Shown: piece after piece, positions 1 through 64,000 of the stretch
Layout of the letters: every line of letters starts with the position of its first letter
How positions within the stretch are numbered: position 1 is the first letter of the stretch
Source: Zancudomyces culisetae HAW-14-8
Lineage: Eukaryota; Fungi; Kickxellomycota
Direction: 5' to 3'
Length of the DNA: 64,000 nt
Assembly (NCBI GenBank): GCA_052426225.1
Contig: JBNJNM010000011.1
Span: forward strand, 4,898,001 to 4,962,000
Made by a program: the position numbers and the translations under genes
The notes under the pieces: generated by a model
Database searches by the model: none
Told to the model about the DNA's origin: nothing
Seen by the model: only the letters and a program-made list of their open reading frames with translations

Positions 1-1392
1 TTGCATATCCCGGAGAAAGTGGTTGCCTTTTTTTATTCAATTCATTATTACTAGCTCCTGGCATTACCTTCAATTACTTTGCAGTTAAGATGGATACTAC
101 CACTGCACACAAACATCCAGACTTTAATAGCCATGCCCCCAATTAAAATGGATTGAGCCTCAGTTAATTTTGGCTTTTGTGAATAAAGTACTAAGAACCT
201 ATCTTTACTTTAATTTCACCACATGCAATTCGTTTACCAAAATTCCCCAGGTTAATTTTGATGTTTTACTTTAATTTTTGCATATTAAATACTAGACGAT
301 GCTTAAAAGCCTAGGCCAAAATTGACAAAACTACATGTTGCATTTAGCGGGACGTATAGAATAAAAGGATATTCAAAGAAGTTGCACCATAGAAGTGACT
401 TTTCCGTTTATTCTTATGAAAAAAGAAATGGAAAAATGATTGATACAGGGGACAGGTAATATTTAATTATACCCCAGCCAAAGATAATTTGATATCTAGA
501 TTAGTAGAAGTCAACTGGTTTAGTATTCATGGCCCGATATACTGTGCGTACACTGTATACTTTTTTCGCAGCGATGCGGTGTGTCAATGGTTCGTATGCG
601 AGGAAGTTTTTCTATAATTGATAACACAATGAATATGACTATTGATGTCTAGTAACTCAAGAAAAAGGTTTCTCATGACTCTGAGATGCAGTTTTCTCCC
701 TCTTACGCTTTCACTGAAGTGGGAGCTAGAAAAGCTAATTGTTGTTTTTATGTACTTTTTGGTATTGGTTAAGTCCAATTTAAAGTTTTTTAATAAACTG
801 CGACAGTTTACCAAAAAAAAAAAAAAAGAAAGGCCGAAAATAACCTACCTTGGGTTAGTTTAAGAGGAATACTTTTTTTATCAGAGGAATTTGAGAGTGT
901 AGAGGGAGATTTAAGGTGAGAGTGGGGATGGGGTGGAGAAACGACAGTATTTTCAAGAATTAATAACAATAACAAAAAACTACACAGAATATCAAGTGAA
1001 TGGCAGCAAAGCGACAAAAAAAGGTTATAATTTGCAAAGCAGATAATGCTGTATATCTTTTTAGTCCATTTGCTAGAGCCTATTATTTTTATCATTCGTT
1101 TAGCAGTTCTGGAATTTTCTAGGTTGTATCCAATTGATCATTGGTCATTTACGTTTCTCGTTGGTGATATTGTTACAAAATTATGGTGTTATGTTTTCAT
1201 TATCAAATTGAACAGCAAATAGAAAAAAAATTTTGATTGTTGATAATACTAAAAAATAAAACTAGAAATTAAGCATTTGATAACAATTTAGAAAAAAAAA
1301 GTTTTCTGAAAAATTATACTATTCGAAAAAAATTATTACCTCTTAATTTAAGCAAACTTGTTGCCGCTGAGTTGTAATAATCAAATAAAACA

Positions 1393-2086
1393 ATGTTCAG
1401 ATTACCAGTAGCTAGAGTATCAAACTTGGCTCTCAAGGGAGCCGCAGCCCGCGGAATGGCTTCTAGTGCAGGAGCACCAGTAATTACACAGATCGAGACC
1501 AGATGGGGATCAATGCCAGAACCCGAAAAAGTCGAATTGTCAAAGAAGCTTTCTGAGGTTATGAAGGCCGATTGGACCAAAGTTTCAGCCGAAGATAAGA
1601 AAGCAGGTAAGCGCTCTTTCTTTCTGTTTTTATTGACTTTTTATATATCACATTTTCGTGGAATTAACATTAATGTCAAGATTACATTTTTGATATTGTT
1701 TAGCATACTACATCGATTTTGGTCCTCATGGATACCGCAAGCCAATCTCAAAAAAGGGAGATGGAATGAAGGTGCTCACATATGTTGCAGCTACAGTTGC
1801 TCTTAGTTTGACAGTTTCTTACACCATCCGAAAGATTGGTAAGTTTTACCTCTATCCCAATTTTTTTAACTTTTTCTTTCTCTGTGTTGAGAAAAAAGCA
1901 AAGATGCTAGATACAAAATACTAAATCCTGTTTTTTTCTAAACACCTAGCCGATCCAAAGGAACGCACAATGAACAAAGAATGGCAAGAAAAGTCAAACG
2001 AATACGCCTTGTCGCAAAAATCCAACCCTATCCTGGGTATCTCATCAGAGGGATACAGTGGCAAAGGTCACGTTCAATCTTCTTAA
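1393..2086 (+). CDS. COX5: Cytochrome c oxidase subunit IV family (yeast Cox5 / mammalian COX4), 3 exons
   Basis: Exons 1393-1606, 1704-1838 and 1950-2086 splice in frame via GT-AG. The product has a mitochondrial presequence and the motifs WTKVSAEDKKAAYYIDFGPHG, a TM helix and TMNKEWQEKSNEY...NPILGISSEGYSGKG. Confidence 0.92.
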
Positions 2087-3152
2087 GTCATTGATATTTT
2101 TAAGCAGTCTTTTGGGCTCAAAACCCTTTTTTTATGAGTGTGGCTATTTCACTACAGAAGAAAAGCATAAGCCTACACATGCTTTCCATTCCGCCTTTCT
2201 TCCGATTAAAGTGCGCTTATAACTAATAAAGAAATTTTTCGTAACTTTTTATTTTATTTGTGCCTGCTCTACCTATGTGGCACGAAACTTTCAGAGCACT
2301 TTACAGCTGGTTTAGATAAATATTGGTGACGTCTAGTATCGTTGTGTGGCACGAGTGAATAACACGAATTGGAGAAGCAGATAGAGATAATAGGGATCTT
2401 GCGATGCCTTTGAGCATAGATGCATAAAATCCCAATAAACAGCCGCATGGTTGTATTCTACCATTATGATTAGCGGTTTAATAACCAAAATAGTCCCAGT
2501 TTCGTCCAATTAGTGCATATCTGCAGATTGATCGTTTGGTAACTTGCTTAGTCAAGTATAGTTCTCCATGAGTGTCGATTTTTCAGGATGAAAAATTGAT
2601 TTATAAGTTTTCAAGCCAGTCGAGTATTATAGAAAGTGTTGGCATTTGGCTCTAAAGCACTTCAAGTTCTCCAAATATGTACTAATCGCATGAATCTTAT
2701 TTTCGAGATTACAGTTCTTACAAACTCTACATAGGAAAGGTAGAGAAAATCTGTGCGTAAAAACATACATGTATTATGTGGATGTAGTATGTCTGCAGAG
2801 TATATACACAAGCACTTTTAAATAAATATTTTTTTCGAGTAAAGTAGGCACAAATCGATTCTGCTCCAACACACGAAAATCGCAGGGCTTGAAAACGTAA
2901 ATACATTTAGACCTGTTATGTTGTGAATTAATTTACAGAAAAAAAGTTTTACCAAAAAAAAAAACGTATACATTTTCAAAAGGTGCTAAATAAATCTAGA
3001 AAAAAAGGATATTAATTAAAGTACAAAGGTGGACACTTTATTACAAGGAACAAACCGAGTTTTACCAGGCATCTAAACAATAACACCACAATCTTTGTTT
3101 CTTTTTTTTATACTAAAAATACGATCATCCTTTTGCTTGGCAGAAATAAAAG

Positions 3153-3701
3153 ATGCACGACGAGGAAATAAAGTTAACGGAGGAAGAGGAATTTTCGACT
3201 GGACCCCTATCGCTTCTTCAACAGGCTGTAAAATCGAATTCGCAAGTGTTAATAAGTTGTAGAAATAATCACAAATTGCTGGCAAGGGTAAAAGCTTTTG
3301 ACAGACACTGCAACATGGTTTTAGAAAATGTTAAAGAGGTAAGTCGACATTAAAATGAATTATTCTGATACACGACTCAATCAATTTTACCAAAACATTA
3401 CATATATTGTGTCTTTTACTGGGTTTAATGTATCAAACACAATTGCTACGAGTAGATGTGGACAGAAAACCCAAGAGTGGGCAAGGGGATGAAAAAAGCA
3501 AAACCTGTAAATAAAGATCGATTTATTTCAAAAATGTTTGTGAGAGGCGACACAGTAGTGTTAGGTAAGTACTATCCACACCCCGATGTCACTACCTTTT
3601 CTTTTTTATTTTATCTTTAATTTTTAGCTATATGTGCTGCTGTTCATTTTGTTAACTTGAAACCATATTGCTATAATTCGATAGTTCTGCGATGCCCATA
3701 A
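3153..3701 (+). CDS. SMD2: Small nuclear ribonucleoprotein Sm D2, 3 coding exons
   Basis: Exons 3153-3338, 3456-3564 and 3685-3701. Signature GPLSLL...[35 protein letters not shown]...[13 protein letters not shown]. Confidence 0.95.
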
Positions 3702-4290
3702 AAGCCATTTGAATGATGTGTTTAATTTATTTCTTTTTTGTCTCCTCACATACTTAATCACTTTATCTCTTTGGCTCTTTTAATTACGTAGTATTATAGT
3801 GTATAAGATGCAAGTTACTTGTCTAGTTATATGTTTGTTAGTAATGTTAGGGAACTCAAAGTTCTTATAAAACAATACAAGTAGTCTTATGTCTTTCACA
3901 AAAGATGATCTCGCCAACAGTTTTTATTAATACAGCTAACCTCTTTAGCAAGTCTTGCGGAGTATTTCATTTTATTATAATTAATGAATGGTGTACGCGA
4001 TGCCGAGAACCTAGTGGTTTCCGTGCATGTGAAACCATGCTTTGGGTTGTTTTAAACTACGATATTTCTTTGCACTATCCTCACTCATACTCTGTTTCTT
4101 TTAAATAGCGCCCTTCCAGAAAAACTCTGTTTACCTGATTTATTTATGCAGTCTTTGCTGGAAAAAAAAATTGAAAAGAAAACAATTTTTTTGAAAAACA
4201 CAGCAATTCCCAAACTGAAGATAAAAAAAAAGTAAAAATAAAACGCTTTTATCAGAAAGACTAATCGACACGAAATAAAAACCGAGAAAA

Positions 4291-5134
4291 ATGAACAGAG
4301 TAGTTGCATTGACAAGAAACATTAGAAAACCTATCCTTCAAAGATGGTTTAGTTCAAGCACTGAAAAGTTGAACGAAATTACTGAGAAGAAAGCCACTGA
4401 AGTAGGTTGGAGTAATCAATCGACGAACCACCCTGGTGTTTGGAGCGCAAATCAGCGATCTAGAGAACTTGCATTTTACGGCCCAAGATTTGAGCAAAAG
4501 GATTTAAGTGCCCAGGTAACTCAATCGTTTTATGCCATAAGTTTACGCTACACGATTTTATAAAGTGTTTTGTGTTAAATTTTTGGCTGTTTATGATATA
4601 CCTTTGTAAACATATACTTGATTTTCACATTCTCACGAGGCTTATATCAATCTCGACACTTTTTTTATTATTTATAAATTAAAATAAATAGCCACGCTCT
4701 ATGGCAGCTGTTGAATTGGTCTCAAGAGAACCAGTAAGAATTGTAAATGGCCGGAAGGCAGTCTGCGATGGAGGTATATAATTTGATTTATATCAGTAAC
4801 TTTTTATTCCATATTTATTCTCTTATGTTAAATCTAACTTTATAAAAAATAAAATTAAACATAGGAAACGGACCATTGGGACACCCAAGAGTGTATATCA
4901 ACTTGGTAAATCTAATTTTTAATTTTTAAATGGTTACTGCTGGCTTTGCATAATTTCTCTTTGACTCATCTCTCTATGTATAAATAGGATGATACAACTA
5001 AGCCACACGCTTGTTTGTACTGTAAGTATCACAATCTTTATTTGGATATAATTACCGACTTTTAATAAAATAACTGTATAATCATTTTTGAATGTATAGG
5101 CGGTCTCCGCTTCCAGCAAAAGGATCACCACTAG
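4291..5134 (+). CDS. NDUFS6: NADH:ubiquinone oxidoreductase 13 kDa zinc-binding subunit (NDUFS6/NUMM), 5 exons
   Basis: Exons 4291-4515, 4692-4773, 4865-4905, 4988-5021 and 5100-5134. zf-CHCC motif CDGGNGPLGHPRVYINLD...CLYCGLRF, plus WSANQRSR...GPRFEQ and an N-terminal presequence. Confidence 0.93.
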
Positions 5135-6242
5135 ATGCTTTACCATGTTCTGCGACTATAACACATTAGTAGAAGCTATTCATTTTCATTTTTCTTTTGT
5201 TTTTAACTTTTTGGTGAATCAAAATAAATGCTTTAGTTAAACAAAATGACCCAAGCTGAAGTACCAAACTGACAATGTGTATGTATATGCCTATTATAAG
5301 TGTATGTCTGACTTTTTTTTATTCTCAGTGGTAAAGATATTTTCCATGCAATTTATGGTTCATTAGCCCCTTATTGTGTAGATTAGTAACACGAGCCTTT
5401 GAGACATATCAGTTTACGCCTAAAACTCAATTTAAAAGTTGCCCAATTCTTTTTAGCATGCGTAGCGGAAGAAGCTATACCTCAATCTAATGCCACAATT
5501 AACACGATTTCTATAAACTTGCGATATAGAAGCGCCATCCCTATGTAAAATAAGAGCATTTTTGAGCCCTCTAAACGGTGTACACAGCACCATTTTTGAC
5601 ATGGACTTGTGTAGGTCCCAATCTACTGATTTATACTCATGCGTGATATTATTATCAGAGTTCTAAAATCCATCCAAAATCCTGGAAGTTGAATAAGAAT
5701 AAGTGCTGCTGCTGCTGCAAGCTTGGTTATTTAGAGAGCTTTTATTTGACCAGCTCAAAGATCACATATTATGCAGACCATATATAATATTGATATGAGG
5801 ATAGTGTAATTTAAATACTGAATTGTATGTTGTTAGGGTTAACTATGTGTTGGCTATTGTACTGTTATTAGTTTCAAGAATAAGGCCGGCTAAATAAACA
5901 TTATATTTCTGAGTGATGGCTCTTGAATAGTTTGAGGCAACAGTCCAAGAAAAAAAAAATACTCCTTTTTGACATAGCTTAATCGGGCTGGTCCTTTGAT
6001 TTGGCGTTAATTTTTTTTATTTTGCTTCATAAACCTAAAACTATTACACTAACAAAAATAAACGAAGGCAGCCTGATTTTTTATTGGCTTCACGAGTCAA
6101 TGAAAATTTTATTAAAAAATTTATGCGATAAAACAAAAAGTATAACAAAAAAAATAGATTTAATTCCTAGCTTTTAGATATTTGCTTTTTTTTACAAGTC
6201 TCTTGCAGATAACAAAGCAGTTTACAAGTAATATAGATAAAA

Positions 6243-7025
6243 ATGTCCAAGAGAGGTAAGAGATATTTATTGTATACTATAAGCGATGCTTTTTACAGCG
6301 AGTAAATAGAGCGAGAATTAATTTCAATAAGGGGGCCAGAATTTGATCAACTATTTGAATCCGTGAAATTACTTGCTTTGTAATTATATTAGCCCAGTGT
6401 TACTATAGTTAAAAGAGCATGGTTGCTGGCAGAATTTTGAATCCATACTATTTAAAAATAAATTGAAGCGAACTAGCTACTGCTATACCTTGTTCTTAAT
6501 TTTCGTTTGGCTCGATTTACGATAAAGATGAAGATTGATTATGCACTACTCAAGTTCATACGCATTTTTGCAAAGATAGAATGACAACTAAAAACATAAA
6601 TCGATATTTGTTTAGGTCGCGGAGGAGCTTCAGGAAACAAATTCCACATGTCATTGGGTTTGCCAGTTGGCGCCATCATCAATTGTGCAGACAACAGCGG
6701 TGCTAAGAACCTATATATTATAGCCGTAGCTGGAATCAAGGGACATTTGAACAGATTACCTTCTGCTGGTGTTGGAGATATGGTTATGGCAACAGTCAAG
6801 AAGGGAAAGCCAGATCTTCGCAAGAAGGTTATGCCAGCTGTGGTTGTAAGACAAAGAAAAGCATGGAGGAGAAGAGACGGTGTCTTCCTATACTTCGAGG
6901 ATAACGCAGGAGTTATTGTCAACGCCAAGGGTGAGATGAAAGGAAACGCCATTACTGGTCCAGTTGGTAAGGAATGTGCCGATTTGTGGCCACGTATTGC
7001 TAGCAACTCTGGAACTGTAGCCTAA
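6243..7025 (+). CDS. RPL23: 60S ribosomal protein L23 (uL14), 2 exons
   Basis: Exon 1 6243-6255 (MSKR-G), intron 6256-6615, exon 2 6616-7025. Canonical sequence [21 protein letters not shown]...[11 protein letters not shown]...[11 protein letters not shown]. Confidence 0.98.
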
Positions 7026-7249
7026 ACTACGATCGCACGTCACTTTCCTTATTATGTTGGTTGTTTTACAATTGGCTTTTGGGGGAGTTTTTCATGAAAA
7101 GTATATATAATAAACTACAACTTCCTTAAAGTTTTTAAAGCTTGTTTTTATTTATTGTAACACAATAAACTTTGTTTTTGATATATGAGCAGCTGTGTTA
7201 AGTTGAGTATTAGGAGTGTACTTTTTTTGGCTGGAGTATTTGCCTTGTT

Positions 7250-8124
7250 GAAGAGGTCTGTCGGATAAGGACAAAGATAAAACAGCGAGATGCATACTAT
7301 TAGAACGATACTCTCGTAATGACAAGTCTAAAATCTCAAGATGGCTGTTAGACAGGAATCTCGAGGGAATGAGTAAGAGCATTCCACAAATGGAGTGGCA
7401 TGAAAACATGGATAGCAGATTTAATACAAAACCCCTTCAAACACTCGAAGGACACTTGGGTCACAGGGTACACAAGGTGGTCTAACAGATTCAACAGGAT
7501 CAAGATTGATAATGTACCAACCGGAGAGGTAAGAAAAACTAAGGAGACACTCGAGATAAACAACAGGCTGATTGGACCGCCACGAGATTAGCATTGGACC
7601 GCCACGAGATTAGCAAATTCGGGTTTTATAGATCCAGATTACAAAGCCAAATGTCCGTTCTGTAAGAAAGAAGAAAAAGAAACAGTTGAGCATTACTTAT
7701 TAGATTGCAGTAGATGGGACGAAATTAGGAAGGATTTACTTACTGAATTTATAGATTTTTATAGTTCTTTTTTATCTAGCACGATTTCCGAGTGTGTTGA
7801 GCTTCGCAGGAAAGTCTTGGGTAAACTCCTGGGGGAGGAGTTAAAGCTCAAACTACCTGGGATTCTTCGGGATCCAAACGCCACTTGCGTTAGAGCAGTG
7901 GTTTCCACAGCCCGGTTTCTTAACGAGACCTTTTTACCTCGCTACCTATTGTTGAAAGACATTAGTGTAGTCCCACTCCCCTTGAACCAATGCCCATCGG
8001 GTACGGAGACTCTAGAGAGTCGAAGGGGAATAGGATGAGTTTAGAATATAGATTGTTTTTATTTTTTAGAAACTGTTTATTTTCTAAATAAATTTTTTTT
8101 CTACCGAAAAAAAAAAAAAAAAAA
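7250..8124 (+). mobile_element. 5'-truncated, rearranged non-LTR retrotransposon (LINE) ORF2 3' remnant, copy A, with poly(A) tail
   Basis: The frame from about 7595 reads WTATRLANSGFIDPDYKAKCPFCKKEEKETVEHYLLDCSRW...ESRRGIG*, a C-terminal CCHC zinc knuckle typical of LINE ORF2. It is followed by a T-rich 3' UTR, AATAAA at 8087-8092 and A18 at 8107-8124. Upstream fragments (KTWIADLI...TWVTGYTRW; RNDKSKISRW) are broken pieces; the 5' boundary is approximate. Confidence 0.8.
7571..7614 (+). repeat. Perfect 22-bp tandem duplication (ATTGGACCGCCACGAGATTAGC)x2 within the LINE remnant
   Basis: Directly visible at 7571-7592 and 7593-7614. Confidence 0.97.
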
Positions 8125-8551
8125 CCACTGAACACATGCTACTGGACTGTAAATACTGGGCTGGAGTTAGGTATAAAACTCTGGAACGTATCCCAGATAT
8201 GTCAACTGTAGAAAGTGAGGAGAGAGGTAGTAGTGAAGAATGGCGAAATTTTTTTGTAGGGCGACTCCTTGGAGGGGAGTCAAAAAGAATGGTGACTCTC
8301 TCCGTTAAGAAGAGAGAAACCGAAACACCGTCTTTGGTTGAGCTGGTAACGGCACAATTTTTGGACGGAATATGTCGAACGAGGATGCAAATCTTAGACC
8401 GACTTAAGTCAGAAACAACCTCCTTGAACCAACGCCCGGTGGGTATGGAGTCCCTAGAGGGACGGAGGGGAATTGGTTAGGTAGATATTTTGTAGGATTA
8501 TTTTTTGTAGTTTTATGTGATATTTACTTAATAAATTCACTAACAAAAAAA
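8125..8551 (+). mobile_element. Second, divergent 5'-truncated LINE 3' end, copy B, starting immediately after the poly(A) of copy A
   Basis: Reads TEHMLLDCKYW...GRLLGGE...TAQFL...SLNQRPVGMESLEGRRGIG*, paralogous to the end of copy A. AATAAA at 8530-8535 and A7 at 8545-8551. Confidence 0.8.
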
Positions 8552-8586
8552 CACTGTGATTGAAAAAATTTTGTGCTAAAAAAAAA

Positions 8587-10343
8587 CTAGTGGGTAACAG
8601 CAAATGAATAGTTTGACAACTTTTTTACCTTGCCGTCGCCTCTAAAGTGCTTCTCAGCGCCCATTATATATCCCTCTTGGGCGGTAGAAGCGAGTAAAAC
8701 ACCGCTTTCATCAAATAACCTACTTGCTAAGTGCCCACGCCCACCATGGGCAACTGTACTTTCCATTTGGTGTAAAATCCAGCCATTTCCGTTGGGCCAT
8801 TCTGTAGGAGGGCGATGAAACCAGATCGAATGATCCAGGGATGCGGCAAACTTCAAATAGTCGCCAAGTTGTATTCCGCCAACATCATGTGCCATAAGAC
8901 TGATAAATATATAAAAATAGTCAGAAATGTATGCTATGGCACATTGTTTATCAAATATACTGGCGTCTTTCATATCTCCGGTGGGTTTAAACCACCAGTT
9001 TAGACGTGGTGGCAATGGTTGTTTTCGATCAATAAAGTTCGAAAATGGCATCCCGTTTTTATCTTGTCCTACAAACCTTTTTTCTAGCTCAACTCTTCCA
9101 GGAGCCTCTTTAATACTAAGTTCGTTCTTGTCGTTAAACTGGTACATTTTTTTGATTCCTTTGAAAATATGTCCTGGCGAATAATGCTCAGGCGGGTATA
9201 CATCAGGAATTTCAATCTAACAAGGGTTGAAACGTATATATAGGCTAACTACCATTAATCCGTACATGACTTTTGTTGTGGATTGATAAACATGGATAGA
9301 TACATAAGCGTGTATGTGGATTTTATGTGTTTTTAATTCTATATATAATGTCAAAGAGTGTAACTTACTTGATGTTTGATATTTGAATGTTCTGGTGTGG
9401 TGAACAATATTGTTGCAGTAAATATCACCTTTCCATCCTGTCTTCCATCAACCCTTCGAGAGGTAAATTTTCTGCCTATTGAAAAGTAATAAAAAAATCG
9501 ACTTCAGAATGAATATAAGGTGGCTTTTTAAACATTTATCGGTCTAAAAAAAATGAAAATGGCAGTACTTGTGTGCATGGTTTCGACCGAGTAATAAACT
9601 GGAGATTTATCTAGTCCCGGATAGAAAAAGCTAGAATGCAAGGACTATGTTGACAAGTATGTTCTCTTTAATAATCTTTACATTAGTATATGACAGATAT
9701 CTTATTAAGCGTAAGAATGAACATTACATCAACGACATATTTGGGATCAACGGTGAGTGTAGCCGCTTTCAGTGCTTGTCCAACCAATTGCCCACCTTTG
9801 TGTTATATTTATAGGAGTATACGTGGTTTTAGAATTTTTGATGTTGCTCAAATCAGTAGTATGGCTTTCTAGGTTTACACTCGCAAGACTTGTAGATTTG
9901 TAACAAAATTTAGAAAAACTGAACATCTCAAAATATATTATTCCCCCCCCGTATTTACCATATACTCCTCTGCAATTTTCGAATATCAACAACTCTTTGC
10001 TACGGAATAAATTTTGTTCCACCTCTAAGAATATCATAGGAGTTAAATATCATTGTTAGTTTTAGGAGTTCAAATTTCAATCAGGTGTGTGTGTGTTTAG
10101 GGTTGTAAGAATTAGAAAATTTTCGAGGGTGAAAAGCATTCCATCTTGAATAAATTGATATTTTCAGAATGTGACACGTAACTTACCATCCACTCCATAA
10201 GCATCTGATACGAGATACCGTTTTTTTATCAGATTTTTCCCCCATGAAGTTGTAAGTTGCACTCTTTTACCCAAGCCAAAAATACCAGCTCTGGGTTTGG
10301 ATGGGAGTATTCTCTTCACTGGTAACCTGTTATTTCCAATCAT
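8587..10343 (-). CDS. Acyl-CoA thioesterase II (TesB/ACOT8/Tes1 family), paralog 1, 6 exons
   Basis: Spliced product contains NLFRSKEL...RGVYGGQLVGQAL, SLHSSF, AYISDY, ASLDHSIWFH, GGRG and STAQEG. Exon 1 (10343-10187) encodes a basic leader lacking acidic residues. Confidence 0.88.
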
Positions 10344-11022
10344 TTTTATCAGTTTGATACCATGGAAGCAGAAAAGATTTTATAAATAATAATAATAATA
10401 ATAATAATAAAACAAAGAGATGCTAAAGTAAGAGTATCTGCGTAACAGTGGAAGAGGTTTTAATAATATGCAGCTTTGAGTGTTGTACGAGTAAAATAAC
10501 AAATGAAACTCGGGTTGGGTTCAAAAAGCACAGATCCTTTTTTTTTAGTTCTCTATCACAAAATATTTTTATTTATCATACAATTTTTCATAATTATGGT
10601 TGGATGTTGATCATCACTATCCTACTCCTTTATTCGAGTATTTTACAAACCATAGAGGGGTTGGGTGGAAGGAAGGAGTGGTGGGGGGATGATGAGTTTT
10701 CGGAATTTGGAATTGACGGGAAAATCACTAATTGTATGAAATGTTTTTAGGAAGGGCGGGATTAAAAAGTTGATAGGGAAGGGTGGAATAATTAACGACG
10801 CTTTACATTAATTTGTTAGATATATTATTTTCATGAGCATGATAATGTGCTACCTTTGGTATAGGTATCAAAGATTGATCGATAATTGAAAAAAAAATGC
10901 AAGGAAAGAAAAAAAAAGCATAAACCTCCCCCCCAAAAGTGTTCAGATTTACACCTTTGATTCTTTCATTTTTTTTTTGCTTCTTTAGATAAATCCATAC
11001 AAGAAAACAATATAAAGTTGAA

Positions 11023-13366
11023 CTACTGAGTGTATAGTTTGGGAATCTCAGAAGCAATGTATTTCTGCCTGTTGTGTTTGACCAGACTCGAAACACCACG
11101 GAATAAACCCTCCTGTGCTACCGATGCAACAAGCACGCCATTGCGATTGTAAAGCTTTCCGGTAATTAGAGCCTTTCCACCCGAAGCACGGTGGCTATCC
11201 ATATGATACAACAGCCACTCGTCACCTCTAAGGGGTGCGTGGAACCAGATGGAATGGTCCAAACTTACCATACGCCCTAGGTAGTCATGTTCTGTAATGG
11301 ACCCAATACCATGAGGCATCACTGCAGCTGTTACTAGTTGGTAATCTGAATGGTAGGCCATCGCACATTGGTTAAGGAGTGGTGACTGGGAAGCCAAGTC
11401 GCCTTTTGCTTTGTACCACCAGAGCAGATTTGGAGATGTTGACTGAGGATTGTGAAGATGCAAGTCGTCATAATGAGCATCTGGCGACTGTTTTACATAT
11501 TTACAGTCTATCGTTACTGAATCGGGAATAGATGAAGCTACCTGAAAACTGTTTTGGTTTTCTATTTCAAAGATAGTCCTGATTCCGTTACTCGCCGCTT
11601 TTGCTGGATGCAGATCGAAATTTTCATTGATCCCAAATGGCATTACAGTCTAATCAATTATCCAATTATACATTTGTCTTTTTTAAAAAGTTGTTTTTTT
11701 TTTCTTTTTTAAATTTGGTTTTAAATGATGCTGTATTAGAGAAAGAATGTAAATAAAAGAATCATGAACGCTAAAGAGAAAAATTTCCCCTATTAGCATC
11801 CCTTTCCTTTCATTCTTTTCTTCTTCTTTATATACATATGTATAAATGGAAAATACATGATTTAATTTAAATAAAAAAATAATGTCCTTTTAAAACTGTG
11901 GTGATGTTTTATGTTTTATGTGTGATTAGATTACCTGGTGGTTCATTCGAGAATCTTCTGGAACCTGAAAAGTGCATGTCAGAGTAAATATGGTTTTGTT
12001 GTTCTGCTTTGCATCCACTCTAGTAGTAGCAAATGATCGTCCTTATTTTTGGATAGAAAATTTTGCGAATTGGAAAGAATCCAAGTGCACATGTGTTAGT
12101 GGACAGGATTTTTTGAATATTATTACAAGTTACAAACTCAATATATAGTATAATATGATATATGTATATAAGTATGTGTCTAATATATTTCTACCTTTTC
12201 GCATGGGCTCAACATGATAAAATATTGGCGAGGAATTACTACCACCCAGTAAGAAATAGCTGTGCATTGACTTTTAAATATTGTAATACATATCATTTAG
12301 TGGTTTGCTGATACATGATGATGTTGATGAAGATGTGTGTTTTTTTCTTTTGAAAGTATAGTAATAAAAGTTTTACTAGTTCTGAATAAATTAGGTCAAT
12401 ATATATAAGAAAAGAAAATATGGATGTAACGACTTACACTTATAAAAAATTTGTTATCGACAGTATTACATGCAGCCGATAAAGCCTGGCCGATAATTTG
12501 ACCACCTACATATAATGTAATACAATGGTAAATAAGAGAATGTGTGTGTGTGTATGATTTTAGAGAAAAAAAGTACATTGAAAAGGAAAGAAAGAAAGAA
12601 AGAAAGAAAGAAAGGAAGAAAGGGGGGGCCCGGAGTAGATGATACAAGCTTTTCTTTTTCTTTTTCTTTTCCTTTTTCTTTTTCTTTTCCTTTTTCTTTT
12701 TTTTTTAATACTAATTAATATATAGTTGACAAGGGTGGTAAGGGTATTAAGGAGAAATAAATAATTTATATATTACCAAAGACACCCTTGGATCCATTCA
12801 TTATCGTTAGCTCTTTACTTGCATACAAGTTTTCGTCCAATTCTACAATATAGAAGTTTCAAGTTGAGTTTGAGTTGTTTCATTTTTTTTCTGTTTTTTT
12901 TCTGTTTTGTATAGATTTTCTTGATTCTATCTTACTCGCATCCTTTATCAATTATCACTTATCACTTATCTCCTAATCCTCAAATTTCTTTATTCATTGC
13001 CTGTTAGAATTTACACAAAAAGATAGAAGAGATAAGGGGTAGTGGTAGGGGTAGGGGAGGAGGAGAAGGAGAAGAAGAAGGAGGAGAAGGAGAAGGAGAA
13101 GGAGAAGGAGGAGAAGAAGGGAGTAAACGATACAAATACAAAAACAAGATAATCAATATATATATATAATATATTTGTTATTTACTTTTGAGAGCAAGAG
13201 CATCTAGTACAGACGAAGCAGATTTATATTTGAGTTCGTTGGAAGGTTGTTCGGGTTTAAGTTGGGATGCGACATTTACGAAGCTTGAATTATTTCTTTT
13301 TGTCAAACCAAGTAGTGATGAAAATGAAGTTGAAAGTTTGTAGTAGCTTTTTTGACTTTGTAACAT
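11023..13366 (-). CDS. Acyl-CoA thioesterase II (TesB/ACOT8/Tes1 family), paralog 2, 6 exons
   Basis: Exon 1 13366-13186, exon 2 12842-12777, exon 3 from 12505, last exon to 11023. Motifs LDENLYASKEL, GVFGGQIIGQAL, SMHSYF, AYHSDY, MVSLDHSIWFH and SVAQEGL. Intron positions match paralog 1. Confidence 0.9.
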
Positions 13367-13496
13367 TATATCTCTTCTTGTATATTTTTATGTATATTTT
13401 GTTGTTTTTTTTTTGTTATTTTAGCTTTATATATATGGATTTTCAAGACTGTTATACAATGTATATATATATATATGTAGATATATCTACTCTTAT

Positions 13497-13536
13497 AAAA
13501 GTAAAAGTAAAAGTAAAAGTAAAAGTAAAAGTAAAA
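13497..13536. repeat. (AAAAGT)n microsatellite
   Basis: About six tandem AAAAGT units upstream of thioesterase paralog 2. The same unit recurs near 17420. Confidence 0.9.
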
Positions 13537-14128
13537 AACAAATGGTAAATGTTGGTGATAAATGTTTTAAATACCAGTTTATGAGATTTACTTTTTATTT
13601 TTAAATAAAACTAATAAAGAAAAAAAAAATAATTTGAAAACTTGGAAAAAAATGTATAAAAAAAAAGGGTCATAGCACATGATATTTAAATTTTTTTTCT
13701 TTTATTTCGTAATCCATTCAAAATTCATATTCACCACATCTTCACCCTACCCCGAACTTTTTTTTTGTTTTTTTTGTTTAAAACAAAGCGAAAATGTAAC
13801 AACCAAACAATCCGGAACGAAAACTTGGAATTATGAAAACCCTATCGATTTGGAAAGAAAAAAAAGAAAAAAAAAACAGGGGAGGAGGAAAGGGTGAAAG
13901 GGAGAGTGTAAAGTAAAATCACAAGCATCTGTGTAAACACATAATCAAGATATATGAATAGTTGAAACGTGTATGAGATTTATTAAAAAATTAACAATAT
14001 AGCTACTACTTTCTACAATAAGAAATATAAAAACACTACAGACAAAAAAAAAGAAATCTAAATAATAAGAGTAACAATAAAATTACCCCCATTCTTTACC
14101 CAACGCTAGAAACAATTATAAATATAAT

Positions 14129-17100
14129 TTAGAATCTTCGTTTTGGACGAGCAATTTTTCTTCCAGCAAAATTTGGATTTGACATGGCGGAATTCATGCT
14201 AAAACCAGCAGATGAAAGATTTGAGGGAGTATTTGTAGGTTTAGAACCAAGATTAAAACTAATTGAAGGAGGAGCAGCTGATGAAGAACCAAAAGAAAAC
14301 GGCTGTTGTTGCTGCTGTTGTTGGGGGAATGGTTGTTTTTGGAACTGAGGTTGTTGAATTGAAGGAGAGCTATTAAAGAAAGGTTGTTGTATAGAGTTTC
14401 GGTTTTGGTTTTGGTTTTGATTCTGGTTCTGGTTTTGGTTAGGAAAACCAAAATTGAAAGAAGAAGGTTGTGATGAAAGAGAAGAGGAAGATAGATCAGA
14501 AACATCGTTCATTTCTACATTAGAAGGGAAACGCTGACGAGAAAATGATGATGAAGTTTGATTAAGATTAGTGTTGGGATTGGGATTAGAGCTAGTAAGA
14601 GTATTATTTGAGGTATTGGATGTGTTGGAACTGCCAAATACGAATGGTTTATTGGAAGGAGCAGCAAAGAGAGATTGGGATTGTGTTTGTGTTTGTGTTT
14701 GGGGTTGACTGCCAAAAGTAAATAGTGAGGCAGGTTTACTGTTGGTGTTGTTTGATGAGGTAGATTGGAAAGAAAAGGGAGTAGGTGCTGGTTGAGTTTG
14801 AGTTTGGGATTGGAGAGGAGCAGAAAAGGAAGGAACTGTAGTTGTGGCTGTAGTTGTAGAAGTAGAAGTGGGAGGAGTAGAAGTAGGAGTAGGAGCGGAA
14901 ATAGGAGCGAAAGGAGTAGAAGTGGTAGTTTCGGGGACAGGTTTAGGCTGATTAGAGAACAAAGATGGAGTTGATGTTGGCTGGTTGGTGGTAGTAGTGG
15001 TAGTAGTGTTGGTAGTGTTGGTAGCAGCACTTGCACCAAATGAAAACAAAGAGGTTGGTTTATCGGAAGGTAAAGAAGGTTTATTAGGATTTGTGGTGAA
15101 TAAGGAGGTAGAGGTAGTAGGGTTAGAGGTAGTAGGGTTAGAGGTAGTAGGGTTAGAGGTAGAGTTAGGGTTGGGGTTAAGAGTGGAGGGAGTAGCTGCA
15201 CCGAATGTAAAAGTAGATTTTTTGGGTTCTGTAGTAAGTGTTGGCTGGCTAGGTTTTGTTGTACCAAAGCTGAATAATGAAACTGGCTTATCTGTAGATG
15301 TGGTAGATGTTGGTACTGGCTGTTTTTGTTGTTGTTGTTGTTGTTCTTGTTGATTGGAAATTACTGGTTTGAATAGCGAGGTATTATTGTTTGTATCTGT
15401 GTTTGTGTTTGTGTTTACACTAAATGATAATGAAGGTGCTGAAGCCAAAGCTGATTTTGTTGTGAGCAATGGTTGCAAAGGTGGTTGTGATTGAGGTTGA
15501 GATTGAGATTGTGGAGCAAAAAGAGAAGTAGACGGGATTGATTTTGCATCAGAGTTATTGCCAACACTGCTATCTATTGTTGAAGGCAATAAAGATGTCT
15601 TTTGAGGCTGACCTTTTGTGTCTGTTGCAAACTTAAACTCAGGAATCACAGAAGTACCGCCTACTTTGATGTTCAAGAATTTAGAAGGAGAATAAGATGT
15701 AAATGGTTTCTCGCCACCAAGAATAGTAGTTGTTCCACTCTTAACGCCATTAATACTACCAATATTAGATGCAACTGCTGTACTAGTATTACTAGTCTTT
15801 TGTTCGTGTTTAACATAAAAGGGTCGTCTGCTTGGTTTCAACTCCATGTTTTCCTCAACATTGCCTGTTCCTTTCGAAATACCTTGTAATCTATCTACCG
15901 TCTTTGGAACCTTAATCATATCTCTATCATTATCAGCCTCCTTGTTCGTACCACTCAGTACTCCTTGATCCTTACATACCCCTTCTTTACTTCGATTTTT
16001 CCGTCTAGTCGTAATGTTTTTCGTAACCTTTTCGCTTTCATTTTCCGAACCAGACGACAAATCTGAATCTGAAAATATAGCCGAAAATTTCCATTTGCCT
16101 GATGTCTTGTTCTTATCACGGCGATAGTCATGGATGTTGTAACTTGTCACTCTCCTGTTAAACGCCTTTGCCCGGTTGGCATATCTACTCCTATTAGCAA
16201 TTTCTGATTTCTCAATTGTTGCCTCTGGTTTTAGATTACTACTACAAACCGTACAAATCTTTTTGTTGCTGCAAACACTTCTATCTCCTGCACCATTTGG
16301 CTGTGCTCCTGTCACGTCTTCAGGTTCAATATCCATGCTTCTTTTGACCCCAGCAACTGGCGTTAGCTCCTCTTGTATCTCTTTGGCTGCCATTTCCTTA
16401 CTCACGTCATTAACACTGCCACTATTTTCGGAAATGCTTGGTTCTCGCCTCTTGAACACATTTCCTATTTTGTTCTTATTTCCATCCTCCATAAGACTTT
16501 TAATATTGTACAGGCTTTTGACCTGTGCCGGTGACAGCCACCGTGCTACTCGCGGTGTTTTGTTTTCTTCCTCCTGCCCTGATTTCTCTATAAGTCTACT
16601 CTTTTTGCGTTCTACTACCCGTTTGATCTCATAATTCAGTACATCGCTACTTCTTTTGGCAGGTGATCTCCCTTCATACAATATACTCTCTCCCCCATTT
16701 TCGTCCAATCTGAGGCCTCTATGTCGTAAGCTGATAATACTTGGCTTTCTCTCAACATTCAAATGTCCCATTGAACCAACTACTCTCCTTCTCATCCTTT
16801 CTAGTCGTTGATTCTGGTTCATACCAGCAACTGGTGTCGCAAATGCACCTGCCCGAATTTCCTCATCTCCCGTCTCCATACGCTCTTTTATACTAACAGC
16901 TGAGTTTGGTGTTAACCCTCCGGCCGCACCAATACTACCGCTTCTATTGTTAGCAGTACTGCTGTCATAGTAGTTGATACTAATCCCATTCTCAGCAGCG
17001 TTATTGTTGATAAGCGGCGAGTTTACTGCGCTTCTCAAGCCCAAATCGCCCAGCGCCTTATCAAGTCTGTTAATCAGCGGCGTAACCCTAACCACATTAT

Positions 17101-17299
17101 TCCCTGAATTTTTTTTGTCTGTTGGACTTGATGTGCTCCAAATCCTACATGCCATCCGTTTAACAGCGTCTATAAACCATCCATCCTCTTCGAGCTCCGT
17201 AGATTCTGAGTTTTGTGGATGCATTTTGTTGCGGCAATTTACTAGCCTTTTTGGCGTTACAATTATCCGTTCAGGAAGATCGTGTCTATTACTCTGCAT
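14129..17299 (-). CDS. FG-repeat nucleoporin, Nup1/Nup153-like nuclear basket protein
   Basis: Single 1056-aa ORF. The S/T/N/Q/P-rich C-terminal half has repeated FSFG/FTFG/FVFG/FNFG motifs, and the basic terminus GRKIARPKRRF resembles the importin-binding tail of Nup1/Nup153. Confidence 0.75.
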   Translation of the reverse strand: MQSNRHDLPERIIVTPKRLVNCRNKMHPQNSESTELEEDGWFIDAVKRMACRIWSTSSPTDKKNSGNNVVRVTPLINRLDKALGDLGLRSAVNSPLINNNAAENGISINYYDSSTANNRSGSIGAAGGLTPNSAVSIKERMETGDEEIRAGAFATPVAGMNQNQRLERMRRRVVGSMGHLNVERKPSIISLRHRGLRLDENGGESILYEGRSPAKRSSDVLNYEIKRVVERKKSRLIEKSGQEEENKTPRVARWLSPAQVKSLYNIKSLMEDGNKNKIGNVFKRREPSISENSGSVNDVSKEMAAKEIQEELTPVAGVKRSMDIEPEDVTGAQPNGAGDRSVCSNKKICTVCSSNLKPEATIEKSEIANRSRYANRAKAFNRRVTSYNIHDYRRDKNKTSGKWKFSAIFSDSDLSSGSENESEKVTKNITTRRKNRSKEGVCKDQGVLSGTNKEADNDRDMIKVPKTVDRLQGISKGTGNVEENMELKPSRRPFYVKHEQKTSNTSTAVASNIGSINGVKSGTTTILGGEKPFTSYSPSKFLNIKVGGTSVIPEFKFATDTKGQPQKTSLLPSTIDSSVGNNSDAKSIPSTSLFAPQSQSQPQSQPPLQPLLTTKSALASAPSLSFSVNTNTNTDTNNNTSLFKPVISNQQEQQQQQQKQPVPTSTTSTDKPVSLFSFGTTKPSQPTLTTEPKKSTFTFGAATPSTLNPNPNSTSNPTTSNPTTSNPTTSTSLFTTNPNKPSLPSDKPTSLFSFGASAATNTTNTTTTTTTNQPTSTPSLFSNQPKPVPETTTSTPFAPISAPTPTSTPPTSTSTTTATTTVPSFSAPLQSQTQTQPAPTPFSFQSTSSNNTNSKPASLFTFGSQPQTQTQTQSQSLFAAPSNKPFVFGSSNTSNTSNNTLTSSNPNPNTNLNQTSSSFSRQRFPSNVEMNDVSDLSSSSLSSQPSSFNFGFPNQNQNQNQNQNQNRNSIQQPFFNSSPSIQQPQFQKQPFPQQQQQQQPFSFGSSSAAPPSISFNLGSKPTNTPSNLSSAGFSMNSAMSNPNFAGRKIARPKRRF

Positions 17300-19558
17300 T
17301 TTTTCTTTCTCTTTGAAGGGGGGGAAAGGGGGTGGGTTGTGTGCGTTTGTGTGTGTGCTATTTTCTATCTATATTGTTTTATTATATGCGTTATCCTGTA
17401 ATTCTGGCGTCTATAAGTTAAAAGTAAAAGTAAAAGTAAATAAAATATAGTTTTTTGTAGTGGAAGTATATATGTTGTAATTTTTCTTTTGTCAGCTCTT
17501 TTTTTAAAATATTTAAACTGAACTGAACAATAATAAAAACAAAACCAAAACCAAAAACAAAAATAATAATAAAATCGTATTTTATTTCATTTCATTTATT
17601 TATTTATTTATTTGGATTTCTTCTTGTTTTTTCAATATTGACCTCTAATACTAAAAGAACATAAAAAAAAAAGAAAAAAAAAGCCTAAAAAATAAAATAT
17701 ATTGAAATTTTAAATTAAAAAAATTTTTTTTTCTTTTTTTCTTTTTTTCTTTCAAAATGATTTAGAAACTAATCTTCAACAAAAAAAAAAAAAAAAATTT
17801 ACATGGCAAATAAAAACCACTTTTTATAAATTGTATGCACATATATATTTATTTATTGGGGGTTTTTTTTTATTCAATATCTAAAGCAATTTTTGTAATG
17901 CATAAAAATCATTATATATTTCAAAAACAACCTTGGAGTTTTAGTATTTTTGTTCAAATACACAAAATGAGAATGAGGATGAAATTGAAAATAGCTTTTT
18001 ATTTAGGAGGGGGGGGGAGATGTGGTTGAAAAGGGATGGTTGGTGATGGTTAATGTTTTTATTTTTTGGTTTTTTTGTTTTTAACTAAAGTTTTGATCCA
18101 GCTAAGGAATGTGTTAAAAGTATACGTATATTCAATATGAGCACCATCCCTTCATCCCTCCATTCCTCCATCCTTTTTTCCTTTTTTTCTTTCTGGGTAA
18201 TTTTGATTGTATTTAGGTTTTATATTATCGATGCTTCTATAGACGAGGGAGTTTTTTTTAAAAAAAAATACTATTGGTACTCTGATAATATCATTTATCA
18301 TTTTGGATTTCAAGATGGATCCTACATATCATATACATGATTAAAAAAGGTATTGCTCATCGAGGGAAAAAAAACATGTGATGAGAGGAAGAAGAGAGAG
18401 ATTTTCGATTGGTGTTATAGAGGAACAAGAAAGTAAGTAGAAAAAGGAGGGGGGGGGGGGAGAGGAATTTGTTATATTGCAAAAGCCTGGAAGGTTTTTT
18501 TCTTTGTAGCACCTACAAGAACAAGAAAATGCACAGACAAAGAATGGTTTCTGGTACGTATTTTATATTATCACATTTCATTTCATTCCGTTCCGTTCCG
18601 TTCCATTCCATGGTATAACTGGTAATTGAAAAATAAAACGAACTCTATTTATAATAGAATTCAAAGGTGGGGGGGGAGAAAGCAACTTGATTTCTTTTGG
18701 TATTTCTTATAATGTTATTGTTTATATTTAAATAAACCTTCAGAGTATCCAAAACTACAAAAAAAAAAAAAGAAAAGAAGAAAAAAAGCGTGATGAAAAG
18801 CGTGATGAAAAGATTGATAAAAGAAAAAAAGCGAATTAATGAACAGTGTGCGTAGTTTTTGGGAAAAATACCGTTATCATCTTTTTTTATATATTTTTTT
18901 TTATTTTTACATCTTTATTATTTTCATATTCCAATTAAAACACAATAAGTTGATGAATATGAGAATACTGAACAAGATAAACCAAACCAAAATAGTATAC
19001 AAACAAGTTTGGTTAAATAAAAGGGTTAAAAATGCTGTGGTAAAATATAGATAGTATCATCACATATCGATGAAATATACAACAAGAGTACAACTAAATG
19101 TGAAGAGAGAGAAAGAGAGAAAGAAAAAAAATTAAAAAAAGTCATAGTAAACAGATAAAAGCTTGTGGGAAAAGACAAGTTAACCAGTAGATTTTTTTTT
19201 CTGGTTACAAAAAGATAAAACCAAAGCTGAAACATTAAAGTGTGCAAATATTCTCTATACACTTTTGATGTTAGTAAAATTTGCATTTTGTGAGTGTGTT
19301 GTTTGCTTTTCAATTTTGGTTCCTTTATAAATTGCAGCAATTTTGTTTTGTTACTTTTCATTTAATAGATTGTAGATTTATTCAAAATGAAAAAGAATAT
19401 TTAATACTAGATAGATATAAATATATAACAAGACAAATAAAAATAGGTAATAATATAAAGATTTAAAGCTCCGTAAATACTTTTAAAACAAAAGAGAGTC
19501 AGAATAGGTGGAAATTCAAAGAGAAAAAAAATAGAGAAATACAAGAATACAAATAATA

Positions 19559-20739
19559 ATGTTAATAGTGGGATTAACAGGTGGAATATCCACAGGTAAG
19601 GCAGCAAAAAAAAAAAAACCTCCCCAGGATATATTTGACATTGTATAAGCTTTATCTGTTTTTTTAAATTTGGAATTTTAGTGAAATGACAGTAAAAATT
19701 TTAGGTTACTATTGAATGATAAAAATAACAATAAAAACAACAACAATAATAATAATACAAAGAAGGAAAACTAAAAGCATGAGAATATGGGAATAAATAG
19801 GAAAAAGCACGGTTAGTAAATATATCCAAAAACAGGGTATAGAGATAATAGATGCGGATATCATAGCGAAAAAGATTATGGAACCAGGCGAAGAAGGGTA
19901 CAGAAACGTGGTGAAGCATTTCGGACGAGAGATATTGGTTGAAGGGAGCGAGGAAATCGATAGAAAAAAGTTGGGCAAGATTATTTTTGACAATACCGAA
20001 AAGAGAATGCTACTCAACAAATGTACACATCCAGTAGTTAGAAAAAAACTGATATTACAAGTGCTCAAACAGTATTTGAAAGGAAGTAAGCTGTGTGTTT
20101 TGGATGTACCATTGTTGTTTGAGGCCAAGTTGGATAGGTACTGCGGAAAAACAATTGTAGTTAGCTGGTAAGTATGCGGGAACGAACGAATGATTAATCG
20201 GGGAGAGGAGGAAGAAAAAAAAAAAACGTGTGTTTGTATGTATGTATATATGTGTGTGTGATCCCTTTCCCTCCCTTTCCTTCTCTTTTGTTATTCAAAT
20301 GCAAAATTGGTTGGTTGGTTGATTGGTTGGTTGGTTGGTTATTTGATTGATTGATTGATTTAGTTATAACAATTAAAAAATATATTATATACCATATAGT
20401 TCTGAAGAAACACAGAGGCAAAGGTTAATGAAACGCGATAGTATTTCGGAGGAGGATGCAAATCTCAGAATAATGTCTCAGCTGAGCATGGTTGAAAAAA
20501 GAAAAAGGGCAGATATAGTGGTAGATAATAACGGAACTATTGACGATACATACGCACAGGTCAAGCAAATATTGGTGGAAATAGAGCCTTCGATCGTAAA
20601 AACATACAGTGCAATAATAGGACCTGTGAGTATTATAGGAAGTATGATTGGGATGGGGATAACACGGCAATATTCGACATATTTCAAAGGGGTTGTAGCT
20701 GGGTTGGTGATTTGTGTGTATTCATTTTTTGGATATTGA
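19559..20739 (+). CDS. CAB5: Dephospho-CoA kinase (CoaE/Cab5/DCAKD), 3 exons
   Basis: Exons 19559-19595, 19801-20167 and 20400-20739. P-loop MLIVGLTGGISTGKSTVS, IIDADIIA, IDRKKLGKIIF, DVPLLFE, RLMKRD, ADIVVDNNG, and a hydrophobic C-terminal tail. Confidence 0.93.
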
Positions 20740-20900
20740 TAAACATAATTATTTGTATTTTTTTTTTCCCTCCTCCACCTCATCAATTTTCCATCGATTT
20801 TTTTCTTTCTTTAAATACAAAAAAAAGCTTGGAGATTATAAACAAAAAGATACATAAACCAGAATGAAAATGAAAAAGGAGGAAAGAGAGTGTGTAAAAA

Positions 20901-22925
20901 TTAATCAGATAAATCACCAATTAATTGACCCATTTTAATTTTTTGGCCAGGATTGATACAGAATTTAAATGTTTCTGGAGCTTCAAACACCAAAACAACC
21001 GTGGAGCCAAGACGAAAACCGCCAAGCTCTTGGCCCTTGGTGATGGGGATTCCACCAGCAGAGTGGCCCGAATGGTCTCCATAGATCAATTCGAAATACC
21101 GGCCAAACATGCTCTTGGGGTGATGTTTGAGATTTGTTTTCAGTTGGTCTTCGAAATTCAGAACCACAGAGCCTACATTTGTAGCACCAACTGGAACCAT
21201 TGACATGAAGCCATGCTTCCATGTTCCCATCAAACATACACGTTCGTTGAGAACAAAGAGGTTGCGCAGTTTTTTGGCAATGTAAGGACTGACGGAATAC
21301 AGATCACCTACAAAATGTCTTCGGGATTGAACGGTCCAGTCGGTAGGAGAGTGGAAGCGGTGGTAGTTTCCAGGAGCTAAATAGACAACACAGAAAAACA
21401 GCTTGTTTCCAGGTAGTAGCTTAATGTCCTGTATATGAGCAACGGATCCACTTGTCGAGTCGTCACTTGCGGAAATAGTGTTTTTGCCTCCCAAAAGCAG
21501 TGTATCTACCGAATATGAGATGTCGTTGATTTCAGCAAAATTCTCAGCTGACGATAATGCTTCTGAGTGACTTTCAATAGCTACTTCTAGATCCGATTCA
21601 TTAACATGAGCGTCACCATTACTGGAATTGGTGCTAACTACAACTTCAGTGTTGGTTTTGGTTTCAGCATCACTACCTTTGCCATCACCATTTCCATTGC
21701 TATCTCCATTGCTATTTATATTTCCATCATCCTTGCTATTGTCGCTTTTACCATTAACAACAGTGATCGTGTTAATATTATTATGACTACCGTCACTCGG
21801 TACTTTTCTTCTCCTGTCCATACCCAAAAAGTCTCTCAGGCTATAAGTAACACCTTTTACTTGCTCGATCACACCATCGCTTTCAACAACACCGAAATGA
21901 AGCACCTTACCATCTGACGGACTTACTACAAGACCTGAATCGATGGGTCTGGCTGTTTCCTTGATTTCTCTATAAAAAAACGACGCCAGGTTGCTGTAGT
22001 TTTTTAGATCTGGGTCCTTCATTTCACTCATGTCACAACCAAACACCCAACCATAAAGTCGAAGCAGTGGAGAACGAAGAACTACTGGAAGCTCCAGTTC
22101 GTTAAACCATCCGAAAAATCGAGAAAGCGCACGGAGCGGAAGTTTTGCAACTACTTTGACATGCCATGGCCCCTGAACCACGCGTGCAATTTTTTCATGC
22201 TCCCCTTCACTTTCGTGCCCCTGTAAATGTCCCTGGTGTTGTTGACGTTCATGGTCGTGTTCGCCATCTTGATCTTCAAGTTGAGATTTCTCATTGTATG
22301 TTTTTTGAAGAAGGTGGTATAGTTGAAGAACACAGAGATAGGCTATTCCAACTTTTGCTGGTATCCAAAACCACTCGAGTTTTTGGGATTTTCCATCTTT
22401 TTTGGAGCCTTTATTCTCATCACCGTTGGGTGCGGAGGAGGAACTGGAGAAATGGTTTTTCCTAATCGAGAGTGAGCTTCCGATTCCAAGGTCGTTGTTG
22501 CGTCTAGTCTTGAACCGGGTCAAATCGAGTGTTGTTAGGAAATTTCGAGAAGGAATAAAGTTGGATTTCTTTGTCGGATTGTTGGTCACACTTTTAGAAA
22601 CAGCGGAGTTACTGAAGGTTATGCCATGTGAGATACCACCATATCTAAAGAGGTGAATACTACTGCTGCTACTGTTACTGTTACTAGTCAGTGAGGTTTG
22701 AGAATTCCAATTCTGGGTGGGAGAATTTCCATTACCATTATCATGGGGCTTTGGCTGAACCATTATACTATGGGAACGCAATGAGTAGATATTGATTTTA
22801 CCAGCAGTATTTGCAGAATGAATAGAAGAGTACCTGACTATAGGTATAGTATTTCGAGGAAGTTGAAGAGTAGACGGCCCATATCGAGCGGAAAGGGAAG
22901 AGTATATTTTTTTTTTGGGTAACAT
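20901..22925 (-). CDS. PSD1: Mitochondrial phosphatidylserine decarboxylase proenzyme
   Basis: Intronless 674-aa ORF with LPLRALSRFFG, VVSPSDGKVL, YLAPGNYHRFHSP, LNERV, VGATNVGS and the autocleavage motif FRLGSTVVLVFE. Long N-terminal presequence plus TM segment. Confidence 0.96.
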   Translation of the reverse strand: MLPKKKIYSSLSARYGPSTLQLPRNTIPIVRYSSIHSANTAGKINIYSLRSHSIMVQPKPHDNGNGNSPTQNWNSQTSLTSNSNSSSSSIHLFRYGGISHGITFSNSAVSKSVTNNPTKKSNFIPSRNFLTTLDLTRFKTRRNNDLGIGSSLSIRKNHFSSSSSAPNGDENKGSKKDGKSQKLEWFWIPAKVGIAYLCVLQLYHLLQKTYNEKSQLEDQDGEHDHERQQHQGHLQGHESEGEHEKIARVVQGPWHVKVVAKLPLRALSRFFGWFNELELPVVLRSPLLRLYGWVFGCDMSEMKDPDLKNYSNLASFFYREIKETARPIDSGLVVSPSDGKVLHFGVVESDGVIEQVKGVTYSLRDFLGMDRRRKVPSDGSHNNINTITVVNGKSDNSKDDGNINSNGDSNGNGDGKGSDAETKTNTEVVVSTNSSNGDAHVNESDLEVAIESHSEALSSAENFAEINDISYSVDTLLLGGKNTISASDDSTSGSVAHIQDIKLLPGNKLFFCVVYLAPGNYHRFHSPTDWTVQSRRHFVGDLYSVSPYIAKKLRNLFVLNERVCLMGTWKHGFMSMVPVGATNVGSVVLNFEDQLKTNLKHHPKSMFGRYFELIYGDHSGHSAGGIPITKGQELGGFRLGSTVVLVFEAPETFKFCINPGQKIKMGQLIGDLSD

Positions 22926-25006
22926 GTTTTATATTTTATATATTATATTTTATCTATCTTTTGTTACTCTGTTTTTTCTATAATTTGATGAATAAATAAA
23001 TAATATTATAAAAATTTTAAAAATTTTAAATTCTGAAAAAAAAATTGAAAAAAAATGACGTGAGAAGAAATAGATTGAAACTTTAAGAAAAAATAAGAAA
23101 AAAAAAGCTATATTGTGGAAAGGAGTTGGAAAAGAGATGATAACAAACAATCTTTATAAAAGTCGGAATATTTGTAAAATCAAAATTACATAAAGGTAAA
23201 AACAAAAGACAAAAGGTTAAAAGCAACGAGCAAAAACCAAGAGCGCCTTTGATATTTTATTGGTTTTGTTAGATGTGGTAATATGGGAGGTTTTTGTGGA
23301 AATAATCAAAAATAGGGTTAAAAAGGTGTGTATTGTCACTTGTACTTTTTTCAGTATAATGAAAAAAAGAGAGACAAAAAAAGAAAAAAAGGAGAAAAAG
23401 AAAGGAGGCTTTGCAAGAATAAAAAATTATATATTGTTTTTACCCTTCCTTTTTTTTCTATTTTTTTTCTTGTTGGAAAAGCTAAAAGTAGATCAATGAT
23501 GCAAGGACATGAAAATAAAAGTGGAAAAAAACAAAAAAACAAAAACAAAAACCTAAAACAATAATATTTGGGATCAGAGCTCGGGAAAAAAAGAGGGAGG
23601 AGGTGATACAAACATTACTTTTTGTGGATGAAAATTTGTATGAGGAGGGGTAGTTTTTTAAATATAAAGATGTTTGCAGTGATAGGTATGAACGGAGAGG
23701 AGAGAAAGAGAAAGAGGTCTTGTGTTTTATCATATTTTCTTGATATGAGAATATGATGATATAGTTGTAAATGAATAATATTAAAAAAAAGCCATTACCA
23801 TCTCAAAAAGCTAGATAATGAAAAGGTGAAGCGAAAAGATATACATTAAATTAGTTTTTTTGTATTTTGGGTTGATTGCACAACGACCTTTAACTGAAAT
23901 TCAATCCCAACATACCTTGTAAAAAGAGAAAAAAGAAAAAAGAAAGAAAAGAGAGATAGAATGGATGTATATAAGTTTTGTAGGATTATAGTTAAGAAAT
24001 AGAGGTAACGAGGTATAATAGGAGTTATACATTATGCTGGGTTGGAAAAAAAAGAAAAGAAAAGAAACAGCGGTGTTATAATTAAAACACAAACATGTTT
24101 TTATTTGTTTTTGTTCTTCCATATTATGTATATTTTCTACTTTTATTAAATGTAAGGTACTACACGTAGTTTTTTAAAAGCTCAAACTAATGTCAACAAA
24201 AAAATAAACAATAATAGACTAGAGTACTTTATATACAACATATACATGTATTATATCGAGTGTATTATATTAAATTGTAATCTTATTTTTAGGGGCTATT
24301 TACAAGTCCGTATTGTAAAACAAAAAAATAAAATAAAAGATTTCTGATTACAGGAAAATAAGAGGAAGAAAAGGAAAATAGGAAAAAGGGAGTGGTGAGT
24401 GGTGTGGTGTGGTGTGGTGGAAGGCTAGATAATTGAACTTGCGATAAATTGTAAAATGGAAAATAAAGTAAATAAAGAAAAAATAGTTACGTGTGCAAAT
24501 AATTTGGAAAATATGTAGGAAATGTTTTAATTGTTTATATTTGCAAGGGGCAAAAGTAAAGAAAAAAAAAAGGAGAAAAAAAAAACAAGTATTATGGAAT
24601 ATAATAAACATAAATAAAGGTATTTGAAAAGTAAATTAAATTAATTAAAGGAAAAGGAAAGAGAAAGAGAAAGAGAAAGAGAAAAAAGTTTTAAAAGTAA
24701 AACAATTTAGAATTTTTAAAAAATTATACAATCAAAAGAATACATCACCTTGGCAGAGGCCGGGGCAATAGGACTGATAAAAGGGCTTTGTATAGAAAGT
24801 TTGGAGCAAGATTTGGCAGATTTGCAAGATGTAAGTTGAAAGATGATGGAAAATAACTGACAGAGTAACAAAATGAAATAAATGAAATGAATTAAAATGA
24901 AATAAAATAATAAATATAGCTGTTAAAAAGAGTAAAAAGAGGTACCAACGGGAATAAAGAAAAGAACAGAATTGTTCAAAAGATAGTTTGTACAATAGTT
25001 GGGGAA

Positions 25007-28000
25007 TTGAAAAGGGAGGATTTGGATTTGGAGAAACAAAAGATATATAGGGTTATTTTAGAGCAGGTAATAGGTGGGGTTACAAAGGAAATAAGAGACG
25101 GAAAGGATATAAAAGTACAAGATCAAGAGTTTGTAAATAGCTTGGGTAGAGGGATAGAGCTTGTGCATGGAAACAATAGTAACGAGTACAAGGAATATCA
25201 AACGTATTTACAGGGAATAGAGCAAAGAGAAAAAGTAAGAAAAAGAGAGATGGAACTGACAGAGATAGTATACCGAAGTGGTAAAGATAGATTTGGGACA
25301 GTGGAAGAAGCAGTCAAAACAATGCGGGAAGGAGCCAGAGCGTTGGGGATAGGCGCAGGAGTGGGAGGACAAGTGGATTTGAGCCGGGTGGTTACAGCAG
25401 AGGGCGTGGCACGGCTGATTAGGGAGATTGCAGGTCGTGAAGATAGAGCAGGAGAGTATTTGGAGACAAAGTTGGGAGAAGCGGTAGGAAGGATTTTGGA
25501 TGAGAATGGATGGGAGAATGTGGCAAGAGAGTTGGCGGGAAGGGGGGTGGAGGTTAATGGAGAAAAGGGAGCAGAGTTTATGATAAAGGTATGGGAAGAA
25601 GGAGTTAGGGTGAAGAATAGTGGAGGAGGGGGTAGACGTAGGATAGGATTTCCAGCAGGAGATATAGTTGAAGGGATCAAGGAAGGGGGCAAGAGACTTC
25701 GGTTTATTAGATATGTTTCGGCAGTAGCAGGCAGGAGAAAAAGGGAAGGAAAAGGGAGAAGCGTGATATTTGAGGCGGATGTGGGAGTGATAAGTGAGGG
25801 GGTAGAGGAGTATATGTATCAAATATACGAGGAGAGAGTGGAGGAGATGAGGAACAGCTTGTGGAATTCGGTAAAGGTATTGATAGCACTTACGCAACAG
25901 CTAGAGACAGAGAATGGGGGAGAGGCAATGGGACTGATTGAGCGGGCGAATGAAGAGGAGCGAGTGGTAGTGACGTTGGGGCTGATTCGGTTGAAGGTGC
26001 AGAGTGCAGTTCTGGTGAATCTTGTGCAGCATAATGTGCAAGAGTACCTGAGCCGGATAAATGGGGAGGATGAGGGGGAGTGGCAGGTGTTTTTTATGTT
26101 GTTGAGGTTGGTGGATAGTGCAATGGTGGTGACGATGTTGTGTGTACAGTATCGCAAGGCAAAAGGGATGGGGGGACGAGTGGTTCGACGAGCGCTGGAG
26201 GTATTGGAGCGGATTAATATGCAAGAGGAGGTGTTGATGCAGCCAAAGGGACAGGATGTGGGCAAGTTGGATTTTGTTTTGGAAGTGGCAGTGATAGCGG
26301 GTCGACGAGGATACGTGAGGTTTGAGGAGTGGTTTGTTGGGATGGTGAGTGAGTTGGGAATGGATATGGTGCATGCGGCGTTGGAGGTGTTGCAGCGTAA
26401 GATTGAGGGCAAAGGAGCGGGGTGGGGAGTGGAGGAGATGGAGACGGTGTTTTCAGGGTTGGGGCAGGTGGGAGTATCAGCAAACACGGCGTCAAAGTTG
26501 CGGGCATTGTATATGGACTATAGTGCACAGCGAGGGGAATTACAGCGGAATAGCGAGCCGGTGAGCGAAGGGGTGGTTGAGCAAGAGGCGGAGGGGCTGT
26601 TTCTAAAGTTGTACAAGGGAGAGATTAGTATAGAGCGGATGGTAGAGGAGTTGCTTGAGTTGCGGGATTCGGTGGAGCAGCATAAGAGGCGGGTATATGA
26701 GCATGCGGTGGAGTATCCAATAGAGGAATACAAGTTTTTGGAGAATTATCCAGATCGGGAGTTGCGGATAACAGGACGATTGGTAGGGCGGTTGTTGAAG
26801 GTGCGGATGTATACGGCACGACATGAGGCAGTAGTGGTGGGATTGGTGCAAACAGCGCTGCAGTCGGGGGTGGGTAGTAAGACATTTGAGTTTGGGATGG
26901 TGGCGGTGAGTGAGATGGTGGAAAGGTTGGAGAGCTGGCCAGGATTTTGTGTATGTGTGAATGAACTTGGAGCAGTAGTACAAAAGTTGCCTGCGGTTGG
27001 TAAGGCGATTAAAGAGATAATAAGGCGGCATGTGAGTAGTCAGAATGCGGGAGGAAAGAATATGATTGGAGGAGCTGGGATAGGAATGGGAGGAATGGGG
27101 ATGGGAATAGGAATGGGAGGAATAGGAATAGGAGGAATAGGAATAGGAGGAGTGGGGACGTATATGAAGAGAAAAGGGACAGCGAAAAGTATGCAAGATG
27201 AAGAAGTTCCAGAAAGTGTAAGGGATAAAATACAATTTGCAATCAATAATATTACGACGGTGAATTTTGATACAAAGATCAAGGAGATACAAAGCGCGTT
27301 TGAAGAGAGGTATAGTGGGTGGATAAGTAATGTGATAGTTCGACGAGCAGCACAGGAACTGAACTATCAAGATGTATATCAGCGGATTGTGGAGAGTTTG
27401 GAGCGGCTGGATAACGACAATGTGATGGGAGAGACGTTGGTGGCAATTGGACGGTTGTTGGCGGCAGAGGGAACAGCAAACAGTTCACGCGATCGGACGC
27501 AGTTGGGAAATCTGGGGACATGGTTGGGAGGACTGACGCTTGCGAAAGACCGACCGTTGTTGCGGTCGGATATATATCTGAAGGGGTTGTTGATGCAGGG
27601 AGCGCACAGTGGGCGGTTGATAGTGGCGATTCCGTTTGTGTGTAAAGTGTTGAAGCAGGCGGCAGGGTCACAGGTGTTTAGGCCACCGAATCCATGGTTG
27701 ATGCGGCAGTTGGCAGTGCTTGCAGAGTTGTATACGACGGCCGAGTTGAAGCTGAATTTGAAATTTGAGATTGAAGTGTTGTGTCGAGCGTTGAATGTAG
27801 ACATTAAAGACATTTCACCGTCGCAGTTATTGGTTCGGGGGCAGCCAGGAAGCGGAGGATACATGGCGCTAGGCAGTGTAGGTGGTGGAGGCAATCTGAA
27901 GAGTAGCAATAGTAGCAATGTCAATGTTATTGGAGCAAGCGGGGGCATTCCAGCGCTTTGTGCGGCAGATCTTAGTATTGATATAGTAGGAGCATTGATG

Positions 28001-31000
28001 CAGCATGCACAGTTTAACAGTGTTGGAGGGTTGTTTAACAGCAATCAACAGCAGCAGTTTGTTGGGTTTAAAAAGCTGTTTTATGGATTGGTGGAGAGGT
28101 ATCTACAGGAAATCATTCCAGGACATATTGCACGGGCAGTGCATGTGGCAACGACAGCAACAGCGGACACAGTGCATCGAGACTTTTGTGGAGAGCCTAG
28201 TGAGGATAAGCTACATCGAGCGATGCAGTTGATGGTTCGGAGTGTTGCAGGAGCGCTGGTGGTGGCGTTGAGTCGAGAGGCGCTGAAGAGCAAGTTGTAT
28301 GTGGCGATGCGGGAGTGGCTGTTGAGCGAAGCGCTGCCAGAGAATGTGGCGACACAGTTGGCGGCGGGGTTGGTGGGAGAGAATTTGGATTTGGTGTGTG
28401 CAATTGCTGAGAAGGAGGCGATTGAGCGAGCATCGATTCAGATTGATCAATTGTTTTCTGACAGTTTACAGGCACGGAAACGCATGCGGGAACGGACAGG
28501 GCAGCCATTTTATGATTTGGGAGTCCATGCGGCGTTGGTTTATCCGCCAGATTGTCCAGACACTTTGCGCATTAAACTGAGTTCGGTTCCTAGCGGTGTG
28601 TTGAGTGTATATGAGGACTTTGCAGCGATTGCTCGTTTTCCATCTCAGATAGATGCGGCAGTGTTGGATTCTGATGCGATTGTTCATAACCTGTACATTC
28701 TTTTGGCTGAAATGGATCGGTTGGCAACAACTGCTGGTACTGGTACGTCTCTATCGACTCTGCCTCAACATCACCAACTACGGCTTTATGTCAAGCAAAT
28801 GGTAATGTTGTTGGGCAAGCTGGCTGCTCGTGCTGATTCCGCGAGTTTGGCTGATTTCTGTAAGGCTTTACTGCACTACTTGCTGGGTTGTGATTCGCGG
28901 CTGGCTTTGGAATTGTATATTTTTGTGTTGACTAAACTGTTTCAAACTGGCATAGCCTTGGCAAGAGAATTGACGAGACAGTTGGGTCATCTTAAATTGC
29001 ATTTGTCTTGCAACGTTTCTTTGACTCTGTCGTTGCTGAGTGAGGGTTTGTTGAATATATCACAATTTGATTTCCAACTATCCAAGGCTCTTTTGGATAC
29101 TTCACTTTCTTCATCTTCTAAACCTGCTGTAATCCGTTTTGCTACTGGTTTACTAACCACAGCTATTATTGAACAGTCCGTTGCTGCTCATCCAAACGAT
29201 TTTGCTTCAACCATTGATGCTTTGACCAAACTGGCTTCTTCTAACAAATCTCTTGCTGCTTTTCTTTCAATTTTGTCATCCAGCGGACTCGGTTTTATTG
29301 CCTTCAACAATAACAATACCAATTCTATCTCAAACAATTCTGTTACTACTAAATACAGAGACTTTTTGTTATCCTTTATGCATACTGGTATCTTGCCTCC
29401 TCCTCCCTTTGACTCTCTTTCTTCTCCTGATCTGTTTTCCTTTTTATCTTATCTTGCCTCACTTCTTGCCGACTCTCAACAATTATTCGAACTCTTCTCA
29501 CTATTCTCCTCTGCCTCTGCCTCTGCCTCTTCTTCATCTTTGTCTTCATCATCATCATCATCATCATCATTGTATTTGGTTATTGATTCGATTGCAAAAC
29601 TACTTGTTCGACTAACTGCCAATTCTTCAGTTGCTGTATTTGATTTGTTTTTGAAGACTTTGTTGTCTTCAGATTCTCATTTCTCCGATGGCGGTGCTTT
29701 CCAATCCTCAAACAAACACTATTTCCGTCTATTTGCCATGCTGCTTGATCAACTACAATCCAACAGTGCGTATTCTCACATTCAACTACCTTGTCTTGTG
29801 TTGTTGGCCAAGACTCTTTACTGTATCAATCCAACCAAATGTCCTGGCTTTAGCTTTTCATGGTTGGCCTTGATTTCTCATCGATTGTTCCTTCCTGTTT
29901 TGCTAGACAACAAACTTACCTGGCCGGTTGTAGAGCGTCTGCTGGTTTTGTTGTTTGAGTCTCTGAATCCGTTTATTGACAAGGGAATTGTCACTGATTC
30001 GCTGTGTTTGATGTATCGCGGTTCTGTACGGCTAATGTTGGCTATCCTGCACGACTATCCGGATTTTTTGGCTGATCATTTCTTTGCTCTTACCTGTGCC
30101 ATCCCTGCAAGTTGTATTCAAACCCGCAATTTGGTTCTGTGTGCCTTTTCCAATTCCTTGGTTCTACCTGAACCTCTGACTCCCAATCTCAATCTTTCTG
30201 TTGGTCCAATAGCTGCGCTGTTTGATCTTCCTCCAAGAATTGCTTCGGATTATTATTCTGTTTTAATCCGTTATGGTTTATTGGATCCTTTAAATCGTCA
30301 CATTTCTTCTTCTTCATCAAACAATTCTGATAATGTGATACCTTTGATTTTGGATATCTTTGGTGCTCAACTATCCGAAAATGTTACTTCTTTACCCGAA
30401 CTCAAATCCTTGCGTATCGATGCTCATCCAATCTACGATGTCAACTTGATCCATTCTATCGTTATGCATTTGTTGGTACTTGGTTGTGGTGCAATCTTTC
30501 CACCTCATTTCCCTTCACTTTTGCCTCTTGAATCTGCTTCTGTTGAGTATAATCCAAACAACTACAAATCTTCCGTATCCGAGTTAATATCCGACTTGGT
30601 ACGTTCTGTAAATGCCGAGTTGGCGTATTTGATAGTTTCGAGTTTGGCGAATCATTTGCGGTTCCCCTCGACACATAGCAAGTTTGTATCCAATCTCTTG
30701 ATAAGCATGTTTTTCGAGGATGATCAAGATGGTGGTGGTGAGAGCAAAAAAAATAAAAGTGTTGGTGTTGGTGTTGGTGGAGGGTATGATATACGTGAGG
30801 TTATAGCTCGGTGTTTGTTGGAGCGTATTTTGGTTAATAGACCATTCCCTTGGTACTTGATTGTAACCATTACTAGTTTATTCTCTCGACATGCTGGTAC
30901 CAATTCTTCTAATATTGGTAGTGGTAGTGGTAGTGGTAATGATTTCATGTCGTATTTTGAACAAAAGTATTCATCTAATATTGCCAATAGTAATATCAAT

Positions 31001-31630
31001 TCAAATGAAAACTTTTCAACAACAACAACAACAACAGGCACTACAACAGGTAATGGTAATAGTAATAGTAATAGTGGCAGTGTTAATGGAAATTTGGATG
31101 TTTTGGTTTTGGATTTGATTTCTGCTGTAGCAAATTCAATTGGGTGTGCTGAATTCCCTGGTACTTCTAATACCAATTCTAATACCAATAACAATAACAA
31201 TAGTAACACAAATGTTACTAATAATCCCGGTGCGGGTACTGGTGTAGGTGTAGGCTTTGTAGGAAATCAGAATACAGGTATGGGAATGGGGATGGGGATG
31301 GGAATGGGAATGGGAGGAATGAATATGGGTGGTGGTATGGGTATGGGTGGGATGAATGGGGGGATGGGTGGTGGTATAAATGCAATGAACATGAACATGA
31401 ATATGAATGTGGGTATGAATGGAGGGATGGGTGGTGGTGGTGGTGGTATGAATGCGATGAATATGAATGCAATGAATATGGGTATGAATATAGGTGGTGG
31501 AATAAGTGGTGTGAGTGGGATGGGTAATGTAGGAGGAATGGGGATTGTCGGCGGTAATGGTAATAGTTCTGGTACTGTTGCTGGTACTGGAAATGTTAAT
31601 GTTGTAGGAGGAGGAGGTGATGGGTTATAA
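25007..31630 (+). CDS. NOT1: CCR4-NOT scaffold subunit Not1 (main exon; true 5' end lies in unresolved upstream exons)
   Basis: Motifs NYPDRELRITG, DKIQFAINN, VFRPPNPW, LKLNLKFEIEVLC, RDFCGEPSEDKLH, PGFSFSWLALISHR, LHDYPDFL and LLERILVNRPFPW. The listed start is TTG. A probable upstream exon near 24739-24830 ends at GAT/GTAAG, but the ATG was not located. Confidence 0.93.
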   Translation: MKREDLDLEKQKIYRVILEQVIGGVTKEIRDGKDIKVQDQEFVNSLGRGIELVHGNNSNEYKEYQTYLQGIEQREKVRKREMELTEIVYRSGKDRFGTVEEAVKTMREGARALGIGAGVGGQVDLSRVVTAEGVARLIREIAGREDRAGEYLETKLGEAVGRILDENGWENVARELAGRGVEVNGEKGAEFMIKVWEEGVRVKNSGGGGRRRIGFPAGDIVEGIKEGGKRLRFIRYVSAVAGRRKREGKGRSVIFEADVGVISEGVEEYMYQIYEERVEEMRNSLWNSVKVLIALTQQLETENGGEAMGLIERANEEERVVVTLGLIRLKVQSAVLVNLVQHNVQEYLSRINGEDEGEWQVFFMLLRLVDSAMVVTMLCVQYRKAKGMGGRVVRRALEVLERINMQEEVLMQPKGQDVGKLDFVLEVAVIAGRRGYVRFEEWFVGMVSELGMDMVHAALEVLQRKIEGKGAGWGVEEMETVFSGLGQVGVSANTASKLRALYMDYSAQRGELQRNSEPVSEGVVEQEAEGLFLKLYKGEISIERMVEELLELRDSVEQHKRRVYEHAVEYPIEEYKFLENYPDRELRITGRLVGRLLKVRMYTARHEAVVVGLVQTALQSGVGSKTFEFGMVAVSEMVERLESWPGFCVCVNELGAVVQKLPAVGKAIKEIIRRHVSSQNAGGKNMIGGAGIGMGGMGMGIGMGGIGIGGIGIGGVGTYMKRKGTAKSMQDEEVPESVRDKIQFAINNITTVNFDTKIKEIQSAFEERYSGWISNVIVRRAAQELNYQDVYQRIVESLERLDNDNVMGETLVAIGRLLAAEGTANSSRDRTQLGNLGTWLGGLTLAKDRPLLRSDIYLKGLLMQGAHSGRLIVAIPFVCKVLKQAAGSQVFRPPNPWLMRQLAVLAELYTTAELKLNLKFEIEVLCRALNVDIKDISPSQLLVRGQPGSGGYMALGSVGGGGNLKSSNSSNVNVIGASGGIPALCAADLSIDIVGALMQHAQFNSVGGLFNSNQQQQFVGFKKLFYGLVERYLQEIIPGHIARAVHVATTATADTVHRDFCGEPSEDKLHRAMQLMVRSVAGALVVALSREALKSKLYVAMREWLLSEALPENVATQLAAGLVGENLDLVCAIAEKEAIERASIQIDQLFSDSLQARKRMRERTGQPFYDLGVHAALVYPPDCPDTLRIKLSSVPSGVLSVYEDFAAIARFPSQIDAAVLDSDAIVHNLYILLAEMDRLATTAGTGTSLSTLPQHHQLRLYVKQMVMLLGKLAARADSASLADFCKALLHYLLGCDSRLALELYIFVLTKLFQTGIALARELTRQLGHLKLHLSCNVSLTLSLLSEGLLNISQFDFQLSKALLDTSLSSSSKPAVIRFATGLLTTAIIEQSVAAHPNDFASTIDALTKLASSNKSLAAFLSILSSSGLGFIAFNNNNTNSISNNSVTTKYRDFLLSFMHTGILPPPPFDSLSSPDLFSFLSYLASLLADSQQLFELFSLFSSASASASSSSLSSSSSSSSSLYLVIDSIAKLLVRLTANSSVAVFDLFLKTLLSSDSHFSDGGAFQSSNKHYFRLFAMLLDQLQSNSAYSHIQLPCLVLLAKTLYCINPTKCPGFSFSWLALISHRLFLPVLLDNKLTWPVVERLLVLLFESLNPFIDKGIVTDSLCLMYRGSVRLMLAILHDYPDFLADHFFALTCAIPASCIQTRNLVLCAFSNSLVLPEPLTPNLNLSVGPIAALFDLPPRIASDYYSVLIRYGLLDPLNRHISSSSSNNSDNVIPLILDIFGAQLSENVTSLPELKSLRIDAHPIYDVNLIHSIVMHLLVLGCGAIFPPHFPSLLPLESASVEYNPNNYKSSVSELISDLVRSVNAELAYLIVSSLANHLRFPSTHSKFVSNLLISMFFEDDQDGGGESKKNKSVGVGVGGGYDIREVIARCLLERILVNRPFPWYLIVTITSLFSRHAGTNSSNIGSGSGSGNDFMSYFEQKYSSNIANSNINSNENFSTTTTTTGTTTGNGNSNSNSGSVNGNLDVLVLDLISAVANSIGCAEFPGTSNTNSNTNNNNNSNTNVTNNPGAGTGVGVGFVGNQNTGMGMGMGMGMGMGGMNMGGGMGMGGMNGGMGGGINAMNMNMNMNVGMNGGMGGGGGGMNAMNMNAMNMGMNIGGGISGVSGMGNVGGMGIVGGNGNSSGTVAGTGNVNVVGGGGDGL

Positions 31631-31990
31631 TTTATTTTTACTTTATTTCATTTTATTATATTCTATTTTTACTCGATTTTGTTAATAAAGATGGTTAATG
31701 AAAAGAAAAAATGAAAAATGATAATGAAAATGTAGAGATTGTTTGAACAAGCAGGGAGATAGGTGAGAAGGAAGGAGGATGGTAAAGAAAGATAGGCTCA
31801 TTATATTATTTATTTTTGGATGTTTGGAACAAAATAAATAAAATAAAAAAGGAGTAATCGGATAAATTGCAAATGATAAAAATATCCGGCAAATGGAAAA
31901 AACACAAGTCTAATTATATAATGATAAAAGAGAAGTAATGATTGGAGAATAAATTAATCTGTAGAATATAAACAAAAATCAAAAGAAAAA

Positions 31991-32260
31991 ACGAGAAAAC
32001 GAGAAAACGAGAAAACGAGAAAATGAAAAACACGAAAATCTGGCAATTTAAAAAAAGAAAGAAAAGTATGAAAAAAAAAAGTAAAAAAAACGTTTTGTAT
32101 TGATTCATTGATTGATTGATTGATTGAATTGATTGGCTTGCTATTGATTGATTGAATTGAATTGAATTGGGTAGATGAATGGTTGGATGGATGGATGAAT
32201 AGATTTATTTTTATAACATTTTTGCAAGAATGGTTGAGGTAGGTAGGTAGGTAGGTATGT
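31991..32260. repeat. Microsatellite cluster: (ACGAGAAA)4, (GATT)n, (AATTG)n, (GGAT)n, (GGTA)n
   Basis: Directly visible in the NOT1-CHS7 intergenic region. Confidence 0.85.
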
Positions 32261-33301
32261 ATGTAAAGGCTTGGTTTGTAGAAAAGTACAAGGTGAAATT
32301 GAAATTCTTTATTATTGCATTTTTTTAATTTTTTTTTAGGTGGTTTGGAAAAAAAACAAAGAAAGAAGGAAAAGTACGCCAAAATATTTGGAAACAAAAA
32401 TAAAAGTTGGAATTTAGTAATCAGTAATTAGTAATTCCTTGCCAACTTTTTTTCTCCCTCAATTTTATCTAAATCCTACTATTTTCCCCTTCTTTCTCTC
32501 TTCCTTCCTCTCTCCATCTCCCTCTCTCCATCTCCCTCTCACTGTTTCTGTCTCTGTCTCTATTCTTTCCAAAATATATACACATGTATACATATACATT
32601 TTATTTTATAATTATAGTTATAGTTATAGTTATAATCGAGAAAAACTATCGAGATTTATGTTTTTTTTTATGTAACAATAGGATTTTTTTTTTTTTATTT
32701 GCAAGTTTTAGGTTGTTTGATAATAATAGTTTGGTTCCCCCTCCCCCTCCCCCCTATCTTTTTTTTTGTCATTTTTTTTTTCTCGTTTTGAAAAGGTAAA
32801 AAAAATAAACACACGTTCGTTTTTAGATTTTATTTTATCCAGTTTCAATATTCATTATTCCCACTCTACTCTTATTCCTCGCTACTCTACTCTACTCTAC
32901 TCTACTCTACTATAATCTATATTTATTTATTTATCTAGATTTCTAGGTTTTAAGGAGTGATTTTTTTTTGGTTTTTATTTGGTTTATATTTTTGGTTTTT
33001 ATTTTTGGTTTTTGGTTTTATAATATAGGAAAGAAGAGTTGAAATAATATTATTAGTACAACAATTACAATTACTAGTACTAGTACTATTAATCTCTCTT
33101 TATTTATCAATTGTTTTATTTTTATTTCACTATATTTTGTTTTATTTTATTTTAAAAGATAGAGTAAAAACAAATTCGAATTATATACATCTTATATTTG
33201 AATTTACACTTTACTTTTCTCTTTTCTCCTTTCTTTTTTTTTTTTACCTTTAACAAACAAACTCAGGTAAATAGAAACTTTTTAAAGGGGGGAGGTGGAA
33301 A

Positions 33302-34634
33302 ATGACGAATTGGTTTGGAAATTTCGATTATATTTGTACTAATGGCGACTTGCCAGTCTGTCAAATCTTCAAGGCGGCAACTACGCCTAAATGTACACTT
33401 TCGAGTTATAAAGTCGGATCAGCAAAGATTCTTGATATAAGTAAGTCTCTCTTCATCTCTTTCTCTTTTTCTTTCTCTTTCTCTTTTTTACAAACATTTA
33501 TTTATATTTAATAATAATATATATAGGTAATTTTGTTGTTACTATTATTTCGACCTTGTTTGTAATCATTTTGGCAATTAAAGCGAACAACAAAAAGGCT
33601 GCAGTAGGCAAGTATTTCTTTTTCCTTCTTTCTTTACTTCCTTATTGATTTAAAATATAAATAGCAAGATATAAATTTATTCAATTTTTTTTTTTGGTTC
33701 TTGGTTACTAATGTTGAGGAGGGGTATTCATTATAGGTAGGAGAGAAATGTGCATTTTGCTATGTTCCATAGTACTTTTCAATTTCTTTAATTTATTAAG
33801 CTGGACTATGAAACTTGGTGGTAATCAAGATGATGTAAGTCTTTTATATATTGAATATATGTTTTTCTTACTTCTTTATTTCTTTTTTTCTTTGCTTTAA
33901 TGGATATACTACCGAATTATAACAATAGTGGTATTATATTGCGAGTATTGCGACTACTAGTATGATTACTTGGGCACTCTTGTTTTTCGGGTTTGTAGGC
34001 AAGTCGATAATCGTATTTACATTCATATTTACATTCATATTTACGTATATTCATATGTAATATAACATAATATTGATTACTACAAAGTTCTATAAATAGA
34101 CAAAATGAAAACAAAATCCAATGAATGAATGAATAAATGAATAAATAAATAGGATTTCAAATAATTCCGGATGGGTCAATGTTTTCAGTTGGCCTAATGC
34201 TGATAATCATGGGAATAGCGCTGGCATTCCCTGGGTATTTGGCGGCGGATATAATGTTTGATGTGACGAATACATTTACCATCAATACACAAAAGGCACC
34301 AACACAGTCCATAGCGCTGTACCTGCTAACCATAGTGATTCCAATATTTGCAGTGTTGTGTTTTGTGACTACACAGACGATTATAGTAAGCAAGTTTTTG
34401 GCGGTGCGCAAGCCGCTGGTGTGGCTATATGCTGGAGCGGTGATACTTGTGGCTGGAGGGATATTGTTTGGAATGGTTTTTGGTGCTGACATATGTAAAT
34501 CCACCAGTAAGAATGTGGATGGTGCTATGTTTGTTACGCTTTGTTTTACCATTGCTGTATATTCCGTATATAGATTCTGGAATGATATTACAGAAGATGA
34601 AGTAGATGAATTTGCTGTAATGTACAAGGTTTAG
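33302..34634 (+). CDS. CHS7: Chitin synthase export chaperone Chs7, 5 exons
   Basis: Exons 33302-33440, 33527-33607, 33737-33834, 33929-33998 and 34153-34634 splice in frame. Motifs FGNFDYIC...LPVC, KKAAVGRREM, GFVGFQIIPDGS, IC...VDGAMF and FWNDITEDE; multi-TM. Confidence 0.88.
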
Positions 34635-34954
34635 TGTTTTCTTTTTTTCCTTTTTGTTATTATTACTATTATTATTATTATATGCTATTATTATCCCCTT
34701 TTCCAAAAGTATCCTTTAAAACTTATACTACTGAATATACTTTTTATCCATCAATTCCATTCCATTCCATCTATCTTTTTCTTTTAATGTGTGTATTGAT
34801 TAGTTGAGGAGAAAAAAGGTATCAAACCGAGTTTCACTCAATACTTTAATTTTCTTGTCCATATTCATTTCCAAAAAAAAAAAAAAAGAAAGAAAAAAGT
34901 CAAACTTTTTACAACATCAAAAAAAAAAAGGGAAAAAAAAAAGGACTCAATTAA

Positions 34955-36328
34955 TTATGAAGAACGGAAATAATAAACTCTGCTAGTTTCAAATCCATTA
35001 AACTTTGAAGCAGCACAAACCGAATAGGCACCCAGATTGTTAAAGACCAACCAGTCACCCACAAACAGTTCGGGAAGTTCAACATTCTCCACCACACAAT
35101 CAATGGAGTCACACGTAGGACCCCAGATGCTCGATAAATACTTGGGCAGGGTTTCGGTGGCACGTAGTCCCTGTGCTGTATAGACAAATGCTGTGTTGCA
35201 TACCAAGACTTCGGGGTATACTTTTTGGTGGTCAAACATTATGCAGTTGAAACTACCGTATACACCATCGTTAATGTAATACATGTAGTTCTTTTGTGAA
35301 TTGACTACCTGATTCTGACTCTGACTCTCTTCCACTTCTTTTACAATTTGTCTTTTGGATGTCACATTTACTGCCAAAGTAAATGCCGATGCAGCAAAAT
35401 ACCTTCCAGGCTCTGCAATTACTTGAACGGATGGAAACTCTGAAAAATACTCATCAACAGCTACACTCAACCCTGCTGCTACTTGTGGAAACGGCATTCC
35501 ATCCCGTTGCTTGGATCCCGAAAATCCACCACCAACATCCAACAACCACAGATCCATCCCCAACTCACGAGCTTGGTCAAAGACCACCCGCGCACGCCTA
35601 ACCGCATCGGAGTAAGCATTGGGATCAGTACACCCACTGCCCACGTGGAAACTCACCCCTACCACATTGACTCCCAACTCTTTGGCTGTCTCCAACAACG
35701 TTTGCGTTGACTCCATGCGTGCACCAAATTTCAAACTCAGCTGACACAACGCTGATGAATCATCTGTTGAAACACGCAATACTGCTTGCGCATCTGGTGC
35801 CAACCTCCGGATTTTGCGTAGCTCGTCGGCATTATCAAACGTCATCAATCTAACCCCTTGTCGAGTTGCATAGCTGAGATGTGATGATGGCTTACATGGA
35901 TGCGCATAGATAATACGGTCTGGAGATACTCCAATGCTCAGCACCATATCCATTTCGTTACGGCTGGCACAGTCAAAGCCTGTTCCCAACTCGGCCAGGA
36001 TCCGCAACACCACCGGGTCTGGATTACACTTGACTGCATAGAATGGCTTGATTTTGGGCAGCAATTTGATCCATTGATCGTACTGCTTGTATACCTCGGC
36101 GACATCCATTGCGAAAAACGATGCCTCTGCCTCATTTTCTCCAACAATGTCTGCCAGCACTTGCTCTAGCCGCGTTCTTGAGGATACGTATTCTTCATCC
36201 ACATCCTTGAAGATCTTGGCCCCTGCAATCAACCCATTCCCTATCCCGTTTTCTGCTCCCAACAGCCCTTTGTGTTCCAGGTCCTTTCTTGCTACCATAG
36301 ATGCTGTATAGCCCTTAGTGAAACTCAT
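34955..36328 (-). CDS. SPE1: Ornithine decarboxylase
   Basis: PLP lysine motif PFYAVKCN, GFDCAS, SFHVGSG, LDVGGGF, IAEPGRYF, YYINDGVYGSFNC, catalytic WGPTCDSID and GAYS. The first ATG is at 36328 (MSFTKG); the ORF-track start at 36424 is a TTG. Confidence 0.97.
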   Translation of the reverse strand: MSFTKGYTASMVARKDLEHKGLLGAENGIGNGLIAGAKIFKDVDEEYVSSRTRLEQVLADIVGENEAEASFFAMDVAEVYKQYDQWIKLLPKIKPFYAVKCNPDPVVLRILAELGTGFDCASRNEMDMVLSIGVSPDRIIYAHPCKPSSHLSYATRQGVRLMTFDNADELRKIRRLAPDAQAVLRVSTDDSSALCQLSLKFGARMESTQTLLETAKELGVNVVGVSFHVGSGCTDPNAYSDAVRRARVVFDQARELGMDLWLLDVGGGFSGSKQRDGMPFPQVAAGLSVAVDEYFSEFPSVQVIAEPGRYFAASAFTLAVNVTSKRQIVKEVEESQSQNQVVNSQKNYMYYINDGVYGSFNCIMFDHQKVYPEVLVCNTAFVYTAQGLRATETLPKYLSSIWGPTCDSIDCVVENVELPELFVGDWLVFNNLGAYSVCAASKFNGFETSRVYYFRSS

Positions 36329-36549
36329 TATATCTTCTTGTTGTTTTTGTTGTTGTTTGTTTGTTTCCTCAAGTATTTTCCTTTTTGTTTTCTTATCCTT
36401 CCAAACCTTGGTTATTATCACCAAAATATTTCTCTTGACAAATTATGTATATCCACAAACAATCTAATAAATAGTATTATAATTCTATTTCTCTATATAT
36501 TCTATAATTCTCGCTTTTTCCTACACACCACGTTCTTGAGTTTGTCTTG

Positions 36550-36708
36550 TTATCCAAAAGCTTTCCAAGGTGGTTCTCCTAAAAAGTACTCAAGTCTGAT
36601 GTCTCCTTTGAACTTTAAATCCAACAAACCTGCTATTTGTTTTTTACTAACTATTCTGCTTTTCCCGTTCTGGAAAAGAGTGTCGTACTTTTTTTTAAAC
36701 GAGATAAT
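36550..36708 (-). promoter_or_regulatory. Non-AUG (probably AUU) initiated regulatory uORF of ODC (uCC), 52 aa, ending EPPWKAFG*
   Basis: Minus-strand frame IISFKKKYDTLFQNGKSRIVSKKQIAGLLDLKFKGDIRLEYFLGEPPWKAFG* contains no ATG. An in-frame TAA lies 11 codons upstream of the ATT, which sits in CCGAAA-ATT-A context. The stop is 221 nt before the ODC ATG. Confidence 0.85.
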
Positions 36709-39700
36709 TTTCGGTTTTCTTTTTTTTTTTGTTTGTGCTTATTCTCAAAGTTGATAATAATAATGTTTGATCTATTCAGACATTCCCCTGTTGTTTGGTC
36801 TCTTTATAAATCAGTATTATTCATTTACTACTTTGTATCTTTAAATATTCTTCTGTCTTACCCTTTATATCCTGTGAATAAAGGTTGTTTAATAATATTC
36901 TTTTAGAACTTGTTGTTTAAAGGAATGTTTTTTTTTCTTGGAAAAAAAATCTAGTGTGCAGTTTAAATTTTTCATGCTTTTTATATGTATTCAGTTTTTT
37001 TCAGGTGCAAAAAAAAAATAACTAGCGAGGGTATTGTAGACTTTTTTTTTTGATTCATTTCCGTTTGTTTTTTTTTCAATTTTAGAATATCCAAGTTTAA
37101 AAGCTTAAAAATGTTGGGCCTGCATCATTTTTCGGAAAATATACCTAGAAAAAACGTATTGGAAAAAAAAAAAATTTACCCATCCCGTTTTTTTTTTATT
37201 CATGGATATTTCTAAACTATAATTTTCCAACAATGACAAGGCAAAAAAAAAATTTTTTTCCCTCACTATCAACCTCGCCCTCCTCTTCCTTTCTTTCCTC
37301 TCCTTCAATCAGTTTTATCAACCTACTCTTGCATATATTTTCCCGTTACAAAATAAGAAATGACGGAAAATTTCCCAGGAATCCAAAAAATAAAATAAAA
37401 TCAAATCAAATAACCCCTCAAACTCATATTGGCGCTAAGGATGACCGCTACAAATTCCAAAAAAGGAACGTTTTTTAATATTTTTTTCTCGATTAAGATA
37501 GCTTGGAAAGTCTTAATGGCACCTACTTTCATTTCGCTAATAGCTCTTTTCTTTAGGTCTATTAAAAAAATATATATACAATACTATAATGCAAGAATAA
37601 AGCAAGCACAAGTGAATTATCCGTTTTTTTTGTGTTAATTTACAAATCACAAATCACTTGCATTCCTTTTTTCCACTCCCCCCCCCTTTCTTCCTCTACC
37701 CCTTTTTTTTCTTTTTTCCTTTTTATTTTCCTGCTTGCTTTATATTTAGTTTTCATGTACACGTTTACAAATCCTTTTGTTTATCAATTACTAAAAAAAT
37801 ATATAAATTAAATACTAGTTTTTTTTTTTTTCATTTGCTGCTTTCCCTTCTCTCCCCTTCATCTCTCCCTTCCACCTTCCTTCAGTTCCCATTTTCCCAT
37901 TCCTTGTTTTTTTTTCACCAATTTGTATGCTGCGCTTTTTTTTTTTGTGTATTAAAGTCATATTTCAAACCACTATTTTCCATTTATATAATTTTAGATT
38001 TGTTTATCCCGTTTCTTGGTTAAAGCAACCAAAAATTTTGTTTTCTTCCCTTCCACTAGTTACCTCATCTATTTACAATATGCAATATGCAAGGCTCTTT
38101 TTTTATTAATTGATGGCCATTATTAGCACCATTATTGACATCATTACTCAATGTATATACACATTTCCTTTTACTTATGGTTGCAAAAACGTGGGAGGAG
38201 TAAGAGGGTTTTTTTTTATTGAGCGGTTTATTTTTACATTTTTAAACAAAAACTGGGCTCTACTCAATCAGACTTTCAAACACAAATGCAAAAGCAAAAG
38301 CTCATTAGAAGCAGTAAATTAGTTTGCCGTCTTTTTTCACCTTATTCATTTTTTAATTCATCCCATCCGTTTTTTTCCCGTTGTGCACGATACACAACAC
38401 AGCTGATCAAAATATGGTAGTTTACTAGTAGCTGTGTCACACGTTTTATAAACACAGAAATCTGCGAATTACAATATGGAAAAGTACAAAAATTCCACTC
38501 AAAACCACGTACACCCTCTTACTCTAAGATAAACAACCACCATGTTGCTTGTAAATGCCCTTCTGTGCTATGTATTTGTACTTGTAGACTGACATCACTC
38601 CCTATTTCTATCTCTCGTTAATTTGTAAAAAAGGACACGTCATGCTCTGTATTAAGATGCGGTGGTGTTACCGGCTGCGAATCCAAAATTTCTTTGAGGA
38701 GGAGGAGTGGTTAAATAGCTCTGAGCTTTGTCGACTAGGAATCAATTTAGAATCTGTATTGGGTTGGGCTCAATCTCATCAATTTTTGGGTGTACACTTT
38801 CTAGGTTGTAATAGTTCAAGGTATGGAGGAGGTAGACTAAATGCTAATATTGCTTTCTATACCCAAGTGTAAAAACAGGTGTTTATTGCAACAAAAAATG
38901 TGTAATTTATCCAGGAATCCCTGATATAATGTCTTGATATAACCTACCATCACCATCTTCCACCCGTTTTTCTATAACTTTGAAACCACAGGAAACGCAG
39001 ATGTTGTTACACGCACCTCTCCTCTTCTGACCGTTCTCTTTTTATCTGCCTCGTTTGCGTTTCCTTTACGCGATTTATTCCATTTCAATTATTACATACC
39101 TTAACAAAAATAACCTGATGCAGGGTTAAAATATGATATGGAATAGTATAACAAGGAGAAGAGGTTCGCAAACTCTGAAAAAATGGAGAGAGTGTGTGGG
39201 GGGAGGGGAGGAAGCAGGAGGATGATAAAAATGACATTTATATTCAAACTACGGAAATTACAATATCCACCCATGAATGAGGTATTTTTTCTACTCAGGT
39301 TTCATCACATATACTTATGTGTATTTCAGTAACCAGAAATCTTGCATATCATACCACCTGTAGTTTTTTCTATCGTACGAATTCCCACAGGTCAAAGTTG
39401 TTGAAAGTAGTGTCACTTAATTTAATTGTGGCACAATTTACATTCACAAGGCTTTATAAATAGTTGTCAACCTATTTTTTGATATATATCTATTTGCTAT
39501 TTACTATGGAGCTATTTGATCAAATTATTTAAAGTCTAATTTCAAGTAGATTCCAATATCGACACAGCTTTCGGTGAACGTATATATTGTAAGATAAAGA
39601 AGTGGAGAGGCACGTAGGTGCAAGTTCCTTGAGTATGAAAAACTGGAAACTGTGTGTGTTGAATATACTATTCTATAGGAGATATTGTACTATTTACCCT

Positions 39701-40087
39701 AGAAACAAACTCTGTTACCAGCTAACACTTCAGCATGGTTGTTTAGGGTTCTTTTCAAGTTCTTTTCAAGGTTCTTTTTAATATTATTATTAATATATGC
39801 TTTCACACTTGACAGCATGACTCGTTTATATAACTTTACGGGGTTTCCTTCTGACTTCAAAGCACTAGCTATTCACCATTCTGTTATTCACACAATCTGT
39901 AATGCATTGTTTCCATTATTTGGTATATCATACTCATGTGTGCATACATTTCCGGGTCAATGAAAATTCTCATTGTCAGTTTACTTGACAAATTCACATC
40001 ACATCAAAAGGTATTATTTAGAGTGATTATAATGGGATTGGAAATTAAAAGGTTTATGCCCTGATTATAGTTGATAAATGAAATGGT

Positions 40088-40117
40088 AATAACAACAACA
40101 ACAACAACAACAACAAC

Positions 40118-40152
<35 letters not shown>

Positions 40153-40153
40153 T
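40088..40153. repeat. Compound microsatellite (AAC)9(AAT)n followed by (ATT)n, forming an AT-only palindrome
   Basis: Directly visible. Confidence 0.9.
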
Positions 40154-40717
40154 CATAGTTGTACACAAGGCTTTAATGAGTACCCACTTTCAGAAAAAAA
40201 AAGATAGATAATATGACCATTCCGCATCACGCATCTTTTACACTTTCTCCTCAGTTTCTTATTCAAAAGAATAATAAAATAAAATATATTGAAAAACCCA
40301 TAAATACACATAACAATCTGTTATTATGTCCCCCCCTTTTTTTTCTTGTTCCCCATTTCTTTTTCTCTTAAACGTATAGCCTATACATATACCCATGTTC
40401 GTACTCACACCCGCGTTTATATAAATATAGATTTAATAATCCAAATAAGCACTAAGCCATCTGAAAAAGCGGTTTATATAAAACGACAAGATTACAATTA
40501 TATACTCGAGTTCAGATATTCGATTCGATTTGGTATTATTTACTCTTTCTTTACATATCGAGTATATACAAGCAAAAAATCAGTTTGATTTACCGTATAC
40601 TATGACAAGAGTGTTTCGAGATTATTAACGCGACCATATATACAACCGCACTATACCACAATCCTATCACGAGTTCGTCACACTGCTTGTTTAACCGAAG
40701 CTTAACTTAGTTATACA

Positions 40718-41411
40718 ATGATCAAATACTACAAAAGACTATTTAATAGTCCAGTGTTAAATCCTAAAGGTAAAAATATCTCGCCTATAATTTTATTAAC
40801 ACAGCCTTATGAATTATCAGAACTAATTAAATGCTAGCAAATATACCATTACATATATGTCTATAGGTACAACAGGAAAAAATAATAGTCGATTGTTAAT
40901 ACAACCAAAACCAAAGACTAGTAAATTTGTGCTTCTTAAATCGTATGGAAAGAAGCTGAAAATAGGAATACGCAAGTGTGTTGCATCGCTGACACCAAGG
41001 GTTTTTCACAGCAGCTATTTCCTTGCGCTGGGCTCAAATAAAGGAAGAAGAAATTGTGATGTAACTAACCCAAACACTTTGGATTTAAGAGCTGTAGCGA
41101 GTGATGGTGCAATATATACAAGAAGAAGCACAAGTTTGTCGGCAAGAAACACATTTGAACCAAATGGTATGTATTTAGAGTCTGATTCTGATGTCTATAT
41201 CGACACTGATACAGACTCTGATGCGGATACATATGATAACAGTGATCTAGTGTCAGCTTCTAGCTCGGAAACACTCAACAAGGTATATTGTACTCGGTCC
41301 CAAGAGAGAACAACAAGCAGGTTGTATCAATTAGAGGCTCGGAATTCACAGGAAATTGCCAGATATTTGAAGGTTAGAGAACGCATGACAGTTATGGCTT
41401 CAATTATCTGA
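40718..41411 (+). CDS. Hypothetical (orphan) protein, 2 exons
   Basis: Exon 1 40718-40769 (MIKYYKRLFNSPVLNPK-G/GT) joins in phase to the acceptor TATAG at 40866 and the 184-aa ORF. Basic N-terminal half and an acidic D/S tract; no family recognised. Confidence 0.6.
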
Positions 41412-42218
41412 TGTTATCCACGCCTAGATTTTTTTTTTCATTTCATTTCATTAATGTATAACTGTAACTTACCTATTCTACATTTAAAATATGTGCTTCT
41501 ACTTTAATTTTATTCATTGTTAAATAGTTAACCCCCCTCCCACTTTTTTCTAAATGAATAATACATTAATTAAACCGAGCTGAACAGGTAGCCAAACCAA
41601 ACTACGCTGTTGTATACACAGGAAAGTAGTATTTTATGTTTATAGTGCGAACCAGTGAAGTATAAAATACACTTGAAGCTTCATATGTCGTATACGAGGG
41701 CTTGGTCATAAAACAGTATAGCCTTTTTACATCCTTTGGTATTGGCAAAGTTATATGAAGTACAGATATTTAAGTTGATAGCTACGTTGTTCAATTTCCG
41801 ATACAATTTATTCCTTGGAATAGTGCGCCATCTTGTGGACCACCAAACTAGAAAAAAGAAAGAACAGCTGCGACTACAGATATTTCTCTGGTTGAGACTG
41901 TGGTGGAGAAGACATGATTTTTCTAGATATTTGATATGTTTTATTGAATGTTTATCATCTCCGGAAATGATAAAAACGAAAAAGATGCTTTATCAAAAAA
42001 AAAATATACAGCCTTGACAGTACAGCCAAGGAAAAGCAAATGGTGGTGGTAGTTAAAAAGATAGGTGAAGATTGATATGGTTCGCTTTTAAATATACTAG
42101 GAAGTCACTCTAAGAAACAGTTATTCTGCTCACATAGGGTAACGCTCCTCATCACGGGGTTACTACGTCACCGAGTTCTATGTAGTCTTCATCTTCAGAG
42201 AAAAAGAAGGAGGCTTTG

Positions 42219-42951
42219 TTACAGAGACAGTTTTTTATCGGTTAGTTCTTGCTGAATGACCTGTAGAACTTGTTCAAATCCCAGCCTTCCTACCAAGGCA
42301 TTATCCTTAAACGTCTTTAGGCTATAATCCTCAAGCATTGTTGAAAATCTAGAAACCAACCCGTCGGCACTCAGAGAAGCAGCCTGGATAAACTCCGTTC
42401 TAAAAGTTTTAATGTTATTATTAATGCCAAAGTTCCAAGTATTTCCAGAATTCACTAAAAGAAAAATAGGGTTACATTTTAGTGAAAAAAAGCACTTACT
42501 GTGTATTGTCTGTGGCAAGCGGTTGGTAATTGATCTCCTCAACCACCTTTAGAATATTGGCATGTGTCAAGTTGACACTCTTAATATTCATTTTATTTTC
42601 TTTTGGATCAACTTCACTGTATTCCAACACATATGACCACCCTTCCGACTTCATAATCCTCAAAATGAGTGTGGGCACATTTTGTGAGACCATTATCAGC
42701 CGCTCCGTCCGCAAAATCCCCGTTTCTGGATCCACTTCTCTACTCAGTATCTCCACATGCTTCACATGTGGGGTCTTTTCATTGGGGTATTTTCTCCAAA
42801 ACGCCATGGTTACCGCATCCCAGTTGGAGCTACAAGTACAAATAACAACGTTGATTTAGATTTCGAGTTTCTGTGTTTAAAAAAACATTAAATAGCATAA
42901 TACATAAGCCTGTACATACCTGAATAAATGTGTTGCGTTGAAAAATCTCAT
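42219..42951 (-). CDS. PRELI/MSF1-domain mitochondrial lipid-transfer protein (Ups1/Ups2 family), 3 exons
   Basis: MRFFNATHLFS-SNWDAVTMAFWRKYPNEKTPHVKHVEILSREVDPETGILRTERLI...SVNLT...FKDNALVGRLGFEQVL. Confidence 0.9.
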
Positions 42952-44926
42952 TTTTGTATATTTAAAAGTTTTACGATACGAGCGAGGATGTAAATGTCGA
43001 GGAATGAATGCTCTTATCCGTTCCCAGTATGAAGTGTTTTTTTCTTAAGAGTATAAGAGAGAAAAGATTGTACGAGTCTACCTATATTAGAATTTTGCTG
43101 CTTTTATTGGAGAAAAAAAAAAAGAATAAAATTTTTTTTTTTTTTTTTTGCAAATAACAATAGATGCATAATTGTTGTCTAGGTGAATATGAAAAAACCA
43201 AGGGTATAGAGTATTCCCTTTATCAGTGACTAGCATTATTCATTGGTCACTTTTCTGGTAATTTATTTTATGTAAATCGATTAGCCAGCTCTCTCACCAC
43301 TTTCAAATCCACCTTACAAATTTGAATAAACAATATACTCCATAGATTAAGTTGGTGAAAATGAGCGTTGAATTTTTGATGAAAAAGCTAAAATCTAGAT
43401 GAATTTGCACCCAACATGATAAGCGTTGGTACAAACTGTCCCAAGTGATAAGAGAAATTCAGAGGATAAAACAGGGTACATTAAATAGAATTAAAGCCAT
43501 TATAGGAAGATATATATCTTGAAGTGGTACGTATTTGGATGGAATATCAACGCCACAGGCGAGACAGTGTGGCTGCTTTCGCCCACAAAGGCTGCTGTAA
43601 GCCGAATTGCTAGATATTTTGCTGTACTTGTCAGTATTTGCAATTTTTTCAAAAAAAAAAGCTAACTACATGTGAGTACAGCACATCCAAAACTATCCCA
43701 TACTATTTGGTATGCTCGCACCACCAATTACCGTAATAGTACAGTTCAAGTGGATATACTTGAACGTATTAAGTGCAGAATAGTAAATGCATCAAAAACT
43801 GACACAGCTTTATCCAATAAATTATTCATAAACTACGTATTACGTAAAATGTATATTTGATGTAGCCCTTTTAATTGGTGCGAATTTCTTGACCAGTTGT
43901 GATATGTACTCATATTGAGCGTCAATACCAACATTGACATCATCAAGTCCTTATCTCTTTAAAGCGAGTGAGCTCTATACCTCTGCATTAAATAGAAATG
44001 TGTTTATCTAGGAAGGGATGTATTTACTTTTGTTTATTGTTGATAAAAATTAACTATATGCACCACATATCTTACCATTATTTTTTGACTTTGAACAATT
44101 AAAAGCATTGTATGGCCTAGTTGGTGAGCAAGGGTGTGTGTGAGTATTGAAGTTATTGCATCCACACTACCACTTTCAGCCTCTGTCACATGTTTGAAAA
44201 AGTTTCTAGTATAGGTAGTATAGGTTGAATTTACATAAATGGTCCACAAATTTTCCAATTTAATTGCTGTGCAAAGCATGGGTTGTATGCAAACCCGTAA
44301 AATTAGCTGAATCTTGGTAATTGACTTGGTCCATAGTAAGACAAAAAAAAGATAAACTGTGGTAGAACATGAACATGTGATACTTGTAGCATCCTTTCAC
44401 AGTACCACCAGAGCCTTTACTGTTGTCACCCTTCCTACGACTTTAGGGAATGTGATATCGAATTGTGCCAAGAAGAGATATCTCTTCACAATAATATAGG
44501 CAACGGTATCTTTGCTTTCTACAACAGTGGATGTATTTCATGAAACGGAGCCGTATCTGAAGGCTCTTTTTGTTCTTAATAGTGGTGAGGGTTTACGTAG
44601 ACGAAAGGTTTATTCAAACCTGATGGTTCATAAACCAAAATTTACGATTTGTCTATACATTTCAGCAAAAGAAAGTACACGATTTCATTCGTCAAAATAC
44701 GCCGAGTGCACAAAACTCAATATTTACCTTTTTTAATTTTTAGTTTCTATATTTCGTGCTTAAAAAATGTAAACACACCCAACAAAGCTGGAGAAAAAAA
44801 AGCGATTCAAACGTGTTTTTGGATGGGTGTGCTGGAAACTTCAGCATCTTGGTATTGTATTATTTGTATTTGTTTCTTGTATTGCTCCTTTAGTACATTT
44901 TAAACCACAGCGAGAATTATAAGAGC

Positions 44927-46885
44927 ATGGAGGCTTACCGATTAAAACGAAATAAATTCAGGCCCAAAGTGAGGGAAAAATACGAAATTCTGGGATTTAT
45001 CAGTTCAGGAACTTATGGAAAAGTATATAAAGTAAAACGAAGAAAAGGGTAATAGCCATAAAACGAGATTTGATTGTACCGAGGCTTCAAGCCCTATTCA
45101 ATGTGCGTTGATTGGGAGCCTTAAGCCTCAGAAAACATAGATTTTTAGCTATATCATAGCCTTTTATATTTTGAGAGCTAAAATGAGTATAAATCCATCA
45201 TAAACATATAGGAACATCGATGAAGAACTGGCAATAAAACAGTTCAAGCCCGAACACGAGGGAACAAAGCAATTAGCAACCGGTATATCCCAGTCTGCTT
45301 GTAGAGAAATAGCGGTAAGTTGGATTTTATGACACTTTTAACATATCACAACAAACGAACTTTTCCTACTATGCAGGTCCTAACAGCTCAGTAAAAGTTT
45401 AGGACAGGAATTTGTTCACGATGCTTTATTATAAATGTGTTTTCTAGTTAATGTGTGATGCTGATAATACCAGAAAAATAACTAGCGATTAATACAATAG
45501 ATTTGTAGAGAATTCAAGCATACCCATCTTGTGGATCTACTAGAGGTGATGCTAGAGGATAATTTGATGCATATGGTTATGAGTTATGCCGAGTACGATT
45601 TATTGGTAACAAAACTATTATTTAATCAATGTATAGTGGTTTTAAACAAAGCTAAAGTGTAAATATACCATTTCTAGACAATTCTACAATTCTACAACCA
45701 AGCGAGAAAGCCGATTCCTGAACTGTTGATTAAATCCTTACTATATCACCTACTTGAGGGAGTGGATTTCCTGCATGCTAACAATGTTCTACACAGGGAT
45801 TTAAAGCCTGCAAATCTACTCATTGATGCAGATGGAGTTTTGAAAGTTGGTACGTATTTTTCTTCATTATTTCTGATACCCCATTTTTTTGAAAACGAGA
45901 GAGAGGGATGAAGACATTTTATGTTTTATTAGCAGCTTCTTGTATTTAATTTATTTGTATATTGAAAGCATTACATAAATATTTGCTAGGCGATCTTGGT
46001 CTGGCAAGGCTATATCATAAAAATTTTCAATCCTTTTATTCTAGCGACAAGATAGTTGTGACCGTTTGGTATCGATCACCAGAGCTAATACTGGGATCCC
46101 GACATTATACTGAAGCTATAGGTAAACATATTGATGCCTGACCTACTCTGAGCTATATGTCTTGGATGTTATTGTGTTTCTGCTACAAGTCAAAAAATAA
46201 CAACAATAAATAGATGTGTGGGCTATCGGATGTATTTTTGGAGAAATGCTATCGCTCAGGCCAATGTTTAAAGGAGAGGAGGTGAAGGTTGAGCCTAAAA
46301 AACAGATTCCATTTCAGAAATCGCAAATGGTAAAGATTTGCGAGATCTTGGGTTCACCAACTGGTAAGGTTTTTTTCCCACCTATCATATATCTCTACAA
46401 AGTTATTAATGTGTACATTAAGAGTACGATTCTCTTTATTTTAATTTAAACTAACAGTATTGCTTCATCTCGGTTTTTTAACCCCAATTTTTATGGTGTA
46501 ACTATCAAAGTCGGACAATGGCCCGATCTTGAGTACATGCCTGAGTATCCAAATCTGAAAAGGTTAAGGACATTTCCCGTCAACTTTCGGACTTGGTTCC
46601 AGAATTCGGGTCAGAAATCAGATACTTGTTTTAGTCTTTTGGCAAAAATGCTTGAATTTGATCCAAAAAAGCGAATAACTACGGGTGAGGCGTTGCAACA
46701 TCCGTACTTTAAGGAAGATCCTGTCCCTGTTTTAAGGTAATTTTTGTTTTTAGTACAGTCATTATTGCATAATATACTACCCGTACTTTCTTTTTAAACT
46801 TAATCGTTAAATAACCAATAGACCACTTTCTGCTCTGTGCCTTTCCTACCCTAAACGACCGCTTTCAAAAGAAGAAAAACTATAA
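44927..46885 (+). CDS. SSN3: Mediator kinase CDK8/Ssn3 (Srb10), 8 exons
   Basis: [75 protein letters not shown] and MFKGEEVK...PFQKSQ. All introns are GT-AG and in frame. Confidence 0.92.
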
Positions 46886-47223
46886 AAATGTTTATTACCA
46901 TCAAAATTTTTTGTCTTTCTCAATCTTTTATTTTTGTTTTTTAAACAAATGATGTTCTTGTAGGTATCATGGTCTTAACATTTGTCTCACCCAGCTATTA
47001 ATGTCTATATACACCGATTTTGCACCTTGATATTGCGATTTTTTCTTTTTTTTCTTCTATTTCTTTGATCTCGTGGCAAATGATTCGTGATCTTTTTACA
47101 CAAATTTTTGGTTCAATAAACCCTGGTAAAATTTTTTTGTTTTACAAACCAAAAAATCCAAACACCTCTGCAATTAGTTTTAACTTTTGAATTTAGAAAT
47201 TGAGATACTATACATTAAACACA

Positions 47224-48158
47224 ATGGACAATATCGGTTTACTATCTCGGGGCCAGCAGGTATATACCAAAAAGCGAAAGGCAAAAAAAGATCAAATTGA
47301 AAGTATCGAGTTCGATCCCGCTTCAAGAACGTAAGTCTCGTTGCCATTATTATTATTATTATCGTTTTTAGTTCTGTATAAGAGTTCCAAAAAAGGTATA
47401 TTTGTATTCAGTATTAAATGTAAAATTTTGCACAATAGAGAGTACCTGACCGGTTTTAGAAAACGCAAGTTGGCAAAGAAAGAAACTAAGATCCAGTCGG
47501 CAAAACTTCGAGAAAAAAAGGAAATTCAAGAGTTTAGAAAACAGGTACGTGTTTGTATTGATATACCTATCTCAGTTTACCCTGAAATTGGTAGAGTGCT
47601 TATATGAATCATAAAATTAAATTAGAAAAGAGAAGAGAGGAAGCGGCAATTCCAGCAGGCATTGCTCGAGAATCAATCAAATCTAAGGGAGGATGGTGCA
47701 GAGTCAGAGTCGGGATCAGAATCAGAATCGGAGCCTGTAGATTCAGAAAACGACGAGCCTAAAAGAAAGATTAGAGTTTTGGAATCTGAGAATTCCAAAA
47801 CCACCGTTACTATAATAGAAAACCTCGATTTGGACAATCCTTTGCTATATGACGATTTTAGTTATCAGAACGAAAACGAAAACAAAAAGAGTGGTAATAC
47901 AAAAACAGTAGAACCTTCTAGGAAAAAATCTAAACTTGAAAAATTGATCACACCTCAAGCATTTTTGAAAAAACAGCTAAGAGAAGCAAAATCAAGTGTA
48001 AGTCGTTTTTTCATTTTAAATAGATATCACTATTGAATTCTAGCAACAAAACTAATTCTATTATGGCTACAATATAGGTTGGTAAATTTGATAGTGAATC
48101 CCACTCTGGAAATACGGCTTCTGCCTCTAAAACTTCGAAAAAACCCAAGAAGAAATAA
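47224..48158 (+). CDS. RRP17: Ribosomal RNA-processing protein 17 (Nop25/Nol12 family), 4 exons
   Basis: IEFDPASRT-EYLTGFRKRK signature, followed by a coiled coil, an acidic tract and TTVTI. Confidence 0.85.
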
Positions 48159-48531
48159 TGGTGCTTTTTTTGCTGCTCTGTGTAATAGTAGGAATGGCAA
48201 AAGTACTGAATTAATTTTGCAAATAATAGATGTTTGGACACATTCCAGCATGTCCTGTGCCACCATTTTAATCGTTTATTGTAAATAAAGTAACCGTATA
48301 CCGCATAACGTCCGCATACTTACCCGCTAGTGGTAGTTTAATTTTCTGTGCTGGTAACTCTTTTGCCAAAATTTCCATTTTTAGGCATTTATCAGTGTTT
48401 ATTACTTTGATATTAAGAAAAACAACAGTTAATTATATGTTAAGCAAATATTTTTTAGAATTTGAGCCCAAACTTTCACCAATTAAATAAAAAAAGGTCG
48501 AGGAAGAAGGAGAAAGTGTTGGAGTAAAGAT

Positions 48532-49164
48532 TTAATAAAAGTAGGATGGGTATCCACAGTAAATACTGTGTTTACCATTTTGGCGGCACACAGTTCCAGG
48601 TCCACAGTTGCGGACAATGTAACGTCCATGGTCACACTGCAAATACTTGTTTTTATTAAAGCCAACACATTTGTAGCTGTTTCCATGGCATCTTTTATCA
48701 TGGTGCTTGTCTCCCATCCTTGGTTCATAGTACTGGTTCTCATAGCCACGCTCATAGTTATGCTTCTGGTATTTATCACCAACCTCAGAGCCTTTGTACT
48801 TGCCATATGTATCTGCATATGGATTGTATTCTACACCCTCATACTTGGGTTCCGGAGCTACATATTCACCAGAACGTTTCTGGAATGGGGGATATTCGCT
48901 ACGTTCATGGTCATGTCCATATCCATGTCCATATCCATGCTCATGCTTATCTCCGTACCCATGTTTCTTTGGGTTGAACCATTTACAGCCAAACCAACCA
49001 TAATTTGCATGGCCATGCTCCTTTTCATACCCATAGCCATCTTTTTTGACTGGAGGGATGATCTCCTCCTTTACCTCTGCTACTTTTGCTTTCTCCTCAG
49101 CCATTGAATACATGGAAAGAGCTGAGATTGTGAGCATACCAATGGTGGCTTTTAAAGACGGCAT
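48532..49164 (-). CDS. Secreted His/Gly/Tyr-rich protein with C-terminal Cys-rich putative chitin-binding (CBM19-like) module
   Basis: Hydrophobic signal peptide, GYG/HG repeats, a dibasic KR site and C-terminal CHGNSYKC...YLQCDHGRYIVRNCGPGTVC...CGY. Confidence 0.75.
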   Translation of the reverse strand: MPSLKATIGMLTISALSMYSMAEEKAKVAEVKEEIIPPVKKDGYGYEKEHGHANYGWFGCKWFNPKKHGYGDKHEHGYGHGYGHDHERSEYPPFQKRSGEYVAPEPKYEGVEYNPYADTYGKYKGSEVGDKYQKHNYERGYENQYYEPRMGDKHHDKRCHGNSYKCVGFNKNKYLQCDHGRYIVRNCGPGTVCRQNGKHSIYCGYPSYFY

Positions 49165-49364
49165 TGCTACTTTTAACTGAGTGTTTTGCTTGTTTGTATT
49201 ACTATTTTAGAGTAGTTAGATCATGTATTAGCAAGTTGGCCCCGCAATAAAGTCTACAATCTTTGTAGCTAGTTGTACTTACCTTTAGTCAATTTGCGAC
49301 GACTGCGATACTATTGCTTTTGCTAAGTGTTGTGTTGATGGCATAAGTAGGTATGCTGGCTATC

Positions 49365-49372
49365 TATTTATA
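49365..49372 (-). promoter_or_regulatory. Probable TATA box (TATAAATA) of the secreted-protein gene
   Basis: Consensus TATAWAWR about 200 nt upstream of the ATG at 49164. A GGTAAG donor near 49282 suggests a 5' UTR intron. Confidence 0.5.
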
Positions 49373-50697
49373 TCTTTTTTGCTTCCTCATCCCCTCCCCC
49401 TGCTTCTTACACTTTGTGTCTTGCTATATGCCCTGGATGAAATACATAGACTTCAAAACTATGGAAAAGGCTTTTTTTTTTACTCCAAGCAGTATATAGT
49501 GTATTTAATACGTAGTAACATAGCTTAATAATTACTATGAAATGGCTTTCTCTGTGCATACAATTCATAGATACAGAAAAAAAAGTAAAAAGTTTAAAAG
49601 ATAAAAGTAATGGGTATATATCACAGTATAAGCCAGTTTATTAGGTTGGCTACATGCCTCTGTATAGGGAGGAAAAAGATGTGAGATGAACTTTGTGGTA
49701 AAGTCAGTTTCGTTTATATTTTAAAGAAAAGCTAGCAGTTTAGCACTTTGTTTTTATTTTCATTTGTTGGTGTGTAAACAGTAGCACATACTATTAAAAT
49801 TTGTGTAAAGCAAACATCAGACACTCCCTTGTATTTGGCACTGCTGTATTGACACATTGCGCTCGGAATATCATACTATTCTACTTTGCACGTAACATAC
49901 AAAAAATGCGAGTAGCTAAACAGCAACATGTTATTCGAAAACCACAATCTTATGTAGCCTGGTAATCATGTTTCTCTTGTTTACTGCTTATTTGTTCAAG
50001 AAAAACAGTGTAAATGCAGGCAGTATATCATTCCTTAATAATGTGTATGTACGAATATAACAGCCGAGCTGTAACTAGAGAGAAAGGACTTTGGTGCATT
50101 TTTGAAGTGTTGTATGTAATGGGTGTAGTGTATTGGCTTGTTTTGCAAAAAGCAAAATCCAAACAACGTATTAAATCGTAGCAAAGTAGATAGATTTGAA
50201 TTTGCGCCAAATACCAAAAAAGAAACAGAAAATAGAAAATAGAAAATAGAAAAGGTCTAGTGGCCCTCTTATCAGCACGAATAAATACTGTAATCTTACA
50301 ATCGTTTTCAGTTCTTTATTTTGTGTAGCTGCGAATAATATTAAACTAAAAAAAATTTTACCGTTATCAATTGAAAAAGAAAGGGAAGTTGGAGCAAAAA
50401 AAAAAAAACACAAGGTGGAAATTGAAATGGTGCAAAACAAAAAATGAGGTAGAAAAAAAAAGAAAAATGGGATAACAGAAAAACCTATTAAAAAAAAATA
50501 ACACTTACTATCAATAATTTTACTAATCTCATTAATCTCTTTTTTTTTGTGTTTTAGCTGATTTTTTTTTAAAACCTTTGTTCGATTGTTTGCCGATTCA
50601 TAAAATTTCATTTTAGATTTTAGATGAAAACGAATAGATAAAACAAACGACTATTGAATTTAAATTACAGTAAAGGAGCCAAGGAAAAAAAAACAAG

Positions 50698-51809
50698 ATG
50701 AACTTTTCAAAGGTACTAAGTAACAAGACATTCTATACTGCACCAGCCACAAAGCAGTTGTTCAAATCGGCATTCCCCAATTCAGGTAAAGTAGTTGACG
50801 TGAATAATACTAGTAATAGCCAAATTACTTTTGGTGGTAAAAAAAATATGTTGAATGCAACCAAATACACAGGTAAATTTTATAAATCAAGCATTAGAAT
50901 ATTCCAGATAGATTGAGGTGAAAGCCTTTCTTTTTCAATGTATTTTGAATTTGTTGGTTGTGTGAAATGTGTACAAATATTGTATGGAGGAGGAGGAGGA
51001 GGAGGGAGAGAGGGAGATTTTGTGAAGGAGATGAGAGAAAGGGTTTATTTCTAATCTTAGATGGAACTGAATGAAGAGAAAAATTAAAAATAATAAATGG
51101 AAGAGGAAATAAAGATATTCGAACAACTTGTCAATAACAAAAGGGTATAAAAACATACTAATCGAAACAAACTAAAATAAAACAAAAAATAGCAAAGGCA
51201 ACCGGAATAGTTGCTCAACGCAGATACGGTAGTTACGCCTCAGGACCAGGATCCAGTAAAGTTCCATCATTCGGAGGGTATGCAAAGAGCGATGCCGAAG
51301 GAAGTACTGATCGTTCAAGAGTATTCAGCTACTTCATGTTGGGAGCAACTGGAGCCGTTGTTACAGCAGCAGCACAAAACTCAGTACATGAGTTTTTGGT
51401 AAATATGGCAGCATCAGCAGACGTATTGGCAGTGTCCAAGATTGAAGTTGATTTGGCCAAGATTCCAGTAGGTAGTTCAGTAACACTCAAGTGGAGAGGC
51501 AAGCCAGTGTTTGTGCGCCACCGTACACAAGAACAAATTGAACTTTCAAGAAGTGTCAATGTGGCTTCTCTGATTGATCCACAAAATGATGCGGACAGAG
51601 TCAAGATCCCAGAATGGTTGGTAGTTGTTGGTATTTGTACACATCTGGGATGTGTTCCAATTAAAGATTCAGGAGAGTTTGGCGCATACTACTGCCCATG
51701 CCACGGATCCCACTATGACTACTCTGGAAGAATCCGTAAGGGACCAGCACCATTGAACTTGGAGGTACCAGATTACAGTATTGATGGAAACATATTGACA
51801 GTTGGATAA
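50698..51809 (+). CDS. RIP1: Cytochrome bc1 Rieske iron-sulfur protein, 2 exons
   Basis: Exons 50698-50872 and 51193-51809. Rieske boxes CTHLGCVP and CPCHGSHYD, plus SADVLA, KWRGKPVFVRHRT and GPAPLNLEVP. Confidence 0.98.
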
Positions 51810-52178
51810 ATAGGGTTTGGGTTTTTTTACTTTATTCTATTTTTATTTATAACTCCCTCCCCCTTCCATTCTTAGTTTTCTTTTTATTCTTTGGTTTTTT
51901 TTTTCAGTAGTGAATGGATCAAAACATACTACAAGTTCTCACACAACCCAATTTGGTCCAACTAAAAGACAATTTATTATTTATTTGATTAATAAAACAC
52001 TATCTCATTTACTAAGCTAAAAGTAATCCAAAAAGATAGAGCAGAGGAATATAATTGATAATTGTTACAAGTCTATTCATAGATGCAGATATACAAAAAG
52101 AGCATCTCAAGAAAAAGAGCAAATGAAAAACAGATATGAAAGCAGGAACGAGGAAAGGAGGATATGAAAAAAAAAGAG

Positions 52179-53503
52179 TTATTTTTTCAACGCATTGCTC
52201 TTTGGTGGAAGGTCAATACCACTCATAGCAGCCTCAATCAAATATCTATAATGCATGTTTAATGAAAACCCACCAGCCAAAGCATTGTTTGAAAAGGCAG
52301 GTTTAATAGCCGGATTTCCATCGACGTAGTGGGGTTTAATGGAATCAATGTACTTTGGTTTATTGTAACAGTGTAGAAATGGATCAACTTCCACATTCTC
52401 GTCATCAGAATTGGAAGCAAAAGCAGAAGCAGACGTGGTGGATTTGGCTAGTGGATTGAAATACCCACCAGCGCCACTGATACCAGTAGATACACGTCCT
52501 TGGGTGGTGTGTGAAGATGATGCTGCTGACTTTCTCAGTGAACTAGCAGCGTTTTCCAAAAGTATATCCTTGGCGTCCTTATCACTATTCGCCTATAAAT
52601 ACATAAATATGTGTTAATACAAGTCTTTTGACTTGGTATAATTTTGCTATTATTATTATTACTATTTAAAGATAAATAGCACTTATTTAAGGTTATATAT
52701 AATGTGGGTGTCAAGACAAGTTATTTTTATTACCAATTGGTTTATTAAATCTAGTTTGGCCTTTTTCTTTGATTCTTTTTCTGAATGTAGTAGATTCAAG
52801 TATTCGGATTTAGATTTGTTTTTAGCAGCATAGATTTGTTGCTGTTTTAAGGTATAGAGTTTGTTTTCCCTATTCTATTTTGGTATTTACCGTGCAAATT
52901 TAACATTGTTAGAAAAGAATAAAAGTATTGTTCAAAAAAAGTATATATAACTGGCATGATTATAAGTGTTTCTTTTTTCTTTTTTCTTTTAAAAAAAATA
53001 AAGTCAAAAAAAAAAACAAGAAAAAGTACCTGCAAGTTCAAGTTATGTTGGATAGATGTTTTATTCTCATTCATGTATTTAGCGAGCATCAATTCTGTTT
53101 CCTGGGAATCAATGTTATTCACCAATTTAAAAGTAATATCCTCGACAAATTCCAAATAGTTATTATAATCCAGCAAGCTTGCAAATTCGCGTTGTTGTTT
53201 ATTAAAAATTCTTGATAGTCGTTGACGCACACGAATTTCTCTTTCTACAGTCAAGTCTTCAAAGATTTGCTGGTAGAAATTGGCTCTACGTAGAATTTGG
53301 TTACATCCAGGGATGGGACAAGGCGCTGGACCCATAGAGTATAATCTTTCGATACAGGCTGAACACATTTTGTGATAACAGGGAGTAATGAATAGCTTCA
53401 TTTGCAGATTAAGGTACCGATCGCTTCGACAAACTGGGCACACATCGTTGTCCGCTATGTAGGGAGGAATGTTTTGTTTGTTGGCTTCCCATAATGTGTC
53501 CAT
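52179..53503 (-). CDS. TFB3: TFIIH/CAK assembly factor MAT1 (Tfb3), 3 exons
   Basis: RING CPVCRSDRYLN...CYHKMCSACI...CPIPGC, FEDLTVEREIRVR and YNNYLE, with C-terminal ALAGGF...RYLIEAAMSG. Confidence 0.93.
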
Positions 53504-53890
53504 TGCTTATGTATTTCTTTTACAAGTAGTTGTTTTCTACAAAGTCAAAAAAAAAAGAGAAATGGAAGAAATAGAGATAGAGATAGAGATACAGAGAAAA
53601 AAGTTGTGAGGGGAAAAAGTGAGATTTGATATTGTTTATTTTACAAGATGATTGGGGTTTTATTTTTCCATTATAATAATTTAAACAACAATAAAAAGCA
53701 ATTAAAAATTATATATAATACTCATTTTAGGATTACTAATCACAAATTAATGAGCATAAATAACTGAACCACACTTTTTTTTTTAGCACTGTTGAGTTTA
53801 ATTTTTCTTTTTTTAATATTAGCCATTAAAATTATAAAAGATGAAAATGAACGAAAATGGACAACAATAAAAAGATAGTTTAGAACGAAA

Positions 53891-56800
53891 CTAAGCAAAA
53901 CAAAAACTAGATAATCTTTGTAAACCTCTAATCTTTGAGATGGTCAGGACATCATCATCGCTACTAGATACCATGTCACAAAGCTCGTCTAGAGTATCAG
54001 AAAGATGCAATTTTAGAGCAGCCACTCTGGTATTGAAGTTAGGGTCAGATGCGCACTTGGTCTTTAGGTATGCAGTATTGGACTTGATGGCCTTCAACAA
54101 CACATCCAGAGTCGAAATAAATGTAGAAATGTTAGAGTATGCTAAACCAGCATCAGAAGTTAGCTTGGCGGCTAGAATTGTAATGCTAGCAATATCGGTA
54201 GTAGGATCGAAGTCGGGCTTTTTGGTAGAGAGGTAATCATAAAGAGACTGAGAAGGAGGTGAAGAATCAAGTAAAAACGAGTCAGTAGATTTGTCCTTGG
54301 AGTCCCTGGATTTGATCTTGAATTTGGAAGAAGTATTGACATGAGAATTGATGGAGGAAGGTGGGTTACTTGGAGAAGCAGGTTCGGCAGAAGCAGAGAG
54401 CTGAGACTTTTTGTATGATTGTTGTTGAAGTTGTTGCTGAGGAGGAGAAACAGTCACAGAGTATGAGTTGGGAGTAGAAGCCATAGCGAGCTTGGAGGTG
54501 TTGTCAAGGTAGAAGGAGCGGATCTGGTTGACCATTTCAGAAGTTGCCCGTGAGTATGCAGGAATCAATACTGAGCGTATGGATTCAGATACAGTTGCCT
54601 CGATGTGGTCACGAACCATTGCTGAAAGTGACTGGGCAACTGAGTCGGCAACGGATTGTTTAAACTCTGGAGAGTTAAGAACAGCATTGACAGAAGACTG
54701 GATAATGTGGGCATAGTTGTCGGGAGGAGGAAGGGTATGTTGTTGTGGTTGAAGGGGATGCATAATTGGCTGATGTGGCTGATGATGAAGGATTGGATGA
54801 AGATCCTGATGGTGAGGGATTTGCTGGTGTGAGTGAGCGACAGCAAGATCAGCAACAATATTGTTGCTAGGAACAGTGTTGGCAGGAGGAGCAGTGTCAC
54901 GAGCAGAATCGAACAAAAGCAAATTGAATTGCTGAATCGACTTGGAATAGACACAGTACAATTCAAGGCCAACTCCAAAAGTAGGTTTGAAGTTGGAATC
55001 AAGAGCCAACGGAATGGCCTCCATTGACACAAGAGAGTCATTGACCTTTGGTTTGAACTCTATCTGGTCAGTACTGAACGTAAGGCTACTGTTACTTGTA
55101 CCAGGTTTGGATGTTGATACCAAGGAAACCGCCACAAATAAAGTATGGCTACTATTAGCAACTACAACGGTGCGTGTTGCATCATCATACACAGCAACCG
55201 CATGCTCATCATCAGAAGCCTTTGTACTTAGAGTTTGGATAATTGCAGAGTCGTCTTCATGTACACCCATCCATACCAAATCAATTGCAGAATGGCCTGT
55301 ACGTGACACAACAAGGTATCCACCTTGTGTATCATCATGTGGATGAGGTGTCACAGCATGGATCCAGTCAACAGAAACACGCTCATTATCTGAAGACAAC
55401 GAAAGAACTCGCACAGGCTTGCCTGCTTGAATTTCGTTGTTGTTGGTAATATGGACGGTACACTTAAGCAGCGTGCCATTTGCTTTGACAATAAGCAGTT
55501 GATTGGAGTGCTGTACCCAGGCTACTCGCTGGATCTTGGAATCAATAGAAATCTGCTTGGTTGCAACAATCGCTGGTCCATTCGCTACCAGCAAATCAAC
55601 GCTGCGCTCCCCAACCACAACTAATACTGGCCCCTGCTTGTGTGGCTCGTCGCTTGTAGACATTGTAATCCACTCAATCTGTTGTACCGTCTGGTCCATT
55701 TTGATTTTTTGGTGTGCAAACGTCGGTGACACTTCCCACACAATCACAACATTATCTTTGTCTGTGCTAGCCACCAGCTGGTTGTTGTGTATCTGAATAT
55801 CCCGTACATCATTTTCGTGTCCCTTAAAAAGCTCTGTAGCTCCATTTGCTTTATCAATGATTCGGATATCTCCCAATTTCTTACCATAGCATATATACCG
55901 TTCGCTAACTCCCAATGCCCTTGTTGTGCCGCTGTTGGCATTCGCATCGTTGCTATTGCTAGGCATTGATGTTGCCACTAGTGCTATAGGAACAGACTCT
56001 ACCTCCACTGGTGCCTTACCACTCTGTCCTTTCTTTTCCCCTCCATATCTGATTTGGTAACTGTTTTCCTTGCGGTTGGCTGCCACTACCTTCTTCTTGG
56101 CTACCTCTGCCTTCTTTTCTTTACCTTCACCATTGCTTTTTTTCTTTGTCTTTACACTGTTTTGACTCACACCACTTAGTTCCTCATATGTATCACTGTC
56201 TATTTCTGTCAAATTACCCTTCATAATTTCTGCAAACAAATCTCTTGGTCCCTCAGCTTCTACCCTTACTTCCCCTTTCTCTCCTTCTCGCTCATTTTTA
56301 TTCGAATGCTGTGCACTACTATCACTATCTGTTCTATTCATTTGCTTTGCTCTTAGCTTTCTACCCTCCTTCTCTCTCTCCCTATCCTTTTCTTTTCCTA
56401 CTTTTCTCTTTGTCTCTCCTATAGACACATCTTCCTCTGAGCCTACTTTGGCCTTGGTTCTTGTCCTCGGCTTTTCTTGCTGCTGTTTCTGTTGCTGTTT
56501 CTGCTTCTGTTGTTGCTGTTGTTGTTGTTGCTGTAACAGCTGATCACTACCATTCGTTTCTTGTTGAGAACTTTTTACAAACATCTTTATAAAATCAAAT
56601 GGCGTTGTTACCACCTCTTCGCTACTTCCTGTAATTTTTGGCGTTGCTTTGTGCTCTATGCCTTCATTCTCCTTCTCCTTCTCTTGCTCTTGTTCCTTTC
56701 CTGCCCTTTTCCTCCTACTTTCCTTTTCGGCATTTGAAAGCATGGTTAGCACATTGATTCCGGAGACTGTTGGCTCATCGGATGAAATCTTTGGTGTACT

Positions 56801-57142
56801 GTCATTCTTTCCTTTTCCTCCAACATTTTCACTATCGCCGTTCTTTTTATTGCCTATATTACTAGCACTGGTTGGTGGAAATGTAGCTCCCGAATTTCCT
56901 GTATTAGGAGTCTTTGTTGTCCTTGGTGTTTTTTGGCCTTTTATAGTAGCTGGTTTGTTTTGAATACCTTCCTTTTCTTTCTCTTTCTCTTTCCTTTCAG
57001 CTCCAACTTTGGATTCTGGTTCGGTCATCAGACTTTCCTTTTGCTCCTGTTCGGGTTTTGGTTCAGCCTCGGGTTGTGCGGTGGGGGCTGAAAGATTGAA
57101 CATGTTCAGTAGACTCTTTATTCTTTCTTTATCTGAATCCAT
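53891..57142 (-). CDS. EDC4: Enhancer of mRNA decapping 4 (EDC4/Ge-1/Pdc1)-like WD40 scaffold
   Basis: WD40 start VSERYICYGKKLGDIRII...LFKGHENDVRDI...VIVWEV and helical motif SVLIPAYSRATSEMVNQI, both typical of EDC4/Varicose. Long charged N-terminal extension. Confidence 0.72.
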   Translation of the reverse strand: MDSDKERIKSLLNMFNLSAPTAQPEAEPKPEQEQKESLMTEPESKVGAERKEKEKEKEGIQNKPATIKGQKTPRTTKTPNTGNSGATFPPTSASNIGNKKNGDSENVGGKGKNDSTPKISSDEPTVSGINVLTMLSNAEKESRRKRAGKEQEQEKEKENEGIEHKATPKITGSSEEVVTTPFDFIKMFVKSSQQETNGSDQLLQQQQQQQQQKQKQQQKQQQEKPRTRTKAKVGSEEDVSIGETKRKVGKEKDREREKEGRKLRAKQMNRTDSDSSAQHSNKNEREGEKGEVRVEAEGPRDLFAEIMKGNLTEIDSDTYEELSGVSQNSVKTKKKSNGEGKEKKAEVAKKKVVAANRKENSYQIRYGGEKKGQSGKAPVEVESVPIALVATSMPSNSNDANANSGTTRALGVSERYICYGKKLGDIRIIDKANGATELFKGHENDVRDIQIHNNQLVASTDKDNVVIVWEVSPTFAHQKIKMDQTVQQIEWITMSTSDEPHKQGPVLVVVGERSVDLLVANGPAIVATKQISIDSKIQRVAWVQHSNQLLIVKANGTLLKCTVHITNNNEIQAGKPVRVLSLSSDNERVSVDWIHAVTPHPHDDTQGGYLVVSRTGHSAIDLVWMGVHEDDSAIIQTLSTKASDDEHAVAVYDDATRTVVVANSSHTLFVAVSLVSTSKPGTSNSSLTFSTDQIEFKPKVNDSLVSMEAIPLALDSNFKPTFGVGLELYCVYSKSIQQFNLLLFDSARDTAPPANTVPSNNIVADLAVAHSHQQIPHHQDLHPILHHQPHQPIMHPLQPQQHTLPPPDNYAHIIQSSVNAVLNSPEFKQSVADSVAQSLSAMVRDHIEATVSESIRSVLIPAYSRATSEMVNQIRSFYLDNTSKLAMASTPNSYSVTVSPPQQQLQQQSYKKSQLSASAEPASPSNPPSSINSHVNTSSKFKIKSRDSKDKSTDSFLLDSSPPSQSLYDYLSTKKPDFDPTTDIASITILAAKLTSDAGLAYSNISTFISTLDVLLKAIKSNTAYLKTKCASDPNFNTRVAALKLHLSDTLDELCDMVSSSDDDVLTISKIRGLQRLSSFCFA

Positions 57143-58420
57143 TTCTTCGACTATTCACAGAAAAAAAAAAGATTAATTTTACAATCTAGTATTTGTTGCT
57201 TTCCTTATTGTCGGAACTTGACTTTTTTATTTTATTCTTTTAATGTGTTTATTTTTTTTGCCGCTTTGGTGTTTATTTATGTAACAAAGTATTAAAATAA
57301 GTAATAATAACAAGCCTGGTTTGTTGATTATTTAATTCTTGACTTTACTCTCTCCCTGGCCCAACATCTCCTCTATCCCCCTCCCCCTCCCCCCCCCTCC
57401 CCCAGCCTCCTTATTCATTCTCCTTAATTTTTGCCCCTCACCTTCCCCAAAATTTAGGCTTTTTCTGTCCAAAATCTCCGATTATTTGCTTATTTTTGGA
57501 AAATCTCCATATTTAAAACAACAATTGAATGCGTAAGTGGAGCTATTTTTCAAGAGGAAAAAAAAAGGAAAATCCCAATGGCTATCATATATTGAAAAAC
57601 ATGTTCCTGCACCTTCCTTACCGCTATCTCTATCTGTACCTCTACCTCTACCTCTAATCCTACCTGTACCATATACACACTACCTCTTTCTATCACTCTT
57701 TATCACTTTTTTGCTACCAGACTTTACTGCATCATCCCCTCCAAACTATTCTGCATATTTTTTTTATCTCTATCACTCAATTGTACATTGTTCAATCCTT
57801 TCATTTATCAAACCACGAGTTTTTTATAAACCATAATATTTTACTACATCTTTCTCTTATGTTTTAGTTTGGATAGTAGCAACATCTACTACTATTCACA
57901 GCATCTTAACAAGATGCACCTAGTACACATATATCTTTTTTTTACCAGCAAAAGTGGATAATGCAGGTTTCTCTTGCAAATTATCCTCCAAACCTGCTCC
58001 AAATTCTTGTTTTCCAAGCCATATTGTGCAGTTTTACTGGCTTTTGCTTTCTTAAATTCCTACCTACATCAGCTCAATTTTTAATGGCTCATAAAAATAA
58101 ATTGTAAAAAAAAAATTTTTTTTTATTGCACTATTTCCTGCACTCATTTACTATGGTCTCGATTTTTTTTTTCTCGCTATTTTCTGATGTTTTTATTTTA
58201 TTTACTAATACTTTTTTATTTCTTACTGATCGTATAAAGAAATTTTATCCACAAAAAATTCAACGCGCTTGGAGAAAGAAAAAGAAAAAAAATACTATTT
58301 TTTCTAGCTTTTGTTGTCACAGCTCAATAACCCTCATATATTCTTTATATTTTATCATTCTAGCTACTTGGAATCAATAGCCCCTTGGTCAGTCTAAATA
58401 TACAACTGTAAACATATAAA

Positions 58421-60060
<1,640 letters not shown>

Positions 60061-60176
60061 TTTCCTTTTATACCGTTAATATCATTTTGAGTTTATTTAC
60101 TGTTTACTATTTACCAACAATGTTTGAATATATACTTGAATTGCTATAATATAATAAATTTTTATTCTGCTTTTAT

Positions 60177-60620
60177 TTATATTGGCTCTAAGGCCTCCAT
60201 CGAGACTATGCTATTTCCTCTGATGACCTATTTATACATATATACCATTTCATTAATATGTTTCAGGTCAAGAATAAAAATAGCTCTATTTTTTGTCTAC
60301 TTGGTAAAATCATAATCCAGCATGTCAAGTCAGATTGCAAATACAATAAAGAAAATAATAAAAATAAAGAAAATAATAAAAATAATAAAAATAATAAAAG
60401 ACTGGTTAGTTTCCTGCTGACTTACCGTTGAGCCCACAAATTTATTTTCTGTCCTTTGTTCTTTGTTGTCAACAACAATTTCAGAGACATCGTCCATCAC
60501 TATGTTCATAAATGCATCATATCCTCGCAATACTCCAGCCACTTGTCTGTTACCATTCAGTTTGATGGTCAGCTTTTTGTCCATATACTTTTTTAATTCT
60601 GGTATTCTAGCCTTACTCAT
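60177..60620 (-). CDS. SMX2: Small nuclear ribonucleoprotein Sm G, 2 exons
   Basis: Exons 60620-60426 and 60227-60177. [31 protein letters not shown]...[14 protein letters not shown]. Confidence 0.94.
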
Positions 60621-61288
60621 CTTTCTTTCTTGATGTTTGTTATAGTTTTTTCGTTTATCGAGTTGATATTATACAATAAAGAAATGTGGATTGTTTGATT
60701 CCTTTTCTTTTCTCAGTATCCAAGTTTAATATTTAATATAAATAACAAGCAAACTTGGACACGAAATTCGGGCTTAATTAGCGAATAAAAAAAATTTTTT
60801 TTGGGCCAGTACTTTTTTTTTTGCTGGTATAATCCCTATGCAAATTTATTAACAGTACTTTAAAACACTAATTAAAAGAACAACAGTATTGAGCTTTGCA
60901 TCTATTACTCGCGCCCATTCTACATCCTAACTCTTGTACTTTGGTAGAAATCCAAGCTCATATGCTAAGCATCGATTTATAAATGATCCATCTGCACAAA
61001 GTATTGTTCCCTTCTTTACCTACCAACTTTGCGTTCACATGTATGACACCAAAACATAAATCGAAATGGTTGAAAAAAAAAAACGGGTGCCAGGAAAGGC
61101 TTCAAGTTAAAAATAAAAAGTACTTTATTGGATCTCTTTTTTCATAATCATACTGCTAACAAACATAACTCAAGCAGATAAACAATAATAATAACAGTGA
61201 GAAAAAAAAGATAAACTACACCAAAAGCAAAAAAATAGAGAATTAATTAAATAGTACTCATCAAGCCAAGTTTACCCCCCACGTCGGT

Positions 61289-61840
61289 TTAATTTCCGTA
61301 TGGGTTGTTTGGTCTGTTGTTATAGGGGTTAGATCCTTGATCACCATGTTGTGGCTTGTCACTTGGGTATCCATAAGAACCTTGTGCTCCTCCCTCCGCT
61401 GGCATATTTGGTGGTCTTTGTGCAAGTTCATGCTGCATGCGATCCTCCTTTTTGCTATCATATACCTTCTTACCAATGTAAGCTGCACCTGCTGCTACAG
61501 CTGCTGTAAGAAAGACGTTGCTCTTGTCGAGCTTTTTCTTTGGCTGCTCACCTGGTGCCAGTGGTTTCGAGTAATCCTCTTTCATGAAGAAGCCACGCTC
61601 ACCTGCCTCGTCATCATCCTGGTTTTGTTGCTGGTTGTATCCTTGGTCATAACCTTGACCCTCTCCATAACTTTGGTTATATCCTTGATCATAACTCTGG
61701 CCCTCTCCATAACCTTGGTTTTGTCCATAGCCTTGGTTTTGCCCATAGCCTTGATTCTGTCCGTAGCCTTGGTTTGGTGCATAGCCCTGGCCTTCATCAT
61801 AGCCTTGGTTCTGTCCGTAGCCCTGGTTGTATCCGCTCAT
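61289..61840 (-). CDS. Hypothetical protein with N-terminal (GYGQNQ)-type hexapeptide repeats and a central amphipathic/hydrophobic helix
   Basis: 183-aa ATG-initiated ORF with 18-nt periodic repeats and a TATATAAAG about 75 nt upstream. It has a GERG motif followed by FLTAAVAAGAAYIGKK. Confidence 0.8.
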   Translation of the reverse strand: MSGYNQGYGQNQGYDEGQGYAPNQGYGQNQGYGQNQGYGQNQGYGEGQSYDQGYNQSYGEGQGYDQGYNQQQNQDDDEAGERGFFMKEDYSKPLAPGEQPKKKLDKSNVFLTAAVAAGAAYIGKKVYDSKKEDRMQHELAQRPPNMPAEGGAQGSYGYPSDKPQHGDQGSNPYNNRPNNPYGN

Positions 61841-64000
61841 TATTTCTTTCTGTCTTGTTTAGCTCTTCAAAAAAAAAACCCTGTGGAAACGTCAGTGGTA
61901 TAAACTACACTCTTTATATACGAAAATATGTGATATCTTTAAACAAAAGGCGAAAACTTCAAAACCTGATAGTTCAGCTTTTTATAAGTTCGAAAATGAA
62001 ACGCCGTGTTTTCGTTTTTCTTTTCCTTTTAGCTTTTTCTTTTCCATTTCTCTTTGTATTTCGCAGTGTTATCTCCTTTGTTGATGCTGTTGCATTTAAC
62101 TCAAATCGCAGTTTCGAGCAAGTCCAGTGCATTTCCTCCACTTGCTCTCACCTCTCCTGTTTATTCCGGATAGTAATTTACTTTTGCCCAATCTAGACAA
62201 AGAAAAAAAACGACAGATTTTTCATTGTGCCCTCTTTTGCCAGGTTTTTTCGGTCAATTCATCAATTTTTCAATACTGGAAACATGAGTACGTGCCAATT
62301 TATTAGCCTATCTCACTGTACCTTTGTTGATTCTCCTTGTTTTTTCCATCCAATACTGTGAATGCCTTTTTTGATAATTCCGCATCTATTCGTTCAAATT
62401 TGTAAAACTCACAAGTGCTACTCTAAATTTTTCATCATTTGCTAATTAATTTTACCACATAAACGATTACTCCTTATGTCCTGCTTTTTTTTCCCCAAGT
62501 TTCATGTTGAATTAAAATTCCACCAAATTAAAAAGTGTCCTCAAAGCCCCATGAACGTTTATCCTAATTTGCTTATTAATCGCCGCATTTTTTTCCCACT
62601 CTACGCATGCTTTGTTTGCTTGGTATTAGTATTTTTTTAGTAAAAGATAAATAATAGTAAATGGCATGTATTTCCCAACGAGAACACCAACAACGACTCA
62701 CGGCATAAAAGTTACAATAGGTGATAACGTGAGGAAAAAACGTGCAAACAATCTTTTCGAGTCTTCCCGCTTCCCTCTCTTTGTGTATTCAGCTCTGCGC
62801 TTATTCAAAAACCGAACAAAATTTCACAAAAGGGACAAAGACCAAACAGCAAGTGCAGCATGTGGTATAAAAAAGGGGTAGGTGATAGCACAGGCACAAA
62901 ACACCATCTCTCATCCTCTGTTTCTCGCCTTCCCCTCCCACCCCCAAAAAAAATATTGTTATGGAAAAAATTGAAGACTGAGATCGTTCAAATTGCTAAT
63001 TTTAGCACATTTTTTCAAACACAATGTTGTTTATCTTGGCATTACATATACCCTAAAATATAATACTAATGATTTTTTTTTCCAACGTAATCAATCGTTA
63101 TCGTGGCTGCATCAGGTTGGGTTTATGGTTTCAACCTGACATGCACATAGCATATCATCTTGAATAAATACATGGATATCAACTACACAACCCCTTTCTC
63201 TTGCGGGGCTATACCGTAAGGACAGACAATCAAAAATACTTTTTGCTTGAACCATAAGAACTAAAGCATTTTGAATACAAATGGGACATATGTTGTGAGT
63301 TCTTGAGCGATTTATGTGTTTATGAGCTAAAGAGAACATGCAGACATGGTTTGATGTTCCTTTTTTCCCTTTTTTTGTCACAAATGGAAATAGTCTTTGG
63401 AAGTTTTAGGTTTTCCAACACATTTGCTATATTCTCGTTATTTAGGAATTACAGTTAAAAGAAAAGATACTGAAGAACAGTAATTACGTTTATAATACCG
63501 CTCTATGGTAGGCTGGCCTATCAGATAAATATTGTAAGACGCATTTAAGTACTCTTATACAGTGTTTGTATTTGTTTTGGATAATGCACTTGTGCAGATA
63601 TGCATGTAAAGTAACATTTAACGTAATCTGTACCATTTTATGGAAATATTAAACTTAATATACAGCTTTGTTTCACACAACCAATTGTGGTATATAAGTA
63701 TATACGTAATTATGTACATGGTGTACAATATGATTCTTTACACGCACTGGTAATCTCGCTCTGTGAGTAGTTAATTTTAAGTTGCTCCATATATCCCTCT
63801 ATTTTTGGATAACACGACCCTGCTTTCATTTTATCTCTTGCCATATCTACACTCAATTTGCTTACGGAAAATATCGAAACGAATTCCGAGGATTACATGG
63901 GGGAGAAATAGGAATTTTACCAATACGCCCAAACTGGTAATCTAAAAAAAAATTTTTAATGGAACTAGCATCCAATGACGATTTGTAAATCTCTCATTCG

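Follow-up and report, generated by a model that had tools for sequence, protein, structure and literature searches.

Does the ornithine decarboxylase (ODC) gene of Zancudomyces culisetae carry, in front of its main open reading frame (ORF), one of the polyamine-responsive upstream frames known from the leaders of ODC homologues, or is the open frame found there an accident of an A-rich sequence? Such frames, termed uCCs, have been described for animals, Pezizomycotina, Basidiomycota and Zygomycota, with lengths of 22 to 100 codons ('as few as 22 codons in Zygomycota'); most of them start at a non-AUG codon, namely AUU, UUG or ACG, of which AUU is used most often, and adjacent prolines are found near the C-terminus of the encoded peptide (PMC2811004). 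Repression by uCCs is enhanced by spermidine and depends on the last 10 codons, and the animal and zygomycete examples have been viewed as independent inventions (PMC2811004). That article credits the class, Zygomycota included, to Ivanov, Loughran and Atkins (PNAS 2008). In the current model, PPW is the pause site, eIF5A the sensor, and the queuing of ribosomes back to the weak start the amplifier (PMC8705083; PMC10855120). A HiFi genome with RNA-seq has been published for Z. culisetae HAW-14-8 (PMC12611240), and the locus discussed here lies in a 64,000-nucleotide stretch of that strain, which was analysed as a whole and is called the window below. The first-pass annotation of this DNA proposed a uCC of this kind and described its mechanism as known in other lineages, which is borne out by the literature, as the class had already been reported, ODC leaders of 'Zygomycota' included (PMC2811004). 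The features on which the argument turns are as follows, in window coordinates.

34955–36328, minus strand: main ORF for ornithine decarboxylase, 457 aa plus stop, intronless, single copy
36329–36549, minus strand: spacer from the stop of the candidate uCC to the ODC AUG, 221 nt, without ATG
36550–36708, minus strand: candidate uCC, 52 sense codons from AUU to TAA (36552–36550), without AUG and in another frame than ODC
36565–36588, minus strand: conserved C-terminal core YFLGEPPW, an instance of the F(L/F)GxPPW motif of Harpellales ODC leaders
36573–36565, minus strand: PPW codons, predicted eIF5A-dependent pause site
36706–36711, minus strand: putative near-cognate start AAA-AUU with A at -3, present as AA(A/G)-ATT in 6/6 Harpellales
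36739–36741, minus strand: in-frame TAA that closes the frame on its upstream side
36329–36780, minus strand: ATG-free leader, 452 nt
36772–36824, minus strand: two tiny AUG uORFs of 7 and 4 codons including the stop, with starts at 36824 and 36783

When the minus strand was read again, every structural element of the first-pass description was recovered, that is, an AUG-less frame of 52 codons ending 221 nt before the ODC ATG, the TAA upstream of it and the AAA-ATT at its head. The ATT at 36708–36706 is the only one in the frame and is preceded by AAA, the C-terminus reads EPPWKAFG before the stop, and the offset of 380 nt to the ODC ATG (36328) places the frame out of register with ODC. Its position also fits the class, since it is on the same strand as the ODC main ORF and upstream of it. 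That ORF callers would be blind to such a frame is a point on which we agree, as gene callers do miss the element. The N-terminal basic cluster that had also been described is present in Z. culisetae, in a leader that is 46% A, and is absent from the relatives, so that it does not count as a conserved feature.

The identity of the main ORF needs to be settled, as its public name is 'Antizyme inhibitor 2'. The product of the ORF (36328–34958) and the public Z. culisetae protein share 99% identity and begin at the same ATG, the sole difference being a two-residue insertion (Ser-Gln) in the window copy. Alignment to human ODC showed that the motifs PFYAVKCN, with the PLP lysine, GPTCD, with the cysteine, GGGF and AEPGRY are all kept, which upholds the first-pass view of a catalytically intact enzyme with both Lys and Cys motifs; the loss of PLP lysine and active-site cysteine that marks antizyme inhibitors is not seen in this ORF. 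The protein matches human ODC at an E value of about 1e-130, compared with about 1e-97 for AZIN1, and the 27-Mb Z. culisetae genome contains no further ODC homologue, so the copy in the window is the single one. Given its intact catalytic motifs, its greater similarity to human ODC and the lack of a second homologue in the genome, the main ORF encodes ODC, not AZIN, and the public name is likely to be a mis-annotation. Among the database matches, entries of about 720 aa from a mayfly (Ephemera danica) and, labelled 'UNVERIFIED_CONTAM', from sturgeon exceed the Smittium ODCs in bit score with an identity of just 40–45%; these are probably tandem or fused ODC models.

The leader itself is conspicuous for what it lacks. 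Between 36780 and 36329 the first-pass annotation had noted the absence of any ATG as unusual, and this is confirmed, with none seen against 6.2–6.5 expected under a first-order Markov model (P(0) of about 0.001–0.002); the nearest ATG upstream of this 452-nt stretch is at 36783 on the minus strand, and the gap ranks 7th in length among the window's 2089 ATG-to-ATG gaps, both strands counted. Comparison was made among the ODC leaders of six Harpellales, namely Z. culisetae, Smittium simulii, S. culicis, S. megazygosporum, S. mucronatum and Furculomyces boomerangus, and together these contain no ATG where about 28 would be expected. The ATG-free span that holds the uCC and the spacer measures 437–1020 nt across the six, and the spacers of the five relatives, which are 87–353 nt long and cannot be aligned, are likewise free of ATG. 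As in the known class, no ATG lies between uCC start and main AUG in 6/6 of the leaders, and leaky scanning past a weak start depends on a leader free of AUG. This argues that uCC and spacer sit in a scanned leader rather than in an intron or a promoter, and from the ATG-free leaders together with the conservation of the peptide we infer that position 36708 is probably within the mRNA.

Upstream of the putative start the Z. culisetae leader has a peculiarity of its own. Its ATG-free zone extends just 75 nt beyond the AUU, and the two tiny AUG uORFs, with six and three sense codons, sit 75–116 nt upstream of it; the other Harpellales leaders are ATG-free for 180–547 nt upstream of their ATT. 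Either the transcription start site of Z. culisetae falls within those 75 nt, or the tiny AUG uORFs belong to the leader, the alternatives thus being a short leader before the uCC or mini-uORFs that have been acquired.

The first-pass annotation expected the frame, its AUU and its C-terminal motif to be conserved in related fungi, and all three recur, with synonymous changes, as FLGxPPW-type frames in 6/6 Harpellales leaders. Each of the five relatives (5/5) has an ATG-less frame of 40–48 codons which runs from AA(A/G)-ATT to NF(L/F)G(A/D)PPW, continues for 0–8 unconserved codons to a stop and ends 87–353 nt before the ODC ATG. Within the C-terminal core, F, G, P, P and W are invariant across the six, in agreement with the C-terminal conservation and paired prolines of the class. 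The window and each of the five loci contain the motif F(L/F)GxPPW a single time, always in the ODC leader, in a search space of about 209,000 six-frame codons, and even for PPW alone the expectation is as low as about 0.03 occurrences per 600-nt leader. An hmmsearch with a profile built from the five relatives ranked the Z. culisetae uCC top among 2589 six-frame segments of the window, with an E value of 3.8e-4 against 1.8 for the next segment; the relatives' frames had initially been picked by their PPW/PP pattern, so that PPW is in the profile partly by construction, which does not apply to the FLG context, the TL and S positions or the N-terminal Ile. The check proposed at first pass, a tBLASTN comparison of the peptide with related leaders, stayed at noise level: in pairwise searches of leader frames against the leaders of the relatives, the uCC gave E values of 0.02–0.07, no better than noise matches. 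Pairwise tBLASTN is too weak for peptides this short, and a profile or motif search is needed. On the comparative sequence evidence, the frame is not a product of chance.

Where translation of this frame would begin can be approached by asking where its conservation begins. In 6/6 Harpellales this is at Lys-Ile, encoded by AA(A/G)-ATT with A at -3, as expected for a start of this class, and the ATT lies 40–52 codons before the stop and 114–141 nt before the Trp codon. The Ile codon at this position is ATT in all six, while other conserved residues wobble. Upstream of the ATT, both the nucleotide sequences and the in-frame peptides are unrelated among the six species, and an in-frame stop is found 9–41 codons further up. 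The Rhizopus delemar leader has no such ATT and instead contains an ACG in strong context (ATC-ACG-G) 22 codons before the stop; the ATC/ACC-ACG-G block also occurs in S. culicis, F. boomerangus and Mycoemilia. An internal ACG or UUG start was considered for Z. culisetae and is not favoured, as the aligned position reads ATA-GCA and the TTGs nearby are in weak context. The AUU at 36708 is therefore the favoured start in Z. culisetae, and in the Harpellales the frame seems to have been lengthened at its 5' end, so as to begin at a new or additional start.

Beyond the Harpellales, seven further genera also have a frame with PPW or PP ahead of ODC, namely Coemansia, Mycoemilia, Dimargaris, Basidiobolus, Rhizopus, Mortierella and Gigaspora. 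Their C-terminal regions read as follows.

Coemansia spiralis leader frame: FFAGAPPW, followed by further codons
Basidiobolus leader frame: PEPPPW, followed by a tail
Mycoemilia leader frame: LGKPPP, followed directly by the stop
Dimargaris leader frame: LGDPPL, followed by further codons
Rhizopus delemar leader frame: ending G-F-PPW-L-S
Mortierella and Gigaspora rosea leader frames: PPW

Over all zygomycete leaders compared, PP is invariant (13/13) and W is present in 11/13, two species having PP but not PPW. The frames of R. delemar and Smittium share the series R-L-V...S-L-F...G-x-PPW, and R. delemar also has an I-T block with the ACG. At the level of motifs, the Harpellales uCC is homologous to the frame of Mucorales, the pairwise score being not significant for peptides as short as these, and the PPW element spans both zygomycete phyla. 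Two observations from this wider set deserve mention. The tails after PPW are alike in Basidiobolus (locus 2183–2398) and Gigaspora (locus 2309–2350), both reading PPW-x-x-C-S-L-G-x-x-stop despite belonging to different phyla, which hints at an older and longer C-terminal motif. In Coemansia spiralis, two ATGs (locus 2920–2940) fall between the PPW frame and the annotated ODC start, at 81 and 62 nt before the latter; either the annotated start may be wrong, or AUGs in the spacer may be tolerated.

Considering what kind of selection has kept these frames, the codons of the core residues are instructive. Phe is encoded by TTT or TTC, Leu by TTA, TTG, CTA or CTG, Gly by GGA, GGC or GGT and Pro by CCA, CCT, CCG or CCC, and over the 40 ungapped codons the mean pairwise differences at codon positions 1, 2 and 3 are 0.42, 0.45 and 0.57. 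A dN/dS below 1 had been predicted at first pass, and pN/pS is indeed below 1 in 15/15 Harpellales pairs, ranging from 0.46 to 0.99; saturation of the synonymous sites and the use of a protein-guided, hence biased, alignment leave these values as no more than moderate evidence for the N-terminal part. Constraint over the N-terminal two thirds is weak, with pN/pS of up to 0.99, and similarity between leaders at the nucleotide level ends directly after the TGG of PPW. As in the known class, it is the peptide and not the nucleotide sequence that is conserved, which indicates that a translated peptide has been under selection as far as PPW.

These data bear on three other accounts of the frame. 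That it is simply a chance opening in an A-rich, stop-poor leader would agree with the 46% A of this leader and with the noise-level tBLASTN scores, and is hardly credible given that PPW occurs with the same FLG context in 6/6 Harpellales leaders at the low expectation given above; the profile match, the depletion of ATG and the restriction of the motif to the ODC leader refute it. A conserved cis element that is not translated, whether an RNA structure or a protein or promoter binding site, and that is open in one frame by accident, could draw on the fold of the Z. culisetae leader as a whole (36329–36782, minus strand), which at -73.2 kcal/mol is somewhat better than that of dinucleotide shuffles at -60.6 kcal/mol (z = -2.8). 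Against this, different codons encode the conserved Leu, Pro and Gly, the consensus structure of the six species is negligible (-2.3 kcal/mol), an Rfam search of the leader returned no match, and the frame is open and ATG-free in all six species. The RNA-structure reading was rejected on the consensus fold and the Rfam result despite the single-sequence z value, and a cis element in general seems very improbable. A 7-bp stem, CUUGAGU/ACUCAAG, brackets the region from PPW to the stop in Z. culisetae and is not conserved in the five relatives. Equally improbable is splicing of the frame to the main ORF, whether as a 5' coding exon or as an alternative N-terminus that extends ODC. The frame is on the same strand just upstream of ODC and its peptide is conserved, as such an exon would be, but no species has an ATG in it, every Harpellales leader has a stop 0–8 variable codons after PPW, no conserved donor site comes after the motif, and ODC has a complete ORF that begins at its own ATG and matches the annotated protein and human ODC from the N-terminal region on. 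This reading, too, was rejected, on the missing ATG, the missing conserved donor and the completeness of ODC.

Of more substance is the suggestion that the frame is translated and conserved and yet damps ODC translation constitutively, or responds to a signal that is not polyamines, for which hypusine/eIF5A status, the supply of proline or tryptophan, or nonsense-mediated decay triggered by the upstream stop are candidate inputs. The structural evidence would fit any uORF with peptide-dependent stalling equally well, and polyamine dependence is known only for mammalian AZIN1. On the other side, uCCs are tied specifically to genes of the ODC family in many lineages, and in the loci examined the motif occurs nowhere but in the ODC leader; such ODC-specific occurrence fits feedback by the product of the pathway. 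We regard this suggestion as unlikely, though a good deal less so than the three accounts above. The reading that we prefer, and hold to be probable, is that the leader of the single ODC mRNA contains a genuine uCC, homologous to those of other zygomycetes and belonging to the ODC/antizyme-inhibitor class, with a predicted polyamine/eIF5A mechanism like that of AZIN1.

Under this preferred reading, most scanning ribosomes would pass over the weak AAA-AUU (36708) and arrive at the ODC AUG, since the leader is without AUG. A few would initiate at the AUU and translate 47 codons to PPW. High polyamines would interfere with eIF5A, so that the ribosome would stall while making Pro-Pro-Trp, and later scanning ribosomes would queue about 140 nt back to the AUU, leading to more starts there and fewer at the ODC AUG, with a fall in ODC synthesis as the result. 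Translation from the AUU, pausing at PPW and a response to polyamines are thus predicted for Z. culisetae by analogy with the known systems. We know of no fungal ODC uCC that has been tested experimentally. The genome holds eIF5A, deoxyhypusine synthase, AdoMetDC, spermidine synthase and antizyme, the last with the following position.

Contig 12, about 1046425–1047562: antizyme gene with canonical +1 frameshift site

ORF1 of this gene (129 aa) ends TGG-TGT-TCC-TGA-T, and ORF2, which matches PF02100, is open in the +1 frame.

How closely the Z. culisetae element resembles systems already described can be stated point by point. With the published ODC uCCs of 'Zygomycota' it shares an ODC leader without AUG, a near-cognate start and adjacent prolines near the C-terminus, and R. 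delemar links the two, its G-x-PPW end matching that of the Harpellales and its ACG 22 codons before the stop fitting the published minimum of 22 codons. It differs in that the Harpellales frame reaches 20–30 codons further upstream, to an invariant AAA/AAG-AUU, and totals 40–52 codons. The mammalian AZIN1 uCC (Ivanov et al., Mol Cell 2018; summarised in PMC2811004, PMC8705083 and PMC10855120) is similar in its AUU, its length of about 50 codons, PPW near the end, an AUG-free leader and an ODC-family ORF downstream, and eIF5A is the proposed sensor in both, in Z. culisetae by homology. The ends differ, the animal motif being PPWxxPS-stop (PMC10855120) while Z. culisetae has PPW-KAFG-stop and its relatives 0–8 unconserved codons after PPW. 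The main ORF differs as well, as an active ODC is predicted for Z. culisetae and AZIN1 is an antizyme inhibitor, and function has been tested in mammals only.

Two other kinds of polyamine-responsive control invite comparison. In the same genome, the +1 frameshift of antizyme provides a second translational sensor of polyamines with ODC as its target; it differs from the uCC in that it uses frameshifting, acts on the stability of the ODC protein and is encoded at a locus on contig 12. The uORFs of HOL1 and AdoMetDC are alike in that short peptides cause stalling on mRNAs of the polyamine pathway in dependence on eIF5A and polyamines (PMC2811004; PMC10855120), and differ in that they are initiated at AUG and stall at termination (Pro-Ser-stop or similar), with no internal PPW or queuing to a near-cognate start.

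In Z. culisetae the candidate uCC is unannotated, it has the sequence features of its class, and the lineage-specific AUU upstream is a modest new detail. Genomes of Harpellales and other Zoopagomycota were not in existence in 2008, and to our knowledge the Harpellales instances are unreported. The gain therefore lies in annotation and evolution rather than in concept, as the mechanism is established elsewhere; the range of zygomycete uCCs is extended to Harpellales, Kickxellales, Basidiobolus, Mortierella and Gigaspora, and the Harpellales leaders document what looks like a lineage-specific relocation of the near-cognate start.

As to the origin of the element, we put forward a tentative proposal, which is possible but on balance doubtful: the PPW uCC might be ancestral to Zoopagomycota and Mucoromycota (including Glomeromycotina) and perhaps go back to one origin together with its animal counterpart, instead of representing one of four independent inventions. 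Initiation in Harpellales would then have moved upstream, the internal ACG some 22 codons ahead of the stop being given up for an AUU at 40–52 codons. If this were true, the shift to AUU would converge on the spacing between start and pause seen in AZIN1, roughly four to five ribosome lengths, and would amount to a natural experiment on the queue length that the ribosome-queuing model requires. For the organism itself, the finding documents that an obligate fungus of the insect (mosquito) gut, with a reduced gene set, retains two predicted devices by which polyamines would act on ODC through translation, one being the uCC and the other the frameshift of antizyme.
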